A stretch of DNA of 63,450 nucleotides, filler included, from Licmophora abbreviata (taxonomy: Eukaryota): the NCBI GenBank assembly GCA_900291995.1. It is 17 parts of 17 records of this genome, joined end to end, with 100 filler letters (N's around TTAATTAATTAA, not from the genome) between each part and the next. Parts side by side here need not be neighbours in the genome. Positions count along the whole stretch, not along the records: positions 32,758 to 37,916 come from OLMU01003915.1; 16 more parts are not named here. The stretch is one strand, 5' to 3'. Positions within the stretch are counted from its first letter, which is position 1, and every line of letters starts with the position of its first letter. Made by a program: the position numbers and the translations under genes. The notes below the pieces were generated by a model that saw nothing but the letters and a program-made list of their open reading frames with translations, did not search any database and was not told the DNA's origin. This document shows, piece after piece, positions 1-63,450 of this stretch.

Positions 1-320
1 TCTTCCTGTTCTCCTTCAAACTTCGCGATTGTTTGGTCATCCGCCTTCTTTTCCTTCTTCATCTTTTTGATCTCTTGGTCATCCGCCTTCTTTTCCTTCT
101 TCATCTTTTTGATCTCTTGGTTCATCTTTTTGATCTCTTGGTCTTTCGCCTTCATTTCCTTCTCCCACTTCTCCTCTTTCTCTTTAAACTTCGCCATCAT
201 TTCCTTCTTCCATCTCTCCTGTTTCTCTTCAAACTTCGCCATCATTTCCTTCTCCCACCTCTCCTGTTTCTCTTCAACTTTCGCGATCATTTGGTCTTTC
301 GCCTTCATTTCCTTCTCCTG
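1..320. repeat. Imperfect tandem repeats of ~42-bp (14-codon) units in the coiled-coil gene
   Basis: ttggtcatccgccttcttttccttcttcatctttttgatctc occurs twice and ctcctgtttctcttcaaacttcgccatcatttccttc-like units about three times. Confidence 0.85.
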
Positions 321-365
321 CGACTCATCCTTTTCCTTCTCCCACGCTTCGTTTGTGCTTGTCAT
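1..365 (-). CDS. Lys/Glu-rich repetitive coiled-coil protein, 3' end runs off the window
   Basis: Minus strand open from ATG at 365: MTSTNEAWEKEKDESQEKEMKAKDQMIAKVEEKQERWEKEMMAKFEEKQERWKKEMMAKFKEKEEKWEKEMKAKDQEIKKM... It is not in the ORF track because no stop lies inside the window. The + strand Leu/Phe-rich ORFs are its antisense shadow. Confidence 0.65.
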   Translation of the reverse strand, partial: MTSTNEAWEKEKDESQEKEMKAKDQMIAKVEEKQERWEKEMMAKFEEKQERWKKEMMAKFKEKEEKWEKEMKAKDQEIKKMNQEIKKMKKEKKADDQEIKKMKKEKKADDQTIAKFEGEQE

Positions 366-860
366 CGGATTCGATCGAGTGATAGGGCTTCGCCGACAGA
401 ATGTCGCCTTCGGAGCACTGATTGCAGCTATGAATTTTTGATGGAACAACGGGTCGCTGAGAAAGAGCACCAGTCTAAGCAAGGCTAACGCTCTATACCT
501 CTATACCTCTCTCTGGAAGCACGCTGTGTGCTGATCGTCTGTTCCGTCTCCATCAGCGCCTTTCGAGTCGCATGGCCCCTCAAACTAAATTAAAAATCGG
601 TTCGATGCGCACTGCAGCTCAGCGGACGCCTAGCAGACTGTCGCGCGCTCCATGTTGTTCGTAAGAAGATTGATAGGTTCGGAGCATTCAAAATGAACAA
701 ATACACAAGGTTGAGCTTGCTGAGATTCCGAATGCCATCACAATGTCGGATGAATCAATCCGTTGTCATTGGTCATTGTGAATGGTTTGCCCCCAAGCAT
801 CCATGATGCTATCATCAATCCCAACACTCTTATCGTTTCGTTGTTGTTGTTTCGGAACGC

Positions 861-2306
861 ATGAAGCTCTTGAAGCTCGGTTCCAGCCTACTGGGACTCT
901 TTCTGATGGTAGTTTTGGTCATTGAAGTACACTATGCGCCTCCATCGAGCCCAGGCGGCGCACCGTCGTCCCCAATGCAATCCATCATGTCGATGACGAC
1001 GGCGCAGGGTGGCTCGGCGTTTCATCGCGAATCATCTCGAACGACGGAATCAACTAGTGATTCTCATTTTGTTCAAACGAGAGTGAAGGATGTTGTAATT
1101 TCAAGAAGGCTTGGACATCAAATTATGGACAAGTCTGCTGCCTTGGCGCATCAGACGACACCCGGACGTAACAGCACGAAGACTTCTGCGACCTCTTCAA
1201 GAACCAGTCCGCCGTCCCGCCATCATAATGGCAAGCCTAAAAGCCACGATGAACAAGAGAACCTCTACTGGAATCTGACCTGTCCCCTCGAGATGTCGAT
1301 ATTCTCCGGCAGTCATATGGGTGGCGAATTTTTGAGGCGCGCCGAAGAGGCGCGACGGCTCGTCATGGACCACCATGTGGTTTCCCAGATTCAGTCGCAT
1401 CTAGCATCGTGGTCCTCGCGACGTATTGTCTTTGTCGGAGATTCCTTACTGAGACAAGTATTCATATCTCTAACATGTCTACTACTTTCCTCCTCCGACC
1501 GGAATCGTACCATACAAGGCTACGCTGTACCATGGTTCGAGACGGGCCATAGTCGGGCGCCTCATCCACACACGGTACAGCGAGGACGGCATTCCAAGTT
1601 CCAAGAGGCTCGCGTCTTGTTGCAGAATGAAGCAGAACTGATTTATCACCATGGAATTGGAAAGTTACTAGAGCTGGGGCAGGACTATACGTCGCATGAA
1701 ACAAACGATTGGTTGGATGCCTGCAGCAACAACGAGCCGCTGTCAACCAACGTAATGGAGATTCCTCGTTCTCATCGAGGCGAGTACGAAACGAACGATG
1801 AAAGTGCGAAGCGAGAACGGATACACCTGAATCGGAACGATATCGTGATACTCAATGGATCGGTGCACGGCAAACGCGACTCGAATATTGCAAACATTGC
1901 AGCGCTGCTGGACTGTATCAAGTTCGTCAAGGGACCACGCGACGGGTGGCCGACGTTTGCTTATCTCGTGACTGGGACCGAACACTTTCCCACTCCCGAT
2001 GGTAAGTTTGATGAGCAGTTGCTAGCAACAAACGCAACGTATCAGTGTCGACCAGACGCCCCACGACACGAACTGCAAGACCAGGATGCTGCCGAGTTTC
2101 GGTCTCGTACGACTCTGCTGGGACAAGACGTCGTGGAACACGTGTCTCGCAATAACGCTGGCAACTTACACGTCGGCGGCAAGGACTGTCTACACTGGAT
2201 GCAGCCGGGAATTCCCGATCTCCTGGCGGCCAATGTATCGGCGTTCGTAGCCTCGCTTTCCTCATCACTGGACCAGCGATTAGCCATGGCACGGAGTCTG
2301 TTCTAA
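861..2306 (+). CDS. SGNH / PC-esterase (trichome-birefringence-like) O-acyltransferase or esterase, type II membrane protein
   Basis: N-terminal signal anchor, Ser/Thr-rich stem, IVFVGDSLLRQ (GDS motif) and KDCLHWMQPGIPD (DxxH motif of the TBL/PC-esterase family). Confidence 0.8.
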   Translation: MKLLKLGSSLLGLFLMVVLVIEVHYAPPSSPGGAPSSPMQSIMSMTTAQGGSAFHRESSRTTESTSDSHFVQTRVKDVVISRRLGHQIMDKSAALAHQTTPGRNSTKTSATSSRTSPPSRHHNGKPKSHDEQENLYWNLTCPLEMSIFSGSHMGGEFLRRAEEARRLVMDHHVVSQIQSHLASWSSRRIVFVGDSLLRQVFISLTCLLLSSSDRNRTIQGYAVPWFETGHSRAPHPHTVQRGRHSKFQEARVLLQNEAELIYHHGIGKLLELGQDYTSHETNDWLDACSNNEPLSTNVMEIPRSHRGEYETNDESAKRERIHLNRNDIVILNGSVHGKRDSNIANIAALLDCIKFVKGPRDGWPTFAYLVTGTEHFPTPDGKFDEQLLATNATYQCRPDAPRHELQDQDAAEFRSRTTLLGQDVVEHVSRNNAGNLHVGGKDCLHWMQPGIPDLLAANVSAFVASLSSSLDQRLAMARSLF

Positions 2307-2412
2307 AATCAGTGGCACCACATATCACTATTCTTGAAAACTGAGACTTCGTCTACGATGCTTGTAAATCTACCATGGCTATATAACCCTTTGCTCGACA
2401 TGCATCATTCAT

Positions 2413-4120
2413 TTACTTGAGCTGCTCCTGGAGCATGGGCGTCAGGTACTCGGCAACCTTCAGTGTTTCGACGGCAATACCAATCGTGGCAATGCCATCT
2501 GCCGGCGATCCGTCGACCGTATGCTTGGCAACACGTTCCTTGACGGTAATGTAGTCCGGATCTTGGGTAAAGAAATAAGGCATGGCTGTCGGGTATTTGG
2601 CTTCCAGTTCCTTCACATGGGCCTTGTCATCATCGTCGGGCATGTAGTAACGGAAGACTTCCTTACCGTCCTTGTCCGCAACAGTGGCATACGAGTCGGT
2701 TCCTCCACAACGATCGGCCGCGACCGAGACTTCACTTCCCGTCTTGGTCTTGATGGTGAACTTGATCTTGTCAAAGTCCGTAAAGTCCTTTCCAGAAGGT
2801 CCCTTGAGCGTCTGCATCGAGCTGAAGTCCTTGTCTGCTGTGACGCTTTCAATATTATCAACCGAGACATCGTAGAACGAGACCAGCAGAGCCAATTCGT
2901 GGATGGCCATGTTCTTGAGCATACCCTCGGCGTTACGCTCAAAGCACTCTCCCAGCGATTCGGGGGTGTTTTCGTACGCATTGTTGGAGACAAAAGTGAC
3001 ATGAGATCCCGGAAGGTCAGCCGCAAACTCGCGCGTCTTTCGGACATACTTGCAGACATTCTTATTGTAGCCCATCTGTGTGTGTGCAAGCGTGGTGGAA
3101 GCGGGAACAGAAAGAAAAAGGGATGTGAGCACACTACAGTGTCGAGCTTCTCGTTTCCTCTGGATTGTGAGGCAACTTTCTCGTAGTTACAATTCGTACG
3201 CACCAAGACTTCGACTCCCGCATCCTCCGCTTCCTTCTTCATTTGTTCCAATTCCGTCACAGTGGGCGCCCCCGGCTTTTCCAAGTAAATGCACGAGGCT
3301 CCCCTGGCAATGGACTCTGTGAGAAGATGCGGATTGTCGGCCGTGCGTCCACTAATGAGAGCAAGTCGGGGTGCTTCCGGGGGAGGAAGGTCGCCCAGGG
3401 AGGTGGCGAACTTGACGCCGTACTCGGCCTCCGCATCGGCCTTCCACTCCGCAAACTCGACTCCCGGAGGGGACTCGGCGCCGCCTCCCAAGAACCAGGG
3501 TTCGACAATGTAATCCAAAGAGGCGCTGGGACATCTGTTCCATACAAAGAGAGGGCGAGAGTTATTAGCAAAAGAGCATACTGTAGAGTGTATCCATCCC
3601 TCTAGATTGATTCGAAACACAAAAACATGGAACAGTTCAAAATCACGAGCTTTCCAAAACGATAAACATTCTCAAATTTGATCTCAAGCGTAGAATCCCC
3701 GGTATCACCTAACGTAGCACCACAAATGATAAAAATGAACGAGTTCGCAAAATCCCGAGTTCCGGCATCTCGACTCATGGGCGAAACAAGGGAACGTAAA
3801 AGTGGAAGCGTATCTTTCGTTGCTACCTGGTAGATCTCTCTCCGTGACGTTCTACCCCCTGTCCTCGCTACTTACTTCTTTTCGAGCATCTGAATGGCAT
3901 GATACCACCCCATACCACGGTTGGGAGCTCCGCATCCGACCAGCACGACTTCGGCTTGTCCATCTGCCGCACACATGGAGAGCGTAGGACGAATCGCTCC
4001 ACTCGTCATGCTACGACGAGCACTAGCGACAAAGGCCGAACGAGATGCAAAGGCAGCCGTGCGGCCAGCAAGGAGTGAAAAGGTCATGGCGGCGAGTGCA
4101 GTGGTTGAAGATCTGGACAT
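2413..4120 (-). CDS. Gfo/Idh/MocA-like NAD(P)-dependent oxidoreductase with organellar presequence; 3 exons (4120-3876, 3534-3204, 3075-2413)
   Basis: Rossmann-like VVLVGCGAPNRGMGWYH, IYLEKPG motif, MGYNK and MAIHEL. GT..AG junctions restore one frame. N-terminus MSRSSTTALAAMTFSLLAGRTAAFAS. Confidence 0.8.
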
Positions 4121-4923
4121 TGTGTCAAACGAGACGGGGGTTAGTTGAAGTCTACTGGATTGGGCGGGCAACGTGCGTAAGCGAGCTCCAAGTGGATTTG
4201 ATTTTGTGTGGGATTCTCTCGTGCTCTCGAGGATTGCGAACTGAAAAATGCGAACTCCAGCCGTGTAGAACGTGTACTGAGAAACACGTAGAAAATAGCC
4301 TACCGGCACCAGCTGCAAAGAACACAAGAAAGACACCGATCTTCGAGAAGTGCAGGATGCCAAAGTTGTGACCTTGGTTTTGCTTCCCGAAGCGAGGCAT
4401 TTGTTCTTCAACTGTTCTCTTGGTCTTCCGACGGAGCACTGGAGTGACTGCAGCCCCATGCCCCATCGTACTCCAGCGGTTATTCTGATACGGTAGGATG
4501 CCGGCAGTTCTGCACTGCCATCACGCAAAGAATGAGCCACGCAGAAACAGAACACCACTGGATGATTCTCGGCACGACGCATGCCGCATGCTTCACTGAC
4601 GGCTTTCTTTACTACTCAAATTTAAAAAGGATTGACAAAAATCAATCGCCGCAACAATCCACCACACATAACGCCACGGCATTCGAACATTCTTGCACAA
4701 CAGGCCACGCGTCTCCAATCCAATTCTGATTCTCAGGAGACAAGACTTCACATCAAGCCTGTCTTTTGTTCCAGAAGTCCGTCATCATGAAAACATGCAG
4801 ACATTGTCTAGATTCTACGTCTTAGTTATACTACAGTACGGTACTCTATGGTTTCCTTTCATGACTCTAGTACTGCCCCCTCCTACCTAGAGTGTTTTCC
4901 TACCTAGAGAGTCATAACTGCAG

Positions 4924-5706
4924 TCACCACTTGAATATCTTCAACACATCCAGTTGTCCAATCAAGCTGTCCGGCGACAGACGCGGTCCCATATCTTGGA
5001 GCAAAAGCCGATGAAATCCAGCATCGGGATATTTTGTATAGGCCACTTGTAAGAGTGAGGATGGCATGCCGAATCGTACGAGACCGACTGTAAAGTCCGC
5101 CCAATCAGCCTTGCGTACAGCATTAATCACAAGGAGTGCAGTCTTATCACCAGAGAAGGAGTAGGCATCATCCGAATAGGATGTCAGCTTGTGATGTTGT
5201 AGTATAATCTCACGAGCTATCGCTAGTTGCTTCTCGTCATTGTCGAGGAGTATAGGATCTTCCTTGAAGTACTTTTCCAATTGCGCCACGGAGGGATCTA
5301 GATAGGCCAAACTGCGATCACTCCATAGGGCAATATCATGATAGGCAACAGCAACTGCCGCCACGCTCATCAGATACGATAGGGTCGAGTTCTTCTCTGT
5401 GTCGTCGTACAAGGCTTCACTCAAAAAGAAGAATCGAGTATAGATCAAAACTCGTAAACAATGATTGCGGTAGGGAACCAAGTCGTCTCCCAAGTCACTC
5501 TCGAAACGTTTCAATTCACGGTCGAGCAATTCCACGTCTTGAGAAAAAGTGAGCCAATGCTGTGGTTGCCCATGATTTTGATGCTGTTCGAAATCGGCTT
5601 CATCCTCCCCGCCAGTGATGCCAAACCACAGGGGATTATTGGAAATGACAAAGAGCATGACCAAGATCGAAAGGAGAGCTACAAGGACAGGAGTACTTGA
5701 GAACAT
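4924..5706 (-). CDS. HD-domain metal-dependent phosphohydrolase-like protein with N-terminal signal/anchor
   Basis: Motifs YRNHCLRV, AYHDIALW, QHHKLT and RKADWAD match the H...HD...HH...D layout. Hydrophobic N-terminus, intronless. Confidence 0.7.
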   Translation of the reverse strand: MFSSTPVLVALLSILVMLFVISNNPLWFGITGGEDEADFEQHQNHGQPQHWLTFSQDVELLDRELKRFESDLGDDLVPYRNHCLRVLIYTRFFFLSEALYDDTEKNSTLSYLMSVAAVAVAYHDIALWSDRSLAYLDPSVAQLEKYFKEDPILLDNDEKQLAIAREIILQHHKLTSYSDDAYSFSGDKTALLVINAVRKADWADFTVGLVRFGMPSSLLQVAYTKYPDAGFHRLLLQDMGPRLSPDSLIGQLDVLKIFKW

Positions 5707-6283
5707 GATGATGCAAGAGTGATGGTAGTGGGATCAAGAGACAAAGAAGGAAAAACAGTCTGTGTGCTCGCGGTAGACTATGGCGACGTCGTGTCGTTTG
5801 TGGATGCTATGATAGTCTTTGTATGATACGGCCAACATCATCCTCATGGTCGGCACGGAGGAATTCGAAAGATCCTGCGAGAGGGAAAAAAGCGAAGAAA
5901 GATCGAATCGCGAGCTATCCCAGTCGAGCTCGCATCCACGAGCTCCAAGACTGACGAGCTCTCATCGTCAGCACTGTTGGCGCGCAAAACATCACACTCC
6001 AAAAAGCAAAACACGTCATCGCCGCCATTTCAGTTCGTCTGCCTACTTTAGGAAATGGAGCCTCCGCCTTTCTCCTGCTGATGAACTAATTGCTGTGTTG
6101 GTAAGTGCGTGTTACATTATTTACGATAGTGCATCGACCTGTTCCCGTCACATCGGACATAATACATCTTCATTGGTAACCTTGCACTTGCATTCACACA
6201 ACGCTACTACTCTCTCTCTTTCTTTGTGATTGTCAGTCAACAAAATAAAACGCAAAACTGAAATCTCTTTCGTGTTCCATACG

Positions 6284-6904
6284 ATGTCGCGAATTCTTCT
6301 TTCGATATCTTGCTCCCTGGCACTGCTGAGCTCCTGCTCTGCCTTTGTGGTTCAACCAAAATCCACTAGCACTACCACCGCCCTTCACATGGGTCTCTTT
6401 GACGGTGTCAAGGACGCCTTCAGTGCCCCGGCCCTCGAACGATCTGTCATTGACTCGGAACGAGAAACTCCCATCGATCGATGGTTCGGATGGTCGGTCG
6501 TGAGCGACGAGCAGCAAGCATCGGCGATGACGGCGACACCAGCAAACTTTATCGACAGCATGGACGCGACGAACTATGCCGCTGTGTCCTTGTCCAAACC
6601 CATGGGAATTGTCTTTGAGGAGAATGAAGAAGAATTTGGTGGCATCTTTGTGCAGTCCCTCAAGGAGGGTGGAGCTGCTGCTGAAACTTCAAACGTATCA
6701 CCGGGTGATCAGCTGGTCATGGTGAGCAGTGACAATGTGGCGGGATTGTCCTTTGACGATGCCTTGGGTAAGATTGTGGAATGCGACGATGACAGGGTCA
6801 AGTTGGTCTTCTTTCGAGGCAACGCGGAGCAATTGTATGGACCAACGGGAGCGAGTAAGGAGTGGCTTGTGGACTTTTGCGCCAAGGGTGGGGTCCAAGT
6901 ATAG
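6284..6904 (+). CDS. Plastid-targeted PDZ-domain protein
   Basis: Signal peptide ending CSA|FVV plus transit peptide. PDZ-like LSKPMGIVFEE...GAAAETSNVSPGDQLV...VAGLSFDDAL. Confidence 0.8.
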   Translation: MSRILLSISCSLALLSSCSAFVVQPKSTSTTTALHMGLFDGVKDAFSAPALERSVIDSERETPIDRWFGWSVVSDEQQASAMTATPANFIDSMDATNYAAVSLSKPMGIVFEENEEEFGGIFVQSLKEGGAAAETSNVSPGDQLVMVSSDNVAGLSFDDALGKIVECDDDRVKLVFFRGNAEQLYGPTGASKEWLVDFCAKGGVQV

Positions 6905-7209
6905 AGAGTGGGCCAAAGGCAGACAGATGGATGGTGGCTTGATGATTTCAAAGTGAATGGAATCGAATCAAGAACAGTACGAAATACAAGTACAACAACA
7001 ATAGTAGCTATACCGAGTTCTATGTAGTACGCGTATTTCAACCAAAACAACTTTTTTGGATAAGACAATCTCCTACGCGTCACCCACCTCTAGGAGTCAG
7101 TCTACTAGCTAGCTAGTGCGCGATCCTAGTAGATACCAACGGCACATACAACCGAACATGTCTCTATTAGGTATTATTTTTCTCGTGTTTCCATCTCTCG
7201 TAGCCGCTG

Positions 7210-8538
7210 CTATCTATGTTTGTAGTCTCTCTTGTCCTTGTTGCTATCAAGCACAGACGGAAGCGCCTGCATCATCAAGATGCCCCCCATCCCAAACAGT
7301 CCTGCGAGAAGCGTCCAGGCAGACACCCACCCGAACGACGGCACCATGCGAGATGTCGTCGCCCACACGGGTGCCGCCAGTAAGAATCCCATGCCATCCA
7401 AAAAGGAAATGCAGACAGCCTTGTTCTTTCCAAAGCGTTCTCCCAGGATCGAGGGGACTTGGAAATACTGGAAGGACAGAGAGGATGCCATGCTGCCTGA
7501 TAAGAGTGCCACTAGTAGTGACATGAGCATCGTGGAGGGAATCATGGCGGAGCCGTAGTGTGCCAGCCCCGCAAGCCCCACAGCCGACGCTACGGCAGTG
7601 GCATAACACTTGGACAGAAACTTGGACTTGTGCTTGTCATCCTTGTCAATGGCAAAATTGCGTTCGCCTCGAATGAGTCCATGAATGAGTCCCAGAGTAA
7701 CGGACAGCGTAAGACCTCCGCAGATAGATTCTGTAAAACGACACAATATACATGTGTTAGTTTGTGTGTGTCATTCTTCCATTTTCCCGTCACACACTAG
7801 AGTATCACTTACGAGGAAACGCCGTAGAATGATGAAAGAAGGCACCCAAAATACGATCCGACGATCGCGCAAGATAGGCCACCGCATGGGCCAACCCCAC
7901 CATCCAAAAGATGGGACGTCCCAAGACATCGCGCAGCGATGCCAGGANNNNNNNNNNNNNNNNNNNNNNNNNNNNNNNNNNNNNNNNNNNNTTAATTAAT
8001 TAANNNNNNNNNNNNNNNNNNNNNNNNNNNNNNNNNNNNNNNNNNNNACGGAAGCGGGCGGGGAAATAGCAATCGGGCGTCCCGGCAACGGCATGAAAAG
8101 TGTGGATGATGCATCGACAGCTGCGTAGTATCGTTCCGTGGAATGGAGACGCTTGCTCTTGTTGTTATTGCTGCTGCTGTTCTTGTTGCGACTGACCACA
8201 GCAGCTTGGCGGCGGCTCAAAGTCTTGCTGCTAATCACCATGCTAAGTGGTTTCGATGAAATCCGATGAGGACCATTCCTGACAGGAATAATGCTGTGCC
8301 CTCGTTGATGGGAAGCAGCAAACCCAGCTCGAAGAAGTGCCAATTTGGATGCAGTACTTTTGCTAGTAGTAGTAGTACGTGCTGATGCCGGCGTGGAAGA
8401 AGAAGAAGCAGAAGAAGCCACCGTACGAGGCCATGCCTGAATCGCAATTGGCATCAAGCAGCAGATCACCACGAAGAAGAAGACTCGACGATGGTGCAGT
8501 TTCTTCGCCGTGGTACTGGTCGTTGTTCTCGCCATCAT
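7210..8538 (-). CDS. Major facilitator superfamily transporter, middle lost in the spacer; intron ~7732-7811
   Basis: The C-terminal part has several TM helices (LASLRDVLGRPIFWMVG..., FQYFQVPSILGERFG, FLDGMGFLLAAP). The piece 8048-8538 has a signal/transit-like N-terminus (IAIQA|WP). Joining the two across the spacer is an inference. Confidence 0.6.
7948..8047. other. Artificial contig spacer N44-TTAATTAATTAA-N44 (first of 16)
   Basis: Identical 100-nt linker with stops in all six frames, also at 15736, 19946, 24879, 26925, 28811, 30056, 32658, 37917, 39928, 41421, 42946, 47932, 49198, 55601 and 62010. Confidence 0.98.
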
Positions 8539-9078
8539 CGAACTTACAAAATTAGGAGAACGATGGGCGAAGAACGTGAAGCAAAAGTTCCTTGGCAGAA
8601 TATAAGTCACGTCCGAATCTCGTTGATTCTATGTAGACGGATGATACAAAAACTACCGCCTGTTCCCACACGCATGACACTCTAAATTGACCTTTGAGAG
8701 CAGCCGCAACCAGAAATGGCCGCGCTGTGTATCTTTGAATTTTCAGTCCTCAACAGCAGGAGAGAGAAACGAAAAAAGAACGACGACACATGCACTTGTT
8801 TTTCTCGCGGATGACGGATGTTCTGTCAGCGATTCCATCGACGTGGTTCTCGACCTGGGCTGGCGTGCCTACTTAGCGCTCGTGAAATAAAAAGTTAACT
8901 AATTTTATGACAATCTCAATAGTGAACGTCAGAGAGTGCGTGCGTACTACGATAGCGGGTCGAAGAAGTCGCAAAGTTTGGCGCGCCACGAAGAAGGTGA
9001 GTCGAAGAAGTCGTAAGAGAACGCTTCCAAGTTTGAGTTGACTGTGCTGTGTTGACCATGCGAAACTTCGCGTGGACC

Positions 9079-9846
9079 ATGGCGTTGCCGCCCAAGCTCT
9101 CCTGTGTGCATCCAGTCTTTGGTTTAGTCTTGCTGATCTGCTTGACTCGGTTCATCACAGAGGCATTTGTCGTGGGAAGACGAGAAATCCTTAGTAAGGA
9201 TCATCATCATGGACACTCCTGTAGGATACCGCGTAGTAGTAGTAGTTCCGTCCTTGCAAGCGGTTGCCTCCTGCGTATGGGTCTGTACGATACACCACTG
9301 CCGCAGCGACAAGACGACGATGATGAAAATCTGGAAGAGGCCGCTCTCTTAGCTTCCATTCCACGCCTTTTTGATATGCAGTCGGACGGCACCGAAGCAC
9401 GAGGCTTTCTTCCAAAACTTGCTCGAAGTTTGACAAAGAGTGCCAAGGATGATACTTCTACCGGTATGGACGCATCCAATCGAAATGTGAAATTGCTGGT
9501 GGAAAAGACGAACTGTTCGACAGACGATGCTGCATGGGCGCTCGAGGCGTGTAGCGAGGACCTTGTTCGGGCTTGGGAATGCATATCGATTGCGCGAAGG
9601 ACTTTGTTGCAAGAGGCAAAGGAAGCAATGCTGTCGCAAGAAGAACAACAGCAAGAACAAGAGGATGACTGGGATGCGGATCTCTTCTCCATGATGGAGA
9701 AAACGCACGAAGAAGAAGAAGAGGAGACAAATAGTGCATTACCATCACAATCCATCATGATGGACAAGAGCAAGCCAGATCAGCAGTGGTTGCCTGGCAA
9801 ACCCAATCCGCGACCCGTCGATGACGAGCCGTGGTTCACAGGCTGA
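9079..9846 (+). CDS. Hypothetical plastid-targeted protein with a UBA-like three-helix segment
   Basis: Signal peptide ...ITEA|FVV. NVKLLVEKTNCSTDDAAWALEACSEDLVRA resembles NAC-alpha/EF-Ts UBA-like domains. Acidic tail ending EPWFTG. Confidence 0.65.
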   Translation: MALPPKLSCVHPVFGLVLLICLTRFITEAFVVGRREILSKDHHHGHSCRIPRSSSSSVLASGCLLRMGLYDTPLPQRQDDDDENLEEAALLASIPRLFDMQSDGTEARGFLPKLARSLTKSAKDDTSTGMDASNRNVKLLVEKTNCSTDDAAWALEACSEDLVRAWECISIARRTLLQEAKEAMLSQEEQQQEQEDDWDADLFSMMEKTHEEEEEETNSALPSQSIMMDKSKPDQQWLPGKPNPRPVDDEPWFTG

Positions 9847-10061
9847 TGATGATGGTTACAGTACTACTACGAGTATATTGAACCTTTGTGTCGTAACATA
9901 TAGTGTAGAATCAATCAACGTCCCTGGCTTTTCAGACTGTATCATCATTTTAAAACTATCACACTGAGTTCATAGTCACACCTCTCTCAATTGTCTTTGT
10001 CTTGCACCTCTCCAGCACTCTGTCCATTCGCGACTCCATTTTGCAAGCTGTCGTTTTCTCT

Positions 10062-11843
10062 TTACTTCTTCACTTGCGCCGCAAGCCACTCCGGAGTCAC
10101 CGACTTTGGGCGCTCCAGGGGCAATCCCAACGCTCGATCCCAGTACAACTGACAGAGTCCACCGACTGCACGGCTCACACCAAACAGAACCGTATAATAC
10201 TGAAATTGCGTAAAGCCATAATGCCACAACAAAACACCGGAATGCGAATCAACATTCGGGTACGGATTCGCCACCTTCCCATGCTCTTTCAGAATCCCAG
10301 GCATGACCTGATAAATCGTATCCACGACCTTGAACAAGGCATCGTCCGGCATGTGCTTCAATGCAAACTCTCGTTGACACGTGTACCGAGGATCCGTCTT
10401 GCGCAAGACAGCATGACCGTAGCCTGGAATGACCTTTTTCGCATTCAGCGTGTCCCACGCAAACTCGGCAATGGTCTCGGCGTTGACCTCCTTGCCTTCC
10501 GACTGGAACTTATCGTTCAAGGCCTGAATCCACTTGAGGACCTCCTGATTGGCAAGTCCATGGAGCGGACCAGCGAGGGCGTTGAGTCCGGCACTGTAGG
10601 CCAAGTAGGGGTCGGCGAGAGTACTACCGACTAGATGGGTCGTGTGAGCACTGGCATTGCCTCCTTCGTGATCGGTATGAATGCACAAGTACAAACGCAT
10701 GAGCTCATCAAAGGAGGGGTCTTCGTAGCCGAGCATGCGACAAAAGTTGGCGGAATAGTCCATGGACATGTCCTTCTTGACAACCCCGTCGTGATAGACA
10801 TTGCGATAGATCGTGGCGGCAATTTCCGGAAGTTTGGCAATGACATTGAGAATGTCTTCCAAGACCAAGTTGTGATATTCCGTCTTGGCGACGCCCTCGG
10901 AATAGGCCTTGGCAAACTGAGATTCCGTCTGACAAGCGTTGAGTCCGATCGTGAACTGCGTCATGGGATGCATGTCTTTGGGGAGCGAGTTCAAGAGGGG
11001 GAGGACATGAGCGGGCAGTTCCGAGCGGGCGTGGAGTTCCGCCGTAAGGGTGTCAACTTGTTCCTTGGTGGGTACTTCGGAGGTGAGCAAGAGCCAAAGG
11101 AGACTTTCCAGGAGGGGTTCTCCGTCCGCCTGTTTGCCCGAGTAGGTGGGAAGGACCGCCTGACACTCGGGAATGGTCAATCCACGGAAGCGAATGCCCT
11201 CCTCCGGATCGAGATTGGAGGTTTCCCAGAGCATGCACTTGACGCCACGAGCACCACCGATGCACTGATCAATCGTCACTTCTCCAATGCTGCGAAAAGA
11301 AAGGACGCGATAATATTGAGCGAGATATGAGTGAGTATGTTGACAGAAAGAGCGAGACGGACCATATGCATACTTTTTCGTGTGGTCTGCTATTTAGTAC
11401 ACACCGTGACTTACATGTGACTTCCATGTTCCTTCTTGAGCGCTCCAAGACTCTTTTGCTTTTCAGGGACTTGCGCCGCGAGCGTTTCTTGGAGCGTGGT
11501 GACGGATCGGACACTGCTGACCCCCAGCAGCAGCGGCGTACCGGCAGCAGCAGCAGAGTTCTGTGGCATAGCAGTGCAGCAGTGTTATAGTGTTAGAAAC
11601 AGAGATGTAATACAGAGAGCAGAGACAGTTCCGAATGTGTAAGTATATCGCCATCGAATGGTAGTTTTCATCAGTGTATCCGCATACACAGAGGTCACTA
11701 GTCACTACAGCATCCATCCGGCACGGAATAAAAGATATTCTAGCAATGGAGGGACCCAAATTTCGTCATCGTCTCGATTCTCCTCGCATTCGTACCTTTC
11801 GAAGAAGACTCTTCGCGGCACTGGAGGAAAGTAAACGAGCCAT
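10062..11843 (-). CDS. CS: Citrate synthase, mitochondrial; 3 exons (11843-11796, ~11560-11415, ~11290-10062)
   Basis: [38 protein letters not shown] and PNVDSHSG. Presequence [16 protein letters not shown]. Confidence 0.97.
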
Positions 11844-12101
11844 TCTTGTATTGAGGATTCGTCGTTCAAACCTCTACCACTGACGGAGCAAAAGGGGAAT
11901 GAAAACAACACACAAAAGGTACTACAAACGCCAGACTTGTGTGCAGATCTTCCGATCTTTTGCGAGCAGAAGAGCGAAAAAAGCGTTCATGTGTATGGCT
12001 GTGTCGCGCAGCCGGCGCGCGTGCCATCCTCCAGTCTAGTCGAGGTAGTCAAACCAGCAGTCGCGTCGTCATCCTGTTCGGCTTCAATCTCGTGACACCT
12101 T

Positions 12102-12109
12102 TGACGTCA
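12102..12109. promoter_or_regulatory. TGACGTCA (CRE/bZIP-type palindrome) in the divergent CS / PAS-gene promoter
   Basis: Perfect palindrome about 180 bp upstream of the PAS gene ATG and about 260 bp upstream of the CS ATG. Function is inferred. Confidence 0.35.
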
Positions 12110-12287
12110 TCAGTACATAAAGTACGTAAAGTCTACGTGCATCATTGCAATCCATCACGCAACGCGAACCGCACTTCCAACTTTGACATCCCAAACGACA
12201 GGCTCACAAAACCAACAATTTCGATACATGACACGATCCTTCGTCGCCGTTGGATCTGAAACAAAGAAACAAAGGCAGAGATAAACA

Positions 12288-13337
12288 ATGCTGTCATCGT
12301 CATCGATGTCTGTGACCAAACAAGCTGTAGCGACGACAATCCGTCGTTCTACGAGTCGCTTGAATACGCCCATCATCCGCATGTCCCGTGCTTTCACGAC
12401 TTCTTCTTCTATCGTCAATGATGAAGCCTGGCGTACCATGCCTCTCAATCCTGCCAGCCTCCAAGAGTTCTCTTATGCAGCACCCACGTGGAGTCACGCC
12501 GTTTCATCGTCGTACCACAGTCCTTGTCGGCAGGAGGACAATTCAGTGGCGGAACACCAACACGAACAGGAAGACATGGACGAAGAATGGCTTACCAGGC
12601 CCCTCAATTCTGCCAGTCTCCAAGAATTCTCCTATGCAGGTCCAACATGGAGTCACTCCCTGTCGTATACTTCCCCCGAAAGCGACTTTTCGTCTTCTTT
12701 TTCTTCCGTCCGAAACGATCATTCTTCCGTCATTAACAACAACAAGCAAACGAACAAGCATCAACAAAACCACAAGGCAAAGTTCGAGTCCCTCACCGTC
12801 TCATCCCCCGAAACAGCCTCCGGTTCTGTCTCCATTGCCGAATTCTTGAATGATGATTTGATTCAAAAGCTCGTCCATACTACTACTCAAGACGCACTTC
12901 GTGTCCTTCGACCGTACGAACAGCTCGACAGCATCCTTCCCAAGACGCTTCAAGAAGTCATGGGCGACACGAGTATTGCAGATGAACCCCGCGCCATGGT
13001 CGTTACCAAACTCCAAGAACCCTTTGAAATTGTCAATGTCAATGAGGCATGGGTCGCACTCTGTGGATATACGCAAGAGGAAAGTCGTCACAGGACGCTC
13101 GGCGAACTCCTTCAAGGCCCCGAGACGAACAAGACGGCGGTGCAAGAGACTATTGAGAAGTTGCGTCAAGGAAAACATGCGTCGACTACCATTACGAATT
13201 ACACCAAGGCCGGACGCAAGTTTCGAAATCATCTCACCATGGGACCGCTCTATGATAGTCATCAGAGACTGACTCATTTCGTCGGAGTCTTGCAAGAAGA
13301 ACGAATGCCGGAGGAGAAGCAGCGCATGTCTAGTTAG
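12288..13337 (+). CDS. PAS (LOV-like, Cys-less) domain protein with mitochondrial-type presequence and internal repeats
   Basis: C-terminal AMVVT...FEIVNVNEAWVALCGYTQEE...LLQGPET...ITNYTKAGRKFRNHL...HFVGV. Arg/Ser/Thr-rich acid-free N-terminus. WxTxPLNxASLQEFSYAxPTWSH occurs twice. Confidence 0.85.
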   Translation: MLSSSSMSVTKQAVATTIRRSTSRLNTPIIRMSRAFTTSSSIVNDEAWRTMPLNPASLQEFSYAAPTWSHAVSSSYHSPCRQEDNSVAEHQHEQEDMDEEWLTRPLNSASLQEFSYAGPTWSHSLSYTSPESDFSSSFSSVRNDHSSVINNNKQTNKHQQNHKAKFESLTVSSPETASGSVSIAEFLNDDLIQKLVHTTTQDALRVLRPYEQLDSILPKTLQEVMGDTSIADEPRAMVVTKLQEPFEIVNVNEAWVALCGYTQEESRHRTLGELLQGPETNKTAVQETIEKLRQGKHASTTITNYTKAGRKFRNHLTMGPLYDSHQRLTHFVGVLQEERMPEEKQRMSS

Positions 13338-13546
13338 AGAGTTGAGATAGCTAGCTCTTTGCCGAAGTAGATATAATTGTATCCCCATGATCGACTATGT
13401 GTGTGCCAAACAATCGACAGTCATACTACTACAGAAGATCCAGATCCAGAATAAGATCCAGAATAAACAACATCGCTCTTCAGGAAACTCATCCTACTAT
13501 CATACGTCGTAAAAGATCTACTTGCTTCTTCTCACACTTCAAATAA

Positions 13547-15052
13547 TTACAGTTTGCTCTGCTTCAAGGTAGGTTCTCCAGCTGCCGCGCCCATGAGAGG
13601 AGAGACTTTGGCACCGGAATACTGAGGACTTGTTCCCCATGTACCCATGGTGACGAATTCTTCCGATGCCGTGGGATGAATCGCGATACAGGAATCCAAA
13701 TCGGCCTTTGTCGCACCCATCTTGATGGCCACACCGAATCCCTGCATCATCTCATCCGCACCCATACCAATCACGTGCAGTCCCACAACCTGTTCTTCCC
13801 GTCCCGCACAAATTAACTTCATAAAGGTCTTTGGTTTCTGATCGGGTTCCAGGTCAAAGACGCCATAGAACAGATTCGCAAATCGACTCTTGTAAATCTT
13901 GACATTGTCCTCTCCGTACTTTTCAATTGCCTGTGGTTCCGTCAGTCCCACAGTTCCAATGGTGGGATGCGAAAAGACAACGGTCGGTACATTCTCATAC
14001 GACACCTTGGCGTTTTTGATGCCACCAAACAGGCGATCGGATAGACGACGGCCTGCCGCAATGGCCATCGGTGTAAGTTCGACACTGCCAGCGACGTCGC
14101 CCAGGGCGAAGATATTGGGAACCGATGTATTCTGGTACTCATCAACCTCAATGTACGTCTTGGGAGTTAACTTGACGCCCACCAGGTCAAGTCCCAACCC
14201 CTGTGTGTTGGGTACACGTCCCGGTGCCATCAAGACGACGTCGGCTCCGTAAATGACGTCGCCACTCCTGAGCGTGACTGTCTTTTTCTTGTTATCATCG
14301 AGCTCGACCTTGGCGACCCCGTTCGTGTTACGATGGATCGTAATTCCTGCCTTGATCATTTCGGCATCGAGCGTGTCGCTAACATCCGGATCAAAGTTAC
14401 GAAGCGCCTTGCCCTTGCGGACGATCAAATGAACTTCGGACCCCAGTGCATTCAAGACACCCGCGAGTTCCACACTGATGTATCCGGCGCCCACAACGAC
14501 TGCCACCGGGGGCAAGTCTTCCAATTCAAAGAAACCGTCACTGTCAATGGTGTACTCCTGCACGCCTGGTTCCGTCGGCATCATGGGCCTCCCGCCGGTG
14601 GCAATGAGGATCTTGTCGGCCGTAATACTCTTGGCAGAGCCGTCGTTCGCTGTAATCTGAATGGTATGAGCATCGAGTAATGTAGCATCACCAGTGATCC
14701 AATCAACACCCGCATTCTTCAATCCATTCTCATAAATCTTGTTGAGTCGGACAATGTACGCATCGCGTTTGGCCTTGAGTGTCGGCCAATCAAAGGTCGC
14801 CTTCTTACTATCGACATTGAAGCCGTACTGCTTGGCGTCGTGCTGTAAGATTTCATTGATGCTGGCGGCACTGAACATGACCTTCTTGGGGACGCAGCCC
14901 ACATTGACGCAGGTGCCTCCGAGCCGACCGCGTTCAATGACTGCCACCTTGGCGGAATGCGATATCGCAGCCCGTTTGGCAGATGCAATGCCGCCTGAGC
15001 CTCCGCCCAGGACGACGTAATCGTAGTCGTAGGTTGACGATGAAGTAGACAT
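13547..15052 (-). CDS. GSR: Glutathione reductase with C-terminal PTS1 (SKL)
   Basis: GGGSGG FAD site, [13 protein letters not shown] redox disulfide, GAGYI and IHPTASEE. First in-frame ATG at 15052; protein ends KQSKL. Confidence 0.95.
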
Positions 15053-15350
15053 GGGGACGGACACACTGTAGAGATACCGGGGTTGAATTTTATGGCTATC
15101 AAGGTTTCCCCGACCCTTTTTTGGAGCAATTTCGAACTTCGAAAATCGCGCGCAAGAAGCCTGCTCGAGCTTTTTCGAAAACGAAGTCGGAGTCGAGCGA
15201 GTCGACTGTCCAGTCGTGGGTGGATTTATGATATCGTACCTTTTGTTGTGGGATTGAGTCCAGTAGCCAGACTCGTGACTAAAGTGGGCGTCTCGTCTGT
15301 TCTCTGCCCTCCAATCCAAAAAGACAAAAGAAAGACACTGACATACGACA

Positions 15351-15735
15351 ATGAGACCTTCGAACGATGGCGCTGATGGCGGTAGCTGGAGCAAGGAGAC
15401 GAGTCATTCACCTTGCATGTTGTGCACCCCGATCATATTCAAATGCAGGATAGAGAATACCTTCCGGAACCAAGGAGACGGGTGTCGAACACTTGAGCGT
15501 TCCTGTCTCATCGGATGGCTCGACGGCGGGGATATGTGTCAAGCAACGCTTTACAATCACTCCTGGTTCGTCTGCGAGGGACGACTGTACCGGGACACGA
15601 GTGTGGCCTACAGCAATGCCGCTGCTGGAGAGAATTCTTCCTAATTTGAGTGGCCGCCCATTGCAGATTCTCGAGCTGGGGTCAGGGTGTGGGCTCTTGG
15701 GAATGGCGCTGGCGGCGGCAGGGCACGAAGTGGTT
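15351..15735 (+). CDS. METTL21/FAM86-type (Methyltransf_16) protein methyltransferase, partial (3' truncated by spacer; 5' exon uncertain)
   Basis: [11 protein letters not shown]...[16 protein letters not shown] motif I. Confidence 0.75.
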
Positions 15736-16092
15736 NNNNNNNNNNNNNNNNNNNNNNNNNNNNNNNNNNNNNNNNNNNNTTAATTAATTAANNNNNNNNN
15801 NNNNNNNNNNNNNNNNNNNNNNNNNNNNNNNNNNNACACCGTCTGTCATCGCATCCCATGTTGAATGTTGTTTCAAATTTCGAATCATTTCAGATTTCTA
15901 TAGTACTAATTTTATGTAGAAAGTCTCGTGGCCAATAGCCACACGCAATCCACGACCGTGCTGTTTGGGAGAGACGTCGGACGAGTTCTTTCGAAATCTC
16001 TGTGAGCTCTCTCATCTCCTCATCGCCGTCACACAGTCACATACGGCGTTGTCCTTGTGCATTTTCTCTTCGTCCTTTGAGCCACCACCACC

Positions 16093-17254
16093 ATGTCTGA
16101 CACTGCGAATGACACCAACAATCTGACTCCCATTACCGTCATTACGGGATTCTTGGGAGCCGGCAAGACGACTTTCGTCAATTACATCCTCAAGGAACAG
16201 AACGAATGGAAGATTTGTGTCCTGGAGAATGAATTTGGAGAAGTCAGCATTGACGATGGCTTGGGTAAGTCAAAATCTACAGTAGTCTACACAGCTCTAT
16301 CATACGACAATGGAATCCATCGTTGAATCCAAAACCATGACAAACTCAAAGTCTATATTTTTCTCAATTCTAAAATCTCCAGTCGCCGAATCCCTCGATG
16401 CTCCCGAAGACTTGATTACCATGGACAATGGCTGTGTCTGCTGCAGCGTGCGAGGTGACTTGGTCCGTACGCTGGGTCAGCTCACCAAACGCCGAAAGGA
16501 TTTTGATGCCATATTGTTGGAAACGACCGGCCTTGCTGACCCCGCTCCCATTGTCTACACCATTCAAACCAATCCCAAAATGAGTGACAACTACAGGATT
16601 GACAGTATCGTCTGCCTGGCCGACTGCAAGCATTTGAGTATCCACTTGGACGAGAAGAAGCCAGAGGGCAGTGTCAATGAAGCCCTGCAGCAGGTTGCGT
16701 TTGCGGATAAGATCTTGTTGAACAAGATTGATTTGGTGTCGGAAAGTGAGAAGAATGCCTTAAAGACGCGATTGAAGCACATCAATCAATTTGCGACGGT
16801 CATTGAAACGGAACGTAGCAAAGCTCCGTTGGGACAGATCCTGGGCCTACAATCCTTCAATATGGAGTCGATCCTCCAGTACGACCCCTCCTTTTTTGAC
16901 AGTCAAGAAGACCAAAAACACAATTTGGAACTCGTGAGTAGTGTCGGAGTGCAGTTTCCAGGAAACTTGCACGCGCAGTGGTTCAACATGTTCATGATGG
17001 ACTTATTGCGAGAACGAGCGGCCGACTTGTACCGTACCAAGGGTCTGTTGAGTTTTCATGGACAGGGCGATACGAAGTTTGTCTTCCAGGGAGTGCACGA
17101 GCAAATTAACTTTGGACCTGCGAAGGAACCGTGGGGTGCCGACGAAGAACGTATGAACAAGTTTGTCTTTATTGGAAAAAACTTGGATCGTGCGGATTTG
17201 ACGAAAAGCCTTATGGAGTGTCTCTACAAGGAGGAAGGAACAGGAGAGGCGTAG
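16093..17254 (+). CDS. COG0523/CobW-family G3E GTPase metallochaperone; intron 16265-16382
   Basis: ITGFLGAGKTT, ENEFGEVSID, GCVCC, LETTGLADP, LNKID and C-terminal YRTKG...FQGVH...FVFIG. Confidence 0.93.
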
Positions 17255-17519
17255 AGAAATTATGCTATTGTCGGCCGGTTGAGCAGCGTCTCAGTGCACG
17301 GGACAGAGCAGGCAGTCAAGAGAGTCTAATTTGCATACGAGGGACGAGACGGATGTGATCAAGCCAGCCTCGATGATGTAATAGCGTTGTGGTGTTACAA
17401 TGATACATTTCTACTAGAGACAAGCTTCCATCTCAGTGTAATAGCAGTGCTAGATTGCTGTAGTCTTTTTTCTACTCTTACCCACCAACCGCACAGACGC
17501 ACACCCAACTTTTCCATCA

Positions 17520-17900
17520 TTACTGAAACGAGCCTCCCTGCTGCTGCTGTTTCTTTGCCATCCGCCCCATGATGAAATCATTCGTATCCATCCACTTGTT
17601 CACAGTGGAATGGACACAGGCCACGTGAGTTCCAGTGAGAGAATCCGAAGGTGGCTTGGACGATGTAATGCACTTGATGAAGGCACGATCCGTGAGTTCC
17701 GTAATGACCTGCTGTACCAAAACCTGTTGCTGTAGTGCAAGAGAAAACTGTTGCATGTCTCCCATGCCCGCACCAGCAGCACTACTACTCATGTCCTGTG
17801 GAGGATGCTGTTGTCCCATGCTGCTGTCGTCCGTAAAAGTAGTAGTCGTCGACGACGACGATGAGTCGCTGTCGCTGCTTCCGCCGCCCCACCAAGCCAT
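17520..17900 (-). CDS. Small Tim (Tim8/Tim13-like) mitochondrial intermembrane-space chaperone
   Basis: QQVITELTDRAFIKCI...KP...LT...ACVHSTVNKWMDT...I.GR follows the zf-Tim10/DDP pattern. Confidence 0.75.
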   Translation of the reverse strand: MAWWGGGSSDSDSSSSSTTTTFTDDSSMGQQHPPQDMSSSAAGAGMGDMQQFSLALQQQVLVQQVITELTDRAFIKCITSSKPPSDSLTGTHVACVHSTVNKWMDTNDFIMGRMAKKQQQQGGSFQ

Positions 17901-18219
17901 GATTGTAGTAGAGATAGAAAGATTTGTTGTCTAGAAAGAGCAAACGTGATGGAGGAGCCACACGAAGGATGATGATTCAAACACGACGCCGTATAAGGGG
18001 TTTGTGTGGGAGTCGGCATAAGTTTACTGTATTCACGAAACTCCATGTCGGTCGACGGTCAAGCCTTCCCGCAACTTTTGGTTGGTCCACGAGAGTTTCG
18101 TCTGGCAGTAGTCCGTGATCAGCATAAAACAACTGCTCGTAGAAGTCTGCTCTCTAATTTTCGACAGAACAAAACCTCACTTCTAACCATGTGTTGATGA
18201 TTGATGAGAGGTGATTGCA

Positions 18220-20208
18220 ATGGTGATGCTGCAGGTCCCCATTAGAAATGCGAGGAATAGAATCTTTCGCAAATTGCTGCTCTCGCTGTGCTTCGTATCT
18301 GTGAGATGGAATCCTTGTTCATTCACAGCGAGCGCCTTTTCTTCACGGATGCCGGTATCCTCAGGGACATCAGTGCGTACCGAGCCGCGTCGAACCGTAC
18401 AGATAGCATCCTTTCGTTCTTCCGAATCTGATAGCAGCAGCTCGTCCGATGACTACTCATCATCATCGCACTACTTGGCCACTTGTCTACCTGGCCTATC
18501 GGGCGTCCTTTACGAAGAACTGACTGCGATTGATGGACTCGAGGACATTCAACAATCCGGCTCGGCTGCCGTTACCTTTACCTCACGTACGCTTCGACCC
18601 GTACTGCACGCTCTCTTATGGCTCCGAACAGCACATAAGCTACTGCAACGCGTGGGAACAACAACAGACAATCCTCTCTCGGCATTGCAGTCACGAGACG
18701 ACTTGTACGATTGTGTTCAGGACATGGTGGTGGACGTGCGCGACATGTTTGGCGATGGACAGGGCAATCTGTTGACACTCAGTGTCCACGTGACATTGAT
18801 TCAGCCCAGTCTCTTACCCAAGGATCTATGTCATTCGCATTATTCCGCTCTCACCATTAAGAATGCCCTCGTCGATGCAGTTCGGGATATACGAGGCGAT
18901 CGACCGAGTGTCGATACGGACTACCCCGACGTTCCATTGGTGGCCATGCTCAAGGGAAATAACAATGACGAAGGTGCTTCGCTCTCACTTTACAAGTCCC
19001 TTCATCCTCCTGGATCTTTGCACCGTCGGGGCTATCGTCGTGGTTCTGCCATTCACAAGGCCGCAATGAAGGAATCCATGGCGGCAGGACTGCTACTGGA
19101 GGCTGGATATGGTACTACGTCTCCAACGAATACCACAGTACTGGTCGATCCCATGGCCGGCAGCGGGTCGCTCGTGGTGGAGGCAGCCATGATATCGGCA
19201 GATCTTGCACCGGGACTTATGCGTATCAAATGTGGTGTACACGCGGGTCATCCACCTATCCTCAAGTGGAAGTCATCGAAAGAACAAGGTGCTGTACAGA
19301 TATGGAACCAGCTGCTGGTGGAGGCGACGGAGCGGGCCAAACGAGGAATGCATGCACTGCACCAGCACAGCAGTAGTAATGGTGATGAGTTATTATCATC
19401 ACCACGGATTTTGGCGAACGACATTCACGAGGGTGCGTTGGATATCTTGGAAGCATCGCTGCAGCAGGCGGGACTGCAGAATTGTGTGCAAGTGTACGAA
19501 CAGGATTGTCAAGATTGGACGCTGCCGCCACTACAAAGCGATGAGCGATATTTGGTTGTGACCAACCCACCGTGGGGTGTACGGTTGACCGAGGACATGC
19601 ACGAGAGTTGGGAGTCTCTGCGAGTGTTTTTACGATCGTGCCCTCCCGCAAAGACAGAAGCCTGGGTCTTGTCGGGAAACAAGGAATCGACGCGACATTT
19701 GGGGTTGAAGCGATCTAGAAGTGTGTCACTTCAGACAGCACAGCAGAATTTGCGATGGATTCAATATATGATTCTGAATAGGCCGCCTGCTGTGCGAGAG
19801 GAACATGCTGAAAAGGACAATGGACGTACGACTTTCGATAGACCATTGGAACGTGCCGTCAATCGTGATGAAGAAATGGGGGAGCGAGCACGACAACCGA
19901 GGACTGCACGAAAGCAATCGGTTACGGCTCGCACCGATCAGCATCNNNNNNNNNNNNNNNNNNNNNNNNNNNNNNNNNNNNNNNNNNNNTTAATTAATTA
20001 ANNNNNNNNNNNNNNNNNNNNNNNNNNNNNNNNNNNNNNNNNNNNAAAGCAATCGGTTACGGCTCGCACCGATCAGCATCAGCAAGTCGCAAAAACTCCG
20101 GCTTCAGTAAGAAACGACGACAGCCGGGTCGACCCTCGCAACAAATCCGTGACGAGACGTCTGACGAGAGACGAGCGTAAGGATCGGAAGAACTCATGGC
20201 TAATATAA
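18220..20208 (+). CDS. THUMP-domain RNA m2G methyltransferase (RlmL-like), probably plastid-targeted; spans a spacer with 35-bp overlap
   Basis: YLATCLPGL, SLHRRGYR, AAMKESMAAG, LVDPMAGSGS and VTNPPWG. ASA|F signal motif. The frame continues after the overlap to TAA at 20206-20208. Confidence 0.85.
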
Positions 20209-20242
20209 TAAGAATACAAAGCCTTGTTGAGCCAAAGCAACT

Positions 20243-22300
20243 TTATTGTACTAGTTCGCCCATGAGACTCCAGGTTCTCGCTTCCGTTATCAGTACGTTC
20301 ACGAGCTCACCACGCAGATCCTGCAAATCACCGTTGAAAAACACTTGGCGACCTTGTCTGGTTCGACCCATGACCTGCTCTGGATTCCTTGGGTTGGGCT
20401 CTTCCACTAGTACCTCGGTCGTTCTTCCCACATATCGCATGCTCCGCTCCATCCCATGCTCGGCTGCAAGCCTTTGGACTCGTTGGAGACGTTCCGCCTT
20501 GACTTCTTCAGGGACTTGGTTGTCCCACAAAGCGGCCTCCGTATTGGGCCTCGGGGAGTATGCGAAAGTGTTCAGGTTGTCGAATTTGACTTCGCTCATC
20601 AAGTCGAGCGTCCGTTGAAAAGCCTCATCCGTTTCGCCCGGGAATCCAACAATCACATCACCACAGATCGACGCATCCGGGGCTTTCGCACGAATCTTCC
20701 GAATGATATTCATGTAGCTCTCGTACGTATATCCCCGCCGCATATCTTTCAGCACGTTATTTCCACCCGCCTGGAAAGGCATGTGAAAGCATTCACAAAC
20801 TTTGTCGAGATCGGCAACGGCATCAATGACCCGATCTGAAAAGTACCGTGGGTGCGATGTTACATAGCGTATTCGCATCTTGTCAGGCAAATTGGCGTTC
20901 AGATAGACGAGCAGATCTGCAAAAGTACGTTTTGGAACCATGTCACGCCCGTACGCGTCAATGTTTTGTCCTAGCAGTGTCACTTCCTTGTAGCCTTCTT
21001 CCGCGAGGTCCAAACACTCCTTGAGGATGGGTTCCATCGGTCGCGACTGTTCTAGCCCTCTGACTCCTGGCACGACACAATACGTACAGTGCTCATTGCA
21101 GCCGTAAATGATATTCACCCAAGCCTTGACATCATGCCCTCGGATCGGTTTTGTGAAGTCCTCTTGATGGAGAATTGGCTGCGTCGCCACAACCTGCTTT
21201 CCCCACTCGACACTCTCCAACACAGACTTTAAATGCGGCACATACTGCGGTCCCAACACCACATCAACTTCCGGCACACGTCTCAACAACGCATCCCCCT
21301 CCTGTTGTGCCACACACCCCGTCACAATCAGCGCCAACTGCTCTCCATTGCGCTTCCGAGCTGCATACGGTCCCAGAGCATCGTACAGCTTTTGCTCTGC
21401 ATGGTCTCGAATGGAACAAGTGTTGAAGACCACCACATCCGGAATAGTTTTACTACTAGAAGTAGTAGTGTCGCCATCATGTTTCGTCAATCCCATGTCT
21501 CGTTCCAAAACTCCCGCCAATCGTTCGCTGTCTGCAACATTCATTTGACACCCGGCCGTTTGAATTCTATATGTTTTCGGTGCGTCAGGCATTTTCGGTA
21601 GAACACCCTGTCCTTTGAGTTTAGGTCGGTTGAGAATTTGATTGGTACCGTGAAAGGCACCCACGGGAGGCATAGTCTCCAACGTAGTAGTATCCGTGTC
21701 GGATGATATGGTAGGCACAATCCATAAGTCTTCCACCTTGATGACATGTACCTGATCGGTCACCTCGGATGTGACAATGTGAACATCTCCTGTCTTGGGC
21801 CGCTGTCGAAAGAGTTCTTCCAAGACGTCCTTGGGAAGAATGCTGTCTGTGTTGCTGGCACTACCATCCACCCATCCAATGCGCCCTCCATTCTCCTTGG
21901 TTGCAGTACAAGTACTAAGAAGTTGAACGACTGCTCCAAAAGGATCCATGTTGTTGTTGTTGTTGGTAAAATTTTGATTGTTGTCGAGATACAAGTCGAC
22001 TGCCAAACGAGCCGTTGCAGGTGTTTCCACCAAGAGGTGTCGTAGAAAGAGTGACGTTGTGTTTTGATAGTAGTAGTCGTCATGGACTGCCTCTTGAATG
22101 CGGGTCGGATACCACGACGACGAGGTCACTGCCAAACGTGTCGCTGTTCGGCGTTTCCTCATCCAAAACGAAGAAGAAGAAGGAGGAGGGATCCAGGCTC
22201 CTACACAACAATGGAGAGTTCCGCATCGAAGAATGAAGAGCAGGGTCATCATCATGATCGGTTCAGCTACTCGTACTCTACAGAACAATTGGACCGGCAT
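20243..22300 (-). CDS. miaB: tRNA-2-methylthio-i6A37 synthase MiaB with an N-terminal parvulin-like domain, organelle-targeted
   Basis: TAGCQMNVADSE, NTCSIRDHAEQK, radical-SAM GCNEHCTYCVVP, IVGFPGET, YSPRPNT and C-terminal TRAM domain. The exact start ATG is uncertain. Confidence 0.93.
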   Translation of the reverse strand: MPVQLFCRVRVAEPIMMMTLLFILRCGTLHCCVGAWIPPPSSSSFWMRKRRTATRLAVTSSSWYPTRIQEAVHDDYYYQNTTSLFLRHLLVETPATARLAVDLYLDNNQNFTNNNNNMDPFGAVVQLLSTCTATKENGGRIGWVDGSASNTDSILPKDVLEELFRQRPKTGDVHIVTSEVTDQVHVIKVEDLWIVPTISSDTDTTTLETMPPVGAFHGTNQILNRPKLKGQGVLPKMPDAPKTYRIQTAGCQMNVADSERLAGVLERDMGLTKHDGDTTTSSSKTIPDVVVFNTCSIRDHAEQKLYDALGPYAARKRNGEQLALIVTGCVAQQEGDALLRRVPEVDVVLGPQYVPHLKSVLESVEWGKQVVATQPILHQEDFTKPIRGHDVKAWVNIIYGCNEHCTYCVVPGVRGLEQSRPMEPILKECLDLAEEGYKEVTLLGQNIDAYGRDMVPKRTFADLLVYLNANLPDKMRIRYVTSHPRYFSDRVIDAVADLDKVCECFHMPFQAGGNNVLKDMRRGYTYESYMNIIRKIRAKAPDASICGDVIVGFPGETDEAFQRTLDLMSEVKFDNLNTFAYSPRPNTEAALWDNQVPEEVKAERLQRVQRLAAEHGMERSMRYVGRTTEVLVEEPNPRNPEQVMGRTRQGRQVFFNGDLQDLRGELVNVLITEARTWSLMGELVQ

Positions 22301-22796
22301 GATGGATCGGCTTTTTTGTCCTGCCTCACGACTTTTAAGAAATGAGCTTCACTGTACAGTAGAATCAAGGCTATCGTTCGGCTATGAAATAATGGCACTG
22401 GTGCACAGAGACGCCAGCATCAAGTGGCAGGAAAAGGTGCAATGTGATGATGGAACCGTGTCGCATCATGGTCGGCAGAGATATTATGTGGTCGGCTGGC
22501 CCTGTGCGGCGGTGAAACGCACAGACTTCGTCAGTCCGTCTATACGCCTACGTCGGACGCTGGACAGACCCCGTAGTGTTCCATGACCCTACATAGTTCA
22601 AAGTTCATCTGATGGATGAATCGCTTCCCCCGGTCATAAGATCTTAGAATCACGAACATACTTGACTCTCATCAGACAGGTAATTCTTGGTTGCACCGGG
22701 AGACTAGTGAAGAATCCCCCCAAGTATGATGGTATCTCCTTGATCATTGCAGAGATTTCATATAAGTTGGCAGCATTTCGTATTACAAACCCATAC

Positions 22797-22870
22797 GCAG
22801 GGATGGTCTAGTTGGTTATGACGGCCGCTTCACACGCGGCAGGTCCCGAGTTCAATTCTCGGTCCTTGTA
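22797..22870 (+). tRNA. trnV-CAC: tRNA-Val (anticodon CAC)
   Basis: Cloverleaf: acceptor GCAGGGA/TCCTTGT, D arm, anticodon stem GCCGC-TTCACAC-GCGGC, T arm CCGAG-TTCAATT-CTCGG. TATA-like TATAAG about 36 bp upstream. Confidence 0.95.
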
Positions 22871-22877
22871 TTTTTTG
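22871..22877 (+). terminator. Pol III oligo-T terminator of tRNA-Val
   Basis: T7 run immediately after the discriminator base. Confidence 0.85.
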
Positions 22878-23121
22878 GCTGCTCTTGACGAGAAGACTTG
22901 ATGAGTCTCGCAGTGCAAGGGCAATGGCAACTATAAAAAGTCGTCAAGAAAACCTCCGAAGGACCGTTCTTCACCATCGCTACCAGTCAGTCTCCCTTTC
23001 ATCCTACACCTCGCTTACATCATTATTTCTAATTTTGTACTTGTAGCAATTTAGCTCCTACGCCTTTTTCTTTCTCTTTGTTCTAAAATTGAAAAAAATG
23101 ACTCTCGCTCCCCTCCTTGTT

Positions 23122-24264
23122 TTACACATCATCTTCATCGCCGACGACAGCCGGCGCCCAGAACTGCACAGTCCGATCTTCCGTCATGCCCCCGGACGCA
23201 ATCAGCTCTTTCGAATCATGCGCTGACACCGCCAAGACTGCATCTTGGTTATGTCCTCCCGATAAGACTTGGCGTGTCGTACGGCGATTCAAGTCGTACA
23301 GAACGACATTGCCATTTTCGGACCCCGTCACGATGCACGGCGTCGTCGTTGTGGTCAAAAAGTCAGAAGCGATGCAGTACTTTGTACTTACGACATCCTT
23401 GCTCGCATAGGTCTTTTTGCAACATCCCTTGCCGCCGCTGCCAGAAGTCGTAGTAGTAATATTGTTGCTGACGGACCAGAGTCGTAATTTGGAATCGAGT
23501 GTTCCTGCTAGAATGTACTTGCCATTGGGTGCGTACTGAACGTGCGAGACGGGAGGATTGGATGGGGCGTAAATTGTCTTCAAACACTCCCCCGTGGCAG
23601 TATCCCAGATCCGTAACAACCCATCGTGACTGCCACTGACAATACAGGTGCCATCGCGGTTGATATCCACAGAAGTGACGGGGTCCGAGTGCGCCGGCAG
23701 TGTACTAACACACTCTCCCGTCCGAACATCCCACAGTTTCACCGTCTCGTCGAAGCTACCACTGACCAACAGATTCCCAGAGGGATTGAACTTGACACAG
23801 AAACAAAAGTTGGAATGCCCCCGAAATTCCACAAGTCCATCTCCCGTTTCCGCATCCCACAGTCGACATGTCTTGTCGTCAGACGCGGTCGCAAGATGTG
23901 GCGTGCCCGAGGGACACCACGAGACATGATTCAGTCCTCTTGTTTGTCCCACGAGCGTCAAGAGTGGCGACAGACTGAGATCCTTGGGAGCGGTACCATC
24001 GGCGGATGAAGTGTACGCATGTTGCATGGTCGCATCGGGAACGTGCCAGAGTTTGCACGTACCATCGGCGGAAGCGGATGCCAGAACATCCGTGCTGCCG
24101 CCGCGTACGAGACGGGAGGGGGCAAAGGCGACGGACGAAACGGCGCGCTTGTGATCGCCAAAGGCAGCCAATTTTACAAAGGGAGGGGGCACTTCTGTTG
24201 CATCGTCCATTGTGGTGTCCTCGAGAACAGGGAGCTTGTAGGTAGACGAGAGAAAGGAGGACAT
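23122..24264 (-). CDS. WDR5: WD40-repeat protein, WDR5/Swd3-like (COMPASS subunit)
   Basis: HKRAVSSVAF, ASDDKTCRLWD, GHSNFCFCVKFNP, SGSFDETVKLWD, LPAHSDPVTSV, NPPVSHV...PNGKYILAGTLDS and KYCI. Confidence 0.88.
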   Translation of the reverse strand: MSSFLSSTYKLPVLEDTTMDDATEVPPPFVKLAAFGDHKRAVSSVAFAPSRLVRGGSTDVLASASADGTCKLWHVPDATMQHAYTSSADGTAPKDLSLSPLLTLVGQTRGLNHVSWCPSGTPHLATASDDKTCRLWDAETGDGLVEFRGHSNFCFCVKFNPSGNLLVSGSFDETVKLWDVRTGECVSTLPAHSDPVTSVDINRDGTCIVSGSHDGLLRIWDTATGECLKTIYAPSNPPVSHVQYAPNGKYILAGTLDSKLRLWSVSNNITTTTSGSGGKGCCKKTYASKDVVSTKYCIASDFLTTTTTPCIVTGSENGNVVLYDLNRRTTRQVLSGGHNQDAVLAVSAHDSKELIASGGMTEDRTVQFWAPAVVGDEDDV

Positions 24265-24631
24265 TCAACATGGTGTGGCGAGACGCATCGACCGCAGCGG
24301 CGCGGTGCAATGAAGTCGCGAAACAGAGCGATGATGACGTATTGGTGACGTGTGCTTACCATACATTCACACTCACAGGCAGCAGGGTAACGACGAGATT
24401 CGTCTCGTCAAATGCCACACGGATGAAGTGATGATGCCGCCTTGTCAAATTTGTTAGAACGCGTAGATACATAGATGTAGCCGAAACATACTTTGCGAGC
24501 AAATCTAATCTAGTAGTGGGACGAAGCTCGCGCTTTCTATCACACACTGACACCGGCAATCAATGAGAGCCCAGATGCCTTCCGGTGAAAGGCGATCCCT
24601 CGCTCCTTCAGCTGAGAATCTCCGACTCGCT

Positions 24632-24878
24632 CTACGCATTCCAGTTCGTGGTTTCCAGAAATGAGACAATCTTTGTGGTATCCAACATGCTGTGACCGGA
24701 AGGCTTGCCCCTTTCCACTCGTCGTGCTCGGTATGCCATCTGGACTTGCGAGGCATAAATATTCAACGGTTCAGGATGCGTTTGAGCATATTCTTCGAGC
24801 ATAGCCCCGATGGCAGACTCGTTTCCCTCCCGAATGGCTCTACAGACATTCCACCATGCCTCTGCCAGTGGATCGCCT
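24632..24878 (-). CDS. C-terminal fragment of an unknown protein
   Basis: Open frame from the spacer: DPLAEAWWNVCRAIREGNESAIGAMLEEYAQTHPEPLNIYASQVQMAYRARR...FLETTNWNA*. No motif recognised. Confidence 0.4.
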
Positions 24879-25279
24879 NNNNNNNNNNNNNNNNNNNNNN
24901 NNNNNNNNNNNNNNNNNNNNNNTTAATTAATTAANNNNNNNNNNNNNNNNNNNNNNNNNNNNNNNNNNNNNNNNNNNNAGCAGATATAGAGCCGACTCAA
25001 GATGCTGGCAGCAGCCTCTTCGTGACCTCACCTCGCTCTTTTCTCATGGGATCCAGCCGTCGAGCCGTGTGAGCAGATATGCAGAGAAGCAACCAATCAC
25101 CTCGACAATGCACTCAGATATTTAGACTACGAATGTGTCCAGCTTCCTCTGATAGCGTGTTTTGGTCAGCGCCCCAGCCTACTTATGATATATAAACCCA
25201 ATAAGACATAGAATAAAGTTTCTCCTAGGGAGCTGCAGTGCTAGCTAGCTAAATTTCAAACCGAAGCAAGAGACATCCT

Positions 25280-26924
25280 CTATCCCAGGCTGGAGTAATG
25301 CTGCTTCAAGACGAGCATGTTGCCCTGTACTGGATCGCTCTTCACTGTACAAAGCTCCTTGACAGCCTCCATGAACTTGTCCCGGCGTTCCTGCGCTGTT
25401 TTCTTCTTGATGTTGAAGATTTTCATGAGCCTCTTGGTGGCAATCGCACCATGATGCAACCAAATTTCTCGTCGAATGGCCTCCTGGGTAACGAGTCGCT
25501 CGCCCTTCTCGTCAATCTCGACACCCTCCGATGATGGCTTGGCAGTCTTTGCCTTGGTGGCAATCTTTTGCTTCGAAGCAGTCGGCAACTTTTCAGCGGC
25601 CGTCATAACCTGCGCCAGCGTGTCGTCAGCTGTCGGCTCCACCGAAGCGGCAACTTCTGCAGTAGCCCTATTCGGCGAGACAGGACGAGATCCCCCCACC
25701 TCATCCTTCTTGTCGTCTTCTCCATCACTCGCCTCTGCAGGCGTCTCTCCTCTCGCTTTCGCCAATAGAGCACGGAATCCCGCAACCGTTGCCAATCCTT
25801 CCGCACCGCCGCCCGATTCTTCCAGCTCTTCTTCATCTTCGTCATCTTCCTCTTCCTGAAACCCGGAATTGGGATCCACGACGACCTCTGCCTCTCCCAG
25901 ATCCACATCATCATCATCAAACTGTTCGTTGGCATCGTAATCTAAGTCTTCGTATTCTGCTTTCACGTCTCGCTGATAGAAATCGTCGCTCATGGCCATG
26001 CCGTCGTATCCAACAGTGCTCTTTTCATCTCGAGTCGCCCCTTCCCCCTTCTTGTTGCTCTCCTCTTTGGCGTCATTGTCTGCCGCAAACCTTCCAAACT
26101 GTCGTTTTCCACCAAACTCGGAGTCATTTGCCCCTCCCAGAACGCCATCTTCATCGACTTTCAATCCATCCTCTGCCAAAGTCGACAGCAGCTCCTTCCT
26201 AGCCCGTCCGCTCCCACTCTTTCGGTTTGTAAACGTCACATCGCCCATGACATCATCGTCATCTTCGATCCCTCCATTGTCATTGTTCTTGTTCAGTTTG
26301 CCAAAAAGTCGACTCTTGGAACCATTCGTCGGTGCCATGCCCTTACGATGCATCATGTAACGGGAGAGATTCGCTCGTTGATCTTGAATGGCATGTTCGG
26401 CATCGCGCAGCGATAGAGTCTGACGAGACGAGGGCTGCGCAAAGGTCTGTGTTGCAAAGGGAGGTTTGATCAATTGTACTTGAATTTTGGGAAGACTGCC
26501 ATCATCATTATCTTGCATGTTTACATCACCACCGTTTTGCTCAGTTGTAGCGGTCGCAGCCACACTCAGTAGTCCATACTGACTTGGATTGTGTTCGGGA
26601 TATCCTTCGTAGCGCGCACTTATAGTCGTCTCCATGTTGACAGGTGGAAGTTTTTGTCGTTTGCGCATCATGGTTTCGAGAAATTCCGTAGATGGCTGGA
26701 GCATCCATTGACGCTTGGGTGCATCGCGACGACGCCAACCCTTTTTTCGCTTCTTCATAGTGTCGGCAGAAGCATCTTGTTCCTCGTCCGAGTCATCCTG
26801 ATTTTTTTAAAGAAAAAAAGGCAAATGAGCAACAGTGTAAACGAAGCTGATTCTAAACCTCTTCTGTTGTTTTTGGACTCGATTCCTCCTCATACTTCTA
26901 CTCACCTGAGCCTTGGGCGTATCT
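25280..26924 (-). CDS. Transcription initiation factor IIF large subunit (RAP74-like), 5' truncated; intron ~26799-26905
   Basis: QTLSLRDAE, acidic DLDYDANEQFDDDD centre and C-terminal winged helix VTQEAIRREI...IATKRLMKIF...LVLK. Confidence 0.7.
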
Positions 26925-27024
26925 NNNNNNNNNNNNNNNNNNNNNNNNNNNNNNNNNNNNNNNNNNNNTTAATTAATTAANNNNNNNNNNNNNNNNNNNN
27001 NNNNNNNNNNNNNNNNNNNNNNNN

Positions 27025-27329
27025 AGGTGCTGACATTTACGGAAGAGCAAGTTATGGCCAATGAAATGAATCACATGAGACAAATTTGGGATAAAGAGCG
27101 AGAAATAACAGACGTAACGGCAAAGCTCGAAAACCTCAAACGAGCCCATCAAGGACAAATGGAAGAGAAGGAAAATGAACTGACCGAAACACGAAAGGAG
27201 CTATCGAGGACTCGGCGTGAAGCAGATGATACAAAGCATCAATTGAAGAAGACAAGTACAGCTTTGATTCAATGCCAGCACGAGCTGTTCGAGTTGAAGG
27301 AGAGGACCTGGAACTGGAATCTGTGGTAG
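27025..27329 (+). CDS. C-terminal fragment of a coiled-coil protein
   Basis: Open heptad-rich frame from the spacer to TAG, ending TWNWNLW. Confidence 0.5.
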
Positions 27330-27647
27330 ACGCACGACCACAAATAGAGAGAGACGACGTCGTTCGAATGAAACAAAAAAGAGTTCATGTCTGTAACAGT
27401 ATCCATCGAGGCGAATGAATAGAGAATTTTTTTACTATCACCAATATGATGACTAGTTTGTTTCCGTAATATGGTCTGAAAGGTCGCAGCTGTCCAGTGC
27501 GGCTAGGCCGCCCAACAGTTCTCAAACCGCCGGAAAGACCGTCTGGGTCCACAGAAGCGAGTGCACTCTACTAATTTCGCTTTCTCTTTGACAGTTACAT
27601 TCATCATCAAGAGCTCCAAGTAATAGAACTATCATATCCTTTTGCTA

Positions 27648-28546
27648 TCAACAGCACGGGTCACCGACAGCCGACACGCTACTACTCCCTTGTCGGTTCA
27701 AATTGATAGGATCCGTTGTGGGCGGCACAAAGAGTTGCGGCTGCGACTTGCGCTTGTGATCTTCATAGGCCAGAGCCAGTCTCGACACTTCCAAGAAGGC
27801 GTCTTCTACGTTCAAGGCACTCTTCGCGGACGTTTCATAATGAGGCAAAGTATTGCGTGCCAGTCCACCGAGTGTGGATACGGCTCCACCTGCAGCGTTG
27901 GCACACCACTCCTCGGCTCGCTCCCGTGGCACCAACCGATCCTGCTCCTTATCCACCTTGTTTCCCAATACAACAAAGGGAAATGGTATATCCGAGCTTC
28001 TACTCCCCAATCCCGCAATACCTCCTCCAACTTGCGTCAGAAACTCCGTCTTCCAGTGATCTAAATTGTCCAGCGAATGTGGGTCGGTAATATCATAGAC
28101 CAACAAGCAGGCATCGGCCCCACGATAAAATCCAACCCCCAAGGACTGAAATCTTTCTTGCCCTGCCGTATCCCAAATTTGCAGTGTCACCACATGGCGC
28201 TGGCCAAAGAGGTCGTCCACCACGACTTCCTTGCTCAGAAAGTCCGCACCAATCGTGGCCTTGTACTGGCCGGTGAACTTGCCCGTGCTGTAGCGATTCA
28301 TTAAACTCGTCTTGCCAACGCTGAGGTTCAGGAGATAGTAGCGAGAGGATACCATCCGTGTGAGCAAAAGATTCGCATAGACAGAACGACTCTTTCGGTG
28401 CCAACATGCCCATGGTCGAAACTGCGCTTTCGTCGGTTCTAGTGTGCGTAGCTCTCCGTAGAGTTTCTACAAGGACTCTCACCCGAATTCCAAACTCACC
28501 CTGAGTCTCCCAGCAAGACGATCTTTAGAACATGCTTTGGCGGCAT
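27648..28546 (-). CDS. RAB7: Rab7-family small GTPase; intron 28321-28499
   Basis: Spliced LKIVLLGDSGVGKTSLMN, YKATIGADFL, WDTAGQERFQSLG, FPFVVLGNKVD, ETSAK and C-terminal CC prenylation site. Confidence 0.92.
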
Positions 28547-29000
28547 TCTTCTAAATTATTCTAAAATTGTATAAGAAACTGTAGTAGTAGTGGCATGGAG
28601 GGTTCTTGGATCAAGAAGAATGGGCAACGGGGAAAGCAGAACGAATCACGGAGCTTGCTTCATTTTTTTGTCGTCGTCGCTCCTTCGGAGGAAAGTGATG
28701 ATGTTGCTAGTTACGTATTCAGTATGGGGTATGCACGCGCGAAACAGAAAAGCTCGCGCGTGTCTTCGGACCTCGCATACCGTTTGGACGAGACGCGACC
28801 ATGACACAACNNNNNNNNNNNNNNNNNNNNNNNNNNNNNNNNNNNNNNNNNNNNTTAATTAATTAANNNNNNNNNNNNNNNNNNNNNNNNNNNNNNNNNN
28901 NNNNNNNNNNACACAGTCTCAAAAGGGGCGTCGTAAATCATGTTTCCATCGCGGTCTCCTTGTACGACCTCATCCTCACTAGTCTAGCACTCTTGAAAAC

Positions 29001-29801
29001 ATGAGCAGGCTTTCAAACTACTCGAAATTCGATCATTTGGACGATTCAGACGACGACCAAAAGGGAGCGTCGTCATCCGCGATGCAGAAACAGCAGGAAG
29101 GACCTGCCGTGGCAACACCACCACAAGCTTCCACGCCACAGACGGCAGCCGCGCCACCCAGAAACATGCCAGGAGCAGCAACAATGATGCATAGAAAAGA
29201 TTCCAAGACGGGTCGATTCGTCTTTTCCACGAGTGATGGTCAGACCCTGTACGAGTGGGAACAAAAAGTGGAATGTACGAGTATGATAGTAGACTATGCC
29301 TTCTTCTTCTCGCGTGCGCAACGATTTCCCAGTCTCTCTCACACATAATCTTTGCATTGTTTCGTATCTTCCCCTTATTTAGCCGTCAGCGTGTACGTTC
29401 CAGCTCCACCTGGTGTGAAGGCAAACGACTTGATCTGTACCATCACTCCATTGCATTTGAAATTAGGCATGCGGCAAGCCGTCCAAACACAGAATGCCTG
29501 GTACTTTGACTTTGACTTCTTTGACACGGTACAAACAAACGAGTCCACGTGGTACCTTGAGACTGGCGATACAACTCCTACTATTTGCATAGTCCTCACC
29601 AAGGCTCATCCGGGACAAGTGTGGACACGCGTATTTGCTACAGAACCCGATATGGATGCAGCGTCGGAGGAGAGGCTCAAACAAGAACTCATGAAGGAGC
29701 GGTTTCAAGTGGAACATGCAGGCTTTGACTTTCGGGACGCTGAATTCAATGGCAGTGCGCCAGATCCACGAAGTTTTCTCGGTGGAATGCCGTCCATGTA
29801 A
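29001..29801 (+). CDS. NudC/CS-domain co-chaperone (NudCD2-like); intron 29275-29382
   Basis: YEWEQ..SVSVYVP, ESTWYLE, LMKERFQVEHAGFDFRDAEFNGSAPDPRSFLGG. Confidence 0.82.
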
Positions 29802-30155
29802 GTTGCTTGGAAGGAACTCTGCCACCATGAGCGAGCTGCAATGTAGCCATGTCTACTTTTTAGGCATGATGGGAAAGACATCACTAGCACTAAAAGAGCG
29901 GCTAGTCCACGAAAGCAATAGCATGGAATCAGTCGACGACGAGGTGATCGTGCAGTCTATCGTACCCGCCTGTATTGCGGCTCCCATTAGCTTCCTGCAT
30001 TTCGGATGTACCTCCGGGTTGTCTTATTTCTCTGGCGTTGCTTGATTTCAGACCANNNNNNNNNNNNNNNNNNNNNNNNNNNNNNNNNNNNNNNNNNNNT
30101 TAATTAATTAANNNNNNNNNNNNNNNNNNNNNNNNNNNNNNNNNNNNNNNNNNNN

Positions 30156-33100
30156 AGCCCTTCTGCTGACCATGATCTTGGCCATCCCTATTGGAGGACA
30201 AGGTTTAGTTTCAAAACTTCCCGCGTTCCAAACGTCATCATTGTCACGCCATCACTACAGCTACCGAAATTCAGAGTCATTTTCCCTCCATGTCGCCACC
30301 TCGGACTCTGCATCCACCACTAGCAGTACTCCCTCACCAAGTCAAAGCACTAATAAATTGACTTGCGATGTTCCAATCTTCAACAATGTCATGGCTTGCA
30401 ATCGCGCTGAAATTGCTGTCCGCATCATGCGCGCCGCCACGGAACTCAACGCCGGGACGGTGGCCATTTACGACAAGGAGGACCGCTACTCGCAGCATCG
30501 GTGGGGTGCCGATCGGAGTTTTCAATTGTCACGGACAGAGGAGGCGACGCCCATTTCTGCCTATCTAGATATCAAACAGATCATTCAAATCGCCAAGGAC
30601 AGCAATGTTGATGCGATTCATCCCGGATATGGCTTTCTAAGCGAGTCTCCGGAATTGGCGCAGGCGTGTGAGGATGCGGGCATTACCTTCGTCGGACCCA
30701 CCGTGGAGAATCTCAACATGTTCTCCGATAAGACATCTGCGAGACGGGCAGCGATTGAGGCGGGTGTGCCGGTAGTGCCTGGATCCGATGGCGCCTTGAA
30801 GAACGCCGAGGAAGTTACGACCTTTGTGGAAGACATTGGACTTCCTGTCATTCTGAAGGCCGCCATGGGCGGTGGAGGCAAGGGCATGCGCGTCGTTCGC
30901 AACATGGAAGATCTAGTGCCCTCCTTCGAAGCTGCCAGCTCGGAGGCGCTCGCCAGCTTTGGGGACGGTTCCGTCTTTGTCGAGCGTTTCGTCGATCGAC
31001 CGCGTCATATTGAAGTTCAGATTGTCGGCGACGGTACTGGCAATGTTGTGCACTTGTGGGAGCGCGACTGTTCCATCCAGAGACGTCATCAAAAGGTGAT
31101 TGAGATGGCACCGGCCTGGTCTCTTCCTGACGAACTCCGTGCCGATTTGCACCGCTATGCCATGGATCTGACCTCACGTGCCAACTACAAGAATGCGGGA
31201 ACCGTGGAGTTTCTGGTGGATGCCGAACTTCGTCCGTATTTCATTGAAGTCAATCCTCGTATTCAAGTGGAACATACAGTGACAGAAGAAGTGACGGGTA
31301 TTGATTTGGTGCAGGCGCAGCTCAAGATTGCGGCGGGAGCATCGTTGGAAGAAATCGGACTCATTCAAGAAAACATTGCTCCGCGGTGCGTATTTTAGTG
31401 TGTATGAGACAGAGATGCATGCATTGGATTTTTCCTGAATCAACGCTACTTTTCATTCGAGTGTCTCACCATGCTAGATTACTTTTTCATTTCATGTACA
31501 GTGGTGTCGCCATTCAGTGTCGCGTCACGACGGAAAACGCGGAACGCGATTTCGCCCCCGATACTGGCACTGTCAGTTTGTACCGTCACTCTGCGGGTGC
31601 TGGAGTGCGAATGGACGGAATCGGCTACTCGGGCCTTCGTATTACCCCTTACTTTGATTCTATGATTGTCAAGTACACGGCACGTGGCTCGACATTCCAG
31701 GAGACTGTGGCGCGGATGAAGCGTGTTTTGCAGGAGATGCGTATCCGTGGTGTCAAGACGAATGCATCCTTTCTCTTGAATGTGTTGTCGCACCCGGACT
31801 TTGCGACGGGTATCGTTACTACATCCTTCATTGACGAAAATCCTGACCTCAAAAAGGTGTCGCAGTCGAAATGGGATTTCTCGAATGAAGAACAGGCAGA
31901 CCCGCGCAAGCTGTATCGTACGGAACGCTTCGTCCGGTATCTGGCCAATCTTGCCGTGAATGGACATCCGCCGGAGCTTGGAGCTGATGCGAGCAAAATT
32001 CAACTAGGATCTACTGCAGCCGTTTCTCCTCCGACCATGCCGAAAACAGCGCATGTTGCTGCCCAGGGCGCCGAGGCGAAAGGCATGCGTCATATCTTGT
32101 TGGAGAAGGGCCCTGAAGAATTCGCCAAGGCCGTTCGCGAACACAAAGGATTGCTGCTTATGGACACGACCTGGCGAGATGCGCACCAGTCTTTGTTTGC
32201 TACCCGTATGCGAACGCAGGAGTTTCTGAACTGTGCCGATTTCACCAACCAGGCTCTTGCCAATGCCTTCTCGCTTGAAATGTGGGGTGGGGCTACCTTT
32301 GATGTGGCCATGCGATTTCTCCATGAATGTCCCTGGGAACGTTTGGAGAAGCTACGTGAAGCTGTGCCAGATGTTCCCTTCCAAATGCTGCTTCGTGGCG
32401 CGAATGCAGTTGGATACACAAACTATCCAGACAATGTGGTGTACAAGTTTTGTGCCGAGGCTCAAAAGTCTGGTATCGACGTATTCCGAGTGTTTGATTC
32501 GCTGAACTATATTGAAAATCTCAAGCTGGGAGTAGATGCTGCTGGCTCGGCTGGAGGCTTTGTAGAAGGAGCCATGTCCTACACGGGCGACGTTGCAGAC
32601 CTTTCCAAAGGAAATACACTCTTGAATACTACTTGAAGCTTGCAGAGGAGTTGGTCGNNNNNNNNNNNNNNNNNNNNNNNNNNNNNNNNNNNNNNNNNNN
32701 NTTAATTAATTAANNNNNNNNNNNNNNNNNNNNNNNNNNNNNNNNNNNNNNNNNNNNATACACTCTTGAATACTACTTGAAGCTTGCAGAGGAGTTGGTC
32801 GACATGGGCGTCCATTCTCTTGCTATCAAAGATATGGCTGGACTTTTGACTCCTCGAGCGACCAAGCTTCTGGTGGGAGCCCTCCGCGAGCAGCATCCAG
32901 ATATTCCCATTCATGTCCACACCCACGACACTCCTGGAAGCGGCGTTGCGTCAATGCTGGCAGCCGCAGAGGCTGGAGCTGATATTGTAGATGGTGCCAT
33001 GGACGCCGTCTCTGGACTGACGTCCCAACCGTCCCTGGGTGCGATTGCTGCGAACTTGCGTGGGACGGAGCAGGACACAGGTCTCGACTCGGTGGCACTC

Positions 33101-34232
33101 AACTCTCTTAATACGGTGCGTCTCATTTACAATTTCGCTCCTGCATCAGGATGACCAAAGTGATGTCTAATCATGCAACATTTCTAATCCTCGTCCACAG
33201 TACTGGGAAAACGTGCGATCACTCTATGCTCCCTTCGAGTCTGGACAGCTCTCGGGATCTTCCGACGTATACCAGCACGAAATTCCAGGGGGCCAGTACA
33301 CCAATCTTCTCTTCCAATCCAAGCAACTTGGCTTGACCGATAAGTGGCCCGAAATTAAGCAAAAATACGCTGAAGCAAACGTGGTTCTAGGTGACATTCC
33401 TAAGGTAACTCCTTCTTCCAAGGTTGTTGGAGATTTGGCTCAGTTCATGGTAGCGCAAGACTTGGACGCGCATTCAATCGTCGATCAGGCCGATACTCTG
33501 GCTTTCCCCGACTCGGTCGTGAACTACTTGAAAGGTGACATTGGAGTTCCGCCTGGTGGCTTCCCTGAACCACTTCGCGGCAAGGTTCTCAAGAGTCGTG
33601 GCCTTGACGCGGTTGCTGGAAGACCAGGAGCCTCCCTGCCCGACTATGACTTTGAAGCAGAACGCGAAGCGCTCTCCGAGAAGTACGGCACAGCCGTTAC
33701 GGAAAAGGACCTTCTTTCGTACGCCCTGTATCCAAATGTCTTTGTAGACTGGAAGGAATTCGAAGCTATCTATGGTGAAGTATCGGAACTCCCTACGCAT
33801 CTTTTCTTGAACCCCATGAAACCTGGCGACGAGGTGGAACTCGAAATGAGCAGGGGCAAAATGCTCCTTATTAAGTTGGTCTCCATACAAGATGTCAGCG
33901 AAGAGGGAACACGCATGGTTTCTTTTGAGATTGATGGCGAACAATGGTACATGCCCGTCACCGACCAGGCGTCATTGGAAAGTGGTGGAGCCGTGCGTGA
34001 AAAGTCGGGGGCACCTGGGTCGGTCGGCAGCCCCATGACAGGAGTCATTGTCGGCGTGAAGGTTAAGGCCGGTGATAGGGTCGCGGAAGGCGAGGCCGTG
34101 GCAACACTCTCGGCCATGAAGATGGAAACGTCCATTCCGGCAACGGCCTCAGGAGTCGTCAAGCGTGTCGTGGTAAACGTCGGTGACAAGGTCGAGGGCG
34201 ACGACTTGCTAATGGAAATTGAAGATCAGTAG
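30156..34232 (+). CDS. PYC: Pyruvate carboxylase, plastid-type; introns 31386-31501 and 33116-33200; spacer with 44-bp overlap; 5' end possibly truncated
   Basis: Biotin carboxylase domain ([28 protein letters not shown]), carboxyltransferase domain ([22 protein letters not shown]) and biotinyl AMKM motif. Signal-like N-terminus. Confidence 0.96.
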
Positions 34233-34295
34233 TACGGACGCATTACTTCTACTTTATTAAAGTAAATGATGTATGCGTTGACTCTTTCGTGTTTG

Positions 34296-35833
34296 CTACA
34301 ACTCTTGCCGCCTTGTCTTCCATGCCGATGCCACAGTGCCATCAAAGTCGAGATTGAGCTGTTGACCCTGAAACCACGATGCCAAGGGTAGGTCTCCTCC
34401 ACGAGCTTGAAATTCACGATCCAATGAATCCAAATAGGCCTGTCTCTCATCCTCAACCAAGTTAACATGTTCGTGCTTCGACTTCACATCCCCAACCCAC
34501 TCTAATAAATTCACCAAATCCCCAAACATCGCATGAACGTACTTGTTATCGCTCCACCGACTGCGAAGACCTTCGCGACGCCGATCCCACGTCGCCGTGT
34601 ATCCCTCTTTGAATTTTTTGTGCAGATAGGGTAAACTGAAGTAGGAAGCAAACCAGCTCAGGTTGGTGGCTTCTTGAGATACAGGACTGACCCGATCCAG
34701 GGCAAGGAATCCCACCAGTATGTATCGCGTTCCACTCGTCACCGCCATACCCTCGTGATGGATTTGCGCCGAATGGGCCACGAGCTGTCCTACCGAAGCG
34801 GGCTGAATGTGTGCAAACGGTGCTTGCGTCAGGCGATTCCAAAACTGCGTACCGCCACCCTCAAAGTCCTGACTCAAGAGGATATTGATGCTAATGTCGC
34901 CATCGTCGGTATGGGTAGCCAGAAATGGACGATCGGTGGCATCATAGCGAACGACAAACATCTGCGTAGGGCAGTGAAATGGTGCATGAGAAACGGCAAA
35001 CACATCCTGCCTCGTGCAAGTACGTACAGACGCCATCCGATACTGCTAGTACTCACATCATTGGCTCGAATTGCGCTACGGCTCACTCCAAACACTCTCT
35101 CCAACAAGGGCGCCAGTCGAGCATCCAGTCGTTCTTGTATATACTCCCGATCCTCTTCTAGAAACGGATCATTCACCAAATTCAAGTCTGTCGTTGGGTA
35201 ATTGTTATGCCGTGTCTTGTGCCATCCATGTGGGGCTTTTAAAAAGTCTTGGATCGTAGTGTTCCGAGGATCGGAGGATGCTTGCAGAATGGCATTCTCG
35301 TGATTTCGGTCTCCTGCCCGATGAGCCATGTCAATGACATATTGGCACTCCTCAGATGTTAGCAGGGGAGCTTGAAAGACCCGACGCGAGACGTACGTAT
35401 TGTTTGAAGACAACAGAATGATTCCAGCCACCGAGAGTATCGACAAGATGGCTGATAGAGCCAGTACCTCGAAATGAATTTCTGCGGCTGGTGAATCCTG
35501 CACCAATGATGACGAGGGAGAAGTACTAGTAGCGTGGTTTAAAGCCTTGGGATCCCTCTTCTCTCCCCTATTTTTGCCGTTCGACACTGTATGTCTCCCC
35601 GATTTTCCATTCGTCGCAGCTATTTCCGCCGTAGTACTGCTGCTGCTGTGTTCGCCGCGCTTGTACAAATACGTTTCTGTCCAGTGCGGAAAGACAACCA
35701 ACCAGAAAACAGTCGCCAGAATCAATGCTGCGCTTAGCACTAGACGTTCTAATGGATAGTTAGGAGGCACCTGTGCTAGAAATTGCTCTCCCGGGAAGCC
35801 AAAGGGAGCGGCAGTGGCGGACGTCGTCGACAT
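34296..35833 (-). CDS. Membrane-anchored 2OG/Fe(II) dioxygenase with lysyl-hydroxylase (PLOD)-like domain, copy A; intron 34962-35056
   Basis: Two N-terminal TM helices. RHNNYPTTD, FVVRY, HTD, DFEGGGTQF and HEGMAVTSGTRYILVGF. Ends RQEL. Confidence 0.85.
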
Positions 35834-36117
35834 GGTGTAGGTATTTCTGGGTCAAATGTTTGTTGCCCTTCATTGGGATGAATGCGAACCCTATCCGGCG
35901 GTTGGTAGATTCGACGAAGATTCTCGTTAAGTACAAAACGTAATTTCATTTATTTGCTTAAATATATGACATGAATGACATTTTTCGAAACCAACTGCCG
36001 AAACGAAAAACATGAAAACATGACCCCACTTTTACTTTTGCCGACGGCTATCTGTTTGGATTCAACATCCTTTCTCGTCGCCACCCTGCCCCCGTCACCC
36101 CATTCTTCGCCTCACTC

Positions 36118-37490
36118 ATGTTGGACGCTCCATTGTTTCCCGGGGAGGACTTTTTGTCGATTGATCTTCCGAATCATGCATCCCAGCGATTCTGGATTTT
36201 AGTGGCGTCTTTGGGGAGTGGAACGCTCTTCTTTTTCATCCTGCCTCTCTTTCTATCAAAACCAAGCGCCAAGGATGGCAAAAAGAGGGAACTTAATCTT
36301 GTGGCTGAAATCAGCTTGACCCTGCTTGGCCTGTTTTGCATGATATTTCTCTTACTCAAGACTTCCAACAATCAAGCATTGGCCCGTACCGTCGTGGAGG
36401 CGCCACTGTTGACGGCCGAGGAATGTCAGTATCTCATCGATATGGCGCATCGCGTAGCTGCCGCGAATGCAGAAAACAACCCCAACGATGATACGCTACA
36501 GAGGATACCGTCGGGCTGGCGGAAAGACCGACATCACGCCTATCCAACGACCGACTTGAATTTGATAGTAGATCCCTTTACCACGGAGGATCGCAGCTAT
36601 ATCGAGAGTTTGTTGAATCGTCGACTGTCACCGCTCTATGAGCGTCTCTGGGGAATCCATGCTGGAGCAGTGCGAGCAAATGATGTGCGTGGTGATGCGC
36701 TACACGAGATGCACTGGCTGTCACGGATGCACGTTGAGCTCACTTGCTTCCTTTTTCTTTCGTTCACTCCCCAGATGTTTATTGTTCGCTACGATGCTGA
36801 CAGGGGACAGCCTTTCTTGAACAAACACACGGACAGTTCGCATATTAGCTTCAATGTCTTATTGAACGACGAATTTGAGGGCGGTGGCACACGATTTCAT
36901 CATCGTCTGCAGCAATCCCACAAGGACGTTCACCCCAGCTCCCCTGGCAATGTGATTCTTAACCCTGCCATTTTGGAACACGAGGGTCTCCCCACGACAA
37001 ATGGCACGCGATATATTTTCGTCGGGTTCACCTCGGTAGATCCATACGATCCATTTCAAAATACCACCAACTCGCTCTCACTCTTCGCGTCCTGGTTGTG
37101 TTTGAATTGGTGCCAAGTGCGATTCGGTGAAGCTTACGATACTCTTACAAATAGAGCAACCAAGAAGAAGGACTGGGCCAACAATCGATACGTTAAGTCT
37201 CTCTTTAGTGACATCCACACACAGTTTACGGCCTTTGGAGATTGGTGGGCGCCGCACAGAGTGTTGCGACTGGTGGACAATCAGGATCGAAACGCGTATT
37301 TGCAAGCAATGGATGTGTACTATGATGCAAGCCATGTCGATCCATCGAAAGGCCGAGCTGATTTGCAAAAAGTGAACAGAAACAAGCAAACTGGTTTGCG
37401 GGACAGCAAGTCTCCATGGACGTCGACGGAACGATTGCCAACGTATGGATGTCGCGGCGTGACAACGAAGATGCGTTCCGAGACTTGTAG
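36118..37490 (+). CDS. Membrane-anchored PLOD-like 2OG/Fe(II) dioxygenase, copy B; intron 36685-36774; apparent frameshift at ~37370
   Basis: RHHAYPTTD, HTD, EFEGGGTRF and HEGLPTTNGTRYIFVGF. The C-terminus homologous to copy A (QANWFAGQQVSMDVDGTIANVWMSRR...FRDL*) lies in another frame ending at 37490. Confidence 0.82.
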
Positions 37491-37513
37491 GGAACATGTA
37501 ACGGAATTTGTTC

Positions 37514-38349
37514 TTAGGAGAGAAATAACTGCCGCAAGTGCGATACTACTCGTGATCTCCATGGCATGCGTGGTGTACCTCGCTTGCTCTTGCTCAATCG
37601 CCGCCGTTTCCGGAAAAAATCTCGCAGCAGGTCCGCACTGGTTTCCTCCTCCACCCCTTTCACAACTTTGCTAATATTGTGAAACGGATGCGGGGCCATC
37701 TCGAGTAGATTCATGCGAGTTTCGACAGCTCCCAATCGTAAGTCGGGTGCGCCGTAAACGACCGTGTCGATTCGGAAGGCCTGACACGCCGCCAGACACA
37801 TGGCACAGGGTTCCAGCGTGCTGTACAGAGTGGTGTTTAGCAAGCGCCAGTTGCGAATGTTTCGTGCACCTTCACGCATGACTTGCAGTTCCGCGTGACT
37901 GGAGGCATCCCAGTCGNNNNNNNNNNNNNNNNNNNNNNNNNNNNNNNNNNNNNNNNNNNNTTAATTAATTAANNNNNNNNNNNNNNNNNNNNNNNNNNNN
38001 NNNNNNNNNNNNNNNNGACGCGATTGTGACCGCGAGCGAGTATTTCAAACGTTCGTTCTGATTTACTGGCTTGTATAGCAGCAGGACGGACCAGAACAGC
38101 TCCAATCGGCACTTCTCCTTCCAAGGCAGCCTTCTGAGCTTCTTCCAGGGCCTTTTCCATGAAGAAGCACTGAGTAAATGTCTCGTTCTGCGCTTGACTA
38201 TGGGAAAGGGTGAAGCGCTCGATACGTCCCGACGACCTCCAGCGTTGGAAGGCCGATTTCACGCTCCAGGAGGAAACTGAATCAACATTCCCAAAACTTA
38301 GTAGAGTGTATATCATGAGGACATATTCCAGTGTAAAAGATAGCCTCAT
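37514..38349 (-). CDS. tadA: tRNA adenosine-34 deaminase (TadA-like), organelle-targeted; interrupted by a spacer
   Basis: FMEKALEEA...GEVPIGAVLV...GHNRV | DASSHAE...WRLLNTTLYSTLEPCAMC...FFRKRR. Confidence 0.9.
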
Positions 38350-38637
38350 ATCACAGCAACGGCCTCCGAAAATCCCATGGTGCATGTACCAAACATTCGC
38401 CGCGCCGTGATCTGTGTGATGTTTTGGGTTGATTTCCAGAATGAGGCCTGACGTCACATGCGAACCCCCACACATCTGCAAAACCAACGCCACTTTTTCG
38501 GAAGCCGGTGGCAAGTTGTGCAAACATTCTCACTACGACGTGTACATGTTGCCATGGCTGCATCTATACTCGAATTATTCTGACAGTTGCACTCTTGAGT
38601 GCAGTCGTGTCCTTGGGTTGTTTGTGTTGCTACCACC

Positions 38638-39927
38638 ATGAACCGCCGCCCGTATCATCATCACGCACACTCGCCTTTGTCGGTCCTACCCACCAGCGAG
38701 GAGCATTGCTTTTCCATGGTACACCCTAGTCCGTATGAGCTGCCGTCGCCAAAGACGAAGCACCCTCAGCTTTTCATCGACGACAAATCGTACGAAACCA
38801 ACAAAATCACCGGCTACTCTCCCACGAAGAACAGAAAGGGGCAGGAGCGCACCAAGCCGAAGCAAAACAAGATACTGCAAGCTCTGATTGGCAATCCCCA
38901 CAAGCAACAAAAGAACAAAGGCATTGGTGCTAAGAAGGTAGCACGGCCACAACGCCACTCAAAGGAGCTCGAGGAGGCGAATCTTGTCATCTGGCGTATG
39001 AAAGGAAAGTTGCTCCGACTGGAAGCGGAACTCGAACGAAAGAATGAGTTGTGTGCCAAACAGGAGGAGTCCCTCGAGTTTCTGTTAACAAAAGTCATTC
39101 CAACGTTGGAAAAGCAACAGCAGCAACATCAGCTTCTTCCCAATGGCCCACTCGGTCCCATCCAAGAGTCACTCATTGAAAACACCTTTCGGGTCGGCAA
39201 CTACGATATTGGTCGCTTCTTGGGCGATGGTTTCTACGCCAAGGTCTATCTTGGCACGCATCGCGATACTCACCAAAAGTACGCGTCAAGATGATTTGCA
39301 AAAGCAAACTGCAACAGCTCAACCAACTCCAGCAACTCGAACTGGAACTCCAGGTGTTAAAGACCGTCTCCCACACCAACATTGTGCACCTCGAAGACGT
39401 CATGCACGCACCGAAACAAGTGTATTTGGTGATGAATCTGGGATACAAGGACCTGTACAGTTACGCCCGTACACATGGTCTAACGATGTGCGCCATCCAG
39501 CAGGTGCTCGTGGGTGTCCTGGAGCCTCTCGCCTACCTTCACAGCATGGGCATTTGTCATTTGGACCTCAAGCCGGAGAACATTCTTGTAAAAGAGCGAG
39601 TCGACACGCACGAGCTACGCAGTCGGCACATTCAACTGTGCGACTTTGGACTTTGTGCTGTGAACTGTGTATCGGATAGTCCGAACCATGTCCCCATTGT
39701 CGGTGTAAGTGGGACCCCCGGCTTCTTTTGTCCTGAAATGGCCTTGACGAGGTACGCTGGAACGAGCTGCGAAGGCTGCGCAGCCGACATGTGGAGTGTT
39801 GGCTGTATTTTACTGGAGCTTGCCGAAGGACTTCCCGACCAGTGGATTGCAGCGTGCCAGAGTTACAAGGAAGACGTGGTGAAGTTTGAAATGCGCGTGA
39901 GGAAGAACTTGCGGTCGATCCGAAAGC
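38638..39927 (+). CDS. Ser/Thr protein kinase (CAMK-like) with N-terminal coiled coil; 1-nt frameshift at ~39286; 3' truncated
   Basis: LGDGFYAKV, [YA(V)K], HLDLKPEN, DFG, GTPGFFCPE and DMWSVG. Confidence 0.85.
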
Positions 39928-40680
39928 NNNNNNNNNNNNNNNNNNNNNNNNNNNNNNNNNNNNNNNNNNNNTTAATTAATTAANNNNNNNNNNNNNNNNN
40001 NNNNNNNNNNNNNNNNNNNNNNNNNNNCAGTGATGGCAACCAGGCAGAGCGTGCAGTAGCGTTGTTGATGTCTTTGTCCGTATGAAGAACTGGTAGTAGG
40101 TATAATGTAGAGTGCCAAGGTTCTGATGGCTCTGCCTCTGATGCTATATCATGCTGATGCCTCATACTACGTGGAACGACCACAGTTCACATGACTCAAA
40201 ATTGAATCGCACATGGTTAGGTCGATAGAAGCAAGGATTCTGCAGCATTGCAACGGCAGAGATTCTCTCTAGACACACAAGGAATGCAAGGATGTCGCGC
40301 TGGAGCTACCGGTGCCGTAAAGGCGCCATGGTTCTGTCTGATTTTGTGTTGTGAGGTCGGCGTAGCGAGCTCCTTTGGTACCGGTATTGTTCTTGGAGCT
40401 CGCAACTCTCCAAAGACCTCCTTCAACTTGAGTACTGAATTTACGTAGCTTTGTACGTGCGTACTTGGAAGTCTCAAAATTGCAAAAAAATTAAGTCCTC
40501 TCGCGTCTCGCATCTCACACATCTGCCATGGCGTACTAGAAGGTGCATTGTCGAAGGAGCAATGCATGCATACACTCTTGTTGCCTTTCCAGATCTCTCT
40601 CTCTCTCTACATCGTGTTTCTGTACCCGCTTGAAGCTTATCTGAATGCTCCGAACGGAGTGTTGAGTGTGAACAAGAAGA

Positions 40681-42542
40681 ATGAGCGGCCTCTATACTTT
40701 TGTCAAATCAAAGCTGGCGTCGCCGAGTGAGAAAGCGCAGCACGACTCTGCGGAAGTACCATCCGTAGTAGACAACGGCGTGGACAATCATGAAAAACCT
40801 CTTGGAGGAAGAATTGATTCCTTTGCTTCCTGTCATGAAGAGGAAATACCTCCTCACACTCCTCCATCCAACGGCAATGATGATGATGAGGAGGAGTATC
40901 CTCTGCCAGACGAACGCACACTGTTGCTGCCGTTGCATCACGAACAGACAGCACTTGCTCCCACCACCGATATGATCAATCCTGTGTCTCACTCTTCGAC
41001 ACGGGTGCAGTCCGCTCAAGACTTTTACTTTCCATCTCGCAATCCGACGATTCAACGCTACTATCGTTTCACAACGTCGCCTCTCACTCCCTTTTGCGCC
41101 CTGCACAAGCGACCCGTCATGGACGGCGGTGGGGTGACGGGATTACTCAGACGGTCCGCCGTACTGCCGTCGCATGGAATGGATCCCACGGGAGAATGGA
41201 TTCTCGTCAGTGTCGGTGGACGCAGTGGCTGGGCGCGCAAGAAGAACACCGCGTCGACCGGCTTTGCACCCGCCGCAACATTTCGGGCGACGGAAGGCTG
41301 GATGGGCAATCACGTCTTCTTGTGTCGAGGCAAGGTCTTTCTCGGATCTGACGCACCCTTGTTTTTCTTTACCAACCTCTTGCTGTTGGGCGGGATCGTC
41401 CTTCAATTTGGACTCGTCTTNNNNNNNNNNNNNNNNNNNNNNNNNNNNNNNNNNNNNNNNNNNNTTAATTAATTAANNNNNNNNNNNNNNNNNNNNNNNN
41501 NNNNNNNNNNNNNNNNNNNNTGGACTCGTCTTGCCGCGACTCTCTTCGGCATCCTCGTTCGAGCACCATTGGATGGTGCACCCAATCACCTTTTGGTGCA
41601 CTGTGCTGTTGGCGATCGGCAGTGTCGTCTCCTTGTGGTTGAGTGCCACGACGGATCCAGGCATCTTGCCGGCAGTCTCGTCTCCATTGAAACCCGACAT
41701 TCCGCAGGATGGGCCGATTGGTGGTGCGCTCGGCCATCGGTATTGTACAACCTGCAACATCTTTCGACCGCCGCGGAGCAAACACTGCAATCAGTGCAAC
41801 GTCTGTGTCTCCAAGTTTGATCAGTACGTGTGAATGAGTGTATATGTGTAGGAATCGCTGCGGTGCAATGGCATGTTACTCATTATTATCATTTTGCCAT
41901 TTACTCAGTCACTGTCCGTGGGTAGGAAACTGTATTGGAGAGCGGAACCATCGGTATTTCTTTTGGTTTCTGCTGGCAATCTCGTCACTTACGATCCTCG
42001 TGACGGCCTCCTGCATGCGCTTGGTGTATCTTGCCTACGAGGAAGCACTGTTGCTGCCCGGAGTCGGACCGGTAGGGAATGAAACGAGCGATTTCTCGAC
42101 GACTGCAAAGCAACTCCCATCCGATCTTCATCGCCTGTGGATGGTGATTCTATCCATGCCCATTCTTTTTCTGTTTGGACTGTTTACATTGATTTGTGCT
42201 TGGTCCTTGACTTCCCTCTTATGTTTTCATGCCATGATTATTACAGTGGCACAAACGACCAACGAGCGAGTACGAAATGTCTATCAGTTTGGACGTGTGC
42301 CGAATCCGGACGATCACGGGTGTTGGAGGAATTGGAGGTACGCCCTGTGCAGTCGAACGCCGAAATCCGAGCTGCCCGAGGACTTTTCTGTCTTTGTTTC
42401 CTGCCAGTATTGTCCCTCAGAGACGGTATGGAGCGAGCCTGAGGCCTCGCCTGTTCGTCCAGGAGGCGGTGCAACGGAAGAAGAGAATGGCTCTTCGGAT
42501 TATCCCTCGAATGGAGAAGTGCCAACGGGCCCCCAGGAATGA
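40681..42542 (+). CDS. DHHC palmitoyltransferase (Erf2/ZDHHC9-like); spacer with 12-bp overlap; intron 41824-41908
   Basis: TDPGI, [45 protein letters not shown], QTTNE and TM helices. Confidence 0.93.
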
Positions 42543-43244
42543 GTGCTTAGGGTCAACCGTTTGATGTAGCTGAAATGCCTCTCGTCGGATGCGCGAAACG
42601 GGAGCGTCGTCGAACTTGCGCTGAAGAAGTTCATCGTCAAGCTCACCAACATCTCGTGACTGTAAGCCGCGTTTCGGTGTTCGAAGGGACATCGGTGACC
42701 AGAATGGCCGTCTCAAATACAGATTTGGGCTTCGTACGGTGGTCTGACCGGACGGGGAATCAGGGGAAAGTCAGTGAAGAGCCGAATGAGGGATCCTTGT
42801 GCAAAGCATCATGCATCAACAATATGATATGGATGTCCTCCTGAGCCGGCTGAGAATTCACCAGATACAGTGCATGCAGTTGAATGTAATTAAGCGATAT
42901 CAACTGGTCGTCTTCCTTCTGTCAGGCTGTGTCTTGAACGCATGCNNNNNNNNNNNNNNNNNNNNNNNNNNNNNNNNNNNNNNNNNNNNTTAATTAATTA
43001 ANNNNNNNNNNNNNNNNNNNNNNNNNNNNNNNNNNNNNNNNNNNNTATCATGTAATTCGACATACAGGTTACCACATCAACAGGTTTTGAGCTGTTCACT
43101 TCGCATTATCCTCGCGCGACGCCGAATTGCGCCACACAAAAGAGAACAACCCCAACCCCAACAGCCGGCAGCATTTCTACACGCCGTACCTATCTATTTC
43201 GTTCTCTCGTCCCTTCAAACGGCCCTCCACGTCCAGCTCGAACC

Positions 43245-44480
43245 ATGTCGGAGCCTAGGAAAGCTAACCTTTTTGAATCCATGGCGCTCGGAGGCATGGC
43301 AGCCTCCTTTGCTGTCAATTTCACTCATCCAATTGTAAGTTTCAATTTTTTCACGCACATGAAACTGAAGTTTCCCTTGAAAGCGTAGTTCTGACGAGTA
43401 GGTTCTTCTTTCCCTCCCGATTTTTCACAGGAAACCGTCAAGACGCGTATGCAGGTTTCCGGAGCTGGCATTGGACCAACGGTGAACCAGATTGTGAAGT
43501 CCGAGGTATGTCACCCATAGTAGGGCTTGGTAATCCTAAATCGTTGCGATCTTTTATTTTTCACTCTTGTGCGTGCATCTCCCCATGGGACTCTAAAAGG
43601 GAATTCCTGCATTCTGGAAGGGCCTAGCGTTCGCCTATGGACGTGAACTGAGTTATACCTCAGTCAAGCTGGGCGCGTATGCGCCCGTCCGTGACATGTT
43701 GGGTGCCGGAAAGGAAGCTCCGTTCTACATGAAGTTCTTGGCTGGTGCCATTACTGGTGGTACGGGGTCTGTGATCGGGTAAGCTGAATTATCGGAACCA
43801 GGGCGAACATATCTCCTACGTTGTGTCTCACTCTGTGTTATCCTATGAATGTCCATGCCAATAGAAATCCCTTTGATGTTATGAAAGTGAGTCAAGAATA
43901 GTCGTGCGCTCTGTCTACAAGATTTGAATGACCTTGCCAATTTTACCTGTGAGCTTACCCTACTGCCCAACTTGACTCGCATCGCGCCGTACTGAAGACT
44001 CTTGCACAGACAAACAAGGAGAAGAGTGCTCCTCTCAGCACGTTGGTCGGCCGCATGTATGCCGATCAGGGAATCAAAGGATTCTATCGCGGAGTTGAGG
44101 TGAACGTCATGCGTGCGTGTATCTTGAATGCTACCAAGATGGGATGCTACGACATTTCCAAAGGGTACGTTGTCGAAACGACTGGATGGGATCGCAAGGA
44201 TTTCCGCACCTCGTTTGCATCCGCGTTCATTGCTGGCTTCTTCATGACCTGCACGGTTAGTCCGACCGATAACTTGCGAACGCGGTTGATGAACCAGCCT
44301 ACGGACAAGAAGATTTATGATGGCTTTGTCGATTGTTTGGTCAAGACGGTCAAGAACGACGGAGTGCTTTCGCTTTGGCGCGGATTCATTCCAATCTGGG
44401 CCCGCTTTGCACCTCAAGCCACCTTGCAGCTGCTGACGATTGAAGCGCTCTACGGAGTTTTTGGTTTCAAGAGTATCTAG
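43245..44480 (+). CDS. Mitochondrial carrier (oxoglutarate/malate, dicarboxylate or UCP-like); 5 exons (43245-43334, 43431-43505, 43600-43778, 43865-43886, 43998-44480)
   Basis: Three Px[D/E]xx[K/R] motifs after splicing: [29 protein letters not shown]. Also [14 protein letters not shown] and WARFAP. Confidence 0.9.
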
Positions 44481-44732
44481 TCAACTCTCCCTCGAAGCTC
44501 AGTTGCTCATGAGACGCTAGATATGACAAGACCTGGGATGCGCATGAACCGAGCTAAGGATTCTGGCTTCAATTTGCTCGCGTGCAAGACTTATGATTGC
44601 TGAAACGTATTGATAATGTTATGGACGTACTACGTGCTGTTCTTAGTCGTTAGCAAACTTGGCGCAGAGGCGAGGGAACGAGCCCAAGTTATGTGATCTT
44701 CTCTCTGCTTTGGCATCCCATTCAAACGTATC

Positions 44733-45247
44733 CTATCCTCCTTTCTTTTTCTTGAGCCATTCCTCGTGGTCCACACCGAGTCCTTCTTCCAAGTTCTCCA
44801 TACGCCGCGGAAGACGAGCCGTCACCCGTTTAACCAGGGAAGACTGGGGCTCTGTACCCCACGTCTGCAATATTTGACCACGCTTCGTGCGATCCACCTG
44901 GACGTCCTTGTAGGTCGTGAGAGCGTGCACTCCCATGAAACACATGAACGATAGACCGGCGCCTAGAATGGCAATCAGGGGATAGACGCTCGGATCTTGG
45001 AGAAAGCCTGCCATGACGAAAAGGAGCACGACAGAAGGCATATAAGAATGACAGAAAGATTACGCAAATAAGCAGGGGAAGGGGTCGTATATTGTCCCGC
45101 TTGTCCTTTCTGGGTCTTACCTTCTCGAAAGCTGTTCTTGTCCATCCGCAAAGCAAACGGATGCTTTGGCGGCACCCCGCCTACCTTCGAGGCGAAGCTA
45201 CGTCCAGTGAAACGACTGCAGCGAAACAGAGCGTTTTTCAAGTACAT
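44733..45247 (-). CDS. NDUFA4/B12D (COXFA4/MLRQ)-family mitochondrial membrane protein; intron 45008-45120
   Basis: Mitochondrial-type presequence. Spliced SFREGFLQDPSVYPLIAILGAGLSFMCFMGVHALTTYKDVQVDRTKR with a single TM helix. Confidence 0.7.
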
Positions 45248-45554
45248 GGTTCTCCCTCACTTGGTCTACCGTATCTTTTCTTTGGTGACACTCGATATAG
45301 GATGAGAAGGGTGTCAAGCGAGAAAAAGTAGTGAGAAATGGAAGCAAACGTGTCTTTTCAAAGCACTATAGTGAGTCGGGAGTATGACGCAGGATTGAGT
45401 CCTGGCGCGCCATCCCACACGTCGGCCATGCCTCGCAAAGCTTTTGAACGCCGTCACTGTCACTGTGTCTGTTCGGAAGACTTCTGTCTATGATACTACA
45501 TCTATGATAGTTGCTTGCCCTATTTTGCGTCTCCCTTTGGATGCACTCGTGCAC

Positions 45555-46915
45555 TTAACTACGAGTAGCGCTAAACGGTCCAGTCACCTTGGGTGTATCC
45601 GGCTCATTGCTCCACTCAGCCCAGCTTCCATCGTACATGCACGTGTCGCCCGTTCTCCCGCATTCCTCCAAGGCCAACAAGACATGACATACCGACACGC
45701 CACTTCCACACGAAGCAATAATACGTTCCCTGGAGTCGTAGTCGACGCCTACCTCTTCAAAAATCTGCTGCAACTCTGCCTTAGACTTGAGCACGAGCTG
45801 ATTGTCACTGTCCACAAGCGAACTGTAGAGAACATGAATAGCCCCTGGCATATGTCCCTTCGCAAAGCTCGAGCCTCGAGGATCAATGACAGTCTCACAT
45901 TCTGCTACAGCTTTCTTCATATCATGCAGAGAGAAAATGTTCGTAGGCTCCTTTGCTTGATACCGTGGCAACAATTCGTTGGCACTCTCCGCCTGCGCCA
46001 TTATCTCGCGCGCCGTGGTCACCTTCGTCGCCTCCATGTCCATGGGTCCACCCATATCTATCCACTCTTCTAGTGACCCTTGCATTATACTTACACTCTC
46101 ATGTCCCATACATCGAAATAGAAACCACGTGCGCGGCAAAAAGATCGTCCCTTCTCGGCCATACACAACAATTTGATCCGAATTTCGAATATCAAAAGCA
46201 TCCATGGTGCGGGCAAAGAGGTCCTGTCGTAGGAGTTATCAAGCGCGTGTAGTAAAAGGAGGAGGGGGGAGACTTTTATTAAGCAATGACAAGCGTTGGT
46301 ATACCCTCGTACACGACACACCTTGGGAGGAAGCATGTGACCAAGGCCTTTCGGATTGAGTTCTGGAAACAGTTCCTTCGTGGTGGAAATGTCGTCCATA
46401 TCCATGTATCGAGCGTTCGGAATGCGGGGACCAGCTTCAAACCTGCAAAGTCACGAGCGAAGTCAAAATGGTGAACACATTCAGAATGTGTGCATTCGTT
46501 TAATACTAGCCTAGGACTGACGGATCATTTGCCTTGGCATAATAATGAAAGTATGTACGTACTCGGCTCTTCCATTTCGACTCTTTGCAGCCTCCCCGTG
46601 GTACCAGGATCCATCAACAAAGACAATACGACTGCCCGAGTCTGCCGTTTCAGACTGCTGGACTGCATCAAGACAGTCTTGCACGCTGACAAGATTCCTT
46701 TTGCCTTGCGAGAAACTGTTGCGAAACGACGACGACGACGAGTACAGGCGTGTCGTTATGTGCACCGAGGCCGCAGAAACCGAGGGCCGTGACCAAAAAA
46801 GAAGTCCTGATCGACCAGTTGCTGCATCTAGAGAGGTCGATAGCCAGGAACTACAGGGTCTGACAGGGAAGAAGCAAGTCATGATGAGAATGATGCAATC
46901 GGCGACCGGCGCCAT
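45555..46915 (-). CDS. Tandem-rhodanese sulfurtransferase (3-mercaptopyruvate sulfurtransferase-like); exons 46915-46563, 46442-46322, 46222-45555
   Basis: FVDGSWY, RIPNARYMDMD, HMLPP, GHMPGA, active-site CGSGVS and YDGSWAEW. Confidence 0.9.
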
Positions 46916-47140
46916 GGTGAAGTAAGTCTGATAATGTCGTGTGAGCTCTGTGTTCTTTGTCCAAAACGAGATAAGATCAGTATATCCGGGTTTGTTTGTA
47001 GTTTGTAGATACGTTCAATAATGTGGCCTACTTGTAGCTTTCACCATCTTTTTGGCCAACCCTGCGAAAAAGGGCACGCTTTTACTCGACTGGATGAACC
47101 GCAACTTGTTTTGGTGATGTCTCACCTACCTTGATACTAG

Positions 47141-47881
47141 CTAGGTATTCTCCAGCCACTCCTGCAACTTTTGAGACGCGCCCATTCGTTCCATTCCATT
47201 GGCCCTAGCCACGGCGAGTGCTTCATCCGTGGCATCCGTAGGCGACAAGCCGTACTCGGAAGCAATCCATCCTGCTGCAACGCGTCCACTCCGTCCCATA
47301 CCATGAGTGCAATGTGCGACCACCTTTTCGTTCCGGGAAGCAACGCTACGAATAATAGATACGGCCCTGTCGCTTGCTCCTTTTTCACCCATGACTGTCC
47401 GGTACAGTTCAAAACCCGCGTCTTTGTACAGTCGTAAGAGACCTGGCGGCTCGTAAGCATCAAGTTCGTTATCATCAAGCAGCACGAGTACGTTTTGAAT
47501 GCCTTGTTCTTTCATAAAGTCCATCCATGCCTCGACGGTGGACGTGGGAATCTTGGCGTCTTCTGAATCTGGATCCCCTCCGGGTCGTTCCGATGTATAG
47601 AGTACGGAGTCACGCAATGATGCTGGGCCAAAATTGTAAACTGTTGCGGGATCTCTTGGTGTAATGACAACGTCTGACGAATCCTCAAGGACTGCTGCGT
47701 TCATGGTGCTGTAGGATGGAGTCGGGCTTTTGCCGCCGAGCGCAAAATGAGAAACCAGTCGATTCTCAATTTCAATTTTCAAGGTGTCTGATCCTCCAAG
47801 ACTTAGCAGAGGCAAACAATTCTGTAGACGTAACCGTGGATTATATTGACGAAGACGCCACAGTGAACGAAGACTTGGCAT
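47141..47881 (-). CDS. Dual-specificity / PTP-like Cys phosphatase
   Basis: VAHCTHGMGRSG (HCx5R) and YTSERPG. Start codon uncertain. Confidence 0.82.
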   Translation of the reverse strand: MPSLRSLWRLRQYNPRLRLQNCLPLLSLGGSDTLKIEIENRLVSHFALGGKSPTPSYSTMNAAVLEDSSDVVITPRDPATVYNFGPASLRDSVLYTSERPGGDPDSEDAKIPTSTVEAWMDFMKEQGIQNVLVLLDDNELDAYEPPGLLRLYKDAGFELYRTVMGEKGASDRAVSIIRSVASRNEKVVAHCTHGMGRSGRVAAGWIASEYGLSPTDATDEALAVARANGMERMGASQKLQEWLENT

Positions 47882-48031
47882 GCGACAGCTGCAAAGCGTC
47901 AGTCCAAGACAGAGTGAGTCTTTCGAATTGTNNNNNNNNNNNNNNNNNNNNNNNNNNNNNNNNNNNNNNNNNNNNTTAATTAATTAANNNNNNNNNNNNN
48001 NNNNNNNNNNNNNNNNNNNNNNNNNNNNNNN

Positions 48032-49135
48032 ATTGTTTTGCGAAAAGTTGTCAAAATCGGCAGATGGGTCCAGTACGCCAGTTCCATTCCAACCTTCCGT
48101 AGCATTCATCATGCGAAAGACTGGATTTCCATCGTAGGCGTAGGCGCAAAAGCCAGAAAATGTATCCACCATGTCGTGCAAGACAACCGGAATCTGAGCC
48201 CAATCGCGTACACCGTGTTGTCCTAGTCCGTTGTCTCTATTGAATAAAAGTTTGGAACAGCCCATTTCAGAAAAGACAAGAGGAATCGATGCATTGTGCA
48301 GTGCCTTCCAAAGAGCATAGTAGCCACTGACGGATTTCCGGTCTTCATTATAATGGAAGGTCTGCAACGACGAGCACCAGGACTCGACATTGATACCAAA
48401 AATGTCAATCGTTGAAGACACATCAGTATCATCCTCGCACGACAGATAGTCGAGAGTCATTTTCATGGCATCTTGGGGTAGGACATCCGCCTTCATGGAA
48501 TCATGTTGTGCTGCATACAATATCGGTAAGGGACGAGGATGAACCAATGATGATTTCTTCATGTGTAGTTTCAAATCACGGGCGTAGGCACGAATGCACG
48601 GTGCCGCCAACCAGGAATCCAAGGAATTCATGACTTCATTCCCAATGACACCTGCAAGGACATTCGGATACTGCACAAAAGTATCCACACAGTGCTTGCC
48701 GTACTCATAGAGAGACGGTGGGTAGCAGTGTGGTGCTTCCTTGGTTCGATCCAAGACTCCACTCCCTACAGGTGCAGTAAGTGGGACAACCACGTATACG
48801 CCCAGCTCCGCGGCTCGATTCAGAAAGTCAGAGTAGTCTTCCTGCACACAGTCCATTGTATAGATCCGAATCATGTTGATGTCGGTTTCAGTTGCGAGCT
48901 GTTCCAAGACAGCAATCCAACCCGTGGCGTCATAGCCGGTATCGTGTTCTTTTGTAACGGGAGCCGTCGGAAAGGCGATTCCTTGCATAAGGAAGCGACT
49001 GCTGTCACTATCTCGAACGAGATAGCGCCCTTCCACTCGTATAAGATCATCTGGACCAATACGGAGATAAGTAGAGTGGGATGAGTTGGTAGCTCCTCTA
49101 GTGCTGATCGTCGCTTTCGTAGTGTTTTCGCTCAT
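48032..49135 (-). CDS. GH72 beta-1,3-glucanosyltransferase (Gas/Gel/Phr-like), 3' truncated
   Basis: RFLMQGIAF, INMIRIY, GVYVVVPL, YPNVLAGVIGNEV, ARDLK, DYLSC, IDIFGINVESWC and IPLVFSEMGC. Both catalytic Glu positions are present. Confidence 0.85.
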
Positions 49136-49400
49136 GGTCGCGTGGTCGTCGCATGGAATCTTTGTATCATATCATTAAATATCTTTGACAATATCTTNNN
49201 NNNNNNNNNNNNNNNNNNNNNNNNNNNNNNNNNNNNNNNNNTTAATTAATTAANNNNNNNNNNNNNNNNNNNNNNNNNNNNNNNNNNNNNNNNNNNNAAT
49301 CTTCGTAAAATATGTTTGACAATATCTTTCAGTCACACAAGCGCGCACCTCCCGGATCTGGGCGCGCGAGAACCCCACGAACGACCGGACTCTCACGAAA

Positions 49401-50339
49401 ATGGCGCTTTCGGTAAGTCACAAAGTCACCACCATCACCATCATGAAAGACAATGTCGCCAGCAAAACAGCCCTAGTGGTTGCTCTGGCCTTGATCATTC
49501 TCGCAGGTGACGACTGCGGTCGACGGAAGTGTCCTCCGAACAATGCCGTGGAGCTACAGAAACGTGTCTTGCGAGGCGCCTTTCCCAGAACATTCTCTCT
49601 GATTCCCTTTTGGGTCCTCTGCAATCCCATATTCACCAAACTGGTGCGACTCTTTCTCAATACTGTCGTTCACAATGACATATTGGAAGGAATCGGCATT
49701 CGCAAGACATTCATGGAAGAGCAAGTGCGATCCAAGCTCAGCAGCAACAGCAACAGGTGTTGTCGACAAGTACTTGTGTTGGCGGCTGGGTACGACACCT
49801 TGGCACTTCGACTGGCCCCAGACTATCCGGACGTTCAATTTTGGGAAGTTGATCATCCAGGAACAGCTCAGCGAAAGCAAGAAGCCATGGCGACGTTCGA
49901 CACTACTAGTGTGAAAGACAATTTCCACATGACTGCTGCAGACTTGACACACACAACGCTGGACCAGGTACTATCGTCGTGTCATCCAGAATATGATACA
50001 ACAGCACCGACAATTGTTATTATGGAAGGTTTGCTGATGTACCTGACGGAAGAGCAAGTGCGAACGCTATTTGAGGACGTGGCTCTAGTTGTGGGAAGCG
50101 AGCATTCGACGGTCTGCTTTGACTACTTTGGATGGAACGAGTCTGAAAATCTGGCCGAAGTGGGATGGCTTGCAGCCTTTCTGCACCGTCGCGTCGAGCG
50201 TGTAGGAGAGGCGTGGAAATGGGGCATCTCACCGGAGCGGCTGTCCGCGTTCTTTCATGAATCGTCGTGGCAGGTGTCCATTTGTTTGGCACAAAAGTTT
50301 GGTTTGGAGCAACTGGCGACTGTCGAACGACGCCGATAG
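49401..50339 (+). CDS. SAM-dependent methyltransferase of the LCM / mycobacterial TIGR00027-like family
   Basis: SKTALVVA, IRKTFME, QVLVLAAGYDT, WEVDHP, ADL and MEGLLMYL. Confidence 0.85.
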   Translation: MALSVSHKVTTITIMKDNVASKTALVVALALIILAGDDCGRRKCPPNNAVELQKRVLRGAFPRTFSLIPFWVLCNPIFTKLVRLFLNTVVHNDILEGIGIRKTFMEEQVRSKLSSNSNRCCRQVLVLAAGYDTLALRLAPDYPDVQFWEVDHPGTAQRKQEAMATFDTTSVKDNFHMTAADLTHTTLDQVLSSCHPEYDTTAPTIVIMEGLLMYLTEEQVRTLFEDVALVVGSEHSTVCFDYFGWNESENLAEVGWLAAFLHRRVERVGEAWKWGISPERLSAFFHESSWQVSICLAQKFGLEQLATVERRR

Positions 50340-50425
50340 GGTTCGATGCCATGGAATTAAAGCTGTCGAGATACTATATTGAAGAAGAGCATATCATCTT
50401 CCTACGCAAAGAAGCTCTCTGACTG

Positions 50426-50944
50426 TTACGTGTCGGCATCGGACGGGGGTGGCACGTGAAAGTATCGTTCGCCGTCATACGTCTCGAGTCTCACATTAGC
50501 AATCAAGTCATGTTCTTTGAAGGCACCCTGTACCCGTTTCATACCATCCAACACATACTCGCGTGTCCGTTCATCCGTTCCTGTACGAGAAAGAGGGACC
50601 TGAGTGAGAGGCTTCAATTCAATTTGCGGCTGCCTGTCTTGACAAACCTAAACGAAACTTCCTTACCTTTGGCCCTTATATCCACTACATAATGATGGTG
50701 AAAGACGTCACAATAATCGCCCGTGTGAGTTCAATTTTACGAGTCAATTCAAACCTTCCCATGGCCTCGTCTCACCATAGCAATCTTCTTGGAAGCTTTC
50801 ATCCGTCCAGTCTTCCACACGCTGCAACATGAGTTTCGTCGTGTTGGGCTTGGTACCCCATATGCCACAGAGCTTCGATTGAAGGGATGTCAGAGGAATG
50901 GGTTTCATCATGGAAGCACGGGCAAAGATCTTGACCAATGGCAT
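50426..50944 (-). CDS. 113-aa tautomerase/MIF-superfamily-like protein; exons 50944-50776, 50684-50667, 50580-50426
   Basis: Canonical GT/AG splicing gives MPLVKIFARASMMKPIPLTSLQSKLCGIWGTKPNTTKLMLQRVEDWTDESFQEDCYVDIRAKGTDERTREYVLDGMKRVQGAFKEHDLIANVRLETYDGERYFHVPPPSDADT. Confidence 0.7.
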
Positions 50945-51382
50945 GGTGCATAGGGAAGTGGGGAGGTCCTGATGAGATGATGAGGAAGTCAAGCAGCAAC
51001 AAAGGGACCGGCGACTGATGTGTCATCTAGTCACATGACACATCTCTGATCGCCGGTCGCGCGATCATCATCATCAGCGCGCTTGTTCGCGGGCACGTGC
51101 TCTTCCAAAAAGAATTTATACTGAAAAAGCTCGTCGTTTCGTTTACAAGTATGGGAGCCCTCTGCTAGGCAATCTGATTTGACTGCACTCTACCTACCTA
51201 CTCAAGAGCAGCATAGTAACCATACATCGACTCAAGCAACCTTGACTATACCATAAGATATGAATATGCAATGATCTTGTCCTGCAGTGACTCACCGGCG
51301 GTTCGCCTGCTGCTGGTGGCTGATGGCATCGACTCGCTCCTCGCTCAGCCTCATCTTGTTCGACGGTCGACATGAAGCTCCA

Positions 51383-51946
51383 TCACGACTTTGCTTTCTT
51401 TCTCCCATACCATTGGTTCGTCTGTTGACAATATCTCTGGTACACCAACGGAAACTGTTGATGCAGAAAGTCTTCTTCCGGCTTGATCATGACATACTGG
51501 AACGCAGCCATGCCAAGTGGCCACGTGACGAGTATCCAGGTATTATTGAGGAAGAGCGCTGTGGATGGTGTTAAGAAAAGCACACATGCTAGATACGTGG
51601 GATGGCGTGAATACTCAAATGGCCCCGTCGTCACCAAGCGGGTCGTGGGACGACCCGGCTCGTGTGGTTGTTTGTAGGTGGCGAGCTCCGCATGTGTTGC
51701 GCGAATCAACAAGACACCCAAAACGAACAAGAGTGTGGCGACGCCGAGTCGGAGGACAGAGTTCACCGAGTCCTCTGTGATCCGTGGCAATGGAAACATC
51801 TGCCGCCTTTGAAGCCAGATACAGGTTGCTAGTTGGGCAATCCCGAGAAACTCGCTTGTTTTGTGAACAGCTCGTCTGGCGTGAGCGCAACCAACAGGAT
51901 GACGAGCGGTAGATACGATCTTCGAAGTTGCCCTGGCAGTACTCAT
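51383..51946 (-). CDS. Isoprenylcysteine carboxyl methyltransferase / phospholipid methyltransferase (Ste14/PEMT-like) membrane protein
   Basis: LVTTGPFEYSRHPTYL...PEEDFL...YQRYCQQT with TM helices. Confidence 0.8.
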   Translation of the reverse strand: MSTARATSKIVSTARHPVGCAHARRAVHKTSEFLGIAQLATCIWLQRRQMFPLPRITEDSVNSVLRLGVATLLFVLGVLLIRATHAELATYKQPHEPGRPTTRLVTTGPFEYSRHPTYLACVLFLTPSTALFLNNTWILVTWPLGMAAFQYVMIKPEEDFLHQQFPLVYQRYCQQTNQWYGRKKAKS

Positions 51947-52381
51947 GATGGGATAGACTCTTCGCCAGAGCATACGTAGAGTATGCGTGAAGCAAGGTCT
52001 CGCAGCGCCTGGACGAATCGCATCTCATGGTGATCTCATGGTTTCGTAGTTGCGAGCGAGTTCGCGTTCGCATGATGTTCATTATCGTCATTGGAGGGAG
52101 TGTTCGCGAGAAACGTCATCATCATGTCGCCCGAAACATGACGCGCTTTTCCCACCTTGCTTCTGTCATGACAGTTTCAAGTTGATCCAAATGCCCGCAA
52201 GACCAAAATTGACTATGCCCTTCTGTGATGAGGCAAATGACCAATGTCTTTCGTGTATAAATACTCTGTTTATGCATATACAGCGGCAAATCATACTTTT
52301 ATTCTTTTGGGCCTAACTGATATAACTTGGCACTCATTTTTTCGACTTGCCAAGCACTATTTTCGACTTGCAACTTGCGAG

Positions 52382-55300
52382 ATGACGATTCTCCTGCCGG
52401 TCGTCGCGATTCTCTTCCTTGGAGAGCTTGTTTGTGGCCACAACCACCACCATACGCGCCCATTTCTCCGACAACATGATTCTCGAGACCTCAAGGAGAA
52501 AAAGAAGGGGATTTTGTCGCTAGTCTACGAGCAGGATGACGCTGCCGAAGCGTCCAATAGCGCGACTATCTGTGGAGCGAAGGATCAATCGATAGTAGAA
52601 ATGGAGAAGCAATATGCCAATCTGAAGCTATACCGCAAGAAGCAAAAGGGATCTGGAAGGAGAAATGTTCTCGACTGCAATGGGTGCATTGAGATTCCGG
52701 TTCACTTCCATATTATCACCGGTATTGGAGTGAACGCCATCGAATATGGCAGTGTGACCGACCAACGGGTCAGTGCTCAGATAGAAGTTCTCAACGATGG
52801 GTTTGAAGGTACCCCATTCAGCTTCGTTCTTGTCAACACCACGCGAACGCAAGATGCCAGCCTCTTTTTCCTCGAAGACTCCTTTGGCAACGACTATGCC
52901 ACGATGCAGAGTGCGTTGGGTGGTCAACTACGAGCGGGAGATCGGATGACGTTAAACGTCTTCAGTGCTGGACTTCTTTCTGCCACACTGGGCATTTCCA
53001 GCTTTCCTTCCGGAAATGACGGCAGTCGAGATGGAGTTTATATCGACCACTGTACCATCCCGGGCGGAAATTGCCGGCCTTTCAACTCGGGAGGCATTCT
53101 CATTCACGAAGTCGGCCACTGGCTAGGTCTATTTCATGTGTTTCAGGGTGGTGTAAGTACATTTCCCGTGCTGTACTTGAGGGCGCAAGCCGAGTGTGCG
53201 CTGGAGTGCTCATTGGTTTCTTTCTGTCTCTTCGTCCCGTGGTAGTGCAACGCCGAGCACGGCGACTATGTCATTGACACAGCTCCTCAAGGATACGCCT
53301 TTGTCTCCTGCGGGGACCAAAATACATGTCCACTCTCAACCGACCCTGATCCATACGACAATTACATGGGATACGCGATGGAGTGCCTCGAGACTTTCAC
53401 CCCAGGACAGATTGAGCGTATGCACGACGAATGGATGGTCTATCGAAACGGCACCCAGCCGTGTGCCGAAGACGAAGGCGTCCTTTCAGTCGAGCTCAAA
53501 CTCGATGACAATCCCGAGCAAAACCAGTGGATGCTTGCTCGTGCCAATGGTCAAGTGATGAGCCTTTCGGTGTTTGGAGCGTACGAAGAGAATCGTGTCA
53601 TGAGCTCGGAAATATGCGTCCCTTACGACACTGCTCTTTTCTTTTCCATTGAAGACTCTGTCAGTGACGGTCTTACGTCGACTGCAGATTCTTTCTTTCG
53701 TCTCCGCGTGGATGGCAAGCTCATCAAAGATGATCGAACCTTTGGTCGTCGAGGCGCAGCCGCATTTACAATGACGAACGACGACGGTTGTCCTATGGAG
53801 CAAGGCTTGACCCAGATTATGCTTCTCCTTGACGACAACCCAGCCGAAATATCATGGAAGATTGTCACTGACGACAACCAGCTTGTGTACGAAGAAGCCG
53901 AGTACAGCATATTCAACGACGCAAGTTACTACAAGCAGGCATCAGTCGTCAGGGAAATGTGTCTCCCAGTTGGCAGCTATCAACTGATAATTGACTATGC
54001 GGACAATTGGCTTCAAAACACCACCCAGGACGAGGAACCATTCTATCGAGTGTCTGTCAACAATGACGATGGCGAAGATAATCTCTTCAGGTCTGGGGCT
54101 TCGAGGATTTGGTCATTTGATGTCACAGCAACGTCGGTTCCCTCTTCTTCGCCGACTCTTGTGGTGTCAGTGGAGCCATCCATCACGCCTAGCGATGGTC
54201 CCAGCAGCTCACCTTCAGTACACAGATCCTCCGTACCAACAATCGTACTATCCACGGCCCCGTCTTTCGAAACAAGTAGCTCTCCTACAGTTGACAAGTC
54301 GGCGTCACCATCAGTGATGGATTCACGGTCGCCAACACTGTCTCCGTCAAACTGGCCAACTAGAACACCAAGTTTCAGTCCGTCAGCTGGTCCCACCGAC
54401 AGACAAACCCTTTCTCCAACATCCATGTCTTCTTTAGCACCGAGCACAACGGAATCTGACACTCCGACGCTTGAACCGAGCATCGCACCGACGGCAACGC
54501 CTACATCTCAGCCAAGTCTGGAGCCGACGCCAGACCCGACACAAGAACCTACACCAGTATCCAGTACAGCGCCAACGCATAGTTTGACATCATCAGTGCC
54601 TTCGAGCTCGCCTTCCGTCGAGCCTTCAACGACCCCGAGTGCCACTCCTAGCTTGATGATATCGTCTGCACCTAGTCCGAGCTCAAGTGAGTCGCCGACC
54701 TACTCAATGTCATCAAGTCCAACGTCTGAGCCTACTCGTGAACCGAGCATCGCACCGACGGCAACGCCTACATCCCAGCCAAGTCTGGAGCCAACGTCAG
54801 ACCCGACACAAAAACCTACACAAGAACCTACACCGGTACCAACGCCAGGGCCTACATCTCAACCAACGCTCTTGCCCACCCCAGAAACAACCCATGATCC
54901 GACATCTCATCCACAGGAGCCAACTTCCGCTTCGTCCGCAACTCCTACGTCGGTCCCAGACCAAGGTCTCAGAAATGATGACCTTGAGACAAATATTCCC
55001 CATGCTTTTATCAACGAGGTAAGGATGATCCATCGGTGAATCTTCCCTCTCCATTTTCAACCGATATGCTAACAACTCATCTCTCCATCTTTTCAGGTCC
55101 ATTACGACAACATCGGAAATGACGTTGGAGAATTTGTTGAAATCGCTGGCCTAGCGGGTACGGACCTCACTGGCTGGACAGTGTCTTTTTATAGTTTTTT
55201 GTCGGATCTGGGTGACTACGGAGTCCATCGAAGTATCAATCTGGGTGACGCAACCAATCCAATAATCCCAGACCAAGAGAATGGATTTGGGACCATTTCA

Positions 55301-55600
55301 TACCCTGCCGACATATCGAATGCGAAGGACGGTCATGCCGCCGGCATCTGTCTTTTCGACGGGTCTTCTGTAATCCAGTTCATTTCCTATGAAGGAACTT
55401 TGACTGCGTCAGAAGGTAGCTGCGAGGGTCTCACGTCAGTTGACATTGGTGTAAAGGAAACTATTTTTACGTGGATTGGGGTTTCGCTGCAACTGACGGG
55501 CTCAGGGTCCGTCTATGATGACTTCGAGTGGGTGGGACCCACGAGAGATAGTCCCGGTGCTGTCAACTCCGGCCAAGATTTCGTCGCACTTGTCGCTGCA
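52382..55600 (+). CDS. Secreted M43 (pappalysin/ulilysin-type) metalloprotease with Pro/Thr/Ser stalk and C-terminal lamin-tail-like domain; introns 53153-53245 and 55019-55096; 3' truncated
   Basis: Signal peptide, Cys-switch-like ICG, IPVHFHII, HEVGHWLGLFH, Met-turn DNYMGY, PTxxPS repeats and FINEVHYDNIGNDVGEFVEIAG. Confidence 0.88.
54473..54811 (+). repeat. ~72-bp direct repeat in the mucin-like stalk (EPSIAPTATPTSQPSLEPTxDPTQ x2)
   Basis: gaaccgagcatcgcaccgacggcaacgcctacatcYcagccaagtctggagcc at ~54473 and ~54740. Confidence 0.9.
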
Positions 55601-55972
55601 NNNNNNNNNNNNNNNNNNNNNNNNNNNNNNNNNNNNNNNNNNNNTTAATTAATTAANNNNNNNNNNNNNNNNNNNNNNNNNNNNNNNNNNNNNNNNNNNN
55701 TCCTAGTACTGGAGAGGGGCCACTTTCTGTATATAAATACTTTAAAAATTAATATTGCATAACCTCGAGACCTCGACCCCTTGCACCTTTGCTGTGAGCT
55801 GCCAAAATTAGGCCTTACAACAGAACTATAGTTGTCTCTGACCCTAACCCAGGCGCCCATTGGTGAGGCAATCTCTTTCATCTTTTCATTTCTACGTCGT
55901 ATTGCACATATGATCCGGCAAGGGGTATAGTAGATCGCATATTATCAAGAGGATCAATGGCTTAGATTGAAT

Positions 55973-57337
55973 TTACCGACGAGCGACATCCTCCGCTTCC
56001 AATTCTCGGAGCGTTCCGACAAAATCGACACTACCAACGTCCGGAAACGTCAATGCCGGCGACGGCGTTTCAAAGACCGAGTCAAGGTATTGTTGAATGA
56101 CTGGGATCTGGTAGACAGGCTCAAACAACAGATCGTTTGAGGGAATACTAATGATCGGAAGGCCGGTTGTCGCTTCTTCAAATACAAACACGGCAAAGGC
56201 CAACATGGCGACGCGGCCATTGAAGAGCTCTCGTTCTTGCATGTTGCGTCTCATCCTGCTCGGTGCACCTTGCAGGACACGCAGTGGATCCCAGAAGCAG
56301 TCTCCTGGCAAATAGGCATCCCCGAGTTCCTCGGCATCCTTGATCGCCGTGCTGTAAATATCCAAATAACCCAGCAACAAGAAGACTGCCGTCAAGAAAA
56401 GAGGAATGTACGGAAGTGTAGTGTGACCAAACAGCAGGGGTCCAAATTGGGAATCGTCCAGCAAGAATCGATCCAGCATTTCCTGCAGAGGCCAAAAGAA
56501 GGCGGCCAACATTGCCAGCCGTCCATGACGGATCTCTGCCTCTCGGTAGTCTCGGAGTATGAGCGCCTTGGGGCGTTCCGAGGAGTCCCCGGTAAATGTC
56601 GTATTGGCAAGCGTTTGAAACATGACTTCCTCTGGATTCCGTTCCGGCAATGAATTGAAAAACGCCCGTTGTATCCGTCCAATGTAATCTTCGGTAGATA
56701 GATTCCAGGGATCAAAGCCAAAGTCTCCCGGCAAGCACTCACTCCCTACACCGGCTTCTGCCGGCACGACTCCTTGCAACAAGGCACGTTCCAAGGTCGC
56801 TGCCGACTTCTCATTGACTGCATATCTATTTTTGTTTTGCTTCGTCAAGAAGACTTCCATCTCGGCAAGTTCTTCCGGATCGGCGTCTTCGGGGAGCAGA
56901 GTGTCAAAGAGGTCCATCCACGTATTGTCGTCATCGTTGTCTTGTTGTTCCTCTGATGATGCGCCACTGATGTTGTCTCTAAATAGGTCCTCCCTTTCCA
57001 ATTCTTCTACAAGTTCCTCCAAGGATTCGAGTCTCTTCAATTCTCTCTTGAGAAAGAGTTCTTCGTCGTCGTCATCGTCGTTCTCATGGCCGGATGGTGG
57101 CGTAGCTTGTAGTAGAGTAGGAAAATTGTGATGATGGACACCACCATTACGCTTGCGGCAGGATTTCGAGTGCCTTTTACACGCACTGAAGGTACTACTT
57201 CTACTAGTAGAAAGAGCGAAAGCTGATAGTGATGATGTCGTCCGGGGACTGCAATGATGATGCTGACCGCATAATAAGGACGATGATGACGCTACTGTCG
57301 AGGGAACAAGTAGGCCAAAGGCTACGGGAGGAGTCAT
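55973..57337 (-). CDS. Atypical long light-harvesting complex (LHC/FCP-family) protein
   Basis: LPGDFGFDP, REAEIRHGRLAMLA (helix 1), LPGD.FWDPL and ERELFNGRVAMLA (helix 3). Plastid-type presequence. Confidence 0.88.
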   Translation of the reverse strand: MTPPVAFGLLVPSTVASSSSLLCGQHHHCSPRTTSSLSAFALSTSRSSTFSACKRHSKSCRKRNGGVHHHNFPTLLQATPPSGHENDDDDDEELFLKRELKRLESLEELVEELEREDLFRDNISGASSEEQQDNDDDNTWMDLFDTLLPEDADPEELAEMEVFLTKQNKNRYAVNEKSAATLERALLQGVVPAEAGVGSECLPGDFGFDPWNLSTEDYIGRIQRAFFNSLPERNPEEVMFQTLANTTFTGDSSERPKALILRDYREAEIRHGRLAMLAAFFWPLQEMLDRFLLDDSQFGPLLFGHTTLPYIPLFLTAVFLLLGYLDIYSTAIKDAEELGDAYLPGDCFWDPLRVLQGAPSRMRRNMQERELFNGRVAMLAFAVFVFEEATTGLPIISIPSNDLLFEPVYQIPVIQQYLDSVFETPSPALTFPDVGSVDFVGTLRELEAEDVARR

Positions 57338-57718
57338 GCTACTACTGGAGAGAACGAGTCCACAGCTCTTGAAACTGCAGGTTACAATCTAGAGAGCAAG
57401 GTACGTCCAAAACGAGTGTCTCCTGCGTTGCCTCGATGAGGAAGTGACGATGAAAATGATCACACACCATGGCGAAGAACAACATCATACACTGCATCGC
57501 AAAAGGGATCTTCTTGCGGGCGCATGTTGAAGTTTGGAGATCGCGGTAGAAACTGTCGACAGACAGACTATTTCCGAGGTTTTGATTTTTGATTTTGAAT
57601 TTTTTTCCCAAGACAAGCGGACGACGACGGCCGACGACGCGATCACAGCCATCATCACAATGATGAATGCCAACACATAAATCACATCCTTCAATCATCC
57701 GTGTAGGCGGACGGATTC

Positions 57719-59239
57719 ATGATGCTGGAGAGAACGTCTGATTCTCCAAGGCGTTTTCGAAGTTTCACATCTCGCCGAATGAAGCGGTTGATGCCAATAT
57801 CAGCAATCCTGTGCTGGATATCCATCATCATCACGTGTACAGCAACAGAAGCAACAACAGCAACAAGGCATTCCAATCGTGATAGAAACGTTAATCAATA
57901 TTTCGGACCCTTCCACCCACAATCGATTCGAAAGTGGGTCAATGCACGCTGCAGTAGTAATGATAGCAGCGATGGCTCGTCGTCGTCCGCCGTCTGGTTC
58001 TACCAGGGGTCGCTCTACGACCCTGTCGATGGGCGTAAGATCGCCAATGTTCAAGGCCTGGAAGTTGTTCGACAATTGGCAGACTATCAAAAGACGGAAG
58101 AGTCGCATCACGAACACAAGCAACAGTACTTGGATCGTTGCGGGGACCTGAAAGCTCCTCGTATGTTGTTGTCGGAACCTCATCTGACGTCGTCCTCCTC
58201 TATCGAGTACGCCACAACACTTCTCTCTCGCAAGCTATTTTGTTACACATTGGATCCATCCTCCTCGGAATCTCAACAACAACAACAACAACAGCGGACT
58301 CCGTCCCATGGTCTACTTCGTTCGATTCGATTACGTCCCAATGCTCCGCTGCGCAAGATCCCCATGGATCAAAGTGTGTCACTCTACGATTCTGCCATTA
58401 CACTGGCCGGTCACAATCGGGGACGGAATCTACTACTGCATACGGAATCACCCAAGGGCAAGTGTCTTTGGGCGACAGCATCTGCGAGTGATGCTTTCAA
58501 TATTAACAATGAAAAGACAACACTGGAGTTTACGGTTCATACGAGACGACGAGCCCAACAAGACGACGTTCCAGACCTTTCCAAAATGGTAACCATTACT
58601 ACCGCTGCTCCTTCTGCTAGTAAGAACAAGGACGCGGATGATGGCGTCATGGTTGTCTCGCCCAAGCGATCGAAACTGGTTCAGTTTGGGGGCAACCCAC
58701 AAGGGTCGGATCTGGGTCGGTACGGAGCGAGAGAAACATACTCGTATACAATGGAAGAAGATCCGTCGTCACGACGAAATCCATCCTTCCTATCAAGACT
58801 GCTACCGGACTTTTGGCGTCGCGATGTTATTAGTACTACGACTGCACCATCCAACCGCGTACGATATACTCGCTACGGCGAGGGGCCACCGTGGTACGGT
58901 CCTGGCAAGTATTGTACACTGGAATTGCAGGGACGTCGTGTGCACAGTGCACTGGAAGCACCGCCTATCCTCTCTCGATTCATTGCCGAACGCCTTCCTG
59001 ACTTTTGGGATGGTCATGTCTTTCACAATCCAGATGACGATGGTGGTAATCACAAGACTGCAGCAACAGCAGTGACGCAATTTCGAAATGGGCCTCTACA
59101 GTGGCAAGCCGACGATAAGACAATCAAAGGGGGGCGGATACAGCAGCTTGCGCATTGGATACAATCCCAGGGATTGGCCCTCTTTCAGACACTTCGGGGG
59201 GCGTCGTCTCTGAGTCCCACAGGACCCAGGTCGTACTAA
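57719..59239 (+). CDS. Hypothetical protein with N-terminal signal/TM segment
   Basis: 506-aa intronless ORF with a hydrophobic segment and motif-like blocks WFYQGSLYDP...VQGLE, GARETY and YTRYGEGPPWYGPG..CTLEL. Family not recognised. Confidence 0.65.
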   Translation: MMLERTSDSPRRFRSFTSRRMKRLMPISAILCWISIIITCTATEATTATRHSNRDRNVNQYFGPFHPQSIRKWVNARCSSNDSSDGSSSSAVWFYQGSLYDPVDGRKIANVQGLEVVRQLADYQKTEESHHEHKQQYLDRCGDLKAPRMLLSEPHLTSSSSIEYATTLLSRKLFCYTLDPSSSESQQQQQQQRTPSHGLLRSIRLRPNAPLRKIPMDQSVSLYDSAITLAGHNRGRNLLLHTESPKGKCLWATASASDAFNINNEKTTLEFTVHTRRRAQQDDVPDLSKMVTITTAAPSASKNKDADDGVMVVSPKRSKLVQFGGNPQGSDLGRYGARETYSYTMEEDPSSRRNPSFLSRLLPDFWRRDVISTTTAPSNRVRYTRYGEGPPWYGPGKYCTLELQGRRVHSALEAPPILSRFIAERLPDFWDGHVFHNPDDDGGNHKTAATAVTQFRNGPLQWQADDKTIKGGRIQQLAHWIQSQGLALFQTLRGASSLSPTGPRSY

Positions 59240-59415
59240 AGGACGGCAAAAGAGGATGCGGAACACCAAACTAGACGTCTTAACTTTACTAGCTCCCTGC
59301 TAGGTGGACTTATTTTGACTGAGTGGAAATGCGAACCTATCTAATAATGTATCCCCGGATCCATCGATTCTCAACACCGGCGAGAGTGCACACGACATTC
59401 AACAAGTTGTCTCGT

Positions 59416-60375
59416 TTAGACACGAGTATTTAGCTGCTTCTTGGCCTTGTCAATACGGCCCGTGACAGCTGCAATGTCACGTTCTGACAAAGTAAAGACG
59501 TTGAAGACTTGGTCAAAGGCCGATACCGTATCCTGAACGGAGCCTTGGATTTCTTCTGTCACAGCATTCAACGCTTTCTGAGCTCCCGAATGCAAACTCA
59601 ACGCAGTCGATGCGGTTCGTCGTTTCGATCTAGAAGATCGCCCGGAGTGTCTGGAACTTTCCTCCGAGGATCGCCGATGACGCTGCTGTTCTGACTTGGA
59701 GGGACCTCGCGACGACCTAGCGCTTCGTGATGACTTGGTGGTGCTGCGTGACGACCTCATGCGGGCTGGTTCTCTCTCTTCATCATCCGGTGTTTCTTCT
59801 TCTGTAGTAGAGGTATGCGCCGCCTCGAGACGGATGGCACGAAGCGGAGCGGCAGCGGCGGTACTGTCCAAACTTGTGTTCATGTACGAGTCCGTCTCGA
59901 ATCTTTTCGTCGTCGGAGATCGCCCGGTCGTCCTTCGGACTCTACTGTGATGACTTTTGGCAGAGGATGATGGTGACGGAGTCACCGCAGAAACAGTCGG
60001 CCTCTCGTCGGTCATCTCAAAAGACATATCGCTCCCCGTCGCTCTTGTCTTCAATCGTTTTTGCCGAGCCGTATCGTACCTCAGACGATGATCCGGATCG
60101 TCCAGAATTCGAAATGCCATGACGACGGCATCCATGCGCCGCTCCGCCTGGATGCGCTGCGATGCCGTGTCGTCCACGAAGATGTCCTCGTCCATGGCTG
60201 CCAATTGCGAAAAGAGTTCCGTGCGTCGTTGGAAGAAGGCAGATCGGAGTTCAGTGCGGGATGATAGAAAGGAGACTTTCAATACGTCCGTGTAGAGATC
60301 GGCGTCGGGGCCGAAGGCGTGGTCAATGACACTGACATCGACTCCGTCGGGTGGGACATAGGAGTCGGCCATCAT
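59416..60375 (-). CDS. J-domain-like protein lacking the HPD motif
   Basis: DLYTDVLKV...ELRSAFF...MDAVVMAFRILDDPDHRLRYD, followed by an Ser/Arg-rich disordered region. Confidence 0.6.
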   Translation of the reverse strand: MMADSYVPPDGVDVSVIDHAFGPDADLYTDVLKVSFLSSRTELRSAFFQRRTELFSQLAAMDEDIFVDDTASQRIQAERRMDAVVMAFRILDDPDHRLRYDTARQKRLKTRATGSDMSFEMTDERPTVSAVTPSPSSSAKSHHSRVRRTTGRSPTTKRFETDSYMNTSLDSTAAAAPLRAIRLEAAHTSTTEEETPDDEEREPARMRSSRSTTKSSRSARSSRGPSKSEQQRHRRSSEESSRHSGRSSRSKRRTASTALSLHSGAQKALNAVTEEIQGSVQDTVSAFDQVFNVFTLSERDIAAVTGRIDKAKKQLNTRV

Positions 60376-61012
60376 GGACAGTTGTGGACATGTACGATAC
60401 GAGCGAGGGCAGTCTCGGGGAAAGGCAAGGCCGCCGCAGAAGAGATCGTCTTCAAGAAAGAGTGCAACGACAACGACAACAACAAGGAAGAGGCAAGACA
60501 AGCTCTGATGGAGGCTGAGATCGCTCTTGGCAGCATGGTGAAACAATGCAATTTTCTTCCTTCCTCTAGATGTCAATGCAGATTTTGGCGCCAAAATAAT
60601 CCCAGCTGTTCTTTCTCTCGTCTAGCTAGATCTCATGTATAAAAGTGTGTTGCTTGGAGGATGAGAGCGCCAAGGCAGAGCGCAAGCCAAGCCATCCGTA
60701 TTCTCTGTATCGCCTGCACGTCTTTTCCAACTTCCGATAAGTATTCTGAGTATCAGTTGTAAAATACCCTCAGTTCATGAGTACAATCATAAAATGTCAC
60801 TCTTTAGACAGCTTGGCTGTTGTCAATCTCGCTCCCAGCCACAAGTCAAAACGAGGCTGTCTGTGGGAAAACTGACTTACCGCTTACTTCAAACGCTTTT
60901 AGCTCGCTTTCTCGTAGATCCGGTACCTACGTACGATTCTACTCGATATGTACCACACAGCCTGACTGAAAGTCACAGTACAACATTCCATCGTTAGCAC
61001 GAAGGATTCACC

Positions 61013-62009
61013 ATGGGTAAGAACGAGACCGTTTTTCACCGGCAATGGACAGATCCCCTGTCCTCCGAAGCATATTATTCAGTGAGAGCGATGAGGACTG
61101 ATCATTAGACCAAAAGATGGAAGTTGAACACGAACAAACGCCGATAAAGAAGACAAGAGCGCACCGCTGCGAATGGGTTATGTGCTGCTGATGAGGACGT
61201 ACCGATGGATTCTGGTGACCGTCGCGGCTCGAATAGGAAAGACAAGTGCTGCAAGGAGCAACCATTGGAGGATGCAGGACGCGGAAACGGCGCCGTCTTT
61301 TTTCGCTGCCAAAATATCTGATTTTCTCACACTACTTTGCCGTTACTATCTGATTTTTAATAGTGTCCTTGAAGCTCCAGAAACGCCTCGCGGCCGACGT
61401 GCTCAAATGCGGAAAGCGCAAGATCTGGCTGGACCCAAATGAGATCAACGAAATTGCTCTTGCCAACTCGCGCCGAAATATCGCCCGCCTCGAGAAGGAT
61501 GGTTTGATCATGAAGAAGCCGACGGTGGTGCACTCGAGGGCGCGCGTGTCGCTTCGAAATGAAGCCAAGCGAAAGGGACGGCACACGGGTGAGTTCATTC
61601 TTTGTGTGTTGGCATGAAACGAGGAAGATAAACTGCCCCTGGAATTCTGTCTGGGTCTCCCGTGAGGGAGATTCTTGTGGATAGATGGCTGTTTGGGCTT
61701 TTGTTGTCTTTATGGTATCGGTACACCGGGGGGCAAGAAAAGATTGGTTGGCGGGAGTCTTAAAAGACAACACGACTGACCAGCCGGCCCAGACAACTGG
61801 CGGTCCGATTCCACGCATGGCTTGAAGACTTATTCACTCGAGCCGTGTACTATAGTCACAGTGACTACATTTCGCTTCGACACGTTGTGTGGATGCATCT
61901 TGGATCTCACCCGTCTTGCTCTTTGCTTGATACGATTTATAGGCACTGGTAAGCGTCGCGGTACTGCGAATGCTCGCCTTCCCTTCAAGGTCCTGTGGAT
62001 GCGACGCAT
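61013..62009 (+). CDS. RPL19: 60S ribosomal protein L19 (eL19), 3' truncated; exons 61013-61016, 61364-61588, 61943-
   Basis: Spliced [28 protein letters not shown]...[27 protein letters not shown]. Confidence 0.96.
61634..61798 (+). ncRNA. Probable intronic H/ACA box snoRNA in RPL19 intron 2
   Basis: Hairpin 1 closed by TGCCCCTGG/CCGGGGGGCA, with inner TCTCCC-GTGA-GGGAGA. H box AGAAAA at 61736-61741. Hairpin 2 TTGGTTGG...GTCTT-AA-AAGAC...CCAGCCGG. ACA at 61793-61795. Confidence 0.55.
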
Positions 62010-62124
62010 NNNNNNNNNNNNNNNNNNNNNNNNNNNNNNNNNNNNNNNNNNNNTTAATTAATTAANNNNNNNNNNNNNNNNNNNNNNNNNNNNNNNNNNN
62101 NNNNNNNNNTATCATAGATACAGT

Positions 62125-63450
62125 ATGCCATCATCCTCACGATACGCGAGAGTCGTCCTGCAAGCATCACTCACAAAGAGTCCGTTGGGAATCATCGGCA
62201 TCACCCCTGTCCGCCGATACGCATCATCCTCGTCTACCACTGCTACAACTACTACAAACAACAACAACAACAACAACAACAACCACTCTTCCTTGTTGGA
62301 ATCCTACAAGGCCATGATTGACCGTGGCGACATTACTCCCGACCCTCATCAAGAACGTGCCATTCAAGCACTCAATCGACTGCAGCAGGAACTCCAAACA
62401 ACGGACGTTCCACCACTACCACGGTCCTCCCACCACTCGTCTCCTGACAATCATCATTCTTTTGATACACACAAACAGGAACCAGTGCCACAGTGGAAGA
62501 CCCTCTTTGGGAACTTCTTTGGACATGAAACACCGCACGTCGTCAAGAAACCTCCCAAAGGAGTGTATCTACACGGCGGGGTCGGTTCGGGAAAGACCTT
62601 TGTTATGAATCTATTTTACAATCACATCCAGAAAGACAATGCTACTCCAACTAGTACAACATGGCAACAGGAAATTCACAAGGTTCACTTTCACAAGTTC
62701 ATGTTGGACGTGCATCAACAAATGCACGAAGCAAAGTATGTGGACGGTCTGGAAGGCGGCGATCCAGTACTGGAACGAGTCATTCAAAGGATAGTGCAGC
62801 AGCAGGGCAGATTGATCTGTTTCGATGAATTTCAAGTTACCGATGTGGCAGATGCATTGATCTTGCGGCGTCTCTTTACAGGATTGTGGAACGAGGGGGC
62901 TGTTGTTGTAGCCACCTCCAATCGACCGCCCCAAGATTTGTACTTGAATGGACTGCAGCGGGACCGATTCTTGCCCTTTATTGACTTGTTGCTTGACCGC
63001 TGTCAGATTGTTAGTTTGTGGGACAGTGATACGGATTATCGATTGATTCAAGCTGAACACAAGGCCAAGGGTGTGTACTTTATCGACGACGCCAAGAAAG
63101 ACTTCCACAATGTCTTTCATGCACTCGTCGCGGGCCGGAATGTCGTGGGAACGTCTCTCACGACACAAGGACGGACAGTAGCGATTCCCATGGCGTGTTG
63201 GAGTGCGGGCATTGCGCGATTTGCTTTTGAGGATCTGTGTGCCAAAGCACTCGGGGCTGCCGATTATCTCGTCATTGGACAGCACTTTCATACCGTCTTT
63301 GTTAGTAACATACCCACCATGACATTGAACGAAGTCAATTATCTTCGACGCTTCATTGTCTTTGTGGATGTCATGTACGAGTGTCATGTCAAGTTGATTG
63401 TGCATGCAGCGGCGGCTCCCTCTGGCCTGTTTGAGGTGGACCTTGAGAAT
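62125..63450 (+). CDS. AFG1: AFG1/LACE1-like mitochondrial ATPase, runs off the window
   Basis: Not in the ORF track because no stop lies inside the window. Presequence, PDPHQ, PKGVYLHGGVGSGKT, VHFHKFM, CFDEFQVTDVADA, ATSNRPP, LYLNGLQRDRF and LGAADY. Confidence 0.93.
   Translation, partial: MPSSSRYARVVLQASLTKSPLGIIGITPVRRYASSSSTTATTTTNNNNNNNNNHSSLLESYKAMIDRGDITPDPHQERAIQALNRLQQELQTTDVPPLPRSSHHSSPDNHHSFDTHKQEPVPQWKTLFGNFFGHETPHVVKKPPKGVYLHGGVGSGKTFVMNLFYNHIQKDNATPTSTTWQQEIHKVHFHKFMLDVHQQMHEAKYVDGLEGGDPVLERVIQRIVQQQGRLICFDEFQVTDVADALILRRLFTGLWNEGAVVVATSNRPPQDLYLNGLQRDRFLPFIDLLLDRCQIVSLWDSDTDYRLIQAEHKAKGVYFIDDAKKDFHNVFHALVAGRNVVGTSLTTQGRTVAIPMACWSAGIARFAFEDLCAKALGAADYLVIGQHFHTVFVSNIPTMTLNEVNYLRRFIVFVDVMYECHVKLIVHAAAAPSGLFEVDLEN
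62257..62283 (+). repeat. (AAC)9 microsatellite encoding poly-Asn
   Basis: Run of aac triplets in the AFG1 N-terminal region. Confidence 0.9.

What the first reader, a model, noticed from the sequence alone, without database searches (positions are those of the whole stretch)
34296..37490. Head-to-head pair of membrane-anchored lysyl-hydroxylase-like dioxygenases with KDEL-like tails: candidate silaffin or cell-wall protein hydroxylases
Seen: two paralogs start 284 bp apart on opposite strands. They share two N-terminal TM helices, the same intron position (RAND|MF), the HxD...H iron triad and 2OG-binding Arg, and they end RQEL and (after frame correction) FRDL. Known: HEGLPTTxGTRY...VDP closely matches the C-terminal domain of procollagen lysyl hydroxylases (PLOD). 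Diatoms have no collagen, but their silaffins carry delta-hydroxylysine and hydroxylated prolines, and I know of no enzyme assigned to these steps. Inference: an old inverted duplication under a shared AT-rich bidirectional promoter, possibly a co-expressed or heterodimeric secretory-pathway hydroxylase for frustule or adhesive proteins.
Basis: partly seen in the sequence, partly recalled or inferred. Interest (0 to 1): 0.72.

Follow-up and report, generated by a model that had tools for sequence, protein, structure and literature searches.

The report
Diatom membrane-anchored lysine-hydroxylase-like enzyme pair
Two old, back-to-back copies of a diatom enzyme anchored in the membrane of the protein-export compartment, related to the enzymes that hydroxylate lysine in collagen, and a testable but unproven candidate for the missing enzyme that hydroxylates lysines in the proteins that build the diatom glass shell.

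Summary
Observation confirmed: two paralogs (37% identical, 284 nt between ATGs), each with a two-helix membrane hairpin, the same RAND|MF intron and an intact Fe/2OG site. Gene B's frame break is probably an assembly error. They belong to a diatom-wide family with a single T. pseudonana ortholog (XP_002291892/B8C7H4). The K/R-rich loop (85 of 87 members) places the catalytic domain in the lumen; 65 of 87 end in [DE]L, only 3 in a canonical KDEL pattern. The only significant solved relatives are lysyl hydroxylases (LH3, mimivirus L230), yet the family is not PLOD (no glycosyltransferase domain; AU test rejects a joint clade, p=0.0025) nor OGFOD2. It sits in a wider protist/virus PLOD-like group, some members of which are fused to COLGALT-like glycosyltransferases. 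Best reading: an ER-luminal protein-lysine 5-hydroxylase for secreted, probably wall, proteins (0.42). Against: the T. pseudonana ortholog appears absent from two silicon-response gene lists; a lipid substrate is possible. The head-to-head layout was seen in no other locus, and heterodimer or co-expression has no support. The value lies in the family, not the pairing.

The parts
35057..35833 (-). Gene A exon 1: acidic N-terminus, TM1, K/R-rich loop, TM2, first part of the dioxygenase domain with GW..RH..YPTTDL
35687..35743 (-). Gene A TM1 (residues 31-49)
   Evidence: hydropathy 2.5
35411..35467 (-). Gene A TM2 (residues 123-141)
   Evidence: hydropathy 2.7
34962..35056 (-). Gene A intron, 95 nt, GT-AG, phase 0 at RAND|MF
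   Evidence: same site in loci L016, L017, L036
34296..34961 (-). Gene A exon 2: beta-helix core (Y265, H276, D278, H328, R338; HTD-DGD subtype), family-specific C-terminal helical domain, tail RQEL
   Evidence: (PF13640 24.4 bits, under the 27 cut-off)
35834..36117 (.). 284-nt divergent spacer, 43.7% GC, AT-rich core about 35914-36013; promoter function not shown
36118..36684 (+). Gene B exon 1: N-terminus, TM1 (36196-36252), short basic loop, TM2 (36298-36354), first part of the dioxygenase domain
36685..36774 (+). Gene B intron, 90 nt, GT-AG, phase 0 at RAND|MF
   Evidence: appears as a 30-residue insertion against 40 homologs
36775..37490 (+). Gene B exon 2: beta-helix core (Y195, H207, D209, H258, R268; HTD-SSH subtype), C-terminal domain, tail FRDL after the frame break
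   Evidence: (PF13640 29.7 bits)
37362..37379 (+). Frame break in gene B (one base short; A5 run at 37367-37371); probable assembly error, a short 56- or 65-nt intron is the weaker alternative

Best explanation
A and B are old paralogs of a diatom-wide family of ER (early secretory pathway) membrane enzymes. The acidic N-terminus and the Fe(II)/2-oxoglutarate dioxygenase domain face the lumen, a K/R-rich loop between two helices stays in the cytosol, amphipathic C-terminal helices seat the domain on the membrane, and an acidic-Leu C-terminus probably helps retrieval. The enzyme uses O2, 2OG and Fe(II) to hydroxylate C5 of peptidyl lysine in secreted proteins as they enter the lumen, giving the delta-hydroxylysine that is later phosphorylated or glycosylated in silaffins and other wall or adhesive proteins. 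Shown here: gene structures, invariant catalytic residues, fold, family range, charge bias. Inferred: luminal side, retrieval, lysine as substrate, wall proteins as clients. The back-to-back arrangement is a leftover of an inverted duplication, not a demonstrated functional unit.
For: Catalytic H, D, H invariant in 118 of 118 family sequences, 2OG-binding Tyr and Arg in 117 of 118 (residue roles from PMC6082870). A family profile against all PDB sequences finds only LH3 (E 9e-21) and mimivirus L230 (3e-15); no other oxygenase at E<=1. Foldseek ranks LH3 entries 1-9; AlphaFold model pLDDT 92.7, pTM 0.91. With fish PLOD2 as query, gene B is the best match in the own genome (3e-11) and gene A third of 5. 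Domain relatives in the same wider group are fused to a GT25 domain whose best PDB match is procollagen galactosyltransferase 1 (P0466, P0469) or to a SET domain (P0467), both lysine-linked partners. Loop K/R fraction exceeds that of the N-terminus in 85 of 87 two-helix members (19.2% vs 6.5%). 65 of 87 complete tails end [DE]L against 0.8% background, across different tail lengths; the genome has two KDEL-receptor-family genes and a DDEL-ending Hsp70. Silaffins enter the ER and carry delta-hydroxylated lysine in C. fusiformis and T. pseudonana (PMC4557024, passages). No PLOD glycosyltransferase domain was found in the genome (weak negative); proline 4-hydroxylation has its own enzymes.
Against: The family does not group with PLOD/L230 (AU p=0.0025), so function transfer crosses a long branch. 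The LH capping loop is about 10 residues shorter and has no Arg599 equivalent. In the wide structural search LH3 and L230 (Z 13.2) tie with unrelated 2OG oxygenases (Z 13.4-12.3). The T. pseudonana ortholog is apparently not among 485 valve-synthesis genes nor among 6,689 Si-regulated genes (accession mapping recalled); a trimethyllysine dioxygenase and two P4Hs are on the first list. Sequons give no support for a luminal side (0.11 per Asn, lower than in the loop). Only 3 of 87 tails fit the classical KDEL pattern and 38 of 65 have Phe at -4, which could be structural. Other PLOD-like genes of this genome start with hydrophobic leaders (L062, L064, L008) and are rival candidates. No expression data for this organism.
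Confidence: 0.42

Rival explanations
1. Luminal membrane-surface hydroxylase of a lipid-like substrate (GPI anchor, sphingolipid or betaine lipid, lipid-linked glycan): the hairpin and amphipathic helices hold the active site at the bilayer, as in bacterial membrane-anchored 2OG lipid hydroxylases such as LpxO (recalled).
For: Rigid hairpin-plus-domain model (pTM 0.91); conserved aromatic segment LSxFASWLSxPW and a strongly amphipathic helix (moment 0.46 in 68 of 69 rows); no Si-linked regulation seen; C-terminal domain has no look-alike.
Against: Nearest characterised relatives act on peptidyl lysine; GT25 and SET fusions in the wider group.
Confidence: 0.2
2. Luminal protein hydroxylase whose clients are not silica proteins (general secretory proteins, adhesive or gliding mucilage proteins) or whose target residue is neither Lys nor Pro; the raphid-expanded A subtype could serve adhesion.
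For: Apparently constitutive in T. pseudonana; the A subtype holds only raphid names among named members and several A-type paralogs share one contig length in another genome.
Against: No client shown; the family was named only in silicifying algae and silaffins are the known diatom carriers of hydroxylysine.
Confidence: 0.16
3. A prolyl hydroxylase that supplies the second (3-) hydroxyl of the 3,4-dihydroxyproline of diatom wall proteins.
For: Dihydroxyproline is general in diatom walls (PMC5501833, passage) and I found no enzyme assigned; luminal topology fits; P4Hs share the fold (Z 11-12.7).
Against: No prolyl hydroxylase among PDB sequence hits at E<=1; 2OG is bound through Tyr/Arg as in LH, and identity to prolyl hydroxylase structures is 15-21% against 27-32% to LH3/L230.
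Confidence: 0.12
4. The hairpin is inserted the other way round: both termini are cytosolic, the tail is structural, and the enzyme acts on cytosolic substrates like most soluble members of the wider PLOD-like group.
For: No signal peptide; sequons not enriched in the domain; the last residues are ordered in the model (pLDDT 88); many relatives in the wider group are soluble.
Against: Strong positive-inside bias of the loop (85 of 87) and terminal [DE]L kept at varying distance from the upstream motif.
Confidence: 0.08

Closest known systems
Human LH3/PLOD3 lysyl hydroxylase domain (PDB 6fxk, 8zgc) and PLOD1/2
   Same: Double-stranded beta-helix, H-x-D...H triad, Tyr/Arg 2OG pocket, PTxD motif, FVVRY and HEGLPTT.GTRY motifs; 37% identity over 126 columns by profile comparison with fish PLOD2; ER-lumen setting (inferred).
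   Different: No glycosyltransferase domains; two-helix membrane anchor; capping loop about 10 residues shorter without Arg599; Cys691 is Thr; dimer pocket only partly kept; about 130-residue C-terminal domain of no known family; separate clade.
Mimivirus L230 lysyl hydroxylase (PDB 6ax6, 9nev)
   Same: Second-best solved relative (E 3e-15; Z 13.2, rmsd 2.9 over 159 residues).
   Different: L230 is soluble, glycosyltransferase-fused and groups with PLOD.
Uncharacterised protist/virus-like 'GW..RH..YPTTD' PLOD-like dioxygenases (Achlya ankyrin fusion P0082; GT25 fusions P0466/P0469; SET fusion P0467; TPR fusions)
   Same: The diatom family nests among them (89/69 support) and shares their short loop.
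   Different: They lack the hairpin-plus-C-terminal-domain architecture (P0081 has membrane helices but another C-terminus); no function known to me.
OGFOD2-like proteins (PF25238)
   Same: Same wider PLOD-related superfamily.
   Different: No PF25238 match for the family while the genome's own L064 matches at 7e-24; separate clade.
tpSTK1, ER-associated silaffin kinase; animal transmembrane P4H-TM
   Same: Works-like analogues: membrane-associated luminal modifying enzymes (tpSTK1 from PMC4557024; P4H-TM 6tp5 Z 11.7).
   Different: Other chemistry or family; tpSTK1 is up-regulated at valve formation, this family apparently not.

Membership tests
Fe(II)/2OG dioxygenase superfamily | H-x-D...H triad and 2OG-binding Arg in a double-stranded beta-helix | tested here: met
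   118 of 118 (H, D, H), 117 of 118 (Y, R); fold; PF13640 above cut-off for gene B, just under for gene A exon 2
PLOD/LH procollagen lysyl hydroxylases | LH-type catalytic domain as nearest solved relative | tested here: met
PLOD/LH procollagen lysyl hydroxylases | N-terminal glycosyltransferase domains (PF25342) | tested here: not met
   no such domain in A, B or homologs; PLOD2 control P0086 scores 1.8e-115
PLOD/LH procollagen lysyl hydroxylases | One clade with PLOD and L230 | tested here: not met
   AU test, 21 rows against 13, 179 columns, p=0.0025; separate again with 36 rows
PLOD/LH procollagen lysyl hydroxylases | Capping loop 590-610 with Arg599 and second Fe site (H595, D597, D611, H613) | tested here: not met
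   Trp-to-PTxD spacing 9 residues against 20 in PLOD-type P0473/P0474; D611 kept (117 of 118), H613 is Asn (105 of 118); features from PMC6082870
PLOD/LH procollagen lysyl hydroxylases | Tail-to-tail dimer through Leu715 in an aromatic pocket (F639, Y642, T672, F673) | tested here: inconclusive
   In the alignment L715 stays hydrophobic and F639 aromatic, but Y642 is small, F673 is Ile, T672 is His (B) or Asp (A), and two residues beside L715 are missing; no complex model was obtained
PLOD/LH procollagen lysyl hydroxylases | C5 hydroxylation of peptidyl lysine | not testable with these tools
   needs an assay
OGFOD2-like (PF25238) | PF25238 match and grouping with OGFOD2-like proteins | tested here: not met
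Prolyl 4-hydroxylases | Sequence kinship to solved P4Hs | tested here: not met
   no P4H among 17 PDB hits at E<=1; two P4H-like rows fell inside the family on a very long branch in the quick tree and were left out afterwards
KDEL-receptor clients | C-terminal [KRHQSA][DENQ]EL (pattern recalled from PROSITE) | tested here: inconclusive
   Gene A RQEL fits, gene B FRDL does not; 3 of 87 fit, 45 end EL, 65 end [DE]L; receptor reads -1 Leu, -2 Glu, -3 Asp (PMC8248988, passages)
KDEL-receptor clients | C-terminus in the lumen | tested here: inconclusive
   positive-inside bias 85 of 87 supports it, sequons do not; prediction only

The most novel reading that the evidence does not exclude
This family is the long-missing silaffin lysyl 5-hydroxylase: a non-PLOD branch of the lysyl-hydroxylase superfamily that, in the ancestor of diatoms and their silicified sister group, gained a membrane hairpin and a new C-terminal domain to work in the ER on silica-forming proteins, convergently with animal PLODs on collagen; the raphid A subtype is a duplicate with a changed residue beside the active site and changed clients.
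Probability: 0.3. Interest if true: 0.8.

Novelty: new variant of a known kind. Interest (0 to 1): 0.52.

Why it matters
Delta-hydroxylysine, and its trimethylated and phosphorylated forms, has been known in diatom walls for decades, and nine full-text searches turned up no enzyme assigned to it. The family gives one concrete candidate with a single ortholog in the genetically tractable T. pseudonana (XP_002291892.1, UniProt B8C7H4), so one knockout and one peptide assay settle the question. If right, it adds a step to silica morphogenesis, a tool for making native-like silaffins, and a second origin of ER lysyl hydroxylation. If the substrate is a lipid, it would still be a new luminal chemistry in diatoms. 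The similarity to PLOD is already visible in automatic names of the Fistulifera and Seminavis orthologs, and the gene pairing itself is ordinary.

Tried and rejected
Conserved head-to-head pair: 0 of 32 family loci from metagenomes held a second copy within the fetched DNA; 15 had at least 2.2 kb before the match, several of them near-duplicates, and only about three were A-type, so this is a weak negative. No neighbour of the pair recurs beside the family gene elsewhere. Recent inverted duplication: rejected; DNA similarity is limited to short coding motifs, A and B lie in different supported clades and the shared intron also occurs in 3 of 21 scored loci from other species. Real pseudogene for B: unlikely; tail conserved, read-through would run antisense into the deaminase gene, same defect in pyruvate carboxylase. 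Second intron at the break: possible (56 or 65 nt) but it lacks a pyrimidine tract, and the closest homolog P0001 has a long insert there. Sequon test for topology: no support. Expression: no RNA holder listed, so no reads were laid. Single-sequence fold of gene A exon 2 failed (pLDDT 38) and was not searched. Atlas: weak look-alikes among haptophyte, chlorophyte and viral 2OG clusters; none for the C-terminal domain. The first family tree run did not finish and was redone with FastTree. Earlier findings: three look-ups returned nothing. A Plant Journal paper on diatom lysine modifications (recalled) is not held; subscription papers and bioRxiv supplements could not be seen and may name a candidate. 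One record labelled Alexandrium tamarense sits in the 90% cluster of T. pseudonana; I take it for contamination but did not test that. Presence in Phaeodactylum and in named Parmales was not established.
Full report
The window is a chain of short contigs joined by N-linkers; the pair lies on one contig, G000:C3915. Gene A runs on the minus strand from ATG 35833 to the stop at 34296, with a 95-nt GT-AG intron; it encodes 480 residues ending RQEL. Gene B runs on the plus strand from ATG 36118 with a 90-nt intron. Both introns fall between RAND and MF, and the ATGs are 284 nt apart. The proteins are 37% identical. Each has two hydrophobic helices before the catalytic domain, and each keeps the iron triad and the 2OG-binding Tyr and Arg. 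The spacer is 43.7% GC with one AT-rich core; nothing here shows promoter activity.

Gene B changes frame near 37370. The tail in the other frame (WFAGQQ...FRDL) matches the conserved family end, and its stop lies 24 nt from the stop of a convergent deaminase gene. One extra base is needed, and an A5 run sits at the spot. The pyruvate carboxylase gene 4.7 kb away is also one base short in an A-run. I read the break as an assembly error; a 56- or 65-nt intron is a weaker alternative. No sequencing run was listed to check it.

The genes belong to a family. A search with gene B gave 91 proteins, 79 of them at E<=7e-33 and then a gap to 1e-13; the exhaustive search found 94 clusters at E<=1e-30. 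Named members are centric and pennate diatoms: Thalassiosira, Conticribra, Skeletonema, Cyclotella, Minutocellus, Ditylum, Attheya, Leptocylindrus, Fistulifera, Seminavis, Epithemia, Amphora, Pseudo-nitzschia; one Alexandrium-labelled record lies inside the T. pseudonana cluster. The T. pseudonana ortholog is XP_002291892.1 / B8C7H4. A divergent intron-less ortholog (P0128, loci L030-L032) keeps both helices and the C-terminal domain but not the tail; its neighbours look to me like Parmales genes, which is recalled and untested. An AlphaFold model of the homolog P0002 is confident throughout (pLDDT 92.7, pTM 0.91): hairpin, beta-helix domain, then about 130 residues of aromatic and amphipathic helices with no look-alike.

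The duplication is old. Gene A falls with Fistulifera, Seminavis, Epithemia, Amphora and Pseudo-nitzschia (98/97), a subtype that mostly reads HTD-x-x-D; gene B falls with T. pseudonana, Minutocellus and Attheya (98/93), reading HTD-SSH. The differing residue is the position of LH3 Thr672. The shared intron also occurs in 3 of 21 scored loci of other species, so it predates the pair. None of 32 family loci from metagenomes held a second copy, and no neighbour was shared; few of these were A-type with long flanks, so the test is weak. Divergent genes with short spacers are common in compact diatom genomes (own knowledge).

Topology. There is no signal peptide. In 87 members with two helices the loop is 19.2% Lys/Arg against 6.5% for the N-terminus, and the bias holds in 85 of 87. 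By the positive-inside rule the loop is cytosolic and both ends luminal. Of 87 complete tails 65 end in [DE]L (background 0.8%), at varying distance from the upstream motif, but only 3 fit the classical KDEL pattern and 38 have Phe at -4. The genome has two KDEL-receptor-family genes and a DDEL-ending Hsp70. Sequons give no support. A luminal domain is likely, retrieval by the tail plausible.

Chemistry. The triad is invariant in 118 of 118 sequences, so this is an active dioxygenase. A family profile finds, among solved structures, only LH3 (9e-21) and mimivirus L230 (3e-15); Foldseek agrees, while the wide alignment search ties them with other 2OG oxygenases. In the own genome gene B is the best match to PLOD2. 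Still the family is not PLOD: no glycosyltransferase domain, a shorter capping loop without Arg599, a partly lost dimer pocket, and a joint clade with PLOD/L230 is rejected (p=0.0025, after leaving out two long-branch P4H-like rows, two rows without a scorable domain and several others). It is not OGFOD2 either. It nests in a broad group of uncharacterised PLOD-like domains from protists and probable viruses, including the oomycete Achlya. Within that group P0466 and P0469 are fused to a GT25 domain whose best solved match is procollagen galactosyltransferase 1 (5e-9), and P0467 to a SET domain. Similar GT25 fusions occur on the PLOD side (P0087, L045). This makes peptidyl lysine the most economical ancestral substrate; GT25 also includes bacterial LPS enzymes, so the hint is indirect.

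Link to silica. Silaffins enter the ER and carry delta-hydroxylated, phosphorylated lysine in C. fusiformis and T. pseudonana (PMC4557024, passages). Nine searches of the library found no enzyme assigned to this step and no paper on these accessions; term searches in PMC13403384, PMC13659343, PMC10328945, PMC13643027, PMC4742977 and bioRxiv 2021.09.18.460806 showed nothing relevant. Proline 4-hydroxylation has its own enzymes: at least 10 annotated P4Hs in T. pseudonana (PMC5501833 supplement rows). Against a silica role: among the 485 valve-synthesis genes of PMC3478156 the InterPro-flagged 2OG oxygenases are two P4Hs, an Impact fusion and a trimethyllysine dioxygenase, none of them this protein (supplement file 6; file 13 not searched). 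In the 6,689 Si-regulated genes of PMC5501833 the expected mRNA accession is absent while its neighbours are present, on an accession offset that I recall and could not verify. A resident ER enzyme need not be regulated, but co-expression is not there. Other PLOD-like genes in this genome have hydrophobic leaders and remain rivals.

Verdict. A real, intact pair of a diatom-wide, apparently unstudied family of membrane-anchored, probably luminal Fe/2OG hydroxylases (about 0.85 for that much). It works like a lysyl hydroxylase with probability near 0.5, on wall or other secreted proteins 0.42; lipid substrate 0.2, other clients or residues 0.16, proline 0.12, cytosolic 0.08. It is a new variant of a known kind, not a PLOD.

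Noticed in passing
window 30112-34232: Pyruvate carboxylase gene spanning an N-linker; the two contig ends overlap by about 41 nt and the first carries a one-base-short A-run near 32612 that shifts the frame, a sign of homopolymer errors in this assembly.
   Followed up: yes
window 37514-38300 (-): tRNA adenosine deaminase-like gene, split by an N-linker, ending 24 nt from the gene B stop; pyruvate carboxylase ends 63 nt from the gene A stop, so both 3' ends are tightly convergent.
   Followed up: partly
whole window: 16 linkers of N44-TTAATTAATTAA-N44 join short contigs; order across linkers is scaffolding, not read sequence.
   Followed up: yes
G000:C3096, C1257, C2432, C1692, C21, C6241, C6281, C1483 (L062, L008, L064, L005, L069, L006, L072, L066): At least eight further PLOD/OGFOD2-like dioxygenase genes in the genome; L062 and L008 carry a leader peptide and TPR repeats, L064 is OGFOD2-like.
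   Followed up: partly
L030:3888-5336 (P0128), P0075: Divergent intron-less orthologs with the full architecture but no acidic-Leu tail; possibly from Parmales (recalled from neighbouring genes, untested).
   Followed up: partly
P0466, P0468, P0469, P0467, P0436-P0465: Unnamed proteins joining the short-loop PLOD-like domain to a COLGALT-like GT25 domain, to a SET domain, or to a long repeated N-terminal region in a 750-790-residue virus-like family.
   Followed up: partly
P0157, P0272, P0147 and P0053, P0299: A-type paralogs that share identical longest-contig lengths (2,919,721 and 1,410,145), suggesting several copies on one chromosome in another diatom.
   Followed up: no
T. pseudonana Thaps3 6667 (PMC3478156 supplement): A trimethyllysine dioxygenase is on the valve-synthesis gene list; carnitine pathway by annotation, but worth testing as a rival source of hydroxylated trimethyllysine.
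   Followed up: no
window 53246-55039 (+) and 48032-49171 (-): A 597-codon frame with PT repeats (possible wall or surface protein) and a GH72 glucanosyltransferase.
   Followed up: no
G000:C4860, C2071, C1137, C1468 (L091-L094): Four GT25-family genes in the genome, possible partners for glycosylating hydroxylysine.
   Followed up: no
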